NCBI GenBank assembly: GCA_965203325.1
Contig: OZ241875.1
Location: 1,024,001-1,088,000, forward strand
DNA: 64,000 nt
Direction: 5' to 3'
DNA from: a bacterium
GTDB taxonomy: Bacteria > UBA8248
Under the pieces are notes generated by a model. The model was not told the origin of the DNA. It searched no databases and saw only the letters and a list, made by a program, of their open reading frames with translations. The first letter of the stretch is position 1, and each line of letters opens with the position of its first letter. The translations under genes and the position numbers were made by a program. Positions 1-64,000 of the stretch are shown here, piece after piece.

Positions 1-120
1 GGGAGGCCGTGTTTCGGGAGGCCGTGTGGACGGCGGCGCCGACGTGTTCCCGCCACCGCAGGCGGCGAGGGTCAGCGCGCACGCGAGCGCGGCGGCGCAA
101 CAAAGTATCCGGTGTGTCAT
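1..120 (-). CDS. Lipoprotein, 5' part only (runs off window edge)
   Basis: Minus-strand ATG at 120 preceded by GAAAGGAG. Translation MTHRILCCAAALACALTLAAC-GGGNTSAPPSTRPPETRPP has an LAAC lipobox followed by Pro-rich repeats. Not in the ORF track because it is truncated. Confidence 0.75.
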   Translation of the reverse strand, partial: MTHRILCCAAALACALTLAACGGGNTSAPPSTRPPETRPP

Positions 121-172
121 GAGAGTCGTTCTCCTTTCAGATCGGAGGCATGTCCGCATCGGCGCATCCCCC

Positions 173-3100
173 TCAGAACCGCAGGCTGAGGTCGAGCCCC
201 AGTTCGTGCTCGGGCTCGGACACGGCGCTCTCGCGCCGCTCGCCCGCCAGTTCCACGCGAAGGTCCGCGCCCCGCGCCTCGTACCGCGCACCGAGCCTGA
301 GGCGCCGGCTCTCCCCGCCGGCGAGGCCGGCTTCCGCGAACGGCGTCAGCACCCCGCCCGACGCCGTCCCGAACCCGTAGCCGACCTGCGCGTCGAGCGC
401 GCCGTCGTCGCCCGAAGCCGCCGGGTTCGGCATCTCCTCCGCCCACAGCGCCCGCGCGCCGCCCGTTCCCGCGCCCCAGCGGGGCGCGAGCGCGAAGAAC
501 AGGCCGCGGCCGCCGGCGCCCGGACCGGCGCGCACCGTCAGGCTCACGCCCCGCTCCTCCGCACCCTCCTCGCTGTGCGCCGCCAGCCACCGCCCGCGCA
601 TCTCCACCGAAACCCCGGGCGCCGCGTAGCGCACGCCGCCGGCGAGCTCGAACCCGCTGCCCTTAAGCCCGTCGCCGCCGTCGTGGCGCACCGCCGCCTC
701 CAGGAAGGGCTCCAGGCTGCTCTCGCCCGCCAGCGCGAAGCGCCGCGAGGCCTCGAGCCCCGCCCGCAGCCGCCAGCTGTCGGCGGAGAGCCCGTGGATC
801 GCGTCCGGGCCGTCATCGGTCTCCATCTGCGTGACGCTCGCGTCGGCGCGCACCGCCAGCGCCGCGCCGGCGAGTCCGCCGAGCGCACGCCTGACCCCCA
901 CCGACGCCATCCGCATCGTGAGGTCGCCGGTCTCCGCGTCCGCGTCCCCGGGCTCGTGGCGCGCCTCGCCCCAGCCCGCGCCCGCCACCGCGCGCAGCTC
1001 CAGGCCGTCCGCGAGCGTCCAGCGCCCGTAGGGATAGACCGCCGTCAGCGTCGTCTCCAGCCGGCCCCGGCCGGTGAGCGCGCCCCCGGCGAAGGAATAA
1101 TCCGCCTCGCCCGTCCCGTGGCTCACCGCGAGGCCCGCCACCCACGGGTCCGAGCGCCCGTCCACGCCCAGCCAGCCCGTGCGCAGCTTCCCGTCGTAGC
1201 GGAGCCCCGTCTCGCCGCCTCCCGCGAACGTCCCGAGGTCCCCCCGGCCCCACACCGCCCACTGCGGCGCCGCCGGGCCGGCGTCCTCCGCCGAGGCGAG
1301 ACGCACCGAGAAGGCGCTCGCGCCGAACAGGTCGGACGCCGCAAGCGCCCGGCTCTCCGTGCAGCCCGAAGCCGGCACAAGGCCGGCGGCGGCGTACCGC
1401 TCCGGCGCGCAATCGCGCAGCGCGTAGGCCGCGGCGGAACCATCGAGCGACACCGCCTGCCCGGCCAGCGTCACGCCGCTCGCGCCGATGTCGGCGAACC
1501 TGCTCCCGATGTTGTCCAGCGCGCTCGCCGTCGCCCTTCTCACCACCGCCGCCAGCGCGCGCCTCACAGCGCCCTCAACCGCCGCGCGCCGCGGGTCCGC
1601 CGCCACCGCGACCGCGAAGGTGAGCGCCGCCTCGTCGCCGTCCGCGTCCCGCACCGTCCAGGTGTAGCGCACAGGCCTCTGCGACCGCGACGGCGTGCCG
1701 CTCAGCCTCCGCGTGCCTAAGTCGAGGCTCAGCCCCGGGGGCGGGGAAGGCGCCAGGCGGTAGGTCAGCGTCCCGTCGCCGCCCGTCGCCGCCGGAAGCG
1801 CCAGCGCCGCGATCGCCGTGCCCGCCGTCCATGACTGGTCCGCGACCGCCGCGTCGCCGAACGACGGCATCAGGTTCTCCTCCACCTCGACCGTGAAGGT
1901 GAGCGCCGCCTCATCCCCGTCCGCGTCCCGCACCGTCCAGGTGTAGCGCACCGGCCCCTGCGCCGCCTCCGGCGTGCCGCTCAGCGTGCGCGCGCCTGAG
2001 TCCAGCGCCAGGCCCGAAGGCGGCTCGGGCGTCAGGCGGTAGGTCAGTGTCCCGTCGCCGCCCCTCGCCCGGGGCAGCGTCAGCGCCGTGATCGCCGTGT
2101 TCTGCTTGTACGACTGTGCGGCGACCGCCGCGGACCCGAAGCTCGGCGTCAGGTCCGGCGCTGCGCCTCCGCCGCCGCCTCCGCCGCCTACATTGCCGCC
2201 GCCTCCGCCTACATTGCCGCCGCCCCCGCCGCCGCGGTCGTCGTCCCGGATCGTAATCTGCACAGAACGCGGGCTGCCCGCCGTCACCTCAGACGGCAGC
2301 GTCCCCAGCGCCACCGTGAACGTCTCGTCGTCGGTGTCGCTGTCCTGCGCCGTGGTGATGGTCCCCGTTCCGTTGGTCGCGCCCGAGGCGATCGTGATGC
2401 CCGTCAGCGTCCCGTGGTCCTCGGGCTCGGCCGTGCCGTCGGTGATCGTCAGCGGTATCGTCACGCTGCTCGACAGCGCCGCCGACAGCGTCGCCGTCAC
2501 GGTCACGCTCGATCCCTCCGCCACCGTCGGCGAGGCCGACAGCGTCACCGTGGGCGTGGTCGTGTCCAGCGTCGCCACGGCCCCCTCGGTCGTGCCCGTC
2601 GCGTGCGCCCAGAAGCCCTTGCCGCTCGCGTTCTCCGCGCGCACCCGCACCCGGTAGGTCGTGCCGTCGTCGAGGCCCGTGATGGCCTGCGAGGCCGCCG
2701 TGCCGCTGCGGCTCACCGCCACCCATTCCGTCGCCACGTTCGTGCCCACGGCCGCGCCGGCGGCGACCGTGTTCGATGCGGTATAGTGCACGTCGTAGCC
2801 CGTCAGCGTCCCCGAGGGCGCCGTCCAGGCGAGGTCCAGCCTGCCGTCGCCGGGCGTCACCGCCAGGCCCGCCGGCGCGGCCGGCGCGTTCTGCGCATGC
2901 CGCGTGACGGTGACCGTCCAGGTCGTGTTGGCCCCCTGCCCCAGCGTCGACGACGCCACCACCTCGATGGCGTTCGCGCCGGCGTCCAGCGCGATCGCCC
3001 CGCTCGTGTCGCCGCTTGTCAGCGACACCGCGGCGGCGCCCCGCTTGCCCACCGACAGCACGTACCCCCCCAGCACGCCGACCGTCGGCCTCGCCTTCAC

Positions 3101-5257
3101 GTGCGTCACCGCGTGCGGCACCGCCGCCGTGTAGTCCGTCACGCGCGGCGAGAAGCCCGGGCTCAGCGCCAGCGCGTCGTAGCTCGCATTCTCGCCCTGC
3201 GCCTTGGTGAGCGCCAGGCCCGTCAGCAGCAGGCCCTCCGGCGTGCCCGCGCCCTCCACCCAGGGGCTCACCAGCCTTCCGCCGGCGTTGCTCGCTCGCA
3301 CCCGCACCCGGTAGCGCTGCAGGTTCCGGCCCCTGACCGTGTACGAGGTCGCCGTGGCATCGTTGTGGGGCCCGCTCGCGCGCTGGAGCGCCACCCAGCC
3401 CACGGCCTCGTCGACGCCGCGCGCGCGGGCGTCCGCCGCGACGGCGGTCGAGGTGGTGTAGTCCACCCAGTAGGCCGTCACCGTCCCCACCGGCGGCGCC
3501 GTCCACGACAGGTCCAGCTTCCCGTCGCCCGGCGTCACCGTCAGGCCGGTCGGCGCCGCGGGCGCCAGCGCGGCCTCCACCGGCGCCGTCCACACGCCCG
3601 CGGACATGCCGTCGCGCTTCACCGAGCGCACCCGCACCAGGTAGGTCTCGCCGACGGCGAGGCCCGTGAAGGTGTGGCTCGTGCCCGTCACGTCCGTGTC
3701 GGTGTTCGGCCAGGCCGCGGCCGACTTCAGCTTGCTCTGCACCTCGTAGCGCGCCACGTCCACACCCGCCGGCGCCTTCCAGCGCGCCGTCAGCTCGCGG
3801 TCTCCCGGCCTCAGCGTCAGGCCCGAGGGGACGTTCGACGTCGGCGTGCCGGTGGCGAAGACGTAAGCGCCCTCCGGGCCCGCCGTGCGCAGGCGCACCC
3901 GGTACGCCCTGCCGTTGGTCAGGCCGGTAATCGTGTACGAGGTGTCGGTGTCGTCGACATCAGCAGACACGGCCACCCAGTGCGTGGCCGCGTTCGAGCC
4001 CGAGCTCGCCGCGGCGTCGGCGACCGCGCCGGCGCCCGTCCTCGGCGCCGAGGTGTAGTCCAGCTCGTACGCCACGAAATCCCCGTCGGGCCGGGTCCAG
4101 GTTACGAGGAGCTGCGCATTGCCCGGCGTGACCGTCAGGCCGGGCAGGCCGAGCGCCTCCGGCGTGCCGGCGCCGAACGCCCAGGCGCCGTCGCCCCCGG
4201 CGCTCGTCGCCCGCACCCGCACCCGGTGGGCAGACCCGCTCGGCAATTTGCCAATCCTGTGCGAGGTCCTCGCGCCGTGACCGTTGCGGGACACCGCCAC
4301 CCAGCCAGTCGCGCCGTTGGTGCCGGCTTGCACCGCCGCGTCGTTCGCGACCGTGCCCACGGCCGCCGACGTGTAGTGCACGTCGTAGCCCGTCACCGTC
4401 CCCGGCGGCGCCGTCCACGACACGTCCAGCCGCGTCGGGCCCGGCGTGACGCGCAGACCCGTCGGCGCGGCCAGCGGCACCGCCGCGCCGTTGACGCGGA
4501 TTTTCATCGACCGACCATGAGCTTCGGCGGTCCAGGTCGACGAAGCGGTCGGCGCGGCCGATCCGTTTCGAAAGAAGTTACCTGCGTTGGCGATGCTCCA
4601 GCCGGCGGCCGCTCCGCTGTCTTCCGCATCCTTGGCGTTATGCGTGAGCTCAAAGGTGGAGAGAGTCTCGGCAGTGGTGTAAACGACCACGTGGTATTCG
4701 GTGCTCGCCGCGAGCGTGGTGCCTGCCGGTGCCGAAAAGGTGGAGGCCCTTGCGCCCGTCGCAAAGCTCGAAGGAACCGTCAGGTCCGCGAGCTTCGACC
4801 CGGGCTTGCCGCTGCTGGATGACCAAAGCTCCGCCTCGATCGTCGCAATCTGCTGCGCGGTCAGGGCGGCGGTAAAGACGTTCGTACGTATCTCGATGCT
4901 TTCGAGGGTGTAGCCGCCGCCGTTGGAGCCTGTCGTGAAGCCTTGAGCGCGGGCGAATACTCTGGCCGTTTGCAGGTTATCTAACCCCGTCTGCCCGATG
5001 TTGCTCACCAACACATCGGCGGCGGCCGGGGCGGCGGCGAACGGGGAGAGCGCCGCAAGCAGCAGCGCGAGGACGGGAAGGAGACGGAAGCGGCGGGCGC
5101 GGGGGCGCCCGGTGCGCGGCTCAGGCTTGCGCCCGGAACCTGGCCGGGAATGCGGGACGCCGTTCGGGCCGCTCGTGCCGCCCTTTTCTTCGGATGACGG
5201 ATGACGGACCATGCCGCCCCCGGTTGCAAGCCTCTCCATGCGATGTCTCATTTTCAT
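173..5257 (-). CDS. Large autotransporter adhesin: long signal peptide, N-terminal tip domain, 5 fibronectin type III domains, cadherin-like, Calx-beta-like, 2 Ig-like repeats, C-terminal beta-barrel
   Basis: Hydrophobic LLPVLALLLAALSPFAAAPAAA-DVLVSN signal; repeated APTGLxVTPGDGxLDLxWTAP...GYDVHYT...YRVRVRA Fn3 motif; two TLPxAxGGDGTLTYRL...YTWTVRDADGDEAALTF repeats; WAVWGRGD barrel start; C-terminal LDLSLRF beta-signal. Confidence 0.9.
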   Translation of the reverse strand: MKMRHRMERLATGGGMVRHPSSEEKGGTSGPNGVPHSRPGSGRKPEPRTGRPRARRFRLLPVLALLLAALSPFAAAPAAADVLVSNIGQTGLDNLQTARVFARAQGFTTGSNGGGYTLESIEIRTNVFTAALTAQQIATIEAELWSSSSGKPGSKLADLTVPSSFATGARASTFSAPAGTTLAASTEYHVVVYTTAETLSTFELTHNAKDAEDSGAAAGWSIANAGNFFRNGSAAPTASSTWTAEAHGRSMKIRVNGAAVPLAAPTGLRVTPGPTRLDVSWTAPPGTVTGYDVHYTSAAVGTVANDAAVQAGTNGATGWVAVSRNGHGARTSHRIGKLPSGSAHRVRVRATSAGGDGAWAFGAGTPEALGLPGLTVTPGNAQLLVTWTRPDGDFVAYELDYTSAPRTGAGAVADAAASSGSNAATHWVAVSADVDDTDTSYTITGLTNGRAYRVRLRTAGPEGAYVFATGTPTSNVPSGLTLRPGDRELTARWKAPAGVDVARYEVQSKLKSAAAWPNTDTDVTGTSHTFTGLAVGETYLVRVRSVKRDGMSAGVWTAPVEAALAPAAPTGLTVTPGDGKLDLSWTAPPVGTVTAYWVDYTTSTAVAADARARGVDEAVGWVALQRASGPHNDATATSYTVRGRNLQRYRVRVRASNAGGRLVSPWVEGAGTPEGLLLTGLALTKAQGENASYDALALSPGFSPRVTDYTAAVPHAVTHVKARPTVGVLGGYVLSVGKRGAAAVSLTSGDTSGAIALDAGANAIEVVASSTLGQGANTTWTVTVTRHAQNAPAAPAGLAVTPGDGRLDLAWTAPSGTLTGYDVHYTASNTVAAGAAVGTNVATEWVAVSRSGTAASQAITGLDDGTTYRVRVRAENASGKGFWAHATGTTEGAVATLDTTTPTVTLSASPTVAEGSSVTVTATLSAALSSSVTIPLTITDGTAEPEDHGTLTGITIASGATNGTGTITTAQDSDTDDETFTVALGTLPSEVTAGSPRSVQITIRDDDRGGGGGGNVGGGGGNVGGGGGGGGAAPDLTPSFGSAAVAAQSYKQNTAITALTLPRARGGDGTLTYRLTPEPPSGLALDSGARTLSGTPEAAQGPVRYTWTVRDADGDEAALTFTVEVEENLMPSFGDAAVADQSWTAGTAIAALALPAATGGDGTLTYRLAPSPPPGLSLDLGTRRLSGTPSRSQRPVRYTWTVRDADGDEAALTFAVAVAADPRRAAVEGAVRRALAAVVRRATASALDNIGSRFADIGASGVTLAGQAVSLDGSAAAYALRDCAPERYAAAGLVPASGCTESRALAASDLFGASAFSVRLASAEDAGPAAPQWAVWGRGDLGTFAGGGETGLRYDGKLRTGWLGVDGRSDPWVAGLAVSHGTGEADYSFAGGALTGRGRLETTLTAVYPYGRWTLADGLELRAVAGAGWGEARHEPGDADAETGDLTMRMASVGVRRALGGLAGAALAVRADASVTQMETDDGPDAIHGLSADSWRLRAGLEASRRFALAGESSLEPFLEAAVRHDGGDGLKGSGFELAGGVRYAAPGVSVEMRGRWLAAHSEEGAEERGVSLTVRAGPGAGGRGLFFALAPRWGAGTGGARALWAEEMPNPAASGDDGALDAQVGYGFGTASGGVLTPFAEAGLAGGESRRLRLGARYEARGADLRVELAGERRESAVSEPEHELGLDLSLRF
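2184..2225. repeat. 21-bp tandem repeat (x2) within a poly-Gly linker of the autotransporter
   Basis: ccgcctacattgccgccgcct / ccgcctacattgccgccgccc, encoding GGGGGNV x2 on the minus strand. Confidence 0.85.
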
Positions 5258-5504
5258 TTTCCGGGTCCTTCCCTCTGGTGGAATCCTCAGAGCCGAACAA
5301 AGATGCGAATCCGCCTGATATTCGCCATGCTTCCGCCGGGGACCGCCCGGCGGACGTGCCGGGCGACCCCCTGGAGGAAACCGCTACTGCCGGTTCGCCG
5401 TATCCCGGGCAGCTCGAAATACGGTAGACTTGCGGACTCGCAGTCCGGGCCGGTGGTTCCGCGAGACAAGAATCCCTGCGGTATGCGCCCACCTCGAACC
5501 CGGG

Positions 5505-5538
5505 CTGGTGTCCGCTAATTGCCGTTATTGGCCCCCAG
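5505..5538. repeat. Left putative tyrosine-recombinase site (loxP-like, 13+8+13 bp)
   Basis: ctggtgtccgcta-attgccgt-tattggcccccag has imperfect palindromic arms around an asymmetric core. 5505-5528 is a 22/24 inverted repeat of 5694-5717. Confidence 0.7.
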
Positions 5539-5660
5539 AAGCCTTGTTTTCCGCCGAAAAACCCGTTTCGGGGGGCATTCGGGCCGCAAATGAGCGAAAG
5601 GTGAGCGAAAAAAGGCGCAAAACGGCGCCCGAAACCCCTCCGGGGACCCCGGAATTGCGC

Positions 5661-5688
5661 TTGACATGGCCGTGAGAGGTGTTAAATT
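5661..5688 (+). promoter_or_regulatory. Sigma70-type promoter inside the putative invertible segment
   Basis: TTGACA (5661-5666), 16-bp spacer, TAAATT (5683-5688), with an extended -10 TG at 5680-5681. An AT-rich patch in otherwise GC-rich DNA. Confidence 0.7.
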
Positions 5689-5717
5689 TTCTGATAACGG
5701 CAATTATCGGACTCCAG
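5684..5717. repeat. Right putative tyrosine-recombinase site, core inverted relative to the left site
   Basis: aaattttctgata-acggcaat-tatcggactccag; the core ACGGCAAT is the reverse complement of the left core ATTGCCGT; TCtGATAA/TTATCgGA dyad. Confidence 0.7.
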
Positions 5718-5825
5718 AAACCCGCCGTTTCGCCGGTATTCCCCTGCGAAACGGCTTTTTTTGTGGAAATTCCCCGTCGTCGTCTATATTTGGTAATCGA
5801 CGAGGCCCTGGAGCGGCCTCAGGGA

Positions 5826-6022
5826 ATGGAAACGGCCGCCGATCTGGCGAAGGCGTCGATGTCTGAGAACACGCGGCGGGCGTACGGGACGGCGCTCAGG
5901 GTATTCGAGCGCTCGGGAAACCCCGAGACCGACGCCGGGATAGCGGCGTACCTGGGGGATCTCTACGAGGGGGGCACTCGGCGGCCGTGGCCGCGATGGC
6001 GAGGCTGCGCTACGGGCGGTGA
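5826..6022 (+). pseudogene. Cre-like tyrosine recombinase remnant (N-terminal core-binding domain, frameshift, apparent large internal deletion)
   Basis: METAADLAKASMSENTRRAYGTALRVFERSGNPETDAGIAAYLGDLYE resembles the integrase SAM-like N-terminus (S.NTRRAY...AAYL). After the G6 run (5969-5974) another frame continues GHSAAVAAMARLRYGR-stop. No catalytic domain. Confidence 0.7.
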
Positions 6023-6110
6023 GGTCCGCCCGGCGTTTCGTCGTGAGCATGTCCTTCGCGGCGGGCAGGTCCGCCGCGTGCAGGACGCCCGTCTTCTCCC
6101 GAATATCTCT

Positions 6111-6821
6111 CTACCGCCTCTTCTTTCTCCGGGCGGCTCTCTCCTCGGACGTGGAAGTCCATCTCCGCGCGGAGGCCCACTTCTCGAGGTCTTCGAGCAG
6201 GTAGCGCACCCGGTATCCGGTGCGAAGAAAATCCGGCCCCTCTCCGCTCACGCGGTAGCGCTCCAGCGTCTTGGGCGAGAGGCCGAGCCAGGCGGCCGCC
6301 TCCCGCGTGTTCAGGTGGTTCTCCTCCGTGCGCTCATCGGCGTCCCCGGGTTCCACGGCGGCGTCCCACGTCCCGTCGAACGGATCGGGCAAGTCCGCGA
6401 GCCTCTCGCGTATAACGCGGATTTCCTCTCGCGTCGCGTTGGCCGCCATCCAGGCGCGCACCCGGTCGAAGGTCTTGAGATACGGCGAGGCGCCCCGGCG
6501 CAGCCGCCCCACGAAGGAGGGATTCCCCACGGCCTCCTCGCCCAGGATCGAGACCTTGGTCCTGCTCACCGCGAGGAACGCCTCGACCTCGGCCCGCAGG
6601 AGCGGTCCCAGGGGCGGATACCCCATGAACGCGAGCACCCGGTCCGCCGTGTCGACCCGCAGGGGCCGCCCCCGGGCCTGCAGTCCCACGAAGCCGGGAA
6701 TGCCCAGCGCGCCCACCCCGAAGCGCCTCGCGCTCATCCCTCGGCGCGCGCGCCAGAGCGCAATGCTCCGGCGCATTCGCTCGTCCAGCGGGGTGCCGGT
6801 ATCGTCGTCGAACGCGGTCAT
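6111..6821 (-). CDS. DNA-binding protein: two tandem Cro/XRE-like HTH repeats plus C-terminal excisionase/AlpA-like (HTH_17) domain
   Basis: Repeats GMSARRFGVGALGIPGFV...RVDTADRVLAFM and TKVSILGEEAVGNPSFV...YLKTFDRVRAWM; C-terminal LNTREAAAWLGLSPKTLERYRVSGEGPDFLRTGYRVRYLLEDLEKW. Confidence 0.85.
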   Translation of the reverse strand: MTAFDDDTGTPLDERMRRSIALWRARRGMSARRFGVGALGIPGFVGLQARGRPLRVDTADRVLAFMGYPPLGPLLRAEVEAFLAVSRTKVSILGEEAVGNPSFVGRLRRGASPYLKTFDRVRAWMAANATREEIRVIRERLADLPDPFDGTWDAAVEPGDADERTEENHLNTREAAAWLGLSPKTLERYRVSGEGPDFLRTGYRVRYLLEDLEKWASARRWTSTSEERAARRKKRR

Positions 6822-7059
6822 GGCGCGCGAACATAAGGAAAGGACGAGCGCCCGTTCAATCGTTGTTTCTAGCGCAGAAGGTACACCCGGGAAGAGTCCG
6901 CGAGCGCGTCCGTGCGCGGGTCGCTCATCGGTTCAGCCTGAAATCAAGGGGGTTTTCCGGAAAACGAGGGTCGCTAGAGAACGTGCAGCGAGGCGCTGCG
7001 GAAAAAAAGGAAAGACGCCGCCCCCCGGGCGAGAGCTCGAAAACCTCTTTCGTTCACGC

Positions 7060-7187
7060 CGCAGTGGGCTGTTTCGCGAGTCGTCCCTGCGAATGACCGG
7101 CGATTGGCGGCGCCCGGCGAGTTGCATCTCGACCGGAGAAGCCCCTGCCATGGCAAGGCGCTGCGCGCTGCCCGTGCGCAGGTCGAA
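7060..7187 (-). pseudogene. Degenerate catalytic box II fragment of a Cre-like tyrosine recombinase
   Basis: FDLRTGSAQRLAMAGASPVEMQLAGRRQSPVIRRDD aligns without gaps to Cre HSARVGAARDMARAGVSIPEIMQAGGWTNVNIVMNY. The His, Trp and nucleophile Tyr positions are mutated (F, R, D). Confidence 0.7.
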
Positions 7188-7344
7188 ACGGCGCCGATTT
7201 CCTTGTTTCATTCGTTTTTATCGCATCGTATGCTGATGTTCCGGGTCGTCCGCCGAATACAATACGGCCAAGCCGAAACAGGCGGACATTCCTTCGTGGA
7301 TTGTATGCCAACGGCCCGGATTCTGGAGGACATATAAAATATCC

Positions 7345-7387
7345 GGCCGGGCAGGCGGGGCGCAGCAATGCCTCCGCCTACCCGGCC
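7345..7387 (-). terminator. GC-rich hairpin, possible terminator on minus strand
   Basis: Minus strand ggccgggtaggcgg(a)ggc / gccccgcctgcccggcc, followed by ggatattttata. Confidence 0.5.
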
Positions 7388-7410
7388 TGCCACCCCAGTA
7401 ATCATTCTCT

Positions 7411-7638
7411 CATGGGGTGATGAGCATCAAAAATTCGCCGACCCGAATCGGATACGCCGTGCCATACCAACAACTGCCTCTGAGCCTTGTGGTATTATCA
7501 CCCTGCCAACGAACGATTTACCGGTCTTGTAAACGTTCGGCGGCAGGGTGATAATTTAGTCGATGCCGGAGACATTTGTAGGAATTGCACGGTGTAGCTA
7601 GCTTCAGTTGGTGTTTTCCAGTTCCTAATCACCCCACG
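7411..7638. ncRNA. Candidate structured non-coding RNA of unknown class
   Basis: Ends pair (7413-7421 tggggtgat / 7628-7636 atcacccca); long central hairpin 7494-7555 with a 14-bp perfect base; further helices 7453-7462/7587-7596, 7579-7587/7619-7627 and 7423-7430/7560-7567; no credible ORF. Confidence 0.5.
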
Positions 7639-8082
7639 ACCGAACGTATACCCGGTCTTCGACGACTCGCGCCCCCTGGGATGCTCCGGGGTTGTACTGA
7701 GGCCGCTTGCGTTTTGATTACATTTATTTCAAGGAATTTATAACTGGCTTGAAAACAATGATTTAATTTTCATATTCTGGATAATACGATAAATACCGAT
7801 AAATTAACGGGGTTTTTCGATAAATAGCTGACAATTTTTTTCTCGGGAAATGACGCCGCGGAATCCGGGCGCAGGGGAATCCTGCCACAGTCTGCGACTC
7901 CATCGATGACGGCAAATGCGCGCAAATGCGGGGATTTTCGCACCCTCACCGCTCAGGCCGGCTCCCGGGCGATCAAAAACGTCTTTCATTTTTTCACAAG
8001 CGATATATTGTTGTAATTCAATAGCTTAGGAGGCCGGATTCCGCCGCCGGGAAACAGTCCATAGCGAGGCAGCCCGGTTTGG

Positions 8083-8091
8083 TGATATAAT
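8083..8091 (+). promoter_or_regulatory. Extended -10 promoter element
   Basis: TGaTATAAT ~45 bp upstream of the 8135 ATG, which has an AGAGGA SD. Confidence 0.5.
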
Positions 8092-8134
8092 GGCGTCACC
8101 ATATCCGGGAGTCATTTCCTAAGAGGAAACCGCG

Positions 8135-8776
8135 ATGCCCAGACGCCATAAAGTACGGAAATACAAGCCCTATCTCATGCGCTACCTCCATTCGGCCGAC
8201 CCGAACTACGAGCCGGTGCTCATGGATTTGCTCGAACACGAGCACGAGGTGTATGACGAGAGCACCGTCGGCGAGGGGGCCGAGTCGACCCGCGGAGAGC
8301 GGCTTCCCCACATGTGGCACGTTGTTTTTACGGAACTTACGGACATTCTCACCCCGTTCCACATCGAGCAGCTCTTCGAGCGGCTGGAGAAGGATTTCGC
8401 CGCCACCTGCCAGGTTCTGCGCGAGATGTCCGACCCGCAACCGGTCGAAAAAGAGCCGGAATTCAGGCATTACCTCATGCGCTACATGAACTCGGACGAC
8501 CCGAACTACGAGCCGGTGCTCAGAGACATTCTCGAGCACGAACACGAGAGATACGACGCCATCACGGCGAGCGAGGAGGTTGATTTCCAGCGCGGCGAGC
8601 AAGGAACGCTCGCCTGGCAGGCGGTATATAGCCAACTCTGCAGCGTCATTTCGCCCGCGCGAATCAAAGAGCTTTTCGACAAGCTGGAAAGGGATTTCTC
8701 GGCCACCTGCGCGCTCTTCCACGAGATGGCCGAGGCCGAGAAACTCATACAGGAAGAAGAGGGCGGACCCGGCTAG
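8135..8776 (+). CDS. Hypothetical protein made of two ~100-aa tandem helical repeats
   Basis: YLMRY..S.DPNYEPVL.D.LEHEHE.YD...W..V...L...I..LF..LE.DF.ATC occurs twice with a 300-nt period; SD present. Confidence 0.85.
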   Translation: MPRRHKVRKYKPYLMRYLHSADPNYEPVLMDLLEHEHEVYDESTVGEGAESTRGERLPHMWHVVFTELTDILTPFHIEQLFERLEKDFAATCQVLREMSDPQPVEKEPEFRHYLMRYMNSDDPNYEPVLRDILEHEHERYDAITASEEVDFQRGEQGTLAWQAVYSQLCSVISPARIKELFDKLERDFSATCALFHEMAEAEKLIQEEEGGPG

Positions 8777-8901
8777 ACCCGGCTTCACGCCCCTTGCCAC
8801 TCCCGGCCGCTATCCTTACAATCCAAGGCTCACCAAGCCGAAAGACAACCGGACGCCTCATCAAATCAGAGGTTTACAGCTCATCGAGAGGGGAATCCCG
8901 C

Positions 8902-9288
8902 ATGGCCGAATACTCATACGACCACCTTCACTTCAGGAGCGAAGACCCGCACGCCGCCCGCGATTTCTGGATCGACATGTTCGGCGCCACCGTCGTGGAG
9001 GAGCGCAAGCTGGGGGGCGCGCCTTCGTTCAACATGGAGTTGAACGGCATGGTGTTCCTCGTCTCGGGCCGGGCGGAGGGAGAAGACCCCGTGCGGACTG
9101 GCTCCGAACCCCGCTACGGGCTGGATCATTTCGGGCTCCGGGTCGACGACATGGACGAGGCGCAAAAAGAGCTGACCGAAAAGGGCGCGGAGTGGATTTG
9201 CGAGCCCTGGGAGATTCGGCCGGGTGTGAAGATCGCCTTCATCAAGGGGCCTGACAACATCAGCATCGAGATGGCCCAGCGCGGCTGA
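8902..9288 (+). CDS. VOC/glyoxalase family protein
   Basis: DHLHFRS...GLDHFGLRVDD...IAFIKGPDNISIE; start moved to ATG 8902 after GAGGGG. Confidence 0.9.
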   Translation: MAEYSYDHLHFRSEDPHAARDFWIDMFGATVVEERKLGGAPSFNMELNGMVFLVSGRAEGEDPVRTGSEPRYGLDHFGLRVDDMDEAQKELTEKGAEWICEPWEIRPGVKIAFIKGPDNISIEMAQRG

Positions 9289-9480
9289 TTTCTTCACCTC
9301 GGACGACATCAATCGGCAGGGACGGTCATACCGGCATGGTATTGTTTTCATTCACTCTCAGGCGATGCCAGGGTAATTGTCCGCCGGATGCGACACGGGT
9401 GAATTTCGGGAACTGGCGTATGCGCGCTCAGAAGTGGTAACCTTCTCAGAGAAACGTATCCCGCCGCCGGGGATTTCGTC

Positions 9481-10167
9481 ATGGAGAAATGGAACAGACG
9501 AGAGCTGCTGAAAAACTCCCTGCTCGGCCTGACCGCGCTCGGCACAGGCGCATTCGCGCTTCGGGAAACCCTCGCTCCCACGCCCGCTTACGGCGAATTG
9601 GGGGAATACGGAAAATTTCTGCTCGCGCGAGGCGAAAAGCCGGATGAGGCTCCGCCCCAGGCGCGAATGCCGACTCACTCGGACTCCATGGGACCCTATT
9701 ACAAGGAAGGGGCTCCTTTCCGTGGCCGCCTGATGCCCCGGGACGCGGCGGGAACGCCCATGCTCATCCGCGGCCGCGTCTATGGACACGACACCCAGAA
9801 ACCGCTCGAGGGCGCGATTATCGACGTCTGGCAGGCGGATGACAGCGGCAGCTACCACGGCATGGACGAGAAGGAGAATTATCTCTACAGGGCGCGTATG
9901 CGCTCCACAAGGAGAGGGCTGTACCAGTTCGAAACCGTGCATCCGGGGCGATACGGCTTCGGCTTCTGGGCGAGGCCCTCACACATTCATTTCTATATCC
10001 GCCATCCCGATTACCAGCCCCTGGTGACGCAACTGTATTTTCGGGGCGACCCGAGACTGGGCGACCATGAAAGAGCGAGACCCTCATTGATCATCCCGCT
10101 CAAGAAGGTTTCCTGGGGAAAAACCTACGAACTCGGAAATTTCGATATCGTTCTGGTGCGGAAATGA
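9481..10167 (+). CDS. Intradiol ring-cleavage dioxygenase-like protein with twin-arginine signal
   Basis: NRRELLK Tat motif; GPYY, IDVWQADDSGSY, FETVHPGRY, RPSHIH and TQLYF (2 Tyr + 2 His Fe ligands). Confidence 0.85.
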   Translation: MEKWNRRELLKNSLLGLTALGTGAFALRETLAPTPAYGELGEYGKFLLARGEKPDEAPPQARMPTHSDSMGPYYKEGAPFRGRLMPRDAAGTPMLIRGRVYGHDTQKPLEGAIIDVWQADDSGSYHGMDEKENYLYRARMRSTRRGLYQFETVHPGRYGFGFWARPSHIHFYIRHPDYQPLVTQLYFRGDPRLGDHERARPSLIIPLKKVSWGKTYELGNFDIVLVRK

Positions 10168-10207
10168 GGAAAATCGCACGTTTTCAACTACTTGAAATGC
10201 CCCGCTC

Positions 10208-11524
10208 TCAGCCGTAGAGCGCCGCTTGAAGCTGCTCGCGCATTCTCTCGGGCGCCATACCAAAAGCGCGCAGCGTGTCCTCCGCTTCATGAATGACCCG
10301 GTCGATATCCTCATAGATTTTGTACGTCTTGGTGTAGTCGGGATACTCGAACCCCATGGCCTGGCCGAGAATCGTCATGAAGTTCTCGATTTCAAAGGAT
10401 TCACCCTTTTCCAGACCGCATAGTTCACGGTGACAACTGTGATAAACGGTGAGCAGCGAATCCACCTTGGCGCGGCGCGCCGAGTCGAAAAGTTTCTCCC
10501 GCATCGCCGCTTTCGCCTCGGGAATGACGAGCGTGGGACACTGATAGGCATGATCGGAGAGTTGTTCAATCTCCACAAACTCGAGGCCGGGAACCGCCCG
10601 GAGAATTTTCACCACGTTTTCTTCGACGCCATCGCTGCCCCCGTGCAGGTGCACGGCCACGCGCTTTTCCACTTTTTGCGTGAATTCTCCCCTTAAAGCC
10701 TCCAGATTGTCCACCAGATATTGCGTGATGTGGACGAAGGGCAGGGTTTCCTCTTCGCTATTTATCGAATCACCCGCCATGGGGAGAAGCGGCTTGCCGG
10801 TATAGAGGTGTTGGTATTCGGAGTACTGCATCTGGCAGGTCGGGCAAAACGTAATGACTTTCTCGGGCTGATATGACTTGAAATGATCCAAAGAGCGCGC
10901 GCCCATCGCCGCCCCCGCCTCCAGATCTCCGCGCCTGATGTGGTTAATGCCGCAGCAATGGCCCACGCCGCCGGCGACCTCATAGTCCAGCCCCAGCCGG
11001 TCGAAAACATCGATGCAGGAGAGCAGGATATGGGGCGTCTGGAGGATGTTGCACCCAAAGTAAAACACCGCGTCCACTTTGTTCGCCTCCGAGCCCCGCA
11101 CGGCGGTGAGGCGTCTGAATTGTTCGGGTTCTAATTGCAAAGCGGCCATGAAACGAATCTTCCGGCTCAAGTCCTGAAAATAAGACCTGCCGGCTTCCTG
11201 GATGTCCGCTTTCTCTGATTCGATATTCTGTAGCTTCAGCTTGGCGTAGGTGAGCATTTCACGCGGATTGACGTCTTCCGGACAGGCCTCGATGCAAACT
11301 CCGCTTTTTTGGCAAGCCTTGGCCCACAATGCCCCTTCCGGTTCATGCGGACGATCGTTGATGATGTTGAGCACGGATTTCGTTACCCTCTCCGGGTCTG
11401 CGCCTTTCGCTCCCGAATACGAAACCATCGGGCAGACCTCGTAACATTTTCCGCAATGCGTACAGGCTTCGGTGATTCGGGAGATTCGCTCTTCCATGAA
11501 ACTCCGGTAGGCAGTCGCTTCCAT
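10208..11524 (-). CDS. Fe-S oxidoreductase (GlpC/HdrD-like, CCG domain)
   Basis: CTHCGKCYEVCP, CQKSGVCIEACP, YFGC, HCCG, CPTC. Confidence 0.85.
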   Translation of the reverse strand: MEATAYRSFMEERISRITEACTHCGKCYEVCPMVSYSGAKGADPERVTKSVLNIINDRPHEPEGALWAKACQKSGVCIEACPEDVNPREMLTYAKLKLQNIESEKADIQEAGRSYFQDLSRKIRFMAALQLEPEQFRRLTAVRGSEANKVDAVFYFGCNILQTPHILLSCIDVFDRLGLDYEVAGGVGHCCGINHIRRGDLEAGAAMGARSLDHFKSYQPEKVITFCPTCQMQYSEYQHLYTGKPLLPMAGDSINSEEETLPFVHITQYLVDNLEALRGEFTQKVEKRVAVHLHGGSDGVEENVVKILRAVPGLEFVEIEQLSDHAYQCPTLVIPEAKAAMREKLFDSARRAKVDSLLTVYHSCHRELCGLEKGESFEIENFMTILGQAMGFEYPDYTKTYKIYEDIDRVIHEAEDTLRAFGMAPERMREQLQAALYG

Positions 11525-11808
11525 GACGTTCCTTCATGAGGATGGAAAATGAGCAGAAATTTTATGGGAGCCGACCGGCGTGGTCAACCAAACAGATAAT
11601 GGATGGTGCCACGCTGCTTGAGATAGCATGATGGCGTGAGCAGTCGTCTCATCCTGGGAGTTTTTGACCCGGCTCCGCCAATATGTTAGTTAGGAGCCAG
11701 TTTCCTGACTCCCTGAGTGACGGAAAACCCTCATGGAAACGGTCTCATCCCTGCATCCGCGCAAACATGATTTGCTTTTTACGGAAAGCTTCGAGGAGGT
11801 TTTGAGAA

Positions 11809-13317
11809 ATGCCGAATGCTACAGAGAAATACGATGTCGTCGTCGTGGGTTGCGGCAATGCCGCACTATGCGCATCGCTTGCGGCGCGAGACCAGGGTGC
11901 GAATGTATTGGTGCTCGAAAAAGCGCCCGAGGCATGGCGCGGCGGCAATTCGGCTTTCTCGGGAGGCTTGTTTCGGTTCGCCTTTAACAGCATCGAGGAC
12001 ATCTACTCGCTCGTACCGGACCTTTCCGACGCCGAGAAAGAAAATATCGAGATTGACCCCTACACATCGGAAAAATTCTTTGAAGACCTCGCCCTGTTGA
12101 CCGAATACCAGACTGACGGCGACCTTGCCTCCGTCCTCATCCACGAGTCGTTTCCGACCCTGAAATGGATGCAATCGAAGGGTCTGCGGCTCATCCTCGC
12201 AAGCGGCCGGCAGGCATTCAAGGTGGACGGCAAGATGCGCTTCTGGGGCGGTCTGGTTCTCGAGATCGTGGGCGGCGGACGCGGCCTCATAGATTCCCTG
12301 CTTGATTCTGCGAACGAGGCCGGAGTCGAGATTCGCTACGCATCGAAGGCGATGCGCCTGCTCACGGACCCGATGGGCGGCGTGACGGGCGTCGAAGTAA
12401 AAGGTCCCGATGGGCCTTACGAAATCGAGACGCACGGTGTGGTGCTGGCGTCGGGTGGTTTCGAGGCGAACGCCGAGATGCGCTGCCGCTACCTGGGTCC
12501 GGGCTGGGAGCTCGCAAAAGTCCGCGGCACCCCCTACAACACGGGCGACGGCATCAAGATGGCGCTCGATATCGGCGCGCAGCCCTACGGCAACTGGAGC
12601 GGCTGTCACGCCGTGGCCTGGGATTTGAACGCCCCGCCCTTCGGTGATCTCACGGTAGGAGAGTCCTACCAGAAACACTCCTATCCGTTCGGCATCATCG
12701 TGAACATCGAGGGAAAACGCTTCGTGGACGAGGGGGCCGATTTCAGAAACTATACCTACGCAAAATACGGCCGAAACATCCTCCAGCAGCCCCAGCGGGC
12801 CGCTTTTCAGATTTTCGACCAGAAAACGGTTCACATGCTGCGCGACGAATATCGCATCCGCGAAGTCACCAAGGCCGAGGCCAACACGCTGGAAGAACTT
12901 GCCGGACAACTGGAGATCGATGTCGATGAGTTCGTCAAAACCGTTCAGGAATACAACGCCGCCGTTCAGTCGGGCGAATACAACCCGACGATCAAAGACG
13001 GCAAATGCACACAGGGTATCGACCCCCCGAAATCGAACTGGGCGCTTCCCATCGATGAGCCGCCCTATCTCGGCTTCGCCGTTACCACGGGCATCACGTT
13101 CACCTTCGGCGGCATCCGCGTGACACCCAAAGCGGAGGTCATGAATACCGAAAACGAGATCATCCCCGGTCTCTTCGCCGCGGGCGAACTCGTGGGCGGC
13201 GTCTACTATTTCAACTACCCGGGAGGCGCAGGGCTGACCCTGGGCTCCGTATACGGTCGGCTGGCGGGCACCGCAGCGGGGCAGCGCGCCGCCGAGGCGA
13301 ATACGGTCTCCGCGTAA
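11809..13317 (+). CDS. tcuA: FAD-dependent tricarballylate dehydrogenase TcuA-like flavoprotein (FAD_binding_2)
   Basis: DVVVVGCGNAA, RGGNS, LASGGFEAN, VRGTPYNTGDG, RFVDEGADFRNYTYAKYG, GITFTFGG, NYPGGAGL. Confidence 0.75.
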   Translation: MPNATEKYDVVVVGCGNAALCASLAARDQGANVLVLEKAPEAWRGGNSAFSGGLFRFAFNSIEDIYSLVPDLSDAEKENIEIDPYTSEKFFEDLALLTEYQTDGDLASVLIHESFPTLKWMQSKGLRLILASGRQAFKVDGKMRFWGGLVLEIVGGGRGLIDSLLDSANEAGVEIRYASKAMRLLTDPMGGVTGVEVKGPDGPYEIETHGVVLASGGFEANAEMRCRYLGPGWELAKVRGTPYNTGDGIKMALDIGAQPYGNWSGCHAVAWDLNAPPFGDLTVGESYQKHSYPFGIIVNIEGKRFVDEGADFRNYTYAKYGRNILQQPQRAAFQIFDQKTVHMLRDEYRIREVTKAEANTLEELAGQLEIDVDEFVKTVQEYNAAVQSGEYNPTIKDGKCTQGIDPPKSNWALPIDEPPYLGFAVTTGITFTFGGIRVTPKAEVMNTENEIIPGLFAAGELVGGVYYFNYPGGAGLTLGSVYGRLAGTAAGQRAAEANTVSA

Positions 13318-13346
13318 ATCTTCCTGTCTTTAAGGGACGAGGCGCT

Positions 13347-13925
13347 TTACGCCGTAATACCGCTCATAGAGATCGATTCGCCGTTCAGGCTCATCGTGCT
13401 TTTCAGAGGAACGGCGTCCGTCACCATTTGCTCGGCGAAACATCCCTGCTTCGCATTTTTGATGACTGCCAGTATTTTCTCCGCCGGTTCATCGGATTCC
13501 ACTTCAAAGTGCGTACGCACCTCGTTGCATCCGGCATTCACCGTTCCCTTGAGAACAGAGCCCCGTAAGAAATAATCGAAATCCACGTGCACCTTGGCGT
13601 GCGTGAAGGACACTTTCATCATATGCGCGTACCGCGCAAGCTGGGTGAGCAGTCAGAACCCCACCCCCATGGCAATGTAGCAAAGCGGTTGGGGATAGGA
13701 ATCCTCACCGCCGATGCGGGGCGGTTCATCGCAATACACTTCGAAGTGTCTGTGCGTTCCCAGCTTGAGTTGACCCTTACCCTCTATCGTTTCGGTGTCG
13801 GCGGACATGGTGAAAGCATAGCCCTGCCTGGGGAGTTCGGGTTTGTCGATGGCACGCTCACCGGGAACGGTGCTGTCTTTACGCGGGTCGAGTGGTTCCA
13901 CTTGTCTTGTCTCCTTTGGTGTCAT
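13347..13925 (-). CDS. OsmC/Ohr-family protein, probable selenoprotein (UGA at 13655-13653 read as Sec); 192 aa
   Basis: ORFs 13653..13925 and 13347..13622 are in one frame separated only by TGA: CDEPPRIGGEDSYPQPLCYIAMGVGF-U-LLTQLARYAHMMK. UGA sits at the conserved first active-site Cys position; second Cys in GCFAEQ; hairpin just downstream. Confidence 0.85.
13624..13638 (-). promoter_or_regulatory. Putative bacterial SECIS hairpin
   Basis: Minus strand UGA-14 nt-UGCGCG-GUA-CGCGCA: a perfect 6-bp stem with GU in the apical loop. Confidence 0.7.
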
Positions 13926-14020
13926 AAGAATGGCGGAAGAAAGACGCTATTATGCACGCAAGGGCGGTGCAAGCGAACCGCCGGAGCACTCGTTTTCTCG
14001 TGGTTAAAAGGGGCTATTTT

Positions 14021-14974
14021 GTGAACCGAATCGCCGTGCCAGATGACTACCCTTCCGTTTTCATGGGCAGCACCGCCGAGACCCGTCTGCGGGAGATCGG
14101 GGATGCGGAAATCCATACCTCAAACCCGCAAACGTCCGAAGAACTGCTAAAACGAGTTTCCGGGGCCGATGGAATCATCAACATCCGGGCTTTTTGCAAA
14201 TTCGACGCGGATTTTTTCTCGAATTGCGGCGGTCTCAAGGTACTTTCGATCTGGGGCACGGGGGCGGATCACGTCGATTTGAAGGCAGCCGAGAGCGTAG
14301 GCGTCATCGTATCGAACACACCGGGCGTGGCCGCCGTTTCCGTGGCGGAACACACTCTGACCCTCATGATGGCGGCCGCGCGTCAGATACCCGTCAATGA
14401 TTCCGCCATACGGACGGGCGAGTGGCCACGGGGACAGATGACGCAATTGCACGGAAAAACACTCGGCCTCATCGGCCTTGGCGCCATCGGCCGCCAGACG
14501 GCCCGCATCGCCGCCGGGGTCGGAATGAAGCTCATCGCCTGGACGTTTCATCCGGACGATGATTTCGCCGCAGAAGCAGGGCTGGAGTTCGTCGATTTGA
14601 ACACTTTGTATGAACAGGCGGATGTCGTCTCGATTCACGTACGGCAATCGGCTGACACCATCGGCATGATTGGCGCCGAGGCATTCTCCCGCATGGGGCC
14701 AGATACCATTTTGGTGAACACCGCGCGGGGGCCTGTCGTGGATGAAGAAGCGCTCATAGCGGCATTGGAAAGCGGGGCCTTGGCTGCGGCGGGTCTTGAC
14801 GTATTCGATCAGGAGCCTTTACCCCCGAACCATCCGATCGGGAAACTGAAAAACGTGGTTCTCTCCCCGCACAATGCAGGCATCACGCCTGAGGTTACCG
14901 AAGCAGGACTTTTGATGTCGGTGGAAAACATTGCCGCCGCACTCTCGGGCAACCCGCAAAACGTGGTGCATTAA
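14021..14974 (+). CDS. D-isomer-specific 2-hydroxyacid dehydrogenase (SerA-like)
   Basis: GKTLGLIGLGAIG, NTARG, GLDVFDQEP, SPHNAG; GTG start after AAGGGG. Confidence 0.9.
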   Translation: MNRIAVPDDYPSVFMGSTAETRLREIGDAEIHTSNPQTSEELLKRVSGADGIINIRAFCKFDADFFSNCGGLKVLSIWGTGADHVDLKAAESVGVIVSNTPGVAAVSVAEHTLTLMMAAARQIPVNDSAIRTGEWPRGQMTQLHGKTLGLIGLGAIGRQTARIAAGVGMKLIAWTFHPDDDFAAEAGLEFVDLNTLYEQADVVSIHVRQSADTIGMIGAEAFSRMGPDTILVNTARGPVVDEEALIAALESGALAAAGLDVFDQEPLPPNHPIGKLKNVVLSPHNAGITPEVTEAGLLMSVENIAAALSGNPQNVVH

Positions 14975-15097
14975 TCATGATTTGCTATAATGAGACTTTG
15001 GAATAGGCCATTTTCTTTACCCGGAGACCATCTGCTTGTGTCAATAGCAGCATGAAGATTCCTTCAATTTTTCGCCCGAATGGTCAAGGAGAAAAAA

Positions 15098-15778
15098 ATG
15101 AGTCCTACAGGAAGGGCCTGCGTAGCAGAAGCCATCGGCACGTTTGCACTGTGCTTCATCGGCGCGGGCTCCATCATCTTGAATCAGAAAACGGGCGGAG
15201 CCGTAGGTTTAATCGGCATCGCCTTGGCCCATGGTTTGATCCTCTCGGTCATGATTTCCGCCATGGGGCACGTCTCGGGCGGTCATTTCAATCCTGCAGT
15301 CACGATCGGCTTCATGGTGACCAAAAAAACAGACAGCGGCACGGGTATCTCCTACATCATCAGCCAACTCGTGGGCGGAACCGTGGCCGGCATCCTGTTG
15401 AGAATCATCTTTGCCGCCGACGTCTGGCAAAAGGTGAATCTGGGAACACCGACGCTGGCAAGTGACGTGAGCTTCGGCATGGGGATTCTGATCGAAATCA
15501 TCCTCACGTTCTTCCTTGTCACCGCTATCTGGGGCTCCGCCGTAGACGACAGACACCCCGACGTGGGTGGTTTCGCGATCGGCCTCACCATCGCCGCAGA
15601 CATTTTGATGGGTGGCCCACTCACGGGCGCATCCATGAATCCGGCCCGCACGTTCGGTCCCGCACTGGCCGGAGGCGGTTTCGACGGCATCAATCACCTC
15701 GTCTACTGGATAGGGCCCATCATCGGCGGCGTGGCGGCGGCGCTGGTGTACAACAACATATTGATTAAAAAAGAATAA
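15098..15778 (+). CDS. MIP family aquaporin (TIP-like)
   Basis: SGGHFNPAVT and GASMNPARTFGP; six TM helices; AAGGAG SD before ATG 15098. Confidence 0.95.
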   Translation: MSPTGRACVAEAIGTFALCFIGAGSIILNQKTGGAVGLIGIALAHGLILSVMISAMGHVSGGHFNPAVTIGFMVTKKTDSGTGISYIISQLVGGTVAGILLRIIFAADVWQKVNLGTPTLASDVSFGMGILIEIILTFFLVTAIWGSAVDDRHPDVGGFAIGLTIAADILMGGPLTGASMNPARTFGPALAGGGFDGINHLVYWIGPIIGGVAAALVYNNILIKKE

Positions 15779-15780
15779 AG

Positions 15781-15817
15781 AAAAAACCGCCCCGGCACTT
15801 ATCAACTGCCGGGGCGG
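15781..15817. terminator. Intrinsic terminator between convergent genes
   Basis: ccgccccggca/tgccggggcgg stem preceded by an A6 run (U-tract on minus strand). Confidence 0.8.
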
Positions 15818-15831
15818 GTGCGTCCGGTTTC

Positions 15832-16794
15832 TTACGCGTCTTCTCTGACAACGTTGCTGGGTGAACCCCTTAAAAATGCTTCGATGTTCGCTACCGGCAC
15901 GTCGCGGAACCTCGCATACGTGCCGTCTGTAATCCAGGCCGAATGCGGCGTGATGACGACGTTATCCAAAGAACGATATATCGAATCTTCCGGCAACGGC
16001 TCGAAAGGTTCGAAAACATCGAGTCCCCCACCCGCGATGCGCCGATTTCGCAAGGCGTCGAGCAGCGCATCCTCATCCACATACTGAGCGCGCGCTGTAT
16101 TGATGAAAAACGCCGTCTCTTTCATCCGGGCGAATTTCTCTCTCGTCATGAAGGGCGCTGCGTCCGCCGGCAAATGTAGTTGAAGCGATACCACATCAGA
16201 CGCGAGGCATTCCTCCACAGTAGCCGCTTCCGCCCCCTCTGCTTGTGCACGCTCTGGCGTCATCGAAGGCGAACATGTGATAACCCGCATACCGAAACCC
16301 AGGGCCATACGGCAAACCAGACGAGCGATGTGACCGAAACCGATGAGTCCCAGCGTCTTCCCGGCAAGTTCGACTCCCAGATCCTGTGGCCAGCCGCCCT
16401 CCTTCATGGCGGGGAACATGAGCGGCATTCTTTTCGCCAGCGTCAGGATCAGCATCATCGTGTGCTCGGCCACCGAAGAGGCGCTCGCCGCAGGCGTCGT
16501 GCTCACTACAATCCCGCGCTCGTTCGCGCGAGCCATGTCGACCATGCGCGGGCGCGTACCCATTACGGAAATCATCTTGAGATGAGGAATGTGATCCAGT
16601 AAATCGGTTGTCTTGAAGTCGGTCTGGTACCTGGTCGTGAGAATGATTTCCGCTTCTTTCAGGCGCTCGCGGAGCGATACTTCGCTGTCAGCATTCTCGG
16701 TGTAGTAATGCACGTCGCCCAAGGCACGCAGGCGCCCGAGGGCTTCGGAGTCTTCAAACAAGCGGAAGCAATCGTCTGGAATAACGATTTGCAT
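15832..16794 (-). CDS. D-isomer-specific 2-hydroxyacid dehydrogenase
   Basis: GKTLGLIGFGHIA, INTAR, GLDVFEPFEP, TPHSAW. Confidence 0.9.
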   Translation of the reverse strand: MQIVIPDDCFRLFEDSEALGRLRALGDVHYYTENADSEVSLRERLKEAEIILTTRYQTDFKTTDLLDHIPHLKMISVMGTRPRMVDMARANERGIVVSTTPAASASSVAEHTMMLILTLAKRMPLMFPAMKEGGWPQDLGVELAGKTLGLIGFGHIARLVCRMALGFGMRVITCSPSMTPERAQAEGAEAATVEECLASDVVSLQLHLPADAAPFMTREKFARMKETAFFINTARAQYVDEDALLDALRNRRIAGGGLDVFEPFEPLPEDSIYRSLDNVVITPHSAWITDGTYARFRDVPVANIEAFLRGSPSNVVREDA

Positions 16795-16804
16795 CGATGA
16801 GGCT

Positions 16805-17884
16805 TTAACTGTCGCTCACGATAATGACCGCCGCTTTTTCGATGGTCAAGCGAACCTTGCTGCCCACACCAAAGAATTGGTGCGGGTCGCCGATGACTCG
16901 AAGCGGCTCATTCAGACCCGGCACCTTCACGAGGTAATCCACCGTGCTGCCGAAATAATAGCCGCGCGTCACTTCGCCATCGAGGACATTCTGGGCATCC
17001 GCGCCGCCCACGTCGGCATTCTCGGCATGAACATGAATGCGGTGGGGTCTTATGGATACAAGCTCTCCCGTTTTTCCGCCGTCTGCGTTCATCATGAACT
17101 TTGCGCCGTCATTAGCCTCAAAAAGTTCCGGAGAACTTATCTTTCCGGGAATCGAGTTCGTCACGCCGACGAATTCAGCCACGAACTTCGTCGCCGGTAT
17201 GTCGTATATGTCGGACGGCTTGCCCACCTGCTCGATCTTGCCGCTGTTCATGACGCAGATTCTGTCGCTTGTGACCATGGCTTCGGCCTGGTCGTGGGTC
17301 ACGTAAATGCTCGTGATGTTGAACTCATCGTGCAGGCGCCTGATCTCGAAGCGCATCTCCTCGCGCAGGTTGGCGTCGAGATTCGAGAGCGGTTCATCCA
17401 GCAGCAAAACGGCCGGCTCGACCACGAGGGCGCGGGCCAGTGCCACGCGCTGCTGCTGGCCGCCAGAGAGCTCCGCCGGGTATCTGGCGCCTAGATGGTC
17501 CATCTGCACGACGGAAAGCAGGCTTTTCACGCGCTTGTCCGCCTCTGCTCCCGTGATACCCCGGAATTTCAACCCATAGCCCACATTCTGGGACACTGTT
17601 TTGTGCGGCCAGATGGCGTAGCTCTGGAAAATCATGCTCATGTTGCGGCGCTCTGGCGGTATGACGCTTCTCACATTCGATACGACATCCCCGTCCATTA
17701 TAATTTCACCGCCGTTCGGCTCAATGAAACCCGCCACGAGACGCAGAGTCGTCGTCTTGCCGCAACCCGAAGGCCCCAGAAGAGAGATCAACTCCCCGTG
17801 TTCGATGTGCAGATCGATTTCATCCACCGCCCGAACGTCAGTGCCGAATATCTTCAACAGACCTTTTAAGTCTAGAACAGCCAA
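16805..17884 (-). CDS. ABC transporter ATP-binding subunit (FbpC/PotA family)
   Basis: GPSGCGKTT, LSGGQQQR, LLLDEP, C-terminal TOBE-like domain. Confidence 0.95.
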   Translation of the reverse strand: MAVLDLKGLLKIFGTDVRAVDEIDLHIEHGELISLLGPSGCGKTTTLRLVAGFIEPNGGEIIMDGDVVSNVRSVIPPERRNMSMIFQSYAIWPHKTVSQNVGYGLKFRGITGAEADKRVKSLLSVVQMDHLGARYPAELSGGQQQRVALARALVVEPAVLLLDEPLSNLDANLREEMRFEIRRLHDEFNITSIYVTHDQAEAMVTSDRICVMNSGKIEQVGKPSDIYDIPATKFVAEFVGVTNSIPGKISSPELFEANDGAKFMMNADGGKTGELVSIRPHRIHVHAENADVGGADAQNVLDGEVTRGYYFGSTVDYLVKVPGLNEPLRVIGDPHQFFGVGSKVRLTIEKAAVIIVSDS

Positions 17885-17900
17885 CGCAACTCTCCCTTCT

Positions 17901-19646
17901 CTATCCAGCGGAACGCATGAAGTCCCTGCCTACCAAACGGAAACCGGCCGCTATCGCCACCAAAGTGATGAGCAGAAGCAAAACCCCTAAAGCCGATATG
18001 GGACCCAACAGCGATTCCTCGTAAAAATCAACGATGACCACCGAGATGACCTTCGTATTCGTCGTCCACAACAGAACCGAGGCGCTCAATTCCCTGAGCG
18101 AGGGCATGAACACCAATATCCATGAGGCGATGACGGCCGTCTTGAACAAGGGTATCGTCACGTCCTTGAAAACCTGAAGCCGATTCGCGCCCATGATGCG
18201 GCTACTCTCCTCGAGTTCGGGATGAATGCTCGTGAGACCCGCGTTCGACGTCTGGTAAGCCAATGGCAGGTATTTGGTCAGATACGCCAGGAACATGATC
18301 CATAACGTCCCATACAGAACAAAAGGCTGCTTGGTATATGCCGCGAACAAACCGACCGCCAGGACGATGCCGGGAATCCCGATGGGCGCGGTCGCCATGA
18401 ATCCCAGATATTGATGGCCCTTGATGAGCTTGCGCTGCGCGATGAAAGCGGAAATCGCGGCCACGATCGTGGCGCCGGTCGCCGCCATGATGGCCAAGAG
18501 AATCGTATTGTATATCGACACTCTCACTGCATCGTTCGTCAGGATGAAATGATAATTCGATAAGGTGAAGTTCGCCCATACCAATCCACCACCCAGGTTT
18601 TTCATGAACGACGTAGTCAGCAAAGAGAATCCAGGCAGAACGATGGCGCACAAGAGCGGAATCATGCAGAGCACGAATATCGGGATTCGCCAGACGCCCA
18701 GCTTTTGCGGCCGCCTCTGCCCACCCTTGCCGCCGACGGTGGCGTAGCCCCTGCGGCCCAAAATAATGCCCCGCGTCCAGACCATGCCGATTGCCAGAAC
18801 AAGCATGGGCATGGCGTAGGCAGAGGCCAAACCGAGCAGATCGTCTTCCGACACCATAAAAGCACGAAGCTGGGTCGTCATCGTGTGCTGACCCGCCGGT
18901 ATCGCCAAAACCGCCGGGATACCGAAAAGAATCATCGCCTCGAGCGCCGCCAGAATGAAACCAGCGAACAAAGAGGGCGCCACAAGCGGCAAGGTGATGC
19001 TGAACATGGTATGGAACGTGCCGCCGCCCGCCACGTTTGCCGCGTCTTCCACGTCCGATGAGATATTGTTCAGGCCTGCCAAAACGACGATAAAGACGAG
19101 GGGAAACGTGTAGAGCGACATGGCGAATATGACGCCCTTCATCGTGAAGATATCGAACAGGTAAAACTCATCGCTCAGGCCGAATATCAAACGTATCAAC
19201 TTGTTCAGCCACCCTTCGTTTTGCCCCGCCAGGAATATCCAGGCAATGGCGCCCAGGAAAGGAGGCGTCACGAAAGAGGCCAGGATGCCGTTCCTGATCA
19301 GATTCGGGAAAGGAATATCCGTTCGGCTGACCACCCAGGCCATCACGGCCCCGACCACCAGGGATATGCTGCCCACGGAGACGGCGAGCATCATCGTGAT
19401 GTACATCGGCTTGTAGTATTCATCGGTCTCGAAAGCGTCGATATAATTCTGGAAGGTGAAGCCGCCGGCCTCATCTTCAGAAACGAAGAAGCTTTCCTTG
19501 AAGAGCTGGAAGATGGGATTCGCCACCAAGATGACTAGAAGTATTAAGATAGCCACCCAGACGATGACGGTATAGTCGAATTTTCTGGTGGCCGAAGGTT
19601 CGCCTCCCGAGATCATTCCGGGTAACTGTTGTGCATCCTGCGTCAT
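17901..19646 (-). CDS. ABC transporter fused double permease (FbpB family)
   Basis: ~12 TM segments; two EAA-like motifs (VEDAANVAGG, LEESSRIMGA). Confidence 0.9.
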   Translation of the reverse strand: MTQDAQQLPGMISGGEPSATRKFDYTVIVWVAILILLVILVANPIFQLFKESFFVSEDEAGGFTFQNYIDAFETDEYYKPMYITMMLAVSVGSISLVVGAVMAWVVSRTDIPFPNLIRNGILASFVTPPFLGAIAWIFLAGQNEGWLNKLIRLIFGLSDEFYLFDIFTMKGVIFAMSLYTFPLVFIVVLAGLNNISSDVEDAANVAGGGTFHTMFSITLPLVAPSLFAGFILAALEAMILFGIPAVLAIPAGQHTMTTQLRAFMVSEDDLLGLASAYAMPMLVLAIGMVWTRGIILGRRGYATVGGKGGQRRPQKLGVWRIPIFVLCMIPLLCAIVLPGFSLLTTSFMKNLGGGLVWANFTLSNYHFILTNDAVRVSIYNTILLAIMAATGATIVAAISAFIAQRKLIKGHQYLGFMATAPIGIPGIVLAVGLFAAYTKQPFVLYGTLWIMFLAYLTKYLPLAYQTSNAGLTSIHPELEESSRIMGANRLQVFKDVTIPLFKTAVIASWILVFMPSLRELSASVLLWTTNTKVISVVIVDFYEESLLGPISALGVLLLLITLVAIAAGFRLVGRDFMRSAG

Positions 19647-19761
19647 ATGCGCGTGTTTCCTTTTAGTCGTTAAGTGATGCCCGATCCATTGCGTCCATCA
19701 AAATAATGAAACGGGAGCGATTTCTTGATTTCATGCAAGAAATCGCTCCCGCTCATGCTTT

Positions 19762-20781
19762 TTACACGCCGAATAGCTTCTTGAATTTCGCCCTTGTTGG
19801 CTTGTTTTTCTTCTTCAGTTCCGCCCCACCAATGGCCATCAGTTTGATGTCCTTGAGCGCAGGTAGTCCTTTGGGATATTTCACATCGGGATTGCCCACG
19901 TAGAGGAAGAGGTCCGCGAGAAGCTGCATGTTTTCCTGGGTGAACAGGTAATCGGTGAACACGCGCGCGGCGTTGGGGTTCGGCGCTTTCGTGAATACAG
20001 CGTTGGGCGAAGTGATCAAAGCCAAACCTGTCGGGGGAACGACGGGCTTGAGCGGTTCGCCTTTCTGGATTTGCTTGAGCAGGGAGTAAGAAGTCGTGCC
20101 CGCGCCTAACCAAAGTTCACCACGAGCTACGAGAGGAATACCGCCGGCCGCCGATTGCACGATTTTGGGCTTTTGCTTGGCCATTTTCTCATAATAACCC
20201 CAGCCGAATCTGTTCACGATGTTGATCATGCCGTTCGTGACAAATCCGCTGTAGCTCGGATGCGAGTGAACGATTTTACCCTTCCACTTGGGGTCGAGGA
20301 AATCAGCGTAAGTCTTGGGCGCATCTTTCTCTTTGATTTTCTTGGTGTTGTAGAAAGGCATCAACACGCCAGCGCGAAGAATCGTCCAGTAGTTGTCCTT
20401 GGTCACAAACATCGAGTTGAAGTTGTCCGTTCCGGCCGGCTTGTAGGGCGTGATGATTTTCTTGGCTTTCAGGTTCAGGAAATGGCCCAGGTTCGACGTG
20501 TGGATCACGTCGGCGACGTAAATGCCACCTTTGCGCTCCTGCAGATAACGACGATAGAGCTTGCCCGAACCGTCTCGGTGGAGGATGCACTTGATACCCG
20601 TTTTTTTCTTGTTATAGGCGTTACAAACAGCCTGCGAAACAGGTAGCGTCAGAGAAGAATACCAAGTGACTTTCCCCTCTTTCTTGGCGGCGCGCATGGT
20701 CGCCTCATCCGCGGCGAACGTCGGTGCGCTCAACAACGCCACCGCCAACAGACCAGCAATGATTCCTTTCAGCATTTTCAT
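19762..20781 (-). CDS. ABC transporter substrate-binding protein (AfuA/FutA-like)
   Basis: Signal peptide; AAKKEGKVTWYSS, DFLDPKWKGK, APNPNAARVF. Confidence 0.9.
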   Translation of the reverse strand: MKMLKGIIAGLLAVALLSAPTFAADEATMRAAKKEGKVTWYSSLTLPVSQAVCNAYNKKKTGIKCILHRDGSGKLYRRYLQERKGGIYVADVIHTSNLGHFLNLKAKKIITPYKPAGTDNFNSMFVTKDNYWTILRAGVLMPFYNTKKIKEKDAPKTYADFLDPKWKGKIVHSHPSYSGFVTNGMINIVNRFGWGYYEKMAKQKPKIVQSAAGGIPLVARGELWLGAGTTSYSLLKQIQKGEPLKPVVPPTGLALITSPNAVFTKAPNPNAARVFTDYLFTQENMQLLADLFLYVGNPDVKYPKGLPALKDIKLMAIGGAELKKKNKPTRAKFKKLFGV

Positions 20782-20986
20782 TCTCCTCTGCTTTTTGAAT
20801 TAGCAGTCCAAAAGAGTGCGAAGATTCTCAGTTTCAAGAATCTTCAGAGTACGTTCTATCTACCCACAAACCAAAATGTAAGATGTTTCAAAAGGTAAGC
20901 CGAATCATATCAAAACTACCCGCATCGTCAAGCACGCCGAATTTCGTAATGGAACACCCCATCGGGGGCTTCGAAACTCATTATTT

Positions 20987-22252
20987 TCATCGTGAGATCT
21001 CTGCACTTTTCCCTTGCAGCTTTCCTCCAGCGATAAAACGCCGGGCGACAAAAATGGTGGCGACCCCTCCCAGGATAGCCGCGACTCCCGGCCCGATGAA
21101 CGCCCAATCCCAATTCACGGGAAGTGCCCCATCGCCCGAGTCGTTGCTCATGTCCAGGAATTTCCCCACCACCATGGGCGAGAGGGAGCCGAGCAGAAAG
21201 CCCAAGCCCGACTGGATTCCCAATGCGGAGCCGAGGTGGCGTCTGGGTGTGAGTTCCGTGGTCAACACCACCAGCACGGGAGCGTCCACGTGCATCACGA
21301 TCACCCAGACCAGGCACAAAATCTGCAATATGGCGAAAGGCGCTCCGAATGCGAGACCGATGGAAACCGAAATGAGGCCGCTCAGAAAAAGGCTCGCGGT
21401 AATCGTGGGCGGCCTGCCGATGCGGTCGGCGAACCAGCCGCCAATGAGCTTCGAGACGGCGCTCAGCCCGATGATCAGGGCGGCGGATGAGGAAGCGACT
21501 TGCAGGGCGCTCTCGCGCGTCTCGGTGCCCGTCATCACCAGGGAAGCCGCCAGGAAGGTGACTATCCAGCCCCTGAACGCGAATACCTCCCACCTGTGCG
21601 CGCCCACAACGCCCATGAGCACCCACACGGGAGCCGGCAGCCTGGGGAACTCAAACCCGGCGTCTCCATCCCCTCTCGGCGAGGGCAGAGGCGGGAGAAA
21701 AAACATCATGGCAAGAAAACCGATTGCGGGACCCAGAGACGTCAACGCGAACGCCGTGCGCCATTCGAAATTCGCGACAAGCACACCCGTTACATAAATC
21801 GAGGTGGCGACTCCCACGGTGTAAAAAAACGTGTAAATTCCCACCATGCGGGCGCGTCTCCCTTCCGGGGCGTACTCCGCCACCAGCCGAAGCGCAGGCG
21901 CATAGGTGCCGGCCAGTCCTACGCCAGTGAGACCTCGAAACACCGAAGCGCTGATGAAGCCATCAGCAAGAAGCGGGAACATGAAATTCAGGAGCGTCAG
22001 CCAGAGGCTAGAGGCCAGATATATCTTTTTCGCGCTCATGTAGTCCGTTGCGGTCGCCAGCACGGCCGCGGCGAGAATGTAGCCCACGTAAAACGCCGTA
22101 TAAATCGTGCCGGCCTGCACGTTCGTGAGGTTCCATTCCGCCTTGAACAGCGGAAGCGCCGCCACATAATTCGCATAGACGAACATCATCGGCACCTGGG
22201 CCGCGCAAATCGCCCAAAGCCAATGGGTGGATGTTCCGTCGCGCTTTCTCAT
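20987..22252 (-). CDS. MFS transporter
   Basis: ~12 TM segments; GWFADRIGRP motif. Start set at MRKRDG (uncertain); the longer ORF overlaps the divergent gene. Confidence 0.85.
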   Translation of the reverse strand: MRKRDGTSTHWLWAICAAQVPMMFVYANYVAALPLFKAEWNLTNVQAGTIYTAFYVGYILAAAVLATATDYMSAKKIYLASSLWLTLLNFMFPLLADGFISASVFRGLTGVGLAGTYAPALRLVAEYAPEGRRARMVGIYTFFYTVGVATSIYVTGVLVANFEWRTAFALTSLGPAIGFLAMMFFLPPLPSPRGDGDAGFEFPRLPAPVWVLMGVVGAHRWEVFAFRGWIVTFLAASLVMTGTETRESALQVASSSAALIIGLSAVSKLIGGWFADRIGRPPTITASLFLSGLISVSIGLAFGAPFAILQILCLVWVIVMHVDAPVLVVLTTELTPRRHLGSALGIQSGLGFLLGSLSPMVVGKFLDMSNDSGDGALPVNWDWAFIGPGVAAILGGVATIFVARRFIAGGKLQGKSAEISR

Positions 22253-22403
22253 ACGAATCCTCTGGTTCCAAAATGAGAAAGAGGATAAAGGATTCAACAT
22301 ACTCTGGCGAGGGAGCGGGCATTTTCTTGCGCTGACTATCCGACAACGAGCATCCTGATGTAATCTGCGTTCATAATAGATTCCAATTCCACGGAGTTTA
22401 CGG

Positions 22404-23282
22404 ATGCCGACACCCATCATTGATTTCAGGGTCTCATGCCCCATTCCCGAGGGTCTGGACAGATACCTGAAACCGACGGGCCGCTTAGCGGATTACGCCA
22501 AACATTACGGGGACAGGGTTTTCGGCAATACGGAAGAGCACCGCTACATGAAGCCGGAGGAGTTCGTCGCCTTTTTGGATGAACAAGGGGTGGACAAGGC
22601 CGTTATCAAGACTTCCGACATGACGACGATCTCGGGCACGAAATTTCCCGCCGACGTTTTGCACGAATACATCAAGGATTATCCGGATCGCCTCATCGGA
22701 ACGGCGGGATGCGACCCATTTCGCGGTATGGATGCGCTGCGCGATCTGGAGCGCGACGTGAAAGAATACGGCCTGCGGGGCGTCAACATGGGACCATGGG
22801 AGCTCGGGCTTCATGCGAACGACAAGAAGTTCTATCCCATTTACGCCAAATGCGTGGAGTTGAACATCCCCGTCTTGCTCCACACGTCCATGAACCTCTC
22901 GAGTTCGAACCTGCTCGATTTCGGGCGTCCGATTTATCTGGACGAGGTGGCGAGAGATTTTCCCGAACTTCGCATCGTAGCGGTGCACGGAGGCTGGCCG
23001 TGGATACTGGAGATGATCGCCATAAGTTGGCGGCACCCCAATCTGTACATCGAAGTCAGCGGAACGATGCCCAAATACATCGCCACGCCCGACACCGGCT
23101 GGGAGCCATTGATACGCTACGGGAACTCGGTGCTCAAGAACAAAATTCTCTGGGCATCGAACTGGCCGATGATCAGCCCCAAGGAAAGTCTGGCCGAATT
23201 CGATAATTTTCCACTGAAAGACGACGTGAAAAAACTTTGGTTCGGTGGAAACGCTCTCAGGGTTTTGGGACTGGAAGAATAA
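22404..23282 (+). CDS. Amidohydrolase_2 family protein
   Basis: YPIYAKCVELNIPVLLH, VARDFPELRIVAVHGGWPW, HPNLYIEVS, KILWASNWP. Confidence 0.9.
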   Translation: MPTPIIDFRVSCPIPEGLDRYLKPTGRLADYAKHYGDRVFGNTEEHRYMKPEEFVAFLDEQGVDKAVIKTSDMTTISGTKFPADVLHEYIKDYPDRLIGTAGCDPFRGMDALRDLERDVKEYGLRGVNMGPWELGLHANDKKFYPIYAKCVELNIPVLLHTSMNLSSSNLLDFGRPIYLDEVARDFPELRIVAVHGGWPWILEMIAISWRHPNLYIEVSGTMPKYIATPDTGWEPLIRYGNSVLKNKILWASNWPMISPKESLAEFDNFPLKDDVKKLWFGGNALRVLGLEE

Positions 23283-23293
23283 GCCTCAAAAGA

Positions 23294-23332
23294 CGAAAAA
23301 AGGCGGGAGCTTTGGTCACTCCCGCCTTTTCG
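23294..23332. terminator. Bidirectional intrinsic terminator
   Basis: aaaaggcgggag / ctcccgcctttt between convergent genes. Confidence 0.85.
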
Positions 23333-23358
23333 TTCCGATGCTGTCGTTCCGAGATTGT

Positions 23359-24252
23359 CTACGTCGCCGCCACCGCTTCTTCGACCAGACCGTATTCTCG
23401 GGCGAACGCTTCCAGCTTTGCCATATTGGCGTCAGACGGCGCGCAAAGCGGCAGCCTGTATTCCAGCGCGATGCGCCCCATAATCGCCAGAGTCGCTTTC
23501 GCCGGAATAGGGTTCGTTTCGCAGAACATCATGTGATTGAGTTCCCACATCTTGTAATGCAGCGCTTTCGCCGTGGCGGTATCTCCATCGAGTTGGGCTT
23601 GGCACATCCGGGCCACGTCCGCAGGCGCCACGTTCGCCGTCACCGAGATCGTGCCCACACCGCCCATCGCCATCATGGGCAGCGTGACGAAATCATCGCC
23701 TGAAAGCACGATGAAATCGTCCGGCACACGGGAAACGATGTTGCAGCAATTCGCCAGATCCCCGGTCGCTTCCTTGATGCCCACAATGTTGGGAATCTCC
23801 GAGAGGCGCGCCACCGTTTCGGGGGCTATCTGCACCACCGTGCGGCCCGGCACGTTGTAGAGAACGATCGGGATATCGGCTGATTCAGCGATTGCGCGGA
23901 AATGTTGATACAGGCCTTCCTGCGTAGGCTTGTTGTAGTAAGGCGCCACCAGGAGCGCCCCATCCGCACCGGCCCGCATGGCGTACTGGGTGCGCTGAAC
24001 GGCCTCTGCGGTGCTGTTCGAACCCGAGCCGGCGATGACCGGAATCCTCCCGTTCACCTGCTCGATCACCAACTCCACGACCCGGTCGTGTTCTTCATGG
24101 CTCAGCGTGGCGGACTCTCCCGTGGTCCCACACGCCACAATCCCGTGCGTTCCATTTTCAACATGAAATTCCACCAGAGAGCGAACGCCCTCTTCGTCGA
24201 GCTTTCCGTCGCGGAACGGAGTGACCATTGCGACATAAGAACCCTTAAACAT
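23359..24252 (-). CDS. dapA: 4-hydroxy-tetrahydrodipicolinate synthase
   Basis: AMVTPF, CGTTGES, PYYNKPTQEG, LYNVPGRT, GIKEATG, ETNPIP; start MFKGSY after AGGAGG. Confidence 0.95.
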   Translation of the reverse strand: MFKGSYVAMVTPFRDGKLDEEGVRSLVEFHVENGTHGIVACGTTGESATLSHEEHDRVVELVIEQVNGRIPVIAGSGSNSTAEAVQRTQYAMRAGADGALLVAPYYNKPTQEGLYQHFRAIAESADIPIVLYNVPGRTVVQIAPETVARLSEIPNIVGIKEATGDLANCCNIVSRVPDDFIVLSGDDFVTLPMMAMGGVGTISVTANVAPADVARMCQAQLDGDTATAKALHYKMWELNHMMFCETNPIPAKATLAIMGRIALEYRLPLCAPSDANMAKLEAFAREYGLVEEAVAAT

Positions 24253-24511
24253 GAGAAGACCTCCTTCTCCTTCCGCCCATGCGGCAAAAAAGAATGTCAT
24301 ACCCCATTTTCAGACAGGGCACGCTTGACGTGTGTCACATTTGTGTACAGAAATTTCGTCAATACCCCTTTGGTAGTGCAAATCCTATCAGAGCAACCAA
24401 GCAGACGCAAGAAATGGAAATTAAGGATGTCGCGCAGACAGAGTTTCTCGCCGTCATAAGCAGGGATATGAGCATCCGAGCGGGGCTCCCACCGACCCAT
24501 TATTTTCCGCT

Positions 24512-24540
24512 TTGACAAGCACATGGAAAAAGTCTTTAAT
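24512..24540 (+). promoter_or_regulatory. Sigma70 promoter upstream of the D,D-carboxypeptidase gene
   Basis: TTGACA-N17-TTTAAT. Confidence 0.7.
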
Positions 24541-24622
24541 TGGTTCAAGTTCAAGGGGAACCGATAATCCCCTTGGCTCCTTCACCAACCCGCCCGTATC
24601 GACAGCAATTTAAGGAAAGCGC

Positions 24623-25807
24623 ATGTTATTCGCTTTGGGTCACCATCGGCGATCCCGTTTAACCGTCATCACAACCTTCGTCTTCTTGTTCACATTTTCT
24701 CTAATTCTCGGCGTCGATTCGGCTTCCGCGCGCCGAAAACGTTCCCGCAAAAAACCCATTCCCTATCGCTCGATCCTGCTGATTGAAGCGAACACGGGAC
24801 GAGTCCTGAAAGCACGCAATGAACGGCTTCCAACAAAACCCGCTTCTATCGTGAAAATGATGACGGCGTTAATCGCCATGGAACAAATTAGAAGAAACAT
24901 CATCCACCTCGACGATATCATCACAACCAGCAGAAGCGCCTCCCGGATCGGGGGCCAACAAGTGTATTTGAAGCAAGGGGAAAAATTTACCCTGAGAGAT
25001 TTGATGAAATCCATCATCATCAGTTCTGCAAACGATTCATCCTACGCCGTGGCGGAACACATCGCCGGAGACGCCGAAGCCTTCGTCGATATGATGAACC
25101 AGCGCGCCAAGGAACTCGGCATGACGAACACCCGTTTCGTCAACGTCAACGGGCTTCCGCCGGGCGGAAAAAAACCGACCAATCAAATGAGCGCGCGCGA
25201 CGCCGGCATTCTTGCCCGCGAGTTGATCAAGTATCCGCTCATCATGAAGTGGAGCGCCACCAAGAACGCTCCTTTCAGGAACGGGAGCTTCATCCTTACG
25301 AACACGAACACTCTCCTCGGGCGGTTTCGCGGGGTCGATGGCCTCAAAACAGGCTATCACCGCAAAGCGGGATTCAGCATCGCCGCCACAGCCAAACGCA
25401 AAAACCTAAGACTCATCGCCGTCGTAATGGGGTCGAGCCACTCCAGACGCCGATTCAAAGAGGCCAAGCGTCTGCTCGCATGGGGTTTCAACCAATACCG
25501 CTGGATCGATTTGGGCAAGACGAAAAAGCCGAAACGCCAGCAAATCAAGGTGCTGAAGGGCCAGAAACGGACGGTACGCATCCAGCTCAAGGAAAGTGTC
25601 CAGACATTGGTAAAAAGGGGTGAAGAAAAACGTATCTCCATGAAACTGGAGTTGCCCGAAGAGGTAACCGCACCCGTCCGCGCCGGCCAAAAAGTGGGCC
25701 GCGTCACGTATGAACTGGGAGGCAACAAAATCGGCGGGACCGACCTCGTGGCCGCTGAACCGGTCAAAAAATTAGGCTTTTTCCAATCTTTGTTCCGATT
25801 CCGCTAA
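24623..25807 (+). CDS. dacA: D-alanyl-D-alanine carboxypeptidase (PBP5/6, peptidase S11)
   Basis: ASIVK (SxxK), SAND (SxN), GLKTG, PBP5 C-terminal domain. Confidence 0.9.
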   Translation: MLFALGHHRRSRLTVITTFVFLFTFSLILGVDSASARRKRSRKKPIPYRSILLIEANTGRVLKARNERLPTKPASIVKMMTALIAMEQIRRNIIHLDDIITTSRSASRIGGQQVYLKQGEKFTLRDLMKSIIISSANDSSYAVAEHIAGDAEAFVDMMNQRAKELGMTNTRFVNVNGLPPGGKKPTNQMSARDAGILARELIKYPLIMKWSATKNAPFRNGSFILTNTNTLLGRFRGVDGLKTGYHRKAGFSIAATAKRKNLRLIAVVMGSSHSRRRFKEAKRLLAWGFNQYRWIDLGKTKKPKRQQIKVLKGQKRTVRIQLKESVQTLVKRGEEKRISMKLELPEEVTAPVRAGQKVGRVTYELGGNKIGGTDLVAAEPVKKLGFFQSLFRFR

Positions 25808-25825
25808 ACGCACGTATCCAAACAA

Positions 25826-27046
25826 CTACTCTTGTTGAATCTCACTCTCCCTGCCCATAAAAGGCAAGGCGATCGCCATGAACACGAGCATCACCACCTC
25901 GGAATCGCCGAAGTTGTATTCGAACATACCTGCGCTTAAAAAACCCGCAGCCACGGCCAAACCACCCACCATGCGAAATCGTGTCCCAAAAGGCGCGTCT
26001 CTCGTATTCCGAATTCGCTGAGCAACCAGGACAAAATATCCGATCCAGACCCAAATCCAGGCGCCCAGAGCAAGAATTCCCCGCTCGGCAGCCAAATGAA
26101 CGATATTGTTGTGGAGATGGGAGGGAGATTTCGGCGTCACTTCGGGATTTGCATACCGGGTGTAATTCTCCTGGATTCGCCCAGGTCCGAAACCCAAGAA
26201 TTTCTTCTCCATGAACATCTGCAAGCCGCTATTCCACATGTAAATCCGTTCCACGGCCGTTTTATCCCGGGGGTTCACCATGCTCTTCACGCGCTGGCGA
26301 ATGGAATGCGGCGCGATGAATACCACCAGTACTGTCACCAACGCCAAACACAAACCCACCTTCTTGCGCCCACTCGCCACGGCTACAACCGCCGTCCCGA
26401 CGACAAGTCCGATCCAGGCGCTCCGACTCAATGTCGTCATCAACGCAGAGAGGATGAGGAGGACCGACGTGTAGACCCATACGCTCTTGCGTTCCCGAGA
26501 CGGCACCATGAGGTACGAGAACGCCAAAAGACCGGCTACAAGCAGAAAACCGCCTAGCGTCATGTATATGCTGAAAAAGCCCGACGGGCGATTCGCCAGC
26601 GACAATGTCCCTGGCAGCGATACGCCCAAGGCATACAAGGCGATAAAGCTCGTGGCCGCCAAGAGCACTTTCACCAACCAAATCGCTTCCCGGTCGTCCT
26701 GGATGACGTTCATCGCCAAATAAAAAATCATGATCTGCGTCAATTCTCGCGTTTTGATAAGGCTTTTGAGCGAATCGGGTGCATGAAAGGCGCTGGCAAG
26801 TGTAAATAGCGCGAAAAAAAGCCAAGGCATCCACAACGGAAATTTCTGGGTCAGCAAGGGAGCCGCTTTGGTCATGGAAGCCAGCCAAGCCACCACGGCG
26901 GTGAACACGCATATTTGAGCGAGCGATATCGAAAAAGGGGCTGTGACGACGAAACCAAGAAGCCCGCCGAACGCCACCCGAGACGCCGGTGAACGCCCCC
27001 TGAATCGCTCTCCCAGTTCCGGGAAATAGACTCTTAGCTTGTGCAT
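25826..27046 (-). CDS. O-antigen ligase family protein (WaaL-like)
   Basis: Polytopic membrane protein; TLSRSAWIG, ERIYMW, GFGPG, HLHNN...AERGILA. Confidence 0.85.
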   Translation of the reverse strand: MHKLRVYFPELGERFRGRSPASRVAFGGLLGFVVTAPFSISLAQICVFTAVVAWLASMTKAAPLLTQKFPLWMPWLFFALFTLASAFHAPDSLKSLIKTRELTQIMIFYLAMNVIQDDREAIWLVKVLLAATSFIALYALGVSLPGTLSLANRPSGFFSIYMTLGGFLLVAGLLAFSYLMVPSRERKSVWVYTSVLLILSALMTTLSRSAWIGLVVGTAVVAVASGRKKVGLCLALVTVLVVFIAPHSIRQRVKSMVNPRDKTAVERIYMWNSGLQMFMEKKFLGFGPGRIQENYTRYANPEVTPKSPSHLHNNIVHLAAERGILALGAWIWVWIGYFVLVAQRIRNTRDAPFGTRFRMVGGLAVAAGFLSAGMFEYNFGDSEVVMLVFMAIALPFMGRESEIQQE

Positions 27047-27347
27047 GAAGTTGTTCTCTCAGCTCAAAGCCGAATGCACCTGGTTGATTTTTCCAAACGC
27101 AGTCTACGATCCATCAATGTGGAGCGAATCAGGGCAAGCTTCACGAGAGCATACCTCCAGCGAGACGGCATCCCCGGAAACAATTTCCGCTCATTTCCTG
27201 ATAATAGATGGAATGAAGACCAGAAAGCGGAAACGCAAACTCATGATTGTATAATATCGCCGGGATATAACTTTACATTCCAACTTCAGATTCAGGTCGC
27301 GAGATTCACCTTTTCGTCCGGTCGTATTGTTACGCGAGCGAATAATC

Positions 27348-29135
27348 TTACGACATGGTTTCCCCATTCGTTGCGCTTTTGATTTCTTCGGAAAGAGATA
27401 ATTCCTCGCTCACAAACTGCATTTCGTAGAGTCTCTGGTACAAGCCGCCTTGTTTCATCAAATCATCGTGCGTTCCCCTCTCCACGATCCGCCCCCCGTC
27501 GAGAACGATGATTGAATCGGCGTTTCGGACCGTGGAGAGCCTGTGAGCCACCACAAACGTGGTGCGGCCCTTCATCAAAGGCTCCAGAGCTTCTTGAATC
27601 AACTGCTCACTCTCCGTGTCGAGCGCGCTCGTGGCTTCATCGAGCAGCAAAATAGAAGGATCTCTCAAAATCGCGCGCGCAATGGCGATGCGCTGGCGTT
27701 CGCCGCCGGAGAGGCGTACTCCCTCCTCACCCAGCATGGTCTCATACCCATTATCAAGCTCCATAATGAAATCATGGGCGTTGGCCGCTTTCGCCGCCGA
27801 GATTATTTCGTCACGACTGACGGGTCTTTTCTCCCCATAGGCGATGTTGTTCGCCGCCGTATCATTGAACAGAATCACCTGCTGGGTCACCACGCCGATC
27901 TGGGCGCGCAGGCTGCTCAGTGAATACCGCGACGCCTCTTTCCCGTCGAAAGAGATACTCCCCCTGGCGGGCAGATAAAAACGCGGTATCAAGTCCAGCA
28001 ACGTACTTTTCCCCGCGCCGCTCATCCCCACAACAGCCAGCGTGCAGCCCGCCGGAACTTCTACGCTGATATCCTCGAGCGTCGCTTCGTCCGAATAGGA
28101 AAAATGCACGTCCTCGAATCTTATATTCCGGGCTAAACGCCCCATCTCTTCGCCATCGGGATTCTTGTCCTCAGGTGCATGCCCATCCAAGACCTCGAAT
28201 ACCGACTGGGCGCCCGCGATTCCTTCCACCAGGCTATGAAACACCCGTGTGAAGGATTTCAACGGGTTGTAAGCCATACCGAGGGCGACGGCGAAACTTA
28301 TCAGCTTTCCCGGGTCCATATTTCCAAAGATCACCGCCTGGGCGCCGAACCACAGAATGCCCGCTCCCATCAGACCACCGATGATTTCCACCATGGGCGG
28401 CGCCAGCGAGCGAACCCGCATGGCCCGCATAATCGTGTCGAAAAAAGAACGTGTGGCGCGCATGAAACGTCCTTCTTCCTCGACTTCGGTTCCAAACGCC
28501 TTCACGACGCGGACTCCCGCATAGGTTTCCTTCATCAGGTTGCTCATGTCCCCCATGCGCTCCTGACTCCTCCGCGTGATCCGGCGAATCTTCTCTCCCA
28601 TCGTCACGACCAGAATCGCCACCAGGGGAATGAGTACGACGAATATCAGCGCCATTTTGGGGCTCTGGTAAATCGCCACGCCGAGCAAAGCGATGAAGGT
28701 GAACCCATGGCGGAGCAGTTCCCGCACGGACTCCGTCGCCGCATGCTGCATCAAAGAGATGTCATATATGACTTTCGACATCAGCTCACCGGTCGTCTTC
28801 ACCTCGAAAAACCGAAGCGGCAAATTCAGGAGATGCCCGTGAAGCTCGTTTCTGACGTCCTTCACCACATGCTGACCGACCCAGAGCATGAAATAGTTCT
28901 GGCAATAAGCGGCGATGCCCTTCACCAGATAGACGACGACAAGGGAGAGGCAAATCAAAAAGACGATATCGGCTCGCTTCGAGATCAAAATATCATTGAT
29001 GACATGTTGAACGAGGTAGGCGGGATACGCATTCAGACCGCCCACAACGATGGTGCAGGCGACGGCGACGCCGAACCGAAACCGGTAGGGCCGCAAGTAT
29101 TTCAGAAGCCTAAGATATACCCGGGTGCGGCTCAT
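27348..29135 (-). CDS. msbA: Lipid A export ABC transporter (MsbA-like)
   Basis: TMD+NBD fusion; GMSGAGKST, LSGGERQR, LLLDEATSALD; LPS cluster context. Confidence 0.8.
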   Translation of the reverse strand: MSRTRVYLRLLKYLRPYRFRFGVAVACTIVVGGLNAYPAYLVQHVINDILISKRADIVFLICLSLVVVYLVKGIAAYCQNYFMLWVGQHVVKDVRNELHGHLLNLPLRFFEVKTTGELMSKVIYDISLMQHAATESVRELLRHGFTFIALLGVAIYQSPKMALIFVVLIPLVAILVVTMGEKIRRITRRSQERMGDMSNLMKETYAGVRVVKAFGTEVEEEGRFMRATRSFFDTIMRAMRVRSLAPPMVEIIGGLMGAGILWFGAQAVIFGNMDPGKLISFAVALGMAYNPLKSFTRVFHSLVEGIAGAQSVFEVLDGHAPEDKNPDGEEMGRLARNIRFEDVHFSYSDEATLEDISVEVPAGCTLAVVGMSGAGKSTLLDLIPRFYLPARGSISFDGKEASRYSLSSLRAQIGVVTQQVILFNDTAANNIAYGEKRPVSRDEIISAAKAANAHDFIMELDNGYETMLGEEGVRLSGGERQRIAIARAILRDPSILLLDEATSALDTESEQLIQEALEPLMKGRTTFVVAHRLSTVRNADSIIVLDGGRIVERGTHDDLMKQGGLYQRLYEMQFVSEELSLSEEIKSATNGETMS

Positions 29136-29339
29136 CTGGGATTCTCTTGTAAAAACATATCGGGCGTCATACGAGCCAACTCGAATGACGCGCCTGCCCG
29201 GCTCGCCCCGCTCCTCGGTTCGCGGTCCGGCCGGCCGATTGGCGGAATCTCTCGCCCGAGCCCACCAAGTGAGGCGGCCTCGGGGAGGAATCTCTTCTCC
29301 CGTCCGCCCATGCCCGAGAATGCTTCCGTATGAACAACG

Positions 29340-30203
29340 CTAAGGGCGTTCACGTCTTCGACACAGCTCCCACAAAAAGGCGGTGCGCATGAACACATAA
29401 TAAGCGGAGCCCGCAGATACCCATAACCCATTCACACCATCCAGAAGGCCCATCTTCAAGACGTAGCTTTTGAAAAAACGCCAAAGAGGCCGGATGACGA
29501 AATCGGCTATTCCGGGTTGCACCCCCCTGGAAGACAAATCCTCCGCCGATAACCTGGCGTATTTCACCTGTCTTTGGAAAAAATCGAAAAGCGAGTCATA
29601 GCTGTAGTGTTCCAAAGGAGACGAAAATACACCCACCCGCCCTTCCACCACCACGGATTCGTGAACGCTTTTCCCGTTAAACGCTCCGACATCGCGCCGG
29701 AATAACCGGATCTGGTAATCCGGCCAAAGGTCGCCGTGACGGAGCCAGCGACCGAAGAATATGTTCTTTCGGGGCACACGATACCCCTCTGCAGGAGCAT
29801 CGTCAGACAAAACGGAGAGAATTTCCTCGGCAAGTTCGGGACTTACGCATTCATCCGCATCCAGACTCAATATCCAGGAGTGGTTCGCTTTCGAGAGAGC
29901 GAAATTTTTCTGCGCCGCATATCCTTCCCAGGGATGCTGGATGAGCAGCGCGCCGCGTTTTCGGCATATTTCCTGCGTATCATCCGTACTGCCGGCGTCC
30001 ACGACGATAATCTCATCCGCCCAGGAAACGCTGTCGATACACGCGCCAATGCGTTCCGCCTCATTGTGGGCGATAATCGTGACGCTAATCGGTTCCCTGG
30101 CCGATTCGGAGACCGGCTCCTTTCCCGTATCGGCTTCGGCAGACGCTTCCGCCAAGCCGGACACTTTTCTAGCCCTTCCCCTGGGTTTTCTCCCACTCAT
30201 CAA
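29340..30203 (-). CDS. Glycosyltransferase family 2 (WaaE/KdtX-like)
   Basis: IIAHNEAE, VVDAGSTD, WILSLDADE, WPDYQIRLF; start uncertain. Confidence 0.9.
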   Translation of the reverse strand: MMSGRKPRGRARKVSGLAEASAEADTGKEPVSESAREPISVTIIAHNEAERIGACIDSVSWADEIIVVDAGSTDDTQEICRKRGALLIQHPWEGYAAQKNFALSKANHSWILSLDADECVSPELAEEILSVLSDDAPAEGYRVPRKNIFFGRWLRHGDLWPDYQIRLFRRDVGAFNGKSVHESVVVEGRVGVFSSPLEHYSYDSLFDFFQRQVKYARLSAEDLSSRGVQPGIADFVIRPLWRFFKSYVLKMGLLDGVNGLWVSAGSAYYVFMRTAFLWELCRRRERP

Positions 30204-30366
30204 GCGGGATGGCTTCGTCCACGAGCATGATGGGGATGCCGTCTTCGATTTTATAGACCAGCCCCGATTCCCGGGCGATCAAAAAATTCCCGTCCCCGCT
30301 CAATTCAAGGGGGGTCTTGGTGACGGGACACGCCAATATCTCCAACAACTCTTTGTCGACGCTCAT
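30169..30366 (-). CDS. Trm112/YcaR family protein
   Basis: LLEILACPVTK...YKIEDGIPIMLVDEA. Confidence 0.9.
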   Translation of the reverse strand: MSVDKELLEILACPVTKTPLELSGDGNFLIARESGLVYKIEDGIPIMLVDEAIPLDEWEKTQGKG

Positions 30367-30509
30367 CTTCCGCTTATCTCCAAATTTCAGTCAAAACGAT
30401 AAATTGACCAGAAACCATCAGGTCGTTCATCACATCTCGCCAAAAACGGAAACAGTGCCCGCTTCTTTCACGAGAAACTCTTTTAGTTTCGCATATTTCG
30501 CCATGTTTT

Positions 30510-31559
30510 TCATGGGGCCGACTGAAGCCGGTTCAGCGCATCAATCGCTTCTTCGACTTTCACGCGCTCGAGACACTCGATATCCGGACATTTTCTCGCG
30601 TAACAACCGCTGCAGGCGAGACGACGGTGCAAAACCAGATTCCCCTCTCCCCACGGGCCGTTTCTCACGGGTTCCGTGGGTCCCATGATCGCCAGACACT
30701 TAACCCCCATGGCTGCGGCGAGATGGAGGGGACCCGAGTCGCCGCCCACGAAGCAGGAACCACGCCGAATCAAGGCCATCATTTCGCGGACGCTCGTCGC
30801 TGGCGCGACAAAAGGCTCCGTTTTCATGGCGTCCGTCACCTCACCCACCATCTTTTCCTCTCCTGGGCCCCATATCAGGAGAGCGTCCCCCATGTCATTC
30901 TCTTGCCAGTGATCGGCGAGTTGCGCGAAACGGGCCGTGTGCCAGCGTTTCGTCACCCAACCGCCCCCGGGATGAATAACCAACAAGGGGCGGCCGTCTC
31001 GGCGCCCCAGGCTGTCCAAACAGTCTTCCGCCTTCTCCCTCTCTCCTTGCGTTTCATGAAGCGGAAAGCGGTATTGCTCCTTAGGCGGAACCGGCAAACC
31101 CAACGGCTTGAGAAGAGATAAATTCTTCTCCACTACGTGGTGGGGGTTTTCCGGGGGCAGTACGTGATGCGTCGTGAAGAGTACGTTCATCCCCTCTCGG
31201 CAAAAACGATGCTCGAACCCGATGCGAAGAGGCGCTCCCGACGCCCGTGCAAGAAAGCCGCTCTTGATCAGCCCCTGAGCGTCGAGCGCCACGTCGGCGT
31301 CTACGTTCCTGACCGCCAGCAAGTCGCGCCTAAGAGCAGCGAAACCGCCGGAGAGCACATTTTTCCGCCATGCCTTGGTATCGACTGTCAAGATTTCATC
31401 AATATCGGGATTTCCAAGAAGCACTTCTCGAGGGGCCGGTTCGACCGCCCAGGTGATATGGGAATCGGGCCGCGCATCCTTGATGGCTGCGGCCAGAGGG
31501 AGGGTATGAACGACGTCGCCTATCGCTCCCAGGCGGATGATGAGGAATCGCTCACCCAT
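30510..31559 (-). CDS. waaC: LPS heptosyltransferase (GT9, WaaC-like)
   Basis: IIRLGAIGDVVHTLP, DAQGLIKS, GGDSGPLHLAAA. Confidence 0.8.
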   Translation of the reverse strand: MGERFLIIRLGAIGDVVHTLPLAAAIKDARPDSHITWAVEPAPREVLLGNPDIDEILTVDTKAWRKNVLSGGFAALRRDLLAVRNVDADVALDAQGLIKSGFLARASGAPLRIGFEHRFCREGMNVLFTTHHVLPPENPHHVVEKNLSLLKPLGLPVPPKEQYRFPLHETQGEREKAEDCLDSLGRRDGRPLLVIHPGGGWVTKRWHTARFAQLADHWQENDMGDALLIWGPGEEKMVGEVTDAMKTEPFVAPATSVREMMALIRRGSCFVGGDSGPLHLAAAMGVKCLAIMGPTEPVRNGPWGEGNLVLHRRLACSGCYARKCPDIECLERVKVEEAIDALNRLQSAP

Positions 31560-31667
31560 CCGGGGCCGCTCTCCCGATGTTCTTGCCGTCTTCGCACAAT
31601 TTCTCCAGACCCTGATTCAGGGAATCCACTCGCATCCATTTACGCCGATAGTCTTTTTCCTGGATGC

Positions 31668-32660
31668 TCACGCGCTCTCCCCCTCGAACGTCGCCAGGAG
31701 TTCATGGGGCTCCACGACCGTCGTTCCCGCCTTCATCACCGCCAGGCCCGCCGCGCGATTCGCGATTTCCGCCGCCTCGCGCATCGAAGCGCCCGCAGCC
31801 AGTGAGAGCGTGAACGCGGCGATCACCGTATCCCCCGCCCCGGTCACGTCGAGCACCTGATCCGACCCGTAGATGGGGATATCCGTTCTTGGGGAATCTC
31901 CCTCAAAGAGACTCATCCCCTTGTCTCCCCGCGTGAGCAGGACCGCTCGGGCGCCTGTTGTTTCAAGCAAAGAAGCCCCAGCCTCGTCGAGACGCTCTTC
32001 ATCGGGCCAATACCCGAGCAACCCCGCCACCTCCTCCTCATTCGGCGTGATGGCCGTGACTCCCAGAAACGAATCCCCGGCATAGCGGCTGTCCACCGTA
32101 ACGATGATTTCGGTGGGCAATTTCCGAATCGCCTCTTTCACGCCTTTCGTCACGACGCCCAGGCCGTAGTCCGAGATCAAAAGTGCATCCAGACCGTCAT
32201 TCGCCATTCGCTCTAATTCACCAACGAGTTGAGATTCCAGCCTTTCACCCAAGTCCAGCTGCTTTTCGTGATCCACCCTGATCACCTGCTGGCGTTTGGT
32301 GTTTCGCCCTCCCGCCATGATGCGCGTCTTCGTGGGGGTGAGGCGCTCGGACTCCGCCAACAAAAGTCCGGTTTCGATTCGGCGTCTCTCCATCGCCCGG
32401 CGGAGTTTTTCGCCCGCCGCATCGGCTCCCAACGCGCCGATGGCCCGCACGTTCCCGCCCAGGGCCGCCGAGTTCATCGCCGCATTGCCCCCGCCCCCGG
32501 GAGCGATCTCGCGGCGGATGAAATCCAGAACAAGAACCGGCGCTTCCCGGCTGATGCGCGAGGTGGCGCCATGGATGAATTCATCCGCGATGAAATCTCC
32601 CAGCACGGCCATGCGGATGGACGGGAATCTTTTAATATATTCTTTGAGTGGAGACTTCAT
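31668..32660 (-). CDS. rfaE1: D-glycero-manno-heptose-7-phosphate kinase (RfaE domain I, PfkB family)
   Basis: RISREAPVLV, PGGGGN, ISDYGLG, ITPNEEE, DVTGAGDTV. Confidence 0.85.
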   Translation of the reverse strand: MKSPLKEYIKRFPSIRMAVLGDFIADEFIHGATSRISREAPVLVLDFIRREIAPGGGGNAAMNSAALGGNVRAIGALGADAAGEKLRRAMERRRIETGLLLAESERLTPTKTRIMAGGRNTKRQQVIRVDHEKQLDLGERLESQLVGELERMANDGLDALLISDYGLGVVTKGVKEAIRKLPTEIIVTVDSRYAGDSFLGVTAITPNEEEVAGLLGYWPDEERLDEAGASLLETTGARAVLLTRGDKGMSLFEGDSPRTDIPIYGSDQVLDVTGAGDTVIAAFTLSLAAGASMREAAEIANRAAGLAVMKAGTTVVEPHELLATFEGESA

Positions 32661-32661
32661 G

Positions 32662-33264
32662 TCAGTGATTCCCGCCCTCGTTCAAAATGATTTCCACCGC
32701 GTGATAGGCGTCTTCCGCCACGAAATCCGGTCGGCGGGGCCACTGCGCGCCGCGGAGCTCTCTTTCTCCCCGACCATACCCCGTGAGCACGAGGCCTGAT
32801 CTGCAACCCGCGCGCCAGCCTGCCTCCAAATCGGAATACTTGTCCCCCAGCATGATGGATTTTTCCAAATCGACGCCGTGCTCCTCCGCCGCCTTGAGAA
32901 TCATGCCGGGATAGGGTTTCCGCATCTTGGAGTCGAGCGCGTACGCGGGGACGTCTCCGTTCGGGACGTACGGGCAATAGTAGATGGCGTCGAGACGCGC
33001 GCCCTTGCCGCCCAGTTCGTCCCGGAGCTTGCGATGCACCTTTTCGATCATGGATTCGGAGAAGTAACCCCGCGCCACGCCGGCCTGATTCGTGATCAGG
33101 ATGGCGAGCCACCCCGCCTCGTTCACCTTGCGCACGGCCGCCGCCGCCCTGGGAAGCAGTTCATACACGTCGAGGTGGGTGACATAGCCCACGTCCCGGT
33201 TCAGGGTTCCGTCCCTGTCGAAAAATACCGCTGGTTTCTTTACGGCGCCTGCCTCAGTTTCCAT
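32662..33264 (-). CDS. gmhB: Heptose-1,7-bisphosphate phosphatase (HAD IIIA)
   Basis: FFDRDGTLN, ITNQAG, RKPYPGM, LGDK. Confidence 0.9.
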   Translation of the reverse strand: METEAGAVKKPAVFFDRDGTLNRDVGYVTHLDVYELLPRAAAAVRKVNEAGWLAILITNQAGVARGYFSESMIEKVHRKLRDELGGKGARLDAIYYCPYVPNGDVPAYALDSKMRKPYPGMILKAAEEHGVDLEKSIMLGDKYSDLEAGWRAGCRSGLVLTGYGRGERELRGAQWPRRPDFVAEDAYHAVEIILNEGGNH

Positions 33265-34336
33265 CTTTTGCGATCCTCAATTTTTCGTTCAACAACTCGA
33301 CGACCTCACTCGCCACCTCCTCGGGCGTAATCCGTTTCATGCAGTCGTGATGGCCGAGAGGACACGTTCTCGCGAAACACGGGCTGCAATCGAGAGCCTT
33401 GTGGATGACCCTGCTCCGAGGCCCTCTCGGGCCTGTTCGACGATAGTCCGTGGGTCCGAACAGCGCAATCGTCGGGGTTTTTACGAGTGCGGCCACATGC
33501 AGCGGACCCGTATCGCCGGAGATGAACACGTCCAGACGAGACAGCAGGGCGGGCAAGGTTTCCAGAGTATCCTTTCCGGCCAGATTCACCGCTCTCCCCC
33601 CGGACATCGCGTTCAATTGCCCGGTAAGTTCGATCTCATCCGGCCCGCCCAATATGAAGACCTGCCCTACCCCGCTATCCACGAGCCGGTGAATGAGTGT
33701 TTTGAAATGCTCCAGCGGCCACGTCTTGGACTCGCCGAAAAAGGCTCCGGGATGAATCCCTACCGAAAGCGTGCTGCTCATCGCACGATACGGGTTCAGC
33801 AGATTCTCCGCGAATTGTTGCGCTTCCGGTGTAATGCAGAAATCATCGACCTGCGCCCGGGTTTCATGTCCTTGCGCCTCAAGCAGATGGAGATATCGAT
33901 CCACCAAATGCGAAACATCCCGCGGAGGAGCCACCCGGTCGCTCAACAACCAGCCCCGGCTGTCGGTTCCATACCCGATTCGCCGCCTTGCTCCTATCCA
34001 TTTCGTCATCAGGGCCGCCCGAAAGCTGTTGGGCAGAATCCACGCATAATCCACCGTCTGGTTTCTTAATAATCTCCTTAAAGAAAACAAACCGGACCAT
34101 TTCCCCGCACCGAGCGGCAAGACCCGATCGATCCAGGGAAAACTGCGGAGCAACCCAAAAGTCCAGGGACCCGCCGCCGCCATCAGCTTCGCCCGTGGAT
34201 GCGCTCTTCTCAATGACGAAAAGAAAGGAGCGGACATGGCCGTGTCACCTATCCATGTGGGCGTCACTACGAGGTGCAACTCCTCCCGATGGGCATCGCC
34301 GGACAAACTCGATTCCTCCCCGATGCGTCTCCGCAC
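33254..34336 (-). CDS. waaF: LPS heptosyltransferase II (GT9)
   Basis: PTWIGD, LPNSFRAA, IHPGAFFGESKTWP, DTGPLHVAA, CSPCFARTCPLGHHDC; start uncertain. Confidence 0.85.
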   Translation of the reverse strand: MRRRIGEESSLSGDAHREELHLVVTPTWIGDTAMSAPFFSSLRRAHPRAKLMAAAGPWTFGLLRSFPWIDRVLPLGAGKWSGLFSLRRLLRNQTVDYAWILPNSFRAALMTKWIGARRRIGYGTDSRGWLLSDRVAPPRDVSHLVDRYLHLLEAQGHETRAQVDDFCITPEAQQFAENLLNPYRAMSSTLSVGIHPGAFFGESKTWPLEHFKTLIHRLVDSGVGQVFILGGPDEIELTGQLNAMSGGRAVNLAGKDTLETLPALLSRLDVFISGDTGPLHVAALVKTPTIALFGPTDYRRTGPRGPRSRVIHKALDCSPCFARTCPLGHHDCMKRITPEEVASEVVELLNEKLRIAKDGN

Positions 34337-34495
34337 CTTGAGTCACGGGGAAAAGCAACAAAAACCGCCCTTTTTTCAACGCTATCAACCGATGTGATGG
34401 GCGTCAATGAGCAGAAAAACACGTTTTGCATTCCGGTAAACGCTCATATAGTGTGATGTAAGCGTATCGAGCACCCGACTTCCAGAGGATTCCCT

Positions 34496-35713
34496 TTGAA
34501 GACATTGCACCGATATATCCTGGGCGAGTTGGTGTCCTATCTGCTCATCTCCTTGTTTTTCCTTACATTCGTGCTCCTGCTGCACAGAATGTTTCAATTC
34601 ACGGATTTGGTGGTGAACCGCGGAGTGCCAATTTCAATCGTGGCGCAATTTCTTTTCGCCGCATTGCCCGTCCTGCTCCTCATCACCCTGCCCATGTCCA
34701 CCCTTATCGCGAGCATCATGGCGTTCAGCCGCCTCTCGAGCGATAGCGAATCCCTGGCGATGACAGCCTCCGGCATGACCTTCTACTCTCAGCTCATCCC
34801 CGTGGGAGTGGTAGGGGTAGCCACCGCTCTCCTGAGCGGATCCCTCATGATGTTCGGGCTTTCCTGGAGTCAAAACACCACTTTGGAAGTCCGCCAACAG
34901 ATGCTCCACAGCCGAGTCGCAACATTCGATCTTCGAGAGCAGGTTTTTCATGACGGTTTCGATGGAATCATGTTCTACGTGCGAGAAATCGAATCGTCGG
35001 GCAAGGTGATGAAAGGCATCATGATTTCAGACACCACAGAGGCCGGGACGAACCGGGTTATCTTTGCCGATCGTGGCATGTTGTTCAAATCCTCATCATC
35101 CCCGAAAGTATGGCTGCGCCTCGTCAGGGGAACCGTCCATACGGTCAGCGACACGGAGAAGACCTCCGGCAAGAAAATCAGCGCGAATGACGGCTCTTCT
35201 CTCTCCGGAAACAACTATCAAATCACGCGCTTTGAGAGCCACGACCTCAATTTCGATCTCACGAAAACCATCGGCAAAACGAAAGCGCTTCGCAAAAGCC
35301 TGCGAGCTTTTCCTCTCGATGAGCTCAGAAACAAGTTAAAAGAACACGAGCCCGGAACGAGCAGGTACAACGCCGTTCTCGTGGAGTTGCACAAAAAATT
35401 CTCGGTGCCCTTCACCTGCCTCATTCTGGCTTTGCTGGGAGCACCCCTCGGCCTACAGAACAGACGCTCGGGACGCCACGGCGGCTTGGCCCTGAGTCTG
35501 GGTGTTCTGATCCTCTATTATTTGCTCGTCACCTTTGCCGAGGGCGTGGCGGAAAGCGGGCAAATCAGCGCCGCCGTCGCTGTCTGGAGTCCGAACATTT
35601 TATTGGCTCTCCTTGCGGGATACACGATACGAACCGCAGGGCTGCGCAACACTGTCGACATTTGGGGTCTGCTCCTCAAACCTTTCTCCCCCTTCATCCG
35701 AAGCAAATCATAA
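34496..35713 (+). CDS. lptF: LPS export permease LptF
   Basis: LHRYILGE, RLSSDSE, ELHKKFSVPF, AVWSPN. Confidence 0.9.
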   Translation: MKTLHRYILGELVSYLLISLFFLTFVLLLHRMFQFTDLVVNRGVPISIVAQFLFAALPVLLLITLPMSTLIASIMAFSRLSSDSESLAMTASGMTFYSQLIPVGVVGVATALLSGSLMMFGLSWSQNTTLEVRQQMLHSRVATFDLREQVFHDGFDGIMFYVREIESSGKVMKGIMISDTTEAGTNRVIFADRGMLFKSSSSPKVWLRLVRGTVHTVSDTEKTSGKKISANDGSSLSGNNYQITRFESHDLNFDLTKTIGKTKALRKSLRAFPLDELRNKLKEHEPGTSRYNAVLVELHKKFSVPFTCLILALLGAPLGLQNRRSGRHGGLALSLGVLILYYLLVTFAEGVAESGQISAAVAVWSPNILLALLAGYTIRTAGLRNTVDIWGLLLKPFSPFIRSKS

Positions 35714-35722
35714 ATTCCCGCC

Positions 35723-36811
35723 ATGACCATATTGAGCCGCTACATCCTCATGCAGTTTTTGAGAATGGTGTTTCTTTGTCAGTCGGGAGCCATCACCCTC
35801 TTCCTTACCGCGGAGTTTATCGAGCGCATCGATGATTTTATCGAAGAGAACGCGACCCTGGCCGACGCAACCCTGTATTTCCTATACAAGATACCCCATC
35901 TCGTTTTCCTCTCCGTTCCGCTCACCGTTCTGATGGCGAGCACGTTCACGCTGATTCTTTTCTCCAGAGAAAACGAGGTTCTCGCCATGCGCGCAGGGGG
36001 CCTGAGTCTCTACCGCATCATCGCGCCCATTCTCATCGCCAGTCTGGGAATCAGCCTCCTTACCTTCCTGGCGAATGAATACATCGTTCCATTCGCCAAC
36101 AAACGCGGAGAATACATTCGGCGGGTCAATATCCAAAAAACCGGCTTACGCACGCATGCCCAGAGAAACAAAATCTGGTATCGCTCGGAAAACAACACCA
36201 TCTGGCAAATCACGCACTATGATCCATCTTCGGAAAAAATGAGAGGCGTTACCCTGTACCGAATGGACCGGCAAAACCGCCTCACGCAACGCATCGATGC
36301 AGATGAGGTGGTTTGGCTTCCTGCAAAAGAACATTGGGAATTCCACAAAGGCGTGATCCACGACTTTGCGGGCGAGGGGAAAATCAAACAACAAACTTTC
36401 AAGAAGAAAATTTTGGGGCTTACGGAAAAACCGGAAGATTTCCAAAAAGCCGGCAGAAACCCGGAGACAATGAATTACCAGGAACTCGGCCGCTACATCG
36501 AAAACTTGCGCAAAAGCGGCGCGAACCCCACCCGCTACGTCGTAGATATGTGGGCTAAAATTTCTGCGCCGTTCATCAGCTTCGTATTGGCGATTGTGGG
36601 TGTGCCTTTTTCCATTCGAAGCAGCAGAAGCGGAGGAGTCGCCCTGGGGGTCGCCATCGCCATCGGAATCGGCGCCATCTATCTCGTTCTTTTCCATGCA
36701 AGCCTATCGTTCGGACATGCCGGACGCCTCCCACCCGTCCTGGCGGCCTGGGGGCCGAATGCGATTTTCCTGGCGGGAGGGGCTTATTTTCTCGCCTCCG
36801 TCAGGGGATAA
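35723..36811 (+). CDS. lptG: LPS export permease LptG
   Basis: ILSRYI, SRENEVLAMRAGG, LAAWGPN; follows lptF. Confidence 0.9.
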   Translation: MTILSRYILMQFLRMVFLCQSGAITLFLTAEFIERIDDFIEENATLADATLYFLYKIPHLVFLSVPLTVLMASTFTLILFSRENEVLAMRAGGLSLYRIIAPILIASLGISLLTFLANEYIVPFANKRGEYIRRVNIQKTGLRTHAQRNKIWYRSENNTIWQITHYDPSSEKMRGVTLYRMDRQNRLTQRIDADEVVWLPAKEHWEFHKGVIHDFAGEGKIKQQTFKKKILGLTEKPEDFQKAGRNPETMNYQELGRYIENLRKSGANPTRYVVDMWAKISAPFISFVLAIVGVPFSIRSSRSGGVALGVAIAIGIGAIYLVLFHASLSFGHAGRLPPVLAAWGPNAIFLAGGAYFLASVRG

Positions 36812-36825
36812 CGCGCCCACTCCCT

Positions 36826-37911
36826 TCAGGATGAAAATAGCTCTTTCTCGATCAAGGCGGATAAATTCATCTCTTCATCAATCTTCATCACCACGCGAAG
36901 GACGCGATGCGGCGCATTACTCAATAGAGGAGACAGCTTCACCGCATCCTTCTCCGTGGTGAGAATGAAATCGGCCCCGGTCTTCTGCATGGACGAAACG
37001 AGCCGCACGCCGTCCGCCAAAGCATAATGGGCATGATCGGGATATTCGTGATGCGCAATGACCTCGACATCCAGCGATTCGAGCATTTTCTCGAAACCAT
37101 GCGGATTCCCCAAGCCGCTGACGGCAACGACCCTGGCGCCCTTCAATTCATCCGGTGAACCCGTGTTCTCGCCTCGTGAATCCAAGAGCGCATCGGGCTC
37201 AAGGTGGCCCGTGAACACCGGGATATCCGGTATAAGAGACTGAATCTCCTCTCTCGTACGGCCGGCGCATTCGCCCGTCAGCAAAACGGCGTCTGCGCAA
37301 ATCAGGGCCGAAACCGGCTCCCGGAGAACACCTGCGGGAACCACCTTGCCGTTCCCAAAAGGAGAGTCTCCGCGCAATACCACCACGTCCATATCCCGGT
37401 GAAGCGCAAGGTGTTGAAACCCATCGTCGAGCACGACAACGTCCGCTCCGAATTCCTCGACCGCCTTCTTCGCCACAAAAGAACGCTCCGCACCCGTCAA
37501 CACGAGGAGGTCGGGATAGCGGCGGGCAAGCATCGCCGCCTCATCCGCGGCCGGTGGCGCGGTTATCAGGCTTCCCTTCCCATCGCCCACAACCATCACA
37601 TCCTTGGGTCTTCCGCCATAACCCCTGCTCACCACGGCGGGTTTCCGACCGTTCAAGATTAGTTTTTCCACCAGCCAGGCGACCGTGGGCGTTTTCCCCG
37701 TCCCCCCCAGGGCGAGGTTTCCAATCGAAACAACAGGTACGGGAATTTTCGAGACATTGGCTTTTTCGGCTTCATAACGCCGGCGCCGGTTCGTCATCGC
37801 AGCGCCATAGAGACTTCCCAGGGGGCCGAGGCTCTTCGCCAACATGCGGGACCATGCCGGGGACGCGGGGTCGCCCTCCCAGGCCTGCAGGACTGCGCGC
37901 CGAAAACTCAT
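36826..37911 (-). CDS. lpxK: Tetraacyldisaccharide 4'-kinase
   Basis: SIGNLALGGTGKTP, SRGYGG, LDDGFQH, TTEKDAVK. Confidence 0.95.
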   Translation of the reverse strand: MSFRRAVLQAWEGDPASPAWSRMLAKSLGPLGSLYGAAMTNRRRRYEAEKANVSKIPVPVVSIGNLALGGTGKTPTVAWLVEKLILNGRKPAVVSRGYGGRPKDVMVVGDGKGSLITAPPAADEAAMLARRYPDLLVLTGAERSFVAKKAVEEFGADVVVLDDGFQHLALHRDMDVVVLRGDSPFGNGKVVPAGVLREPVSALICADAVLLTGECAGRTREEIQSLIPDIPVFTGHLEPDALLDSRGENTGSPDELKGARVVAVSGLGNPHGFEKMLESLDVEVIAHHEYPDHAHYALADGVRLVSSMQKTGADFILTTEKDAVKLSPLLSNAPHRVLRVVMKIDEEMNLSALIEKELFSS

Positions 37912-39179
37912 GCGGCGCCCTCATTCGATTTCGCCAGGACTTGAACGATATATTCCGCGGTTCGCTCGCAAGCGCCCCGATTATTCTCCACTACCCGCCG
38001 GGCTGCTTCACCTGCCCGATTCCGAGACTGCGGGTCGTCCAGCCATTTCATGACGGCCGTCTCCAAATTCTCCCGCCCGCTCAGTTGAATCGCGCCGCCT
38101 TGTTTCACCATCTCCCGCGTCACCTCGGCGAAATTCTCCATGTGGGGGCCGCACAGGCACGGCACCGCCCAGCGCGCCGCTTCTATCGGGTTCTGGCCGC
38201 CATGGGGAATAAAACTTCCACCGATGATCGCCATCGTTGCCCACCCGTACGCATCCGCCAGTTCGCCCATCACGTCCAGGATGACTGCCTGATGATCACC
38301 GCCCGTATCTTTTATACGGCTCCACCGTACGGGAGAAATCCCCGCATTCTGCAGGTCTGCCTCCACCTGAGCCACTCTTTCCAGGTGACGAGGCGCGACG
38401 AGCAGGCCCACTCCCGGCATTTTCCGGTAAACGGACGACAATACCTCTCCAATCAGTTTCTCTTCTCCCGGGTGCGTGCTGCCGGCTACGATGACGTGCC
38501 GGCACGCGCCCAGGCCATACGCTCCATGCGGGGGTTCCTGAAGCGGCGCGGGCGCGTCGAACTTGACGTTTCCGGAGACCCGCACGGAAGGCGCGCCCAA
38601 ATCCGAGAACCGCCCGGCGTCCCCTTCCCCGCGCACGAGTACGTCTCTGAAACGCTTGAGGACTGAAGAGAAGAAAAATCGAAATCGCTTGTATTTATGA
38701 TACGAACGCTCGGAAAGCCTCCCGTTGACGATGGATACGGGGATATTCCGCCTTGCCGCCTCCGCCACGAGATTCGGCCATATCTCCGTCTCGATGAGCG
38801 CGATCATGGACGGCCGGATGCGCTTCAAGGCGGAGCGGACAATCACAGGAAAATCCAGGGGGAGGTAGATGAGCTGCTCGACTCCCGATATTTTTCCGGC
38901 CTCTTTTCTTCCCGTTCGCGTCACCGTGGAAAGAACGATTTTGAGTTCCGGCTTCTTTTTCAAAAGCACGGGTATCAAAATAGCCGCCACGCCCACTTCC
39001 CCCACGGAGACGGCGTGCAGCCAAAGACGCCCCCCCTCCGCATCGGGCAACCCGGGCGGAAACCCGAACCTCTCACGAACGGCTCGCAAGTCGAACCCCC
39101 GAAGCCACAAGCGAATCAGAAAGTAAACGAGCAATACGGGCGAGACGAGAAGCAGAACGAGGTTGTAGAGAAACAGCAT
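37908..39179 (-). CDS. waaA: Kdo transferase
   Basis: WLHAVSVGE, ETEIWPNL, NGRLS, AGSTHPGEE, APRHLER, GGQNPIE. Confidence 0.95.
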   Translation of the reverse strand: MLFLYNLVLLLVSPVLLVYFLIRLWLRGFDLRAVRERFGFPPGLPDAEGGRLWLHAVSVGEVGVAAILIPVLLKKKPELKIVLSTVTRTGRKEAGKISGVEQLIYLPLDFPVIVRSALKRIRPSMIALIETEIWPNLVAEAARRNIPVSIVNGRLSERSYHKYKRFRFFFSSVLKRFRDVLVRGEGDAGRFSDLGAPSVRVSGNVKFDAPAPLQEPPHGAYGLGACRHVIVAGSTHPGEEKLIGEVLSSVYRKMPGVGLLVAPRHLERVAQVEADLQNAGISPVRWSRIKDTGGDHQAVILDVMGELADAYGWATMAIIGGSFIPHGGQNPIEAARWAVPCLCGPHMENFAEVTREMVKQGGAIQLSGRENLETAVMKWLDDPQSRNRAGEAARRVVENNRGACERTAEYIVQVLAKSNEGAA

Positions 39180-39186
39180 GAGAAGC

Positions 39187-39942
39187 TCACTTCCCCGCCG
39201 TGTTCTTCAGGTGGTGCTGCGCCTCTTCATTCGCATGAATGAGCCGCCTTTCGACTTCCGCGCGCTTCGCCTCCAACACCCCCTTGTCCCGGGTTCGCGG
39301 CACTTCCAGAGGTTCCCCGCAACAAAAGGCGATTCTCCCGAACGGCAGGGGCAAAATCGTCTTGTCCCAGGTGGGGATGGTGAAAAAGCGCGATGCCGCA
39401 AAAGCGACCGGGCAAATTCGATATCCCGTGAGGCTCGCCAAAGTGATGACGCCCATTTTTACCTTCTGAGGCGGGCCCTTTGGACCATCCGGCGTGATGA
39501 CGAGTTGATGCTTCCCTTGTTTCGCCACCCTGACCATCTGCCGAACCGCAGAGGTTCCGCCTTTATCGCTCCCGTCCAACACAGAGGAAGAGCCTCTCAC
39601 GCAATGGGTATCGAGCCGGGCCATCACCTGAGCGAGTAGTTCTCCGTCCCGGCTTCTGCTCGCCATACATGTGCGGTGAGAATGATACGCATTAAAGAAG
39701 CAGGGCAGCCCCAAATGACGATGCCAGAGCGCCCAGATAAATTGTTCATCACGCTTGCGGCCCATTTTTTCATTCGATTCCGTTTTCGGCACGATCATCG
39801 ACGAAGTTGCATAGACCGCTTTCAGGTAACCCGCGATGACCAAGCCTCCCAGCCGCGCCGAAAGCGGCGCATCGGGATTCCGGCCCCATTCATCATAGGC
39901 GATGGAATCTCCATTCATGCTACGCGTCCTGCGCTTCAACAC
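39187..39942 (-). CDS. DUF374 lysophospholipid acyltransferase family (LpxJ-like)
   Basis: WALWH, SRSRDGE, VRGSS, ITPDGPKGP, WDK...PLPF. Confidence 0.85.
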   Translation of the reverse strand: MLKRRTRSMNGDSIAYDEWGRNPDAPLSARLGGLVIAGYLKAVYATSSMIVPKTESNEKMGRKRDEQFIWALWHRHLGLPCFFNAYHSHRTCMASRSRDGELLAQVMARLDTHCVRGSSSVLDGSDKGGTSAVRQMVRVAKQGKHQLVITPDGPKGPPQKVKMGVITLASLTGYRICPVAFAASRFFTIPTWDKTILPLPFGRIAFCCGEPLEVPRTRDKGVLEAKRAEVERRLIHANEEAQHHLKNTAGK

Positions 39943-41098
39943 CGAGTTCCGCCGCGATGTGCGCCGCGGCGCATTCGTAGGGGTTTACCCCTTCCAGGGC
40001 GTTTTGAATCCTCTCGAATGCCCTGACTTGCCCGGCTCTCACGCCGTCATCGAACAGCACTTCCCTCAAGGCATTTGCAATGGGTTGCGCGCGCACCTGC
40101 TTCTGAAACAACTCGGGAACCGCCTCATGGCCGGACAACAAATTCACAAGGCTGATGAAATCCACTTGAAGCAAAAAATACCTGGCCAGCGTATACGAAA
40201 AAATATCCCCGGCATAGAGAACGACCATCGGCACACCCAGCAGAGCCGTCTCGAGAGATGCCGTGCCGCTCGCCACGACTACGGCGTCGGCCGCGCGAAT
40301 CACTTGTTCCGCATCACCCCTCACGACCCTTATCTCGACGCCGGACGACTTCAAGCGGTTCGCAACGTACCCCTCGGGCAACGAAATCGCCTCTGAAATC
40401 AAAAAGCGCACCTCCGGCGTCTGCGCATGGATAATCTCCAGCGCATCCACCATGGCACCCACGTGAGAATCGATTTCCTTGAGGCGGCTGCCGGGAAGAA
40501 GCGATACCACCTTCTCGTCCATCGACAAGCCCAATGAGCACCGGGCGCTCTCCCTGGAAGGCGCATCTCGAAGTTCATAGGCGACGGGATTGCCGATGAA
40601 CACGGCTTTTCCGCCCAATTCGTTAAAAATCCGAGGCTCGAACGGAAATATGTTCAGGGCCAGCTCGAAAACATCCGCAATGATGCGGGCGCGGCCTTTC
40701 CACCAGGCCCACACCTGGGGGGTGATGAAATATATGCACTTGGGCGGTTGCGGCAGTTTCCGCACCGCGCGCGCGCACGAAAGATTAAAACCCGGATAAT
40801 CCACAAAAATCACCGCCTTCGGCTTGTGATCCGCGATCCTCCTCAACAAATCTTTCTTGATCTTTCTCAGCTTGGGATAAATGCGGGGGATGCCTGCGAA
40901 ACCAACGATGGATATGTCGCCGATGTCGTGAATCAAATCGACTCCCGCCTCGGCCATCAATTGCCCACCCATCCCGGATAGCTGGAGGTCGGGTATCCTG
41001 GCGGCAAGCGCTTTCACCAGATTCGCAGCGTGAACGTCTCCGGACGGCTCTCCGGCGAGCACTACGACGTCGTTCGCCGAGCGCTCATCCGATCTCAT
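39920..41098 (-). CDS. lpxB: Lipid-A-disaccharide synthase
   Basis: AGEPSGD, VDYPGFN, PQVWAW, LLPGSR, ASGTASLE. Confidence 0.95.
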   Translation of the reverse strand: MRSDERSANDVVVLAGEPSGDVHAANLVKALAARIPDLQLSGMGGQLMAEAGVDLIHDIGDISIVGFAGIPRIYPKLRKIKKDLLRRIADHKPKAVIFVDYPGFNLSCARAVRKLPQPPKCIYFITPQVWAWWKGRARIIADVFELALNIFPFEPRIFNELGGKAVFIGNPVAYELRDAPSRESARCSLGLSMDEKVVSLLPGSRLKEIDSHVGAMVDALEIIHAQTPEVRFLISEAISLPEGYVANRLKSSGVEIRVVRGDAEQVIRAADAVVVASGTASLETALLGVPMVVLYAGDIFSYTLARYFLLQVDFISLVNLLSGHEAVPELFQKQVRAQPIANALREVLFDDGVRAGQVRAFERIQNALEGVNPYECAAAHIAAELGVEAQDA

Positions 41099-41915
41099 TT
41101 TCCGACCAGCCGACTACGCAGATTCCAGTCGCGTCGGCTTCCCGTATCAAGCGCTCGCGATCGATGAGAAAAGTTCGCTCAGCCTCCAGGATCAACCCCG
41201 AAGCGCCGCCTTCGCGCATCACCTGCAAGGTCTCGGGTCCCACTGTAGGCACATCGTAGCGCATGTCCTGCTCGGGACGGGCCACCTTGCAGACAACAGC
41301 CCCTTTCCCGGCGAGAGCGCATCCCCTTCGGATCGCCTCGTTCGTACCCTCGATACCCTCCACTGCGACTACCGTCCCCTTGTGAACCACCACGGTCTGG
41401 CCGATGTCCAAGGCCGCGACGCTACGGGCCATCCGGAACGCATATTCCGCCCCTTTCCGCTGATTCCGGGGCAACTTCTTTTTCGTGATGCCCCCACGCG
41501 GGGTCATGAGATGCTCGAGATATTTCGTTTGGGGCACGACTTTCATCCCGTTTTCTTCCACAAACTCGATAACGGCATCCATGACCGTTGTATCGGCCGT
41601 ATTCCTGGCATTCTTCATGAAGCGCAGAACCGTCAAATCGAAGCGCAAAGATTGGAACAAGACACTTTTCTCCACCTTCCCCACAAGCCCTATTTCTCCA
41701 ACATCCTCATCTCTGAAGAACCGGATGATTTTATTCGGCTGGGTGGGAGGGATGTGGGTGATGGAATCCGCCTCTCCTGACAGCGTCGCCTCGATTTCAG
41801 CGGACAAAGCCACCACGGATACGCGCTTGCCCCGCTTTTTCGCACTGGATACAAACTCGGACGGCAACCTGCCCGAACCTGCAACGAGGCCTATTCTTTC
41901 CAGGGAATCCGGCAT
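41085..41915 (-). CDS. lpxI: UDP-2,3-diacylglucosamine diphosphatase
   Basis: IGLVAGSGRLP, LDIGQTVV, AVEGIEGT, QDMRYDVPTVG; start set at MPDSLE. Confidence 0.9.
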   Translation of the reverse strand: MPDSLERIGLVAGSGRLPSEFVSSAKKRGKRVSVVALSAEIEATLSGEADSITHIPPTQPNKIIRFFRDEDVGEIGLVGKVEKSVLFQSLRFDLTVLRFMKNARNTADTTVMDAVIEFVEENGMKVVPQTKYLEHLMTPRGGITKKKLPRNQRKGAEYAFRMARSVAALDIGQTVVVHKGTVVAVEGIEGTNEAIRRGCALAGKGAVVCKVARPEQDMRYDVPTVGPETLQVMREGGASGLILEAERTFLIDRERLIREADATGICVVGWSENEIG

Positions 41916-41923
41916 GGTGAATT

Positions 41924-42895
41924 TTAGTGAGTTGAGGGCATGGTGTTTTTCAGCATCTCTACGATACGCAGGGCAATCTCCAAAGACCGCAATTCTTTCT
42001 CCGGATCGGAAACAACATCCCGGAGTCGTACCGATTGCAAGAAATGCCGCAACTCCAACTGGAGCGGATTGCCTTTGTGGACGAAAACCCTCTCCACCTG
42101 GAATTGCTCGCGGTATTTGAGCTCCTCCCGGGTCAATTGGTGCTCGCTCACGGCCTGTCGATGAATTCTCAGTTCCTGGTCCGCGTAATCGAGTGTGATG
42201 AACGCGTCCGGTTGCGATACGGAAAGCGTCCTGATCTTGTTCTGCGTCACACGGCTTGCGGTCAGATTCGCCACGCACCCGCCCTCGAAGCAAATCTGCA
42301 CATTCGCCACGTCGTCCCGATCGGACAGAACACTCGACCCGGTAGCCGAGAGCAAATCAATTTCCTCATCCACGAGCCGCAAAACGATGTCCAGATCATG
42401 AATCATCAAGTCGAGCACGACGCCGTCTTCTCTCACTCTCGGCGAGAAGGGCCCCAGCCTGCGGCATTCCACCAGGGTGGGCGCATCAACGATGTTGCCC
42501 AATTCCTGAACAGCCCCGTTGAACCGCTCCACGTGGCCGATGTGAAGAACCAGATTGTTTTCGGTGGCCAGGTCGAACAATTTCCGGGCATCTTCCATCG
42601 TAGTACAAATGGGCTTTTCCACCAAAACATGGATGCCGTTCTCAAGGAAGATCCGCGACACCGCAAAATGCTGCAAGGTGGGTACGGCGATGGTAACCGC
42701 ATCTACCAGACCGATCAGGTCGGCGGGATCGGAGAACGCCTCCACACCATATCCGTTGGCCAGTTCTTGGGCGCGGCTCGGAACCAGGTCACAAACAGCC
42801 GCCAGATTTACGTCCGAAAGCTCGGAGAGCGCAGCCACATGATAACTACCCATGTGGCCGACGCCGACGACGCCAACTCGTAGAGAATCCAGCAT
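41924..42895 (-). CDS. Gfo/Idh/MocA oxidoreductase (GnnA-like)
   Basis: VGVVGVGHMG, VLVEKP, GHVERFN, DLMIHDLD, NLTASRV; lies between lpxA and lpxI/lpxB. Confidence 0.85.
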   Translation of the reverse strand: MLDSLRVGVVGVGHMGSYHVAALSELSDVNLAAVCDLVPSRAQELANGYGVEAFSDPADLIGLVDAVTIAVPTLQHFAVSRIFLENGIHVLVEKPICTTMEDARKLFDLATENNLVLHIGHVERFNGAVQELGNIVDAPTLVECRRLGPFSPRVREDGVVLDLMIHDLDIVLRLVDEEIDLLSATGSSVLSDRDDVANVQICFEGGCVANLTASRVTQNKIRTLSVSQPDAFITLDYADQELRIHRQAVSEHQLTREELKYREQFQVERVFVHKGNPLQLELRHFLQSVRLRDVVSDPEKELRSLEIALRIVEMLKNTMPSTH

Positions 42896-42924
42896 GGGCT
42901 CTTAACCTCGTAAAAAACTTACAC

Positions 42925-43707
42925 TTACACGCGGCCTTGGTAGACGCCATTCTTCGAATTCCGCACGAATTCTACCACGGATTGAATTTCCGCTCCTAAC
43001 GGCGCCTGCGCTTCTATTTCCTCTATTTTTTGCGCCATCGTGCCCGGCCCGTCGAAAAGGATTCCATATGCACGCTTGATTTCCGCTCTCACTTCGGCCG
43101 AAACGCCTCTTCTGCGCAAACCGACCACATTCAGTCCGACCACGCGAAAAGGAGCACCCGCCATCTTGACGAAAGGAGGCACATCTTTCCTCACCGCAAC
43201 GGGACCCACCAGAATCACCCCTTCCCCGATTCGCATACGCTGATGAACGCCGATGAAGTTGGAGATGAAGCTATTGTCCCCCACTTCCGCATGACCTCCC
43301 AGGGAGCAATGGTTCACCAGGATCACCTCGTCGCCGACACGGGAGTCATGGCCTACATGCGCTCCGACCATGATGTAGCATTTCCGGCCGATTACCGTAT
43401 TTTGACCCTGGTGCATCGAACGATGGATGGTCGCCGTTTCGCGGATGGTCGTACCCGCTCCGATTTCAACCCCGCCCGAATCCGACTGTAAATCAACAAC
43501 CTGCGCTTCCAGACCGATGACGGCATTCGGAAAAATCCGGCACCCCTCCCCTACGACGGCAGGTCCCTGAATGGTTGCGTTTTGTCCGATTTCGCAGCCG
43601 TCCCGAAGAATCACGTTTGGGCCCACAAAAGCCCCCGGGCCGATTTTCAAATCTTTCCCGAGCTGTGCTTCCGGATGGATATGGGAAGTGGGGGCTATAT
43701 CGTTCAA
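42925..43707 (-). CDS. lpxA: Acyl-ACP--UDP-N-acetylglucosamine O-acyltransferase
   Basis: Hexapeptide repeats; IRETATIHR, AHVGHD, KDVPPF, GLNVVGLRRRG. Confidence 0.95.
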   Translation of the reverse strand: MNDIAPTSHIHPEAQLGKDLKIGPGAFVGPNVILRDGCEIGQNATIQGPAVVGEGCRIFPNAVIGLEAQVVDLQSDSGGVEIGAGTTIRETATIHRSMHQGQNTVIGRKCYIMVGAHVGHDSRVGDEVILVNHCSLGGHAEVGDNSFISNFIGVHQRMRIGEGVILVGPVAVRKDVPPFVKMAGAPFRVVGLNVVGLRRRGVSAEVRAEIKRAYGILFDGPGTMAQKIEEIEAQAPLGAEIQSVVEFVRNSKNGVYQGRV

Positions 43708-43713
43708 TGTTTA

Positions 43714-44151
43714 TCAGGACCGGGGGACGGCGTAAGCGGAGAAAATACCTTCGGCGGCTATCTGACCCCCTGCAAATGCCCGCCCTTCAAACTTCCAAAA
43801 AGTCCTTCTGTTTTTCAGGAGTTTTGCGTGCAACTCCAGCAAATCACCGGGAACGACGGGACGCCTGAATTTCACCTGCTCGATGCCGGTGAAGAAAAAC
43901 TCGGCATCGGGTTCGACCATTTTCAGCTCGAACAGACAAATCAAACCGGTCTGCGCCAGCGCCTCGATGATCAAAACCCCCGGCATGATGGGATTACCAG
44001 GGAAATGACCCCTGAAGAAAGGTTCATCAATCGAAATCGTTTTCCGGGCTACGACAGATTTTTCTTCCGCATTTAGTGAGGTCACCTGATCGACAAAAAG
44101 AAACGGCTCCCTGTGCGGGATTAATTCCTGTATCCGCTGACTATCAATCAT
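43714..44151 (-). CDS. fabZ: 3-hydroxyacyl-ACP dehydratase
   Basis: [43 protein letters not shown]. Confidence 0.97.
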
Positions 44152-45155
44152 GATTCCAGTTCGCCGATCTTTCTTTCGAGTCGATTCACTCTATCCGAAA
44201 GCCTCGGCAAATTCCTCAATACCGCAATCCGCCTGCGCGCATCGCGAACTTCCGCCGCCGGGTTGTGCATATACACTTTCCCGCCTTCCAAGCTTTGCAG
44301 CACACCGGTATCCGCGCCCAGTTTGGCGCCGTCACCGATTTCGACATGATCCACCACCCCGACACGGCCGCCCATCATGACGCCCCGTCCAATTTTGACA
44401 CTACCCGCAATGCCCACCTGGCTCGCCAATATGCAATCCTCCCCAATCACGACGTTGTGCGCGATTTGCACCAGGTTGTCGATTTTCGTGCCGCGTCCGA
44501 TTCTCGTCTCCCGCAACGTAGCGCGATCTATCGTGGTGTTCGCCCCGATTTCCACGTCGTCTTCAATGACGACCCTCCCGGTCTGCGGGTATTTGAAAGT
44601 ACGGCCCTCCTCATCGGGAATGTACCCGAACCCGTCCGCCCCGACGACGACTCCCGCATGAAGAATGACTCTCGCCCCGATTTCCACTTCCGCATACAAA
44701 ACACAATTCGGGTGTATGAAACACCCGGAACCTATGCTCACGTTCTCGCCGACATGCACACCCGCCCCGATATAGGAACCATCGCCTACCGCTGCGCCGC
44801 CGGCAAGAGATGCAAACGGCCCGACATATGCGCCGTCTCCGATGCGGGCCGTATCGGAGATACTGGCCTGGGCATCGATTCCGGGCTGGAATTTCCGGGG
44901 TGGCCGGAACAGCGAAACCGCGCGGGCGAAAGACAACCGGGGGTTTTGGGTTGAAATCGAGGGGCGGTTGGTTTCCAGCCCCTGAGGAACGATGAGAGCG
45001 CCTGCGTCAGAATGCGCACTCAGTTTTTTCGCCGACTCCACGTAGCTCAAATCTTTCGGCGAAGCCCTTTCATACTCGGCCACGTCGTGTATATCCACGT
45101 TCCCGTCACCGATCAATTCCCCGCCAAGCAGATTGGCGATGTCCGCGAGAAGCAT
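44148..45155 (-). CDS. lpxD: UDP-3-O-acylglucosamine N-acyltransferase
   Basis: [32 protein letters not shown]. Confidence 0.97.
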
Positions 45156-45156
45156 T

Positions 45157-45747
45157 TTATTTCTTCTTCTGGTCGTATAGCCTGATCACCCTCTCCGTAA
45201 GATCCACTTTCGGGTTGACGAACAAAACACCGCCTGAGGCATTGTCTACGACGACGTCATAACCTTCGTTTTTTCCGATGTCCTCAACGATCACGCGAAC
45301 TTCTTTCAAAACCTTCTCGGTGGCTATTCTTCGGCGGTCTTGCAGGTCTCGTTCGCTCTCTCGCACCAATCGCCTCAAATTGTCCTGCTCACGTGCGAGT
45401 TCCCTTCTTTGGGAACGCAAATCGAACGCCTTGCGCTCTTTTTCCTCCTGGCGCCAAACCCCGCTTTTCTGCTCGATCTCCACCTGCAAATCCCGCACCT
45501 TGTTCGCAAGTATGCTCAACTCGTCGCGCCTTTTCCGAATCGCGCTTTGAAGCCTGTTTCTCTCCCTCTCCAAAGACGAACTCGCGGCCCGGCCGCCTTT
45601 CGAAACCCGCAATACGCGCTGAATATTGACGACGCCGTATTTCACACCCGCCGATTCCGCATGACCCGCATAGCCGAAGGCGAGAAGCATCGAAAGGATC
45701 AAAACAGATGGACCATACCGCCTCACTTCAGACATCCTCCCCATCAA
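45157..45747 (-). CDS. skp: Periplasmic chaperone Skp/OmpH
   Basis: Signal peptide; [10 protein letters not shown], coiled coil, DLTERVI; lies between bamA and lpxD. Confidence 0.9.
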
Positions 45748-45769
45748 AGGCGAAATCGGCGCGCGCGAC

Positions 45770-48085
45770 CTAGAACGCGGCCCCGATTCCCAAATGCGCT
45801 TCCCTTCTGCGCTCGTTGTCTTTTCTGTCCAGCTTGTATCCGATATCGAGCCGCATGGGGCCGATCGGCGTCACGATGCGCAAGCCGATTCCGGCGCCGT
45901 ACCTCAATTCCCCGAAATCGAAGGCATTATCCTCATCCCAGATGTTTCCCATATCGAAGAAAACCGCGACCTGCGTCGGGCCGATGAAAGGATGCGTCAA
46001 TTCGACGGAGCCGAGAGCGGCGGAGAATCCGCCTATGGCTTCGCCCTGCGAATCCTTCGGCCCCAGGTCGTCGGAAGTGAATCCTCGAACGGTGTACCTT
46101 CTCGTGGCGTACAAACGACGGAACGCGGGCGCTTCGCCATCGAGCGCTTCGGCGAAGCGAACATTGCCACGCAAACTCAAGACCAAATCCCGCAAAAGGC
46201 GGATTCGGAAACGCTCCCCGATGTTATGATATTGCCTGAATTCCGCCTCTGCGGTGAGAACGTCGACGTTTCCGCCCAACGCCGATGAAGAAATCGTGGA
46301 GGCGATGCTCCAGTAAGTGCCGTCCGTCGGGAAAATGGGTCTGTTCAGGCTATCGTAGACCAGCCTCGGAATGATGCTGCTTTCAAGGAAAGTTTCCCCT
46401 TCCTGCGCGAGAATCGTGGATATCGCGTTGGCGGAGACGTTGCTGATTTCCGATTCCGCGATCTCATAGGAGAGGAAACCCCTCAAAAACTCCTGAAATT
46501 CCCTGCCGACCGTTATCCGGCCACCCTGCCTTTCGTTGTCGAAAGTACTGTACTCCTGATCGACGAAAAAGAGACTTCCCCCAAGCGAATAGCCGGAGTC
46601 CCGGAAACTGGGGTCGAAGTATTCCGCAACCAAATCAAAGCGATCGGAAGAAATTCTGGTGAACAGGGAGCCGACCAGACCCTTGCCAAACAAATTCGCT
46701 TCTCTCAATTCGCCTTGCCCGTAAAGGCCCTCGTCGCTATTGACGCCGAGGCCGCCCGTTATGGAGCCGGTCGGCTTCTCCTTCACCTCGATTTCGATAT
46801 CGAGGATTTCATCGTTGCCGGGACGCCGTTTTTCAACGACCTTCACCGTTTCGAAATAGTTCTTGCGTCTCAGACGCTGACGCGTCAACTCCAGTCCCCT
46901 CGCGCTGTACAGAGATCCTTCGATAACGCGAACGTTGCGGCGAATCACGTTCTCGCGAGTGCGGGTATTGCCTTTTACCGCCACCTTCCCGATGTATACC
47001 CTTCGCCCCTTGTTGATTCGCACCGTGATGTCGACCGTTTTCTTCTTATCGTCCGCTTTCGTGAAACTGTTCACGTCCGCGAACGCATAGCCTCGGTTGG
47101 AGAATTGATTCGTTATCTTGCGCACGTCGGCGAGCAGGCGGGTTTTGTTGAAAATATCGCCGACGAAAACGAGCATTTTCCGCCGAATCTCTTCTACGGG
47201 GATGACGTCCTCCCCGCCGCGAACCTCGATTTTGGCGACTCTGTACCGAAAGCCTTCGCGGACGGGAATCGTTATATCGATGCGGTTCCTCCCCCGGTCC
47301 TCGCGAATGACGGGCTGGCTGACCTGAACCTTGGCGTAGCCGCGGCTCTCGTACAGCAAGCGAACCCGCACCAGGTCCCTCTGCAGTTCATCTTCGTTGA
47401 ATATCCCCGAACTCGTCAGGAAAGAGAAAAACCCCTTCTCGCTGGTTTCCATGACCTTGAGCAATTCTCTTTTGGAGACGTTCTCGTTGCCTTCGAAATT
47501 GATCGAGCCGATGCTGACGCTTTCCCCCTCGTCGATCACCAGGGTGACGGCCACCGTATTCGGGCCGCTTTCCTTGAGAACCGCTTCTACGCGCGCGAAA
47601 TAATAGCCGCTTTCCTGATAGAGTTTTCGGACGTTACGGACACTTTCTTTCAGGATGGATTCGTTGACGATGGTCTGAACCTTCACCGTCATGCGCTCGC
47701 GGATTTTCTCGAGGTCCAGGTTGCTGTTTCCGATGATTTCGATCTGGTTGATCGTGGGCTTTTCACTGAGTTGATATATCACGCGGAGCCCGCCTTCCAG
47801 AGACTCCACTTGAACCCTCACATCCCGGAAGAATCCCAGTTTGTATATGGCCCGGACATCCGCGCGGATTTGCTTGACCAATTCTACGTTGGTGTAGTTT
47901 TGCCCCTCTTTCAGCCGGACATAGAAAAGAACGGTGGAACGGTCGACCCGGCGATTCCCCTTGACCTCAATGGCCCGTATCGTGATGGCCGTTGAGTCCG
48001 ACTGCCCCCTCGCCTCATGCGGAGCGGCAATAAGCAACACGACGGCCACCAAGGCGCAGGTCAACACCTTCGCCGCACAACGCAT
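45770..48085 (-). CDS. bamA: Outer membrane protein assembly factor
   Basis: POTRA repeats (IEVKGNRRV, GNTRTRENVIRR), VKEKPTG, VRGF, TPIGPMRLD, C-terminal F; start set at MRCAAK. Confidence 0.95.
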   Translation of the reverse strand: MRCAAKVLTCALVAVVLLIAAPHEARGQSDSTAITIRAIEVKGNRRVDRSTVLFYVRLKEGQNYTNVELVKQIRADVRAIYKLGFFRDVRVQVESLEGGLRVIYQLSEKPTINQIEIIGNSNLDLEKIRERMTVKVQTIVNESILKESVRNVRKLYQESGYYFARVEAVLKESGPNTVAVTLVIDEGESVSIGSINFEGNENVSKRELLKVMETSEKGFFSFLTSSGIFNEDELQRDLVRVRLLYESRGYAKVQVSQPVIREDRGRNRIDITIPVREGFRYRVAKIEVRGGEDVIPVEEIRRKMLVFVGDIFNKTRLLADVRKITNQFSNRGYAFADVNSFTKADDKKKTVDITVRINKGRRVYIGKVAVKGNTRTRENVIRRNVRVIEGSLYSARGLELTRQRLRRKNYFETVKVVEKRRPGNDEILDIEIEVKEKPTGSITGGLGVNSDEGLYGQGELREANLFGKGLVGSLFTRISSDRFDLVAEYFDPSFRDSGYSLGGSLFFVDQEYSTFDNERQGGRITVGREFQEFLRGFLSYEIAESEISNVSANAISTILAQEGETFLESSIIPRLVYDSLNRPIFPTDGTYWSIASTISSSALGGNVDVLTAEAEFRQYHNIGERFRIRLLRDLVLSLRGNVRFAEALDGEAPAFRRLYATRRYTVRGFTSDDLGPKDSQGEAIGGFSAALGSVELTHPFIGPTQVAVFFDMGNIWDEDNAFDFGELRYGAGIGLRIVTPIGPMRLDIGYKLDRKDNERRREAHLGIGAAF

Positions 48086-48137
48086 AAGACCACCCCCCGA
48101 GGAAAAAGGGGAAACAAGTTTCAATTTTGCAGTGAAA

Positions 48138-50582
48138 CTATAGGTCCTGGACACTGAGCACTTCCGTGTCTTCTTTCAGTTCGAATACCAATTCATCCCC
48201 AGCCAGCTTCGCCAGGATCGTTCCCCCGTCCTGGAATTTACCGTGCAAAACTTCTTCGCTGAGGGTGTCTTCGATGTGTTTTTGGATGACGCGGCGCAGA
48301 GGCCTCGCCCCATAGGCCGGTTCGAACCCCTGTCTGGCAATCCAGTCTTTGGCATCGTCGCTCAGTTCAATCGTCATTTCCTTTTCACTCAGCGTCTCAT
48401 TGACCTTGTCGATTTCGATATCCACGATTTTCAGGATGTCCTCGTGGGTCAACGGCCGGAAGATGATGACGTCGTCAATCCGGTTCAGAAACTCAGGATT
48501 GAAGGTGCGCTTCAGTTCATCGCGAATGCTGTCCTTCATCTTGTCGAAGCCGAGGCCCGTGTCCACCTTCTGGAAGCCGAGGGACGTCCCTTTCTCGATG
48601 GATCGGGCCGCCAGATTCGAAGTCATGATGATGACGGTATTCTTGAAGTCGATGTTGCGGCCATAGCTGTCGGTGAGCAAACCATCGTCCATCACCTGGA
48701 GCAAAACGTGGTAGACATCGGGATGCGCCTTCTCGATTTCATCGAGCAGCACGACGGAGTAAGGCTTTCTGCGAACACGCTCGGTGAGTTGTCCCCCCTC
48801 CTCGTAACCGACATACCCCGGAGGCGCTCCGGTGAGGCGGGAGACGTTGAACCTCTCCATGTATTCACTCATGTCGATGCGAATGAGAGCGTTCGGGTCG
48901 CCGAACATGAACTGGGCGAGCATTCTGGCCATCTCGGTCTTGCCCACGCCCGTGGGACCCAGGAACAAGAAGCTGCCGATCGGGCGTTTCGGCCCTTTCA
49001 GGCCGGCACGCGCCCGGCGAACCGCCTTCGTCAGGGCGCGTGTGGCTTCTTCCTGCCCGATGATGTTGCTGTTCAACTCCTCTTCCATCCGGAGAAGACG
49101 CTCGTTCTCTACTTCTCCGATGCGCTGCAGCGGAATCCCGGTCATCCGGCTGACGACGTAAGCCACATCATCTTCGGTGACATACGGCTCCTCATCGGTT
49201 TGCTCCGCTTCCCACTCCGCCTTCAACTCGTCGAGCCTGCTTCTGTCCTGCTCCTCCTGGTCGCGCAACTCGACGGCCTTTTCAAAATCCTGCTTTTCGA
49301 TCATGTCCTTCTTGGTACGAACCGTATCTTCAATCTGGCGCTGAAGATCTCGGATGTTGGTGGGGAACGTTTCTTTCTCGAGGCGAACCTTGCTGCACGC
49401 CTCATCGATGACGTCTATCGCCTTGTCCGGCAGGAAGCGATCCGACACGTACTGGGACGACAGGCGAACGGCGGAGACCAGCGCATCGTCCGTCAACTGC
49501 GCGCGGTGGTGTTTCTCGTATTTGTCCCTGAGGCCCTTCAGTATGCTGACCGTGTCATCCACCGACGGCGGGTCCACCATCACCGTCTGGAAGCGCCGCT
49601 CCAAAGCGCCGTTTTTCTCGATATATTTCCGATATTCATCCAGCGTGGTGGCGCCGATGCACTGAACTTCTCCGCGGCTGAGCGCGGGTTTCAGCATGTT
49701 CGAAGCATCAATGGAGCCTTCCGCCGCACCCGCGCCCACCAGGGTATGCAGTTCATCGATAAAGATAATCACATCCTGGCTTTGCGTGATCTCCTTCATG
49801 ATGGCTTTCAGGCGCGCCTCGAATTGTCCGCGGTATTTCGTCCCTGCGACCAAAGCGCCCAGATCGAGCTGAACCACGCGCTTGTTGTACAAAATCTGGG
49901 GAACTTCCTTCGAGATAATCGATTGAGCCAAGCCCTCGACAATCGCCGTTTTCCCGACGCCGGGCTCGCCGATCAGGACGGGGTTGTTTTTCGTCCGTCG
50001 CGCGAGAATCTGGATGACGCGCTCGATTTCCTGCTCCCGCCCGATGACCGGGTCGAGTTTCCCCTCCTCGGCAAACTCCGTGAGGTCGCGCCCGAATTCA
50101 TCGAGCGCGGGCGTCTTGCTCTTCTCGCGAGAACGCGCAGCCACCGGCTCCCTCAAGAGATTGATGGTCTGCTCCCGCGTCTGCTGGAGCTTGACGCCGA
50201 AACTGGCCAGGATTTTCGCGGCCAATCCGTCTTTTTCGCGGACAATACCCAACAACAGATGCTCGGTGCCGATATAGTTGTGGCCCATCAGACGGGCCTC
50301 TTCGACGGCGTACTCAAGCACTTTCTTCGCTTTCGGGGTGAACGGGATGTCCCCTTCCACGGGGCCGCTCAAACTCTTGGGCAAATTACGTTCAAGCTCC
50401 AGCCGAAGCTGTTTGGGGTCGACACCCAGCTTCTGCAAAACGGCTATGGCGATCCCGCCCCCATCCTTCAGCACGCCAAGCAAGACATGTTCGGTGCCCA
50501 GATATTCGTGTCGATAGTGCTCCGCCTCTTCTCTGGCGAGGATAATGACTTTTCGGGCGCGCTCGGTGAATCGCTTGAACAT
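48138..50582 (-). CDS. clpC: ATP-dependent Clp protease ATP-binding subunit (ClpC type)
   Basis: [12 protein letters not shown]; two Clp-N repeats; GEPGVGKT and [11 protein letters not shown] coil [11 protein letters not shown]. Confidence 0.95.
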
Positions 50583-50592
50583 ACGGCCCTCC

Positions 50593-51327
50593 TTACTTTT
50601 TTTGAGCTATTTTCCCATCCACCACGGCGATCACACGATCCATCTTCTCCGCCATCGAAGCATTGTGCGTCGCCACCAGAATCGTTTGCCTGCTTCTCTC
50701 GTTAATCTCTCGAAGCAATTCAAATATCGTTCCCGCGGTTGACGAATCCAAATTCCCCGTTGGTTCATCCGCGAGTACCACAGAAGGATTGTTAATTAAC
50801 GCGCGTGCAATAGCAACCCTTTGCTGCTCCCCCCCGGAAAGTTCTCCAGGCCGATGATTCCACCTGTCGGCCAAGCCCATCCGGCTTAACAATTCCTTCG
50901 CCTGCTCCTCCACTTCTTTTTTCCGGGCGCCGCGGAGCAACCCGGGTATCATAACATTTTCCAGCCCGGAAAACTCCGGCAACAGATGATGAAACTGGAA
51001 TACGAAACCCACATACTGATTTCTCAGTCGAGCCAACTCGACCTCGGAGCGCTCATACAGGCTTTTGCCCTCCAGAATCACTTCGCCTTTCGTCGGCCTG
51101 TCGAGCGCTCCCAAAAGGTGGAGCAAGGTGGTTTTCCCCGCTCCGGAGACTCCCATGACGGCCACCATCTCGCCATGCGCAACTTCGAGATCGACTCCGC
51201 TCAGAGCCATCACTTCGCCGCTGCCCATGGCGTATGATTTTTCTAGTCCCTTTGTGATGATGACCTGCGTCGACACCTCTTCTGGTGCAGCAGATTCGCT
51301 CATCTCCAATGTGCCCGAATCAACCAT
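50593..51327 (-). CDS. lolD: Lipoprotein-releasing ABC ATPase
   Basis: GVSGAGKTT, FVFQFHHLLPEF, LSGGEQQR, ADEPTGNLD. Confidence 0.92.
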   Translation of the reverse strand: MVDSGTLEMSESAAPEEVSTQVIITKGLEKSYAMGSGEVMALSGVDLEVAHGEMVAVMGVSGAGKTTLLHLLGALDRPTKGEVILEGKSLYERSEVELARLRNQYVGFVFQFHHLLPEFSGLENVMIPGLLRGARKKEVEEQAKELLSRMGLADRWNHRPGELSGGEQQRVAIARALINNPSVVLADEPTGNLDSSTAGTIFELLREINERSRQTILVATHNASMAEKMDRVIAVVDGKIAQKK

Positions 51328-52585
51328 AACGGAGATTTTCTACCGGATCGACGCGAGAAGCCCGCCACGCTGGATAAAGTGTCGCCGCCAAACAGATAAT
51401 AAAAGCAACCACTGCCGTAACAGAGACATCAAAAGGCGTCATCTGCACCGGTAATTTCTCTATATGGTAAACGCTGGGAGGCAGTATGTCCAGACCAAAG
51501 ACACGCTCTAAAAAATCCTCCACCACATGGAGATTCCACCCCAGAACGAGGCCGCCACCGGTGCCCAGTACAGCCCCCACCAGACCGATAAAAGCGCCTT
51601 GCACGAAAAATATCCTCAAAATGGCGCCGCTCGTAGCCCCCATCGACTTCAAGATTGCGATTTCGCGCCCCTTCTCCATCACCACCATGACGAGTGAGCC
51701 GATGATGTTGAAGGCGGCCACGACGACGACGAGGAGGAGAAGGATGGTGAGCGTGGTTTTTTCCGTTTTCAGCGCGGAAAACAGGTTGCGGTTCATTTCC
51801 TGCCAAGAGCGGGAAGAATACGTCCCCGAGAGCACGCCCTGAATCTTGCGGGAAATGCGCTCCGCCGAAAAAATGTCCTTCACGCGCAAATGCACCCCCG
51901 TCACGGATTTGCCGAACCCGAAGAATGCCTGGCTCTCTTTCATCGAGACGAACGAGAGTCCGGCATCGTACTGATAAAAGCCGCTGCGGAAGATGCCCAC
52001 TATCTGGAATTTTTTCGTTCGGGGCACCAGACCCATGGGCGTAACCACCCCCACGGGGCTGACCATCGTCACCGTGTCGCCCTCCTTCAGAAAGAGGTTT
52101 TTCGCGAGTTCGGCCCCGATGATGATGCCCGGCTTGCCCGCGCCGGTTTTCCCCAGAATCTTTTTCAGTGCACCGTCCTTCAAGTATTTCCTGATATCCG
52201 TCACGTCGATTTCCCGGTCCGGAACAATCCCGCGCACCACCGCGCCCAGCACACGGTTCTTGAACGAGAACATCGCCTGGCCATACACGAACGGACTCGC
52301 CGCCACCACGCCCTCATGCTTGCGTGCCTTTTCCAGGACGTCCTCCCATTTGCGCATCAATTTAGCGCCCGATCTCGTGATGACGATATGACTCTGCGTG
52401 CCCAGTATCTTGTCGCGGAATTCCCGCTGAAACCCGGTCATCACTCCCACAACGACGATGAGGGTGGCGACGCCCAGCGCGATGCCCAGCACGGATATCC
52501 AGGTCGTGAGCGAGACAAAGGCGAGTTTGCTCCGCGAGCGCAAATGCCTGAAGCCGATGAACAGTTCCGTGGAAAAAGACATCAT
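51320..52585 (-). CDS. lolE: Lipoprotein-releasing permease LolC/E
   Basis: [50 protein letters not shown]. Confidence 0.9.
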
Positions 52586-54153
52586 CCGTCCTGGTGTTTG
52601 CGCAACAGGGGGAAAAGGATGACGTCACGAATCGAATGCGTATTCGTCAGAAGCATTGCGAGCCTGTCGATCCCGATCCCCTCGCCGGCCGTAGGCGGCA
52701 GGCCGTATTCCAGGGCCGTCAGGTAATCCCAGTCTATCTCGTGGGCTTCCTCATCGCCGGCTTCTCTTTTCGCTTCCTGTTGCTCGAAGCGCGCCCGCTG
52801 ATCGTCGGGATCGTTCAACTCCGTATAGGCGTTGGCGATCTCGCGCCCGGCGATGATGAGTTCAAACCGCTCTACGATATCCGGGTCGTCTTCCCTGCTC
52901 TTGGACAGCGGTGAAAGGGCTTTTGGAAAATCATAGACGAAAGTGGGCTGTCTGAGTTTCGGCTCCACCAACTCCTCGAACAGGTACTCCAGGACGTGCG
53001 CGTGGCTCATCTCATCCGGAATGGGATAACCCTTGGGTTCCGCGGTTTTTCTCGCGAAATGGCGGGCTTTTTCCTGATCCTCCAATACGTCGTCCGGTGC
53101 TCCGCCCACCTCGACGATGGAATCGCGCCATTCATACCGCGCCCAGGGCGGCTGAAACGAGATTTCCTCGTCCCCGTATTTCAGCACGTCATCCCCCAAA
53201 ATCTCCCGGGCCAGCGACGCCAGCATCTTTTCCGTCAATTCCATCAGGTCGTTGTAGTCCGCATACGCCATATAGAATTCCAGCATGGTGAATTCGGGGT
53301 TGTGCTGCGTGGATATGCCTTCATTCCTGAAATTGCGGTTGATTTCGTAGACACGATCCATTCCACCGACAACCAGGCGCTTGAGGTAGAGCTCGGGCGC
53401 CACGCGAAGGAACAAGGGCATTTCCAGGGTATTGTGGTAGGTCGTGAACGGTCTCGCCGTCGCCCCGCCGGCGATGGCCTGCATCATCGGGGTCTCGACC
53501 TCGATAAAATTCAGATCATCCAGAAAGCGGCGTATCGACTGAATCATCCGGGTGCGCACCCGGAATACCTCGACCACCTCGGGGTTTGCGATCAAGTCCA
53601 CATACCGCTGCCGGTAGCGGGCCTCCACGCTTCTCAGGCCATGCCACTTTTCAGGCAGGGGCCGCAAACTTTTCGTCAGGAGGCTCATCCGGCGCACCCA
53701 GATGGAGAGTTCGCCCATCCTCGTTCGGAACACCCCGCCCTCCGCGCCGACGATGTCACCGATGTCGAGATCCCTGGCGGATTGAAACGCCTCCTCGCCG
53801 ATCTCATTCATCCGGATGAACAGCTGGATCTGCCCGGTTCCGTCCCGCAGATCGATAAAGGCGACTTTCCCCTGCACCCGCTTGGCGATGATTCTTCCCG
53901 CAACGGAAAAATTCGCCTCTTTCGCCTCATCGAAGCCATCCGCCGGCACTTCATGAAATTCCCCGACGATGACGCCGATTTGGTGCGTCGTCGAAAACCG
54001 GTTCACGAAGGGGTTGGCGCCCGACGCCCGAATCCCTTCGAGCTTTTTTCTCCGCTGCTGGGTCAATATGTTTTCATCGTCCCGCTCATCCGGCGACGAT
54101 GCCGCTTCATCCGCCACTGGGGCGCTCCTCCCATGTCCTCTTTCTGCGTCCAT
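52582..54153 (-). CDS. lysS: Lysine--tRNA ligase (class II)
   Basis: [51 protein letters not shown]. Confidence 0.97.
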
Positions 54154-54201
54154 AAAACCGTGATTTCCCCATCCGCCTCAATCCGGCCCGGTCGACGGCG
54201 A

Positions 54202-55324
54202 TTAATCGCGCGCGTTCGCCTTCTCCTGTATCAACGAGAGGAGATAGGCGTCAATGAACGCGTCGATATTCCCGTCCAATACGGCGTTCACGTCCGAGCG
54301 CTCCACGTCCGTTCGATGATCCTTCACCATCCGGTAGGGGTGCAGGGTGTAAGAACGAATCTGGCTCCCGAACCCGATGGTCTTTTTCATGGCGTGCTGC
54401 GCCTCTTTCTCCTCGTCGCGCTTTCTTTTCTCCATCTCGTACAACTGGCCGCGCAGCAGCTTCATGGCCGTCGCGCGATTCTTGTGCTGGCTTCTCTCGT
54501 TCTGGCATGAGACCACGATGCCCGTGGGCATGTGCGTAATCCGCACCGCGGAGTCCGTGGTGTTCACATGCTGCCCGCCGGCGCCCGAACTCCTGAACAC
54601 GTCGACCCGTAAATCGTTCTCATCGATCTCGACTTCCACGTCATCCGACACCTCGGGAACGACGTCCACGGAAGCGAAAGAGGTGTGCCTCTTCGCGCTG
54701 GCGTCGAAAGGTGAAATCCTGATGAGACGATGCACGCCGACTTCCGCCCGAAGATACCCGTAAGCATAATCCCCCTGGATGATCAGGGTAGCGTTCTTGA
54801 TGCCGGCCTCCTCCCCTCCGAGTATGGAAACAAGGCGCGCCTGATACCCCTTCTCCTCCGCCCATCTCGTGTACATGCGCAAGAGCATTTCGGCCCAATC
54901 CTGGCTCTCCACGCCGCCTGCGCCTGCGTTCACGGAGAAAATGGCGTTGGCCCTGTCTTCCTCGGAATCCATGACCAGGTGGAACTCCAGGCGCTCGATC
55001 TCCCGAAAAAGGGAGGAAAGCGTTTTTTCGATATCGCTCAGGAGTTCCGATTCGGACGTTTCTTCCATCTGGAGAAGCTGGAGAAGCTCTTTCTGCTCGT
55101 TGAGTCTCCCGCTGAGGTTCTCCCAGTTGCGGATCGTCTTTTCAAGCGAAGCGCGCTTTCTTAGCGTGTTCTGGGCGGCTTCGGGGTCGTTCCAGAAATC
55201 CTCTTCACCGGCGATTTTATCGAGCCTGGCGCACTCCGCCTCCAGTCGATCGAGGTCAAAGCCGCCCTCGCAGTTCAAGGAGGCGCGCCTCCAGTTGCTC
55301 ACATTTCCTGCATAACTCTTCCAT
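54202..55324 (-). CDS. prfB: Peptide chain release factor 2 with programmed +1 frameshift
   Basis: SPF and GGQ motifs. True start ATG 55324 gives MEELCRKCEQLEARLLELRGRL, then CTT TGA C (55261-55255), and shifts +1 into DLDRLE. Confidence 0.95.
55255..55270 (-). promoter_or_regulatory. prfB +1 frameshift site
   Basis: CGAGGG CGG CTT TGA C: an internal SD-like purine run followed by the canonical CTT-TGA-C slippery stop. Confidence 0.92.
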
Positions 55325-55400
55325 CTACATCTCCCATCTTTCGAATTCGGACTCCATGCCCCTCGGCACGGAGTCCAGCCGGGCGGTTCCAGCTATCATA

Positions 55401-56936
55401 TCACATCCGCGGCCTCCGTCTGGAGCGGAACAACAAAACCGCCGCCGCGGAGAAGAAAACACAGATATAGGCGAACATATCCCCCACCCTGGCGTACAAG
55501 CTGGGACGATCTTTTTTCAGCGATACGGCATCGGCGTGCACCCACTCCTCGAACAGGGGGCTTCGTACCCGAATTGCTCCGGTGGGGTCGATGAGCGCGC
55601 TGATTCCCGTGTTGGCCGATCGGACGATCGGCATCCGGAATTCCACCGCCCGGAACGCCACCATCGAGAGGTGCTGCTCGGAGGCCGCCGTCTCGCCGAA
55701 CCACGCATCGTTCGTGATGTTGACGAGAAACTGCGCATCTTTCATCCGCCGCACCACGCGGGGGAAAATCACCTCGAAACAAATCAGGACGCCGAATTTC
55801 CCCTGCGCGGCGTCGAATATCTCGGGCCGATCCCCGGGCCTGAACGCGCCGATGACCGGCACGAGTTTTTTCACGAAAAACAGTAACTTGCCGAGCGGGA
55901 CATATTCGCCGAAGGGGAGCAGGTGCATCTTGTCGTACCGGCCGGTTTCGGTGCCCTCCGGGCTCAAGAGATAGGCCGAATTCGTCAATTTGGGGCCCTG
56001 TTTCACTTCCCGCTTCCCGATGACGCCGAAGAGCAGGTGGGAATTCGCGTCCTTCGCGATATCGCGGAGATACTTTTGTTCGGATGCGTGTCTTCCGTAG
56101 ACAAGGGGCGCCGCCGCCTCCGGCCAGGCGATGAGGGGGGGAGCGGTCGATTCATCTTTCGGGAAACGCCCTCTCAAATCCTTCGTCAGCCTTCCCATCT
56201 TCTCGAGAATGCTCCTCCGCCACTTGGGAGACCACTTCACGGACTGATCGACGTTGCCTTGTACGATGCCCACCGCGCGCGACTCGCCTCGCGTCTCAAG
56301 CGGCACCTCATGGAGCCGCAGGTATCCATAGCCCCACACGAACGCTGCGGCGAGCGAGACGCTGATGACGAGGGCGAAGGGCGCCTTCCGGGGAAAACGG
56401 AAGAAATGCCAGATCGCCGCGTTCACGAACACGATGAAGAACGACACGCCGTATACGCCCACCAGATCGGCGATTTGGATGACGTGTAAATAGCGGTACT
56501 GGCTGTAGCCCAGCAGCGCCCACGGGAAGCCGGTCATGAAATAGGCGCGCAAAAGCTCCAGGGAGACCCACAGCGGCGCCGCGAGGAGGAAAGTGAGAAC
56601 GGAGCCGCCCGCATGGATGCGCACCATGCAAAATGCGAACAGCGCCGGGTAGAGCGCCAGATAGAGCGCGAGGACGGCGGTGATCAGCCACGCGAGCGAC
56701 GCCGGCAGCCCGCCGTAGGTGGCCATCGAAATCTTGACCCACCAGATGATGACCCCGAAGGAAACCAGACCGCTCACCAGCCCCAGGGTGAACGCTTCGT
56801 GCGGTTTCTTGCCTTCGAGCACCCACAAGAGGGGGACGAGGGCGATCCAGGCCAGCATCTCGAAGCGAAACGGCGGGAACAGGGACGCCACCAAAAGGCC
56901 CGAGAATATGGCATAACCGATGTCCTTCGCTTTCAA
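55401..56936 (-). CDS. lnt: Apolipoprotein N-acyltransferase
   Basis: TGFPWALLGYSQ, VQGNV, WPE, YDKMHLLPFGEYVP, ICFE, NITNDAWFG, RSANTGIS. Confidence 0.95.
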   Translation of the reverse strand: MKAKDIGYAIFSGLLVASLFPPFRFEMLAWIALVPLLWVLEGKKPHEAFTLGLVSGLVSFGVIIWWVKISMATYGGLPASLAWLITAVLALYLALYPALFAFCMVRIHAGGSVLTFLLAAPLWVSLELLRAYFMTGFPWALLGYSQYRYLHVIQIADLVGVYGVSFFIVFVNAAIWHFFRFPRKAPFALVISVSLAAAFVWGYGYLRLHEVPLETRGESRAVGIVQGNVDQSVKWSPKWRRSILEKMGRLTKDLRGRFPKDESTAPPLIAWPEAAAPLVYGRHASEQKYLRDIAKDANSHLLFGVIGKREVKQGPKLTNSAYLLSPEGTETGRYDKMHLLPFGEYVPLGKLLFFVKKLVPVIGAFRPGDRPEIFDAAQGKFGVLICFEVIFPRVVRRMKDAQFLVNITNDAWFGETAASEQHLSMVAFRAVEFRMPIVRSANTGISALIDPTGAIRVRSPLFEEWVHADAVSLKKDRPSLYARVGDMFAYICVFFSAAAVLLFRSRRRPRM

Positions 56937-58842
56937 GATTCGCTCCTCCGGGGAGCGCTCTTCCCGGGTTCTTCGACCAACGCGCCCTCGCCTCCGAGTT
57001 TTTCCCGCAAGGCGGCGACGAGGTTCGGCGTGATGCCCTCCACTTCGAGGAGCTTGAGATCGCTCGCCTCCAGAACGCCCCGCAGGCTCCCGAACGTCCG
57101 CAAGAGCGCGCGCCTGCGCTTGGGGCCGAGACCCGGCACGTCATCGAGGCCGCTCCTGATCCCGGTGCGCCTGCGGCGCGTCCGGTGGAACGTCAGGACG
57201 AAGCGGTGCACCTCGTCGCGGATTTTCTGGAGCATGAGCTTCGGCGCGCTCCCCTCTTTCAATTGAACGGGGTCCGGCTGCCCGGGCAGGAAAACCACGT
57301 CCTGCGCTTCGGGGTTCTCGGAACTTCTGCCCTTCGCGATCGCGCATAGCGCCACGTCCGCAAGCCCGAGTTCCTCCAAGGCCGAGGCGACCGATGAGAG
57401 CTGCCCCTTCCCCCCGTCTATCACCAGAAGGTCGGGCATCTCGCCTCCCTCGTTCACCAGACGCTCCAGGCGCCTGAACACGATCTCGCGCATGGAGGAA
57501 TAATCATCCGGCGATTCCGCCACGCTCCTGATCTTGTAGCGGCGGTAGCCGTCCTTGAGCGGGCGCCCGTCCTGGAACATGACGCTCGCGCCGACGATGT
57601 TGCTGCCCTGCAGATTCGACACGTCGAACGCCTCAATCCGCACCGGCAGTTCTTCGAGTCCCAGCGCCCGGCGGATATCTTCGAGCGTCTGCTGCTCCTT
57701 GCTGAGGAGGGCGTTTTCCTGCTCCTGGGCGTGCGAAGCGTTTTCGCTCGCCATCTCGACCAGCCGGCGCTTGTTTCCCCGGCGGGGATGAAAAACGGAC
57801 ACCTTCTTCCCCCGCTTTCCGGACAACCACTCTCCGATGAGCGAAGCGTCGCCCACGGCGGAGGGCAGGAGCACTTCATCGGGAAAAAACGTCTTGTCCC
57901 CGTAATACTGCTTCACGAACGCGGAGACGACCTCTCCGTCGGGAACGCCTTCGCGGGCGGCCACCTGGAACCCCTGGTCGCCCAGCAGCCTGCCGCCCCT
58001 GATGAAAAACAGGCGGAACGTCGCCTTCTCATCTTCCCTGTGACAGCCGAGCACGTCCTGATCGCCCCCCTTCACCGAAAGCATGGTCTGCCGCTCGGTG
58101 ACGTGCTCGATGCCCTGTATCTGATCCCGCACCTTCGCGGCGGCCTCGTATTGCAAATCTTCGGAGTATTCCTTCATCTGCTTCCTGAGCCTTCGAACCA
58201 GTTCCTGGTTCTTCCCCTTGAGGAAATCAAGCGCGTCGTCGACGCCGCCCCTGTACGCATCTTTGCTTTGAAGATCGTCGCACGGCCCCAGGCACTGGCC
58301 CATCTGGAAATAGATGCACCGCTTCGCCGTCTTGTCCTCAAGCCCGCCCGTACAGGGCCTGATGTGAAACGTCTTCTGCAAGAAGCGGATCGTGCGCCGC
58401 AGGCTGCTCGCCGAGGGGAAGGGCCCCAGGTAGGAATCGCCGTCACCCGCGGGGCGACGGACGATGCTCAGGCGCGGGTAGTCCTCGCCCGTGCTCAGCT
58501 TCATGTAGGGAAAATGCTTGTCGTCGCGCAAAAGCACGTTGTGGCGGGGCTTATGCTTCTTGACATAGTTGCTCTCCAGGATGAGCGCCTCGATTTCATT
58601 GGCCGTCACGATGTGCTCCAGCGTGGATGATTCCTCCACCATCTTCTGAATCCAGGGACCCCGGCCGGTCCTCTTGGCGAAGTAGCTGCGCACCCGGCTT
58701 CTCAGGCGCAAGGCCTTGCCGACGTAGAGCACGTCTCCCGCACGGTTCCTGAAAATGTAAATCCCCGGTTTTTCGGGCAAGGACTTCAGAAACGAGCGGT
58801 CCTCTTCCACGGAAACGGAGCTCGGGGAAAGGGCGGAATCAC

Positions 58843-58846
<4 letters not shown>
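56933..58846 (-). CDS. uvrC: Excinuclease ABC subunit C
   Basis: [48 protein letters not shown], HhH; start set at MSDSAL. Confidence 0.95.
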
Positions 58847-60852
<2,006 letters not shown>

Positions 60853-60939
60853 GAAGGGTCCTCTGCTCCCGAGTCAGGCGCTCGAAAAAACGAGCGATAA
60901 AAGTTTAGCGGATAAAGGAGGGCTGATAAACCTTGCGGG

Positions 60940-61467
60940 TCAGGCGAGAGGCGTGGGTTGAAGATATTTTTCCCATACTTGCTGCACTGCACGGGGAAAC
61001 CGATGATTCAGGTGATGGAATATGAACGATTTCGGTTTTTGGGGCTGTTTTTTCAGTTTCAGTCTGGCCTCGTCCGGCGTGCGGTCCCCTTTTTTCGCAT
61101 TGCATTTCCGGCAACTGCAAACCACGTTCTCCCACGTGGAGCGGCCGCCGCGCGAGCGCGGCAAAACGTGATCCACCGTCAGATACCCGCCTTTCGCCCC
61201 GCAATACTGACAGGTATTCTCGTCGCGGCGCATCACGTTCTTTTTGCTGAACGGAACCTGGCTTCGGCGCGGGACGTATACATACGTTCTCAGCCGTATG
61301 ACGGCGGGCAGGTGAAACTCCATCGCCTCGCTGCGCACGAGCAGGCCGTTCGTTTCCACTGTATCCGCTTTTCCGTTGATCATCATGCGGATCGCACGAC
61401 GAGCGTTGCAGACGTTTATCGGCTCATACGTCTGATTGAGCACCAAAACACGCGATTGTTCGAACAC
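60940..61467 (-). CDS. HNH endonuclease (McrA-like)
   Basis: VLVLNQTYEP, RRDENTCQYCG, LTVDHVLPRSRGG, WENVVCSCRKCNAKKG; probable GTG start at 61467. Confidence 0.9.
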   Translation of the reverse strand: MFEQSRVLVLNQTYEPINVCNARRAIRMMINGKADTVETNGLLVRSEAMEFHLPAVIRLRTYVYVPRRSQVPFSKKNVMRRDENTCQYCGAKGGYLTVDHVLPRSRGGRSTWENVVCSCRKCNAKKGDRTPDEARLKLKKQPQKPKSFIFHHLNHRFPRAVQQVWEKYLQPTPLA

Positions 61468-61606
61468 CCTATGCGCTCCCCTTGAGACAAGTGGGCGACG
61501 GGATACAAACACGATTTGCGCATCCCTTTATGTCGACCCCGCCTGTCCTTGTCAACGAGCGATCGCTTTTTTCGGATATTGCGAAAACGGCAACGCAAAC
61601 TTATAA

Positions 61607-63895
61607 TTGATGATCTCCGCAAAATGCGGAGGGACGCTTCGAAAATTCGCCTTCCCCAAGAGGATCGCCCCGTTGTTGCCCCGTTCCGGACGCGGAAAAA
61701 CAACCCTGCTGATACTATGCGCCCTGGCTATTGCATGCGGCATGGGTGTCGGCGCGAGCTTTACCTATCTATACGATTTCCCCGAACTCGATCGTCTCCA
61801 CAACTACAAACCCAACACCATCACGCGCATTTACGCCCGCGGAGGCGAACTACTTGCGGAATTGTACCAGGAGAGAAGAAAGCCCATCCCCTTGAAGCAA
61901 ATCCCCACAACACTGCAGCAAGCGTTCCTGGCCATCGAAGACAGCCGCTTCTATGACCACCCGGGCGTCAGCTATCCCGATATTTTCCGGGCGTTCATCA
62001 AAAACCTGAGTGCGGGCCAATTCGTGCAGGGCGGCAGCACCATTACCCAGCAGTTGGCGAAAGTCCTCTTCTTGACGCCCGAGAGAAAACTCAAGCGGAA
62101 AATCCGGGAAGCCCTCCTGGCCCTGGAGATCGAGCGGCGCTTCACGAAAGATGAAATACTCGAATTCTACATGAATCAAATCTACCTCGGCAGCGGGGCG
62201 TACGGAGTGCAGGCGGCGGCCCAGGTGTATTTCGGAAAGACGGTCGCACAACTCACGCTGGCCGAATCCGCCATGATCGCGGGGCTGCCCAAGGCGCCCA
62301 CGCGTTTCAACCCCAGAACCAATCCCGAAAAAGCCCTGAATCGACGCAACCTGGTCATCAACAGAATGCGGGTATCGGGCTTCATCACGGAAGAGCAGGC
62401 GAAAACCACCCGCGAAGCGCCTATCGAAGTGATCCCCCGGACAGCCAATATTGTACCCGAAGCGGCCTACTTCATCGAAAAAACACGCTTGGGCCTGAGC
62501 CGCAGATTCGGGCAATCCCTTTACAAAAGCGGTCTGCAAATCCATACGACGGTCGATATCGGCTTGCAGAAGATTGCCCACGAAGCGCTCTTGAACGGGA
62601 TCGGGAAGATTAACAAGAAGCGCGGATTCAAGAGTCCAGGAGAGAAAATCAAGAGGCCGCCGCGTTTGGGGGACAGGTTCCAATTCCACACTCTGGACAT
62701 CGCGGGCAACGTGGTGAGCGGAATCATCGGGGATTACGAGGCGGAGATGCCTCTACCCAAACACATCGACCCCAAAAGGCTCCGGGAAGGCGACCTGCTT
62801 CTGGGGCGCGTGGTCAAGGTGGACCGCGCCTCGAAAAAACTCTTCCTGGATTGGCAGGAGACCGTGCAAGGCGCCGTCATCGCGTTCGACTCCAAAACCG
62901 GAGCGCTCCGCGCCCTGACGGGTGGAACCAACTTCCGCCGCTTCCCGTTCAACCGCGCCACGCAGGCGCGGCGCCAGCCGGGTTCGGCTTTCAAGCCCAT
63001 CGTCATGGGGACGGCCCTGTCCCAGGGCTATACGCCCACGCACATTCTCATGGATACCCCCTTCGTCCGCCGGATGCCGGGAACGCGCAAGGACTGGAAA
63101 CCCAGAAACTACACCAACAAGTTCTACGGCCCCGTCACGATGAGAAGGGCTCTCGAGTCTTCACTCAACCTGGCCACCATCAAGCTGCTCGACCAAATGG
63201 GCCCGAAAAAAGCGATCACGTTCGCGCATCGGCTCGGCATCCAATCGAAAATGAGTCCGTATCTTTCGCTCGCGCTCGGCTCCATCGAGGTGTCGCCATA
63301 CCAGTTCACGGCTTCCTACATTCCGTTCGCGGCGCGGGGCGTGTATGCGCGGCCCTACGAGATCATGAAAGTCACCGACGGGAGAAACCGGGTGCTGGAA
63401 GACAACGTTCCCACGACGCACCTCGCCATCGCGCCCGAGACGGCCTATCAAATGAAAATGCTGCTGCGCGGCGTCGTCACGAACGGAACCGGGAAAAAAG
63501 CCAAAGATATCGGCGCGTTTCTGGCCGGAAAAACCGGCACCACGAACGAATTCAGGGACGCCTGGTTCATCGGTTTCTCCGAAGACCTCGTGCTGGGCGT
63601 ATGGGTGGGCCGCGACGACAACAAGCATATGGGCTACCGGGCTTCGGGCGGAAGCGCGGCCCTGCCCATCTGGGTCGAGGCGATGAAAGGCTGGCTCGAA
63701 GGCAGGGAATCGGAAGTTCGCACTCCCGAACCGCCGCCGGGCATCACCCTGGTGCAGGTGGATTCGCGCTCCGGTCAACTGCCCTCGGCCTGGTGCGAGG
63801 GGGAGCCGATAACGGAAGCCTTTGTGGAGGGGACGGAACCTTCGGAGCCTTGCGCCCGAAAATCCCGCCTGCCGGCGATACTGAGCGGCGGTTAA
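61607..63895 (+). CDS. mrcA: Penicillin-binding protein 1A (class A bifunctional)
   Basis: EDSRFYDH, GGSTITQQLAK, RKIRE, RQPGSAFKP, SLN, GKTGTTN; start uncertain. Confidence 0.9.
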   Translation: MMISAKCGGTLRKFAFPKRIAPLLPRSGRGKTTLLILCALAIACGMGVGASFTYLYDFPELDRLHNYKPNTITRIYARGGELLAELYQERRKPIPLKQIPTTLQQAFLAIEDSRFYDHPGVSYPDIFRAFIKNLSAGQFVQGGSTITQQLAKVLFLTPERKLKRKIREALLALEIERRFTKDEILEFYMNQIYLGSGAYGVQAAAQVYFGKTVAQLTLAESAMIAGLPKAPTRFNPRTNPEKALNRRNLVINRMRVSGFITEEQAKTTREAPIEVIPRTANIVPEAAYFIEKTRLGLSRRFGQSLYKSGLQIHTTVDIGLQKIAHEALLNGIGKINKKRGFKSPGEKIKRPPRLGDRFQFHTLDIAGNVVSGIIGDYEAEMPLPKHIDPKRLREGDLLLGRVVKVDRASKKLFLDWQETVQGAVIAFDSKTGALRALTGGTNFRRFPFNRATQARRQPGSAFKPIVMGTALSQGYTPTHILMDTPFVRRMPGTRKDWKPRNYTNKFYGPVTMRRALESSLNLATIKLLDQMGPKKAITFAHRLGIQSKMSPYLSLALGSIEVSPYQFTASYIPFAARGVYARPYEIMKVTDGRNRVLEDNVPTTHLAIAPETAYQMKMLLRGVVTNGTGKKAKDIGAFLAGKTGTTNEFRDAWFIGFSEDLVLGVWVGRDDNKHMGYRASGGSAALPIWVEAMKGWLEGRESEVRTPEPPPGITLVQVDSRSGQLPSAWCEGEPITEAFVEGTEPSEPCARKSRLPAILSGG

Positions 63896-64000
63896 GACGC
63901 AGACGCGCCGGTGGGGTGTGAATTCCGAGTGAGAAGGGGGTTTTTCAACAACCCCGTATCATGAAAATTGAAACATATCGACGACATGGCCTTTCACCCT

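Follow-up and report, generated by a model that had tools for sequence, protein, structure and literature searches.

Phase variation of promoters is a familiar phenomenon in gut bacteria and pathogens. In Escherichia coli the tyrosine recombinases FimB and FimE, which are encoded beside the promoter segment fimS, flip this segment and thereby switch type 1 fimbriae on and off, and in Bacteroides fragilis the serine recombinase Mpi inverts many polysaccharide promoters in trans. Tyrosine recombinases such as Cre, FLP and the Xer enzymes invert, rather than delete, the DNA between two sites when the spacers are asymmetric and the sites stand in inverted orientation. The Cre-type systems known so far function in the maintenance of phages or plasmids, with single or directly repeated sites. 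According to excerpts of PMC10250229, Cre-type enzymes are defined by the catalytic set R-K-H-R-W-Y and have their sites beside genes. Excerpts of two further reports (PMC8890394, PMC7446863) describe RecV of Clostridioides difficile as acting in trans on many invertible promoters for surface structures, and an excerpt of PMC5634654 presents Xer1 of Mycoplasma as a tyrosine recombinase that varies a multigene surface-lipoprotein family (vpma/vsp).

Here we report on positions 5505-5717 of the window, i.e. the whole stretch of 64,000 nucleotides that was analysed, which is part of a host genome of one contig (4.39 Mb). The element is most probably a site-specific-recombination phase switch (inverton), in which a promoter flipped by a Cre-like recombinase would turn an adhesin gene ON or OFF. 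Its mode of action is like that of fimS with FimB/FimE and of the RecV regulons, whereas enzyme and sites are instead of the Cre/lox type. In common with fimS, a promoter segment lies between inverted repeats next to an adhesin gene. In contrast to fimS, the repeats are 34-bp lox-like dyads instead of 9-bp repeats, there are 16 switches instead of one, the recombinase gene points away from the regulated one, and the nearest solved relative of the enzyme is Cre. Membership in the FimB/FimE invertases was rejected, as the NCBIfam 'tyrosine-type DNA invertase' model NF007371 yielded 21.7 bits (cut-off 222) and NF007370 17.8 bits (cut-off 221).

Compared with Cre/loxP of phage P1, Dre/rox and Vika/vox, the ~34-bp inverted arms, the asymmetric spacer and the position of a site beside the gene are shared. 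Unlike in these Cre-type systems, chromosomal inverted site pairs surround a promoter, and do so 16 times; moreover, one of the four arms is degenerate and the spacer centre is diversified between loci. With RecV and Mpi the locus shares the principle that one or a few recombinases would serve many invertible promoters of surface structures, trans action being presumed in our case. It departs from both in its Cre-clade enzyme, in six paralogous recombinase genes which each lie beside a switch and are accompanied by decayed copies, in spacers that co-vary per locus, and in its host, an uncultured environmental lineage and not a gut bacterium. In the Xer1 vpma/vsp system a single promoter is moved among silent genes, whereas here each gene has a private flip-flop promoter. 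A literature search returned no paper that describes invertible promoters for sponge-associated bacteria or uncultured marine lineages like them, and a search for a Cre-clade enzyme acting as promoter invertase returned no case; the string 'phase varia' occurs nowhere in PMC10250229.

Table 1. Positions of the switch and its neighbouring features in the window.
Feature	Position	Strand	Remarks
Autotransporter adhesin, 1694 aa	173..5257	-	Signal peptide, fn3/He_PIG/Cadherin-like passenger, C-terminal beta-barrel ending in F
Leader (predicted 5' UTR in the ON state)	5258..5504	-	~5440-5504, beside the left site, conserved in other copies
Left 34-bp lox-like site	5505..5538		Outer arm 5505-5518, spacer TTGCCG 5519-5524, inner arm 5525-5538
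Interior of the invertible segment	5539..5683		145 bp; minus-strand terminator-like hairpin and T-run, stem 5630-5613
Predicted outward-facing promoter TTGACA-N16-(TG)TAAATT	5661..5688	+	Rightward as assembled, away from the adhesin gene
Right 34-bp site	5684..5717		Degenerate inner arm 5684-5697, spacer CGGCAA 5698-5703, outer arm 5704-5717
Predicted intrinsic terminator	5724..5762	+	10-bp GC-rich stem and U7; between switch and recombinase remnant
Dead Cre-like tyrosine recombinase remnant	5826..6022	+	~50 first codons kept; last codons and stop (6020-6022) kept
236-aa protein with C-terminal excisionase-type HTH_17	6111..6821	-	PF12728, 9.1e-08; part of the repeated module
Second Cre-like recombinase fragment, ~residues 260-289	7093..7182	-	22/30 identical, E 3e-11; in the repeated module

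The initial annotation, made from the letters of the window, had described a 24-bp inverted repeat (22/24) whose copies form loxP-like dyads with oppositely oriented asymmetric cores, a TTGACA-N16-(TG)TAAATT promoter between the arms, a giant Fn3 autotransporter adhesin gene ~250 bp to the left and a recombinase remnant ~110 bp to the right. All of these were recovered. The repeat search returned the same arms (5505-5528 and 5694-5717; 24 nt, 22/24 or 92% complementary, with 165 nt between them) as the top-ranked inverted pair within 4800-6800, and the promoter was found again at 5661-5688 (+). The adhesin gene starts as a minus-strand ORF at 5257, 248 nt from the repeat, and the remnant at 5826, 109 nt from the repeat. 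The fn3 domains and the PF03797 beta-domain of the adhesin were both found by Pfam, the latter in the C-terminal 330 aa (5.8e-12, 46.3 bits against a cut-off of 26), and the C-terminus also matched TIGR01414 with 22.8 bits (cut-off 16).

The 34-bp reading of the sites agrees with the described dyads and their opposite cores TTGCCG and CGGCAA. Written in full, the left site is CTGGTGTCCGCTAA-TTGCCG-TTATTGGCCCCCAG and the right site AAATTTTCTGATAA-CGGCAA-TTATCGGACTCCAG, i.e. a 14-nt arm, a 6-nt asymmetric spacer and a second 14-nt arm, for which the 13+8+13 notation is equally valid. The two arms of the left site form a 10/14 dyad, as read off the sequences. Three of the four arms match the consensus CTGGnGnCCGnTAA; the inner right arm keeps just CTGATAA, its conserved part being the 7-8 spacer-proximal bases and its distal part the -10 region. 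A length of ~34 bp, two inverted arms of 13-14 bp and an asymmetric spacer of 6-8 bp are the features of a lox-type site, and a short segment with inverted-repeat ends is that of an inverton. Since the spacer is asymmetric and the sites stand in inverted orientation, inversion rather than deletion is expected. The 13-mer core occurred twice in the 64-kb window when up to 1 mismatch was admitted (0.04 expected; two or more in 0/100 shuffles). Two ORFs that overlap the element, 5430-5675 (+) and 5515-5703 (-), were rejected as genes; they had no Pfam match and were taken as GC-rich noise. The Rfam scan of 4500-7500 (E up to 1) gave no match on the element. Further to the right, a weak sRNA-Xcc1 match was seen at 7240-7328 (27.6 bits against a gathering score of 53).

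The predicted promoter is the sole sigma-70-like site on both strands of 5000-6500, compared with 0.2 +/- 0.5 in shuffled sequence, and its -35 hexamer TTGACA together with the surroundings is invariant in all 16 copies of the element described below. It lies near one end of the segment and faces outward, as would be expected of an inverton. The proposed OFF state of the assembled sequence was correct in that the predicted promoter faces away from the adhesin gene. It had further been stated that this promoter points at the recombinase; its direction is indeed rightward, but the strong terminator at 5724-5762 intervenes. Folding of 5695-5775 gave -29.7 kcal/mol (z = -4.06), with equally stable shuffles in 0/200 cases, and in the alignment the hairpin and T-run of this terminator are kept in most copies. 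The predicted transcript start (~5695) falls inside the right site, ~30 nt upstream of the terminator. Because this strong terminator stands between promoter and remnant, the OFF state would probably give a short terminated transcript rather than recombinase expression: an RNA of ~70 nt, the recombinase gene being reached by limited read-through at best.

The minus-strand hairpin at 5630-5613 inside the segment would keep leftward read-through from the adhesin gene while the switch is OFF. A further minus-strand terminator near 5556-5575 was considered and rejected, as its stem comprises just 4-6 bp and the terminator scan did not call it. On the minus strand from 5505 to 5000 the consensus scan found no terminator-like and no other promoter-like site. 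The left flank has matches in 15 of the 16 copies. Folding of the leader hairpin yielded z = -2.26, with 5/200 shuffles equally stable, and co-variation judged by eye was without clear signal. At the other end of the element, a recombinase bound at the degenerate arm could plausibly occlude the -10 region and the transcript start, a putative autoregulation.

In the host genome the stretch 5480-5780 occurs in 16 copies of 82-100% identity (c01-c16; the window holds c02). Between the outer edges of their repeats all 16 elements have a length of exactly 213 bp, and indels are absent. A degenerate 20-nt site pattern matched the 4.39-Mb genome 32 times, and all matches belong to the 16 pairs, which are spaced 179 bp start to start. 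The initial idea of a switch for the adhesin gene therefore stands in so far as the element adjoins this gene; it is not unique, though, but one of a 16-member family that is also found before lipoproteins. The repeated unit exceeds the element. Leftward it takes in ~60-100 nt of leader, and rightward the terminator, the recombinase gene or its remnant, the convergent HTH_17 gene and further sequence up to ~7528.

In 13 of the 16 copies, like in the window, the interior lies on the same strand as the flanks. In the other three (c09, c12 and c15) the stretch matching 5505-5717 is reversed while both flanks stay collinear. For c04 and c06 one flank alone was detected by blast, and the alignment spans both flanks. 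According to the alignment and the site table the flip junctions fall inside the site cores: in the flipped copies the usual left outer arm is joined to the normal right inner arm, and the converse is seen at the right site. As the genome is a population consensus, 13 versus 3 describes majority states and not switching rates. Homologous loci in inverted orientation, the lack of which had been named beforehand as an argument against a switch, are thus present among the paralogues (3/16) and also at loci in other genomes. That 5505-5717 belongs to a family of invertible promoters is well supported.

A multi-copy element with inverted-repeat boundaries could also be a MITE, whose terminal inverted repeats allow insertion in either orientation, or the repeats could be the arms of an RNA or DNA hairpin, in both cases without any site-specific inversion. 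We consider this hardly credible. The repeated unit reaches well past the repeats on both sides, and the flanks stay collinear where the interior is reversed; direct duplications beside the ends, as expected of a target site, are absent from the alignment. The sites occur only as 16 pairs at the constant distance of 179 bp and always before surface-protein genes, and a cognate Cre-like gene is adjacent, distant genomes included.

The spacers bear on this point as well. Eight variants of their central 4 bases exist among the 16 loci, and left and right centres of the same locus agree in 15/16 loci. When the partners were permuted, 2.6 loci agreed on average and 11 at most, and 15 was reached in 0/100,000 permutations. 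The exception is c14, a recent duplicate of the window's locus, with GCCG versus GCCA; this one-base mismatch implies that decay of individual switches does occur. The spacers agree, too, in 26 additional site pairs of other genomes, with 11 spacer types, but as the screen had admitted at most 1 mismatch in the 13-nt core this agreement does not represent an independent test. Matched spacers 179 bp apart, together with fixed uncompensated differences in the arms, are what strand exchange dependent on spacer homology would predict. The matching itself could stem from selection or from heteroduplex correction during exchange. For hairpin arms, selection for base pairing could also bring about the spacer agreement, but a base-paired helix would not yield matched spacers alongside uncompensated arm differences; such fixed differences beside perfectly matched spacers fit recombinase sites and not a helix.

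Regarding the enzyme of the phase switch, intact PF00589 genes lie to the right of six switches (c01, c04, c05, c07, c09 and c11). A tblastn search of the whole genome found exactly six full-length copies, each beside a switch, so that the right-hand recombinase gene is intact at 6/16 loci; it is absent at 3/16. The intact proteins are 78-95% identical to that of c09. As would be expected for an inverton recombinase, the six adjoin sites with the same arm sequences, catalysis being putative. The recombinase had been called Cre-like, and Cre is the best match by sequence and by fold. In the PDB sequence search 17 of 19 matches were Cre or the engineered Tre, the best at 1.4e-12, compared with 2.6e-05 for XerA. 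The phmmer alignment to Cre pairs LLRVSE with LLRIAE, SKTDQ with TKTLV, GHSLRVG with GHSARVG, GRW with GGW and GRY with MNY, and includes a C-terminal GAMxRL. Counterparts of Cre R173, K201, H289, R292, W315 and Y324 are aligned in the intact paralogues, not in the window's remnant; across 16 aligned homologues no variation is seen at R, H, R, W and Y, and K is almost as constant (90% or more). A structure model built on 16 homologues (mean pLDDT 82.1) had the Cre chain 4crx_A as best Foldseek match (E 7.2e-15, TM 0.71, 305 columns), XerA appearing first at rank 31. By sequence and modelled fold the intact paralogues are closest to Cre, over both domains.

The gene at the window's locus is a remnant, as annotated, with a deletion and a frameshift relative to the intact copies. 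It has a G6 tract at 5969-5974 where intact copies have G7, and a ~660 bp internal loss at a GCGATGGCG microhomology (5993-6001), across which the protein jumps from ...AAVAAMA to its last codons, ...RLRYGR-stop. The deletion junction is identical in all seven remnant loci (c02, c03, c08, c10, c14, c15 and c16), for which one deletion followed by duplication of the module would be the simplest history. Since the local recombinase is dead, any flipping at the window's locus must occur in trans. Two of the flipped loci are without a working local recombinase, as c15 has a remnant and c12 has no recombinase gene beside it. The flipped state of c15, taken with the shared junction, implies at least one inversion in a lineage without a working local recombinase, and the flipped c12 and c15 argue for trans action by the paralogues, whose own sites have the same arm sequences. 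As the shared junction lies at a microhomology, recurrent deletion is possible there in principle, which weakens this argument; trans action by paralogues is what we infer from these loci.

With its own recombinase dead, the copy in the window might belong to a real switch family and yet no longer flip itself, the paralogues acting mainly in cis and the adhesin gene being permanently silent or read from elsewhere. The deletion and the frameshift of the remnant would suit such a relic, as would the spacer mismatch of the twin locus c14, which indicates that switches decay. In addition, a flipped molecule of the window's locus is not among the Logan contigs, which break at the repeat. In three contig sets they end at the left site, at 5521, 5518 and 5528, and a strand-switch joint is contained in none. 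These contigs are short, and their breaks carry no weight for or against inversion at the locus: the sequence shared with paralogue c03 starts near 5492, and the contigs break near 5520 because paralogous copies that share this run merge in the k-mer assembly graph. On the other side, both sites in the window are intact, with identical spacers and with arms like those beside intact recombinases; c15 and c12 are flipped with a remnant only and with no recombinase gene, respectively; and an intact ORF of 1694 aa is ill-suited to long-term silence. We consequently regard the loss of switching at this locus as unlikely, and the phase switch may well be active in the window to the present day.

The HTH_17 protein of the repeated module was considered as a further conserved partner. 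In c01, c03, c07, c09 and c11 a homologue of 239 aa comes after the recombinase gene or its remnant. Outside the host genome a tblastn search of 80 related loci found the protein at 5 of them, all in the closest relative. It was consequently rejected as a conserved partner and does not belong to the system in general.

All 16 switches have a large leftward ORF (316-1822 aa) as a neighbour. Nine of these ORFs encode adhesin-like proteins of the autotransporter type, in which Cadherin-like, Calx-beta or fn3 domains occur together with a common signal-peptide region. The C-terminal regions are related to each other, and end in an aromatic residue, in c02 and c14 and in c01, c09, c10 and c15, and the adhesin-like proteins of c03, c08 and c16 have different C-terminal ends. 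The other 7/16 ORFs start with a lipoprotein signal (...LTLAGCGGGGG, ending LAGC) and have related C-termini (...GAFG..KQ); at 1e-05 they have no Pfam matches. This constancy of the left side bears on the question of whether the switch exists mainly for its rightward output, either the ~70-nt RNA or read-through into the recombinase and HTH genes, with the adhesin being controlled separately. The promoter does face right in 13/16 loci, and with a predicted start only ~30 nt ahead of the strong terminator a short RNA of defined length would result. Nevertheless, the leftward surface-protein gene and the conserved leader are constant at 16/16 loci. The gene on the right, by contrast, is intact at only 6 loci and missing from 3. 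In addition, the scan found no other promoter-like site upstream of the adhesin gene. A mainly rightward function is accordingly very improbable.

The preferred reading, a phase switch of the leftward gene, was followed in other genomes. DNA of the element was present in 12 of 40 other genomes searched, including 11/22 of the same genus. The closest related species (G012) has ~17 copies, of which two are flipped by the same criterion, one of them being L118. Orthologues between c01-c16 and the loci of this species were not assignable, the left genes being too divergent and the modules too mosaic. In a protein-guided scan with the c09 recombinase 105 relatives were confirmed and 80 loci were kept, at 30-95% identity. 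The records, over this same range of 30-95% identity, are MAGs titled 'bacterium' or Nitrospinota, Candidatus Entotheonella, Candidatus Binatia, Dehalococcoidia and Tectimicrobiota, and further MAG labels are Latescibacterota, Poribacteria, Longimicrobiales, Acidobacteria and others. The layout of gene, switch and recombinase is thus recognizable also in further species of this genus and in MAGs whose labels name other phyla; since MAG labels and binning can err, 'cross-phylum' is here a statement about record titles. Several of the labelled taxa are presumably sponge symbionts. In runs labelled 'sponge metagenome' 0.07-0.28 of the sampled words were found, which is a habitat hint and nothing more.

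In detail, at L067-L073, L077-L079, L083, L085, L118 and L129 a lox-like core precedes the recombinase gene by ~40-70 nt, and its inverted partner stands another 140-180 nt upstream. At L081 the site pair stands ~150 nt upstream of the recombinase gene, and at L094-L096 the partners are ~260 nt apart and ~200 nt upstream of it. At L094, from a MAG labelled Latescibacterota, TTGACA-17-TAAATT lies within the inverted pair and points to a leftward ORF of at least 752 aa. The 80 related loci were screened with a crude finder of inverted repeats (20 nt, at most 4 mismatches), for which we estimate ~0.1 chance pair per locus; the pairs at L074, L076, L100 and L103 were without a lox-like core and were treated as chance. 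When loci were oriented by the recombinase gene, 7 of 9 detected pairs aimed the promoter at the recombinase and 2/9 (L082 and L118) away from it. L082, which belongs to another species, and L118 are accordingly flipped relative to the recombinase gene. The leader motif gave an ON or OFF state for just 11 of the 29 site pairs from other genomes. A search of relatives for the sites and for the inverted allele had been suggested at the outset, and it did find flipped copies, at two places in G012 (one being L118) and at L082.

Taken together, the following course of events is proposed for the window. A Cre-like tyrosine recombinase would bind the arms and pair both sites, and strand exchange inside the asymmetric 6-bp spacer, permitted by the spacer identity between the two sites of one locus, would invert the segment. 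In the assembled OFF orientation the promoter would fire rightward into the strong terminator, with the internal terminator shielding the adhesin gene. After inversion (ON) transcription from it would run leftward, first through the left site and then through the conserved leader, and would thus reach the gene of the 1694-aa adhesin. The enzyme would be supplied in trans by one of the six intact paralogues, whose neighbouring sites have the same arms.

Beyond the single locus, we tentatively put forward, at somewhat less than an even chance, that a portable cassette of Cre-like invertase and lox-flanked promoter has spread among unrelated, probably sponge-associated phyla, and that it has multiplied in the lineage of the present host into a 16-switch combinatorial system for surface adhesins and lipoproteins. 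Here, the paralogous recombinases would form a common pool of trans-acting enzymes, and the diversified 4-nt spacer centre would serve as the address of each locus, permitting the flip of each promoter and limiting inter-locus recombination that would scramble the chromosome.

The co-variation of spacers per locus amounts to an experiment of nature on the rule of spacer homology in Cre-type recombination. Furthermore, the family would be a natural library of paired Cre-type enzymes and sites with varied spacers, of possible use in genome engineering. For the organism itself, if the switches are active, the 16 large surface proteins could be shown on the cell in any combination. Several of these are built from animal-like Fn3, cadherin and Calx-beta modules. 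Such a repertoire would bear directly on the recognition and tolerance of symbionts by an animal host.

The window's own copy of the switch (c02, the invertible promoter segment of the adhesin locus) was compared with c14, another of the 16 copies in the genome, and 97.7% identity was found over 5.5 kb (window about -700 to 7400 against G000:C1:3366012-3373367). Judged from their sequences, c14 and the window's adhesin locus are recent segmental duplicates. Between 5211 and 5691 the two copies show zero differences; the differences begin at 5692 and 5698, which correspond to the inner arm and the spacer of the right lox-like site, and still further to the right the divergence is much higher, with 38 differences in 5811-6010. 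Because the similarity breaks at the core of the site, the alignment suggests an inter-locus exchange or a gene conversion ending at the lox-like site.

The recombinase genes beside the switches were further distinguished by a poly-G tract in the N-terminal region (window 5969-5974), which is G6 in the remnants of c02, c10 and c15 and G7 in those of c08, c14 and c16 as well as in the intact gene of c09. Read from sequence, the G7 remnants would keep their frame past the internal deletion and encode a predicted mini-protein of, by estimate, ~65-70 aa. A second fragment of a Cre-like recombinase, in which a tryptophan of the catalytic region is replaced by arginine, is conserved at several loci, as part of the repeated module that follows the switch on its right (see table). 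This module also contains, beyond the HTH gene on its right side, a weak match to the Rfam family sRNA-Xcc1 (window 7240-7328, + strand; 27.6 bits at E 0.062, with the gathering score at 53). Window 7775-7940 belongs to a separate short repeat family with ~35 further copies in the genome (matches of 55-165 nt, 72-95% identity).

Recombinase fragment, transposase and integrase beside the switches
Feature	Location	Strand	Remarks
Second Cre-like recombinase fragment, 30 residues	window 7093-7182	-	22/30 identity with the intact enzyme (its residues 260-289)
IS-type DDE transposase (DUF772 / DDE_Tnp_1)	L026:2910-4355 (locus c06)	+	
Lambda-type integrase, 388 aa (Arm-DNA-bind_3 + Phage_integrase)	L030:2809-3975 (locus c10)	+	

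At c06 the DDE transposase occupies the place that the recombinase module takes at other switches. The integrase of c10, which differs from the switch recombinases, is located directly past the truncated switch module, and this position just outside the module suggests that an integrated element adjoins c10.

Seven of the switch-controlled genes (c04-c07, extracted as L024-L027, and c11-c13, extracted as L031-L033) encode lipoproteins of 316-1068 aa. In all of them the lipobox is followed by a poly-G linker, and none has a Pfam domain. For the lipoproteins of c07 and c12, sub-threshold NCBIfam matches to 'invert_tail' (NF058595) were obtained over the signal region.

Finally, the two spacers of c14 (L034) disagree, reading GCCG and GCCA (G000:C1:3371526 and 3371705), the sole such case among the 16 switches. 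If the spacer-homology rule holds, c14 may represent a naturally locked copy.
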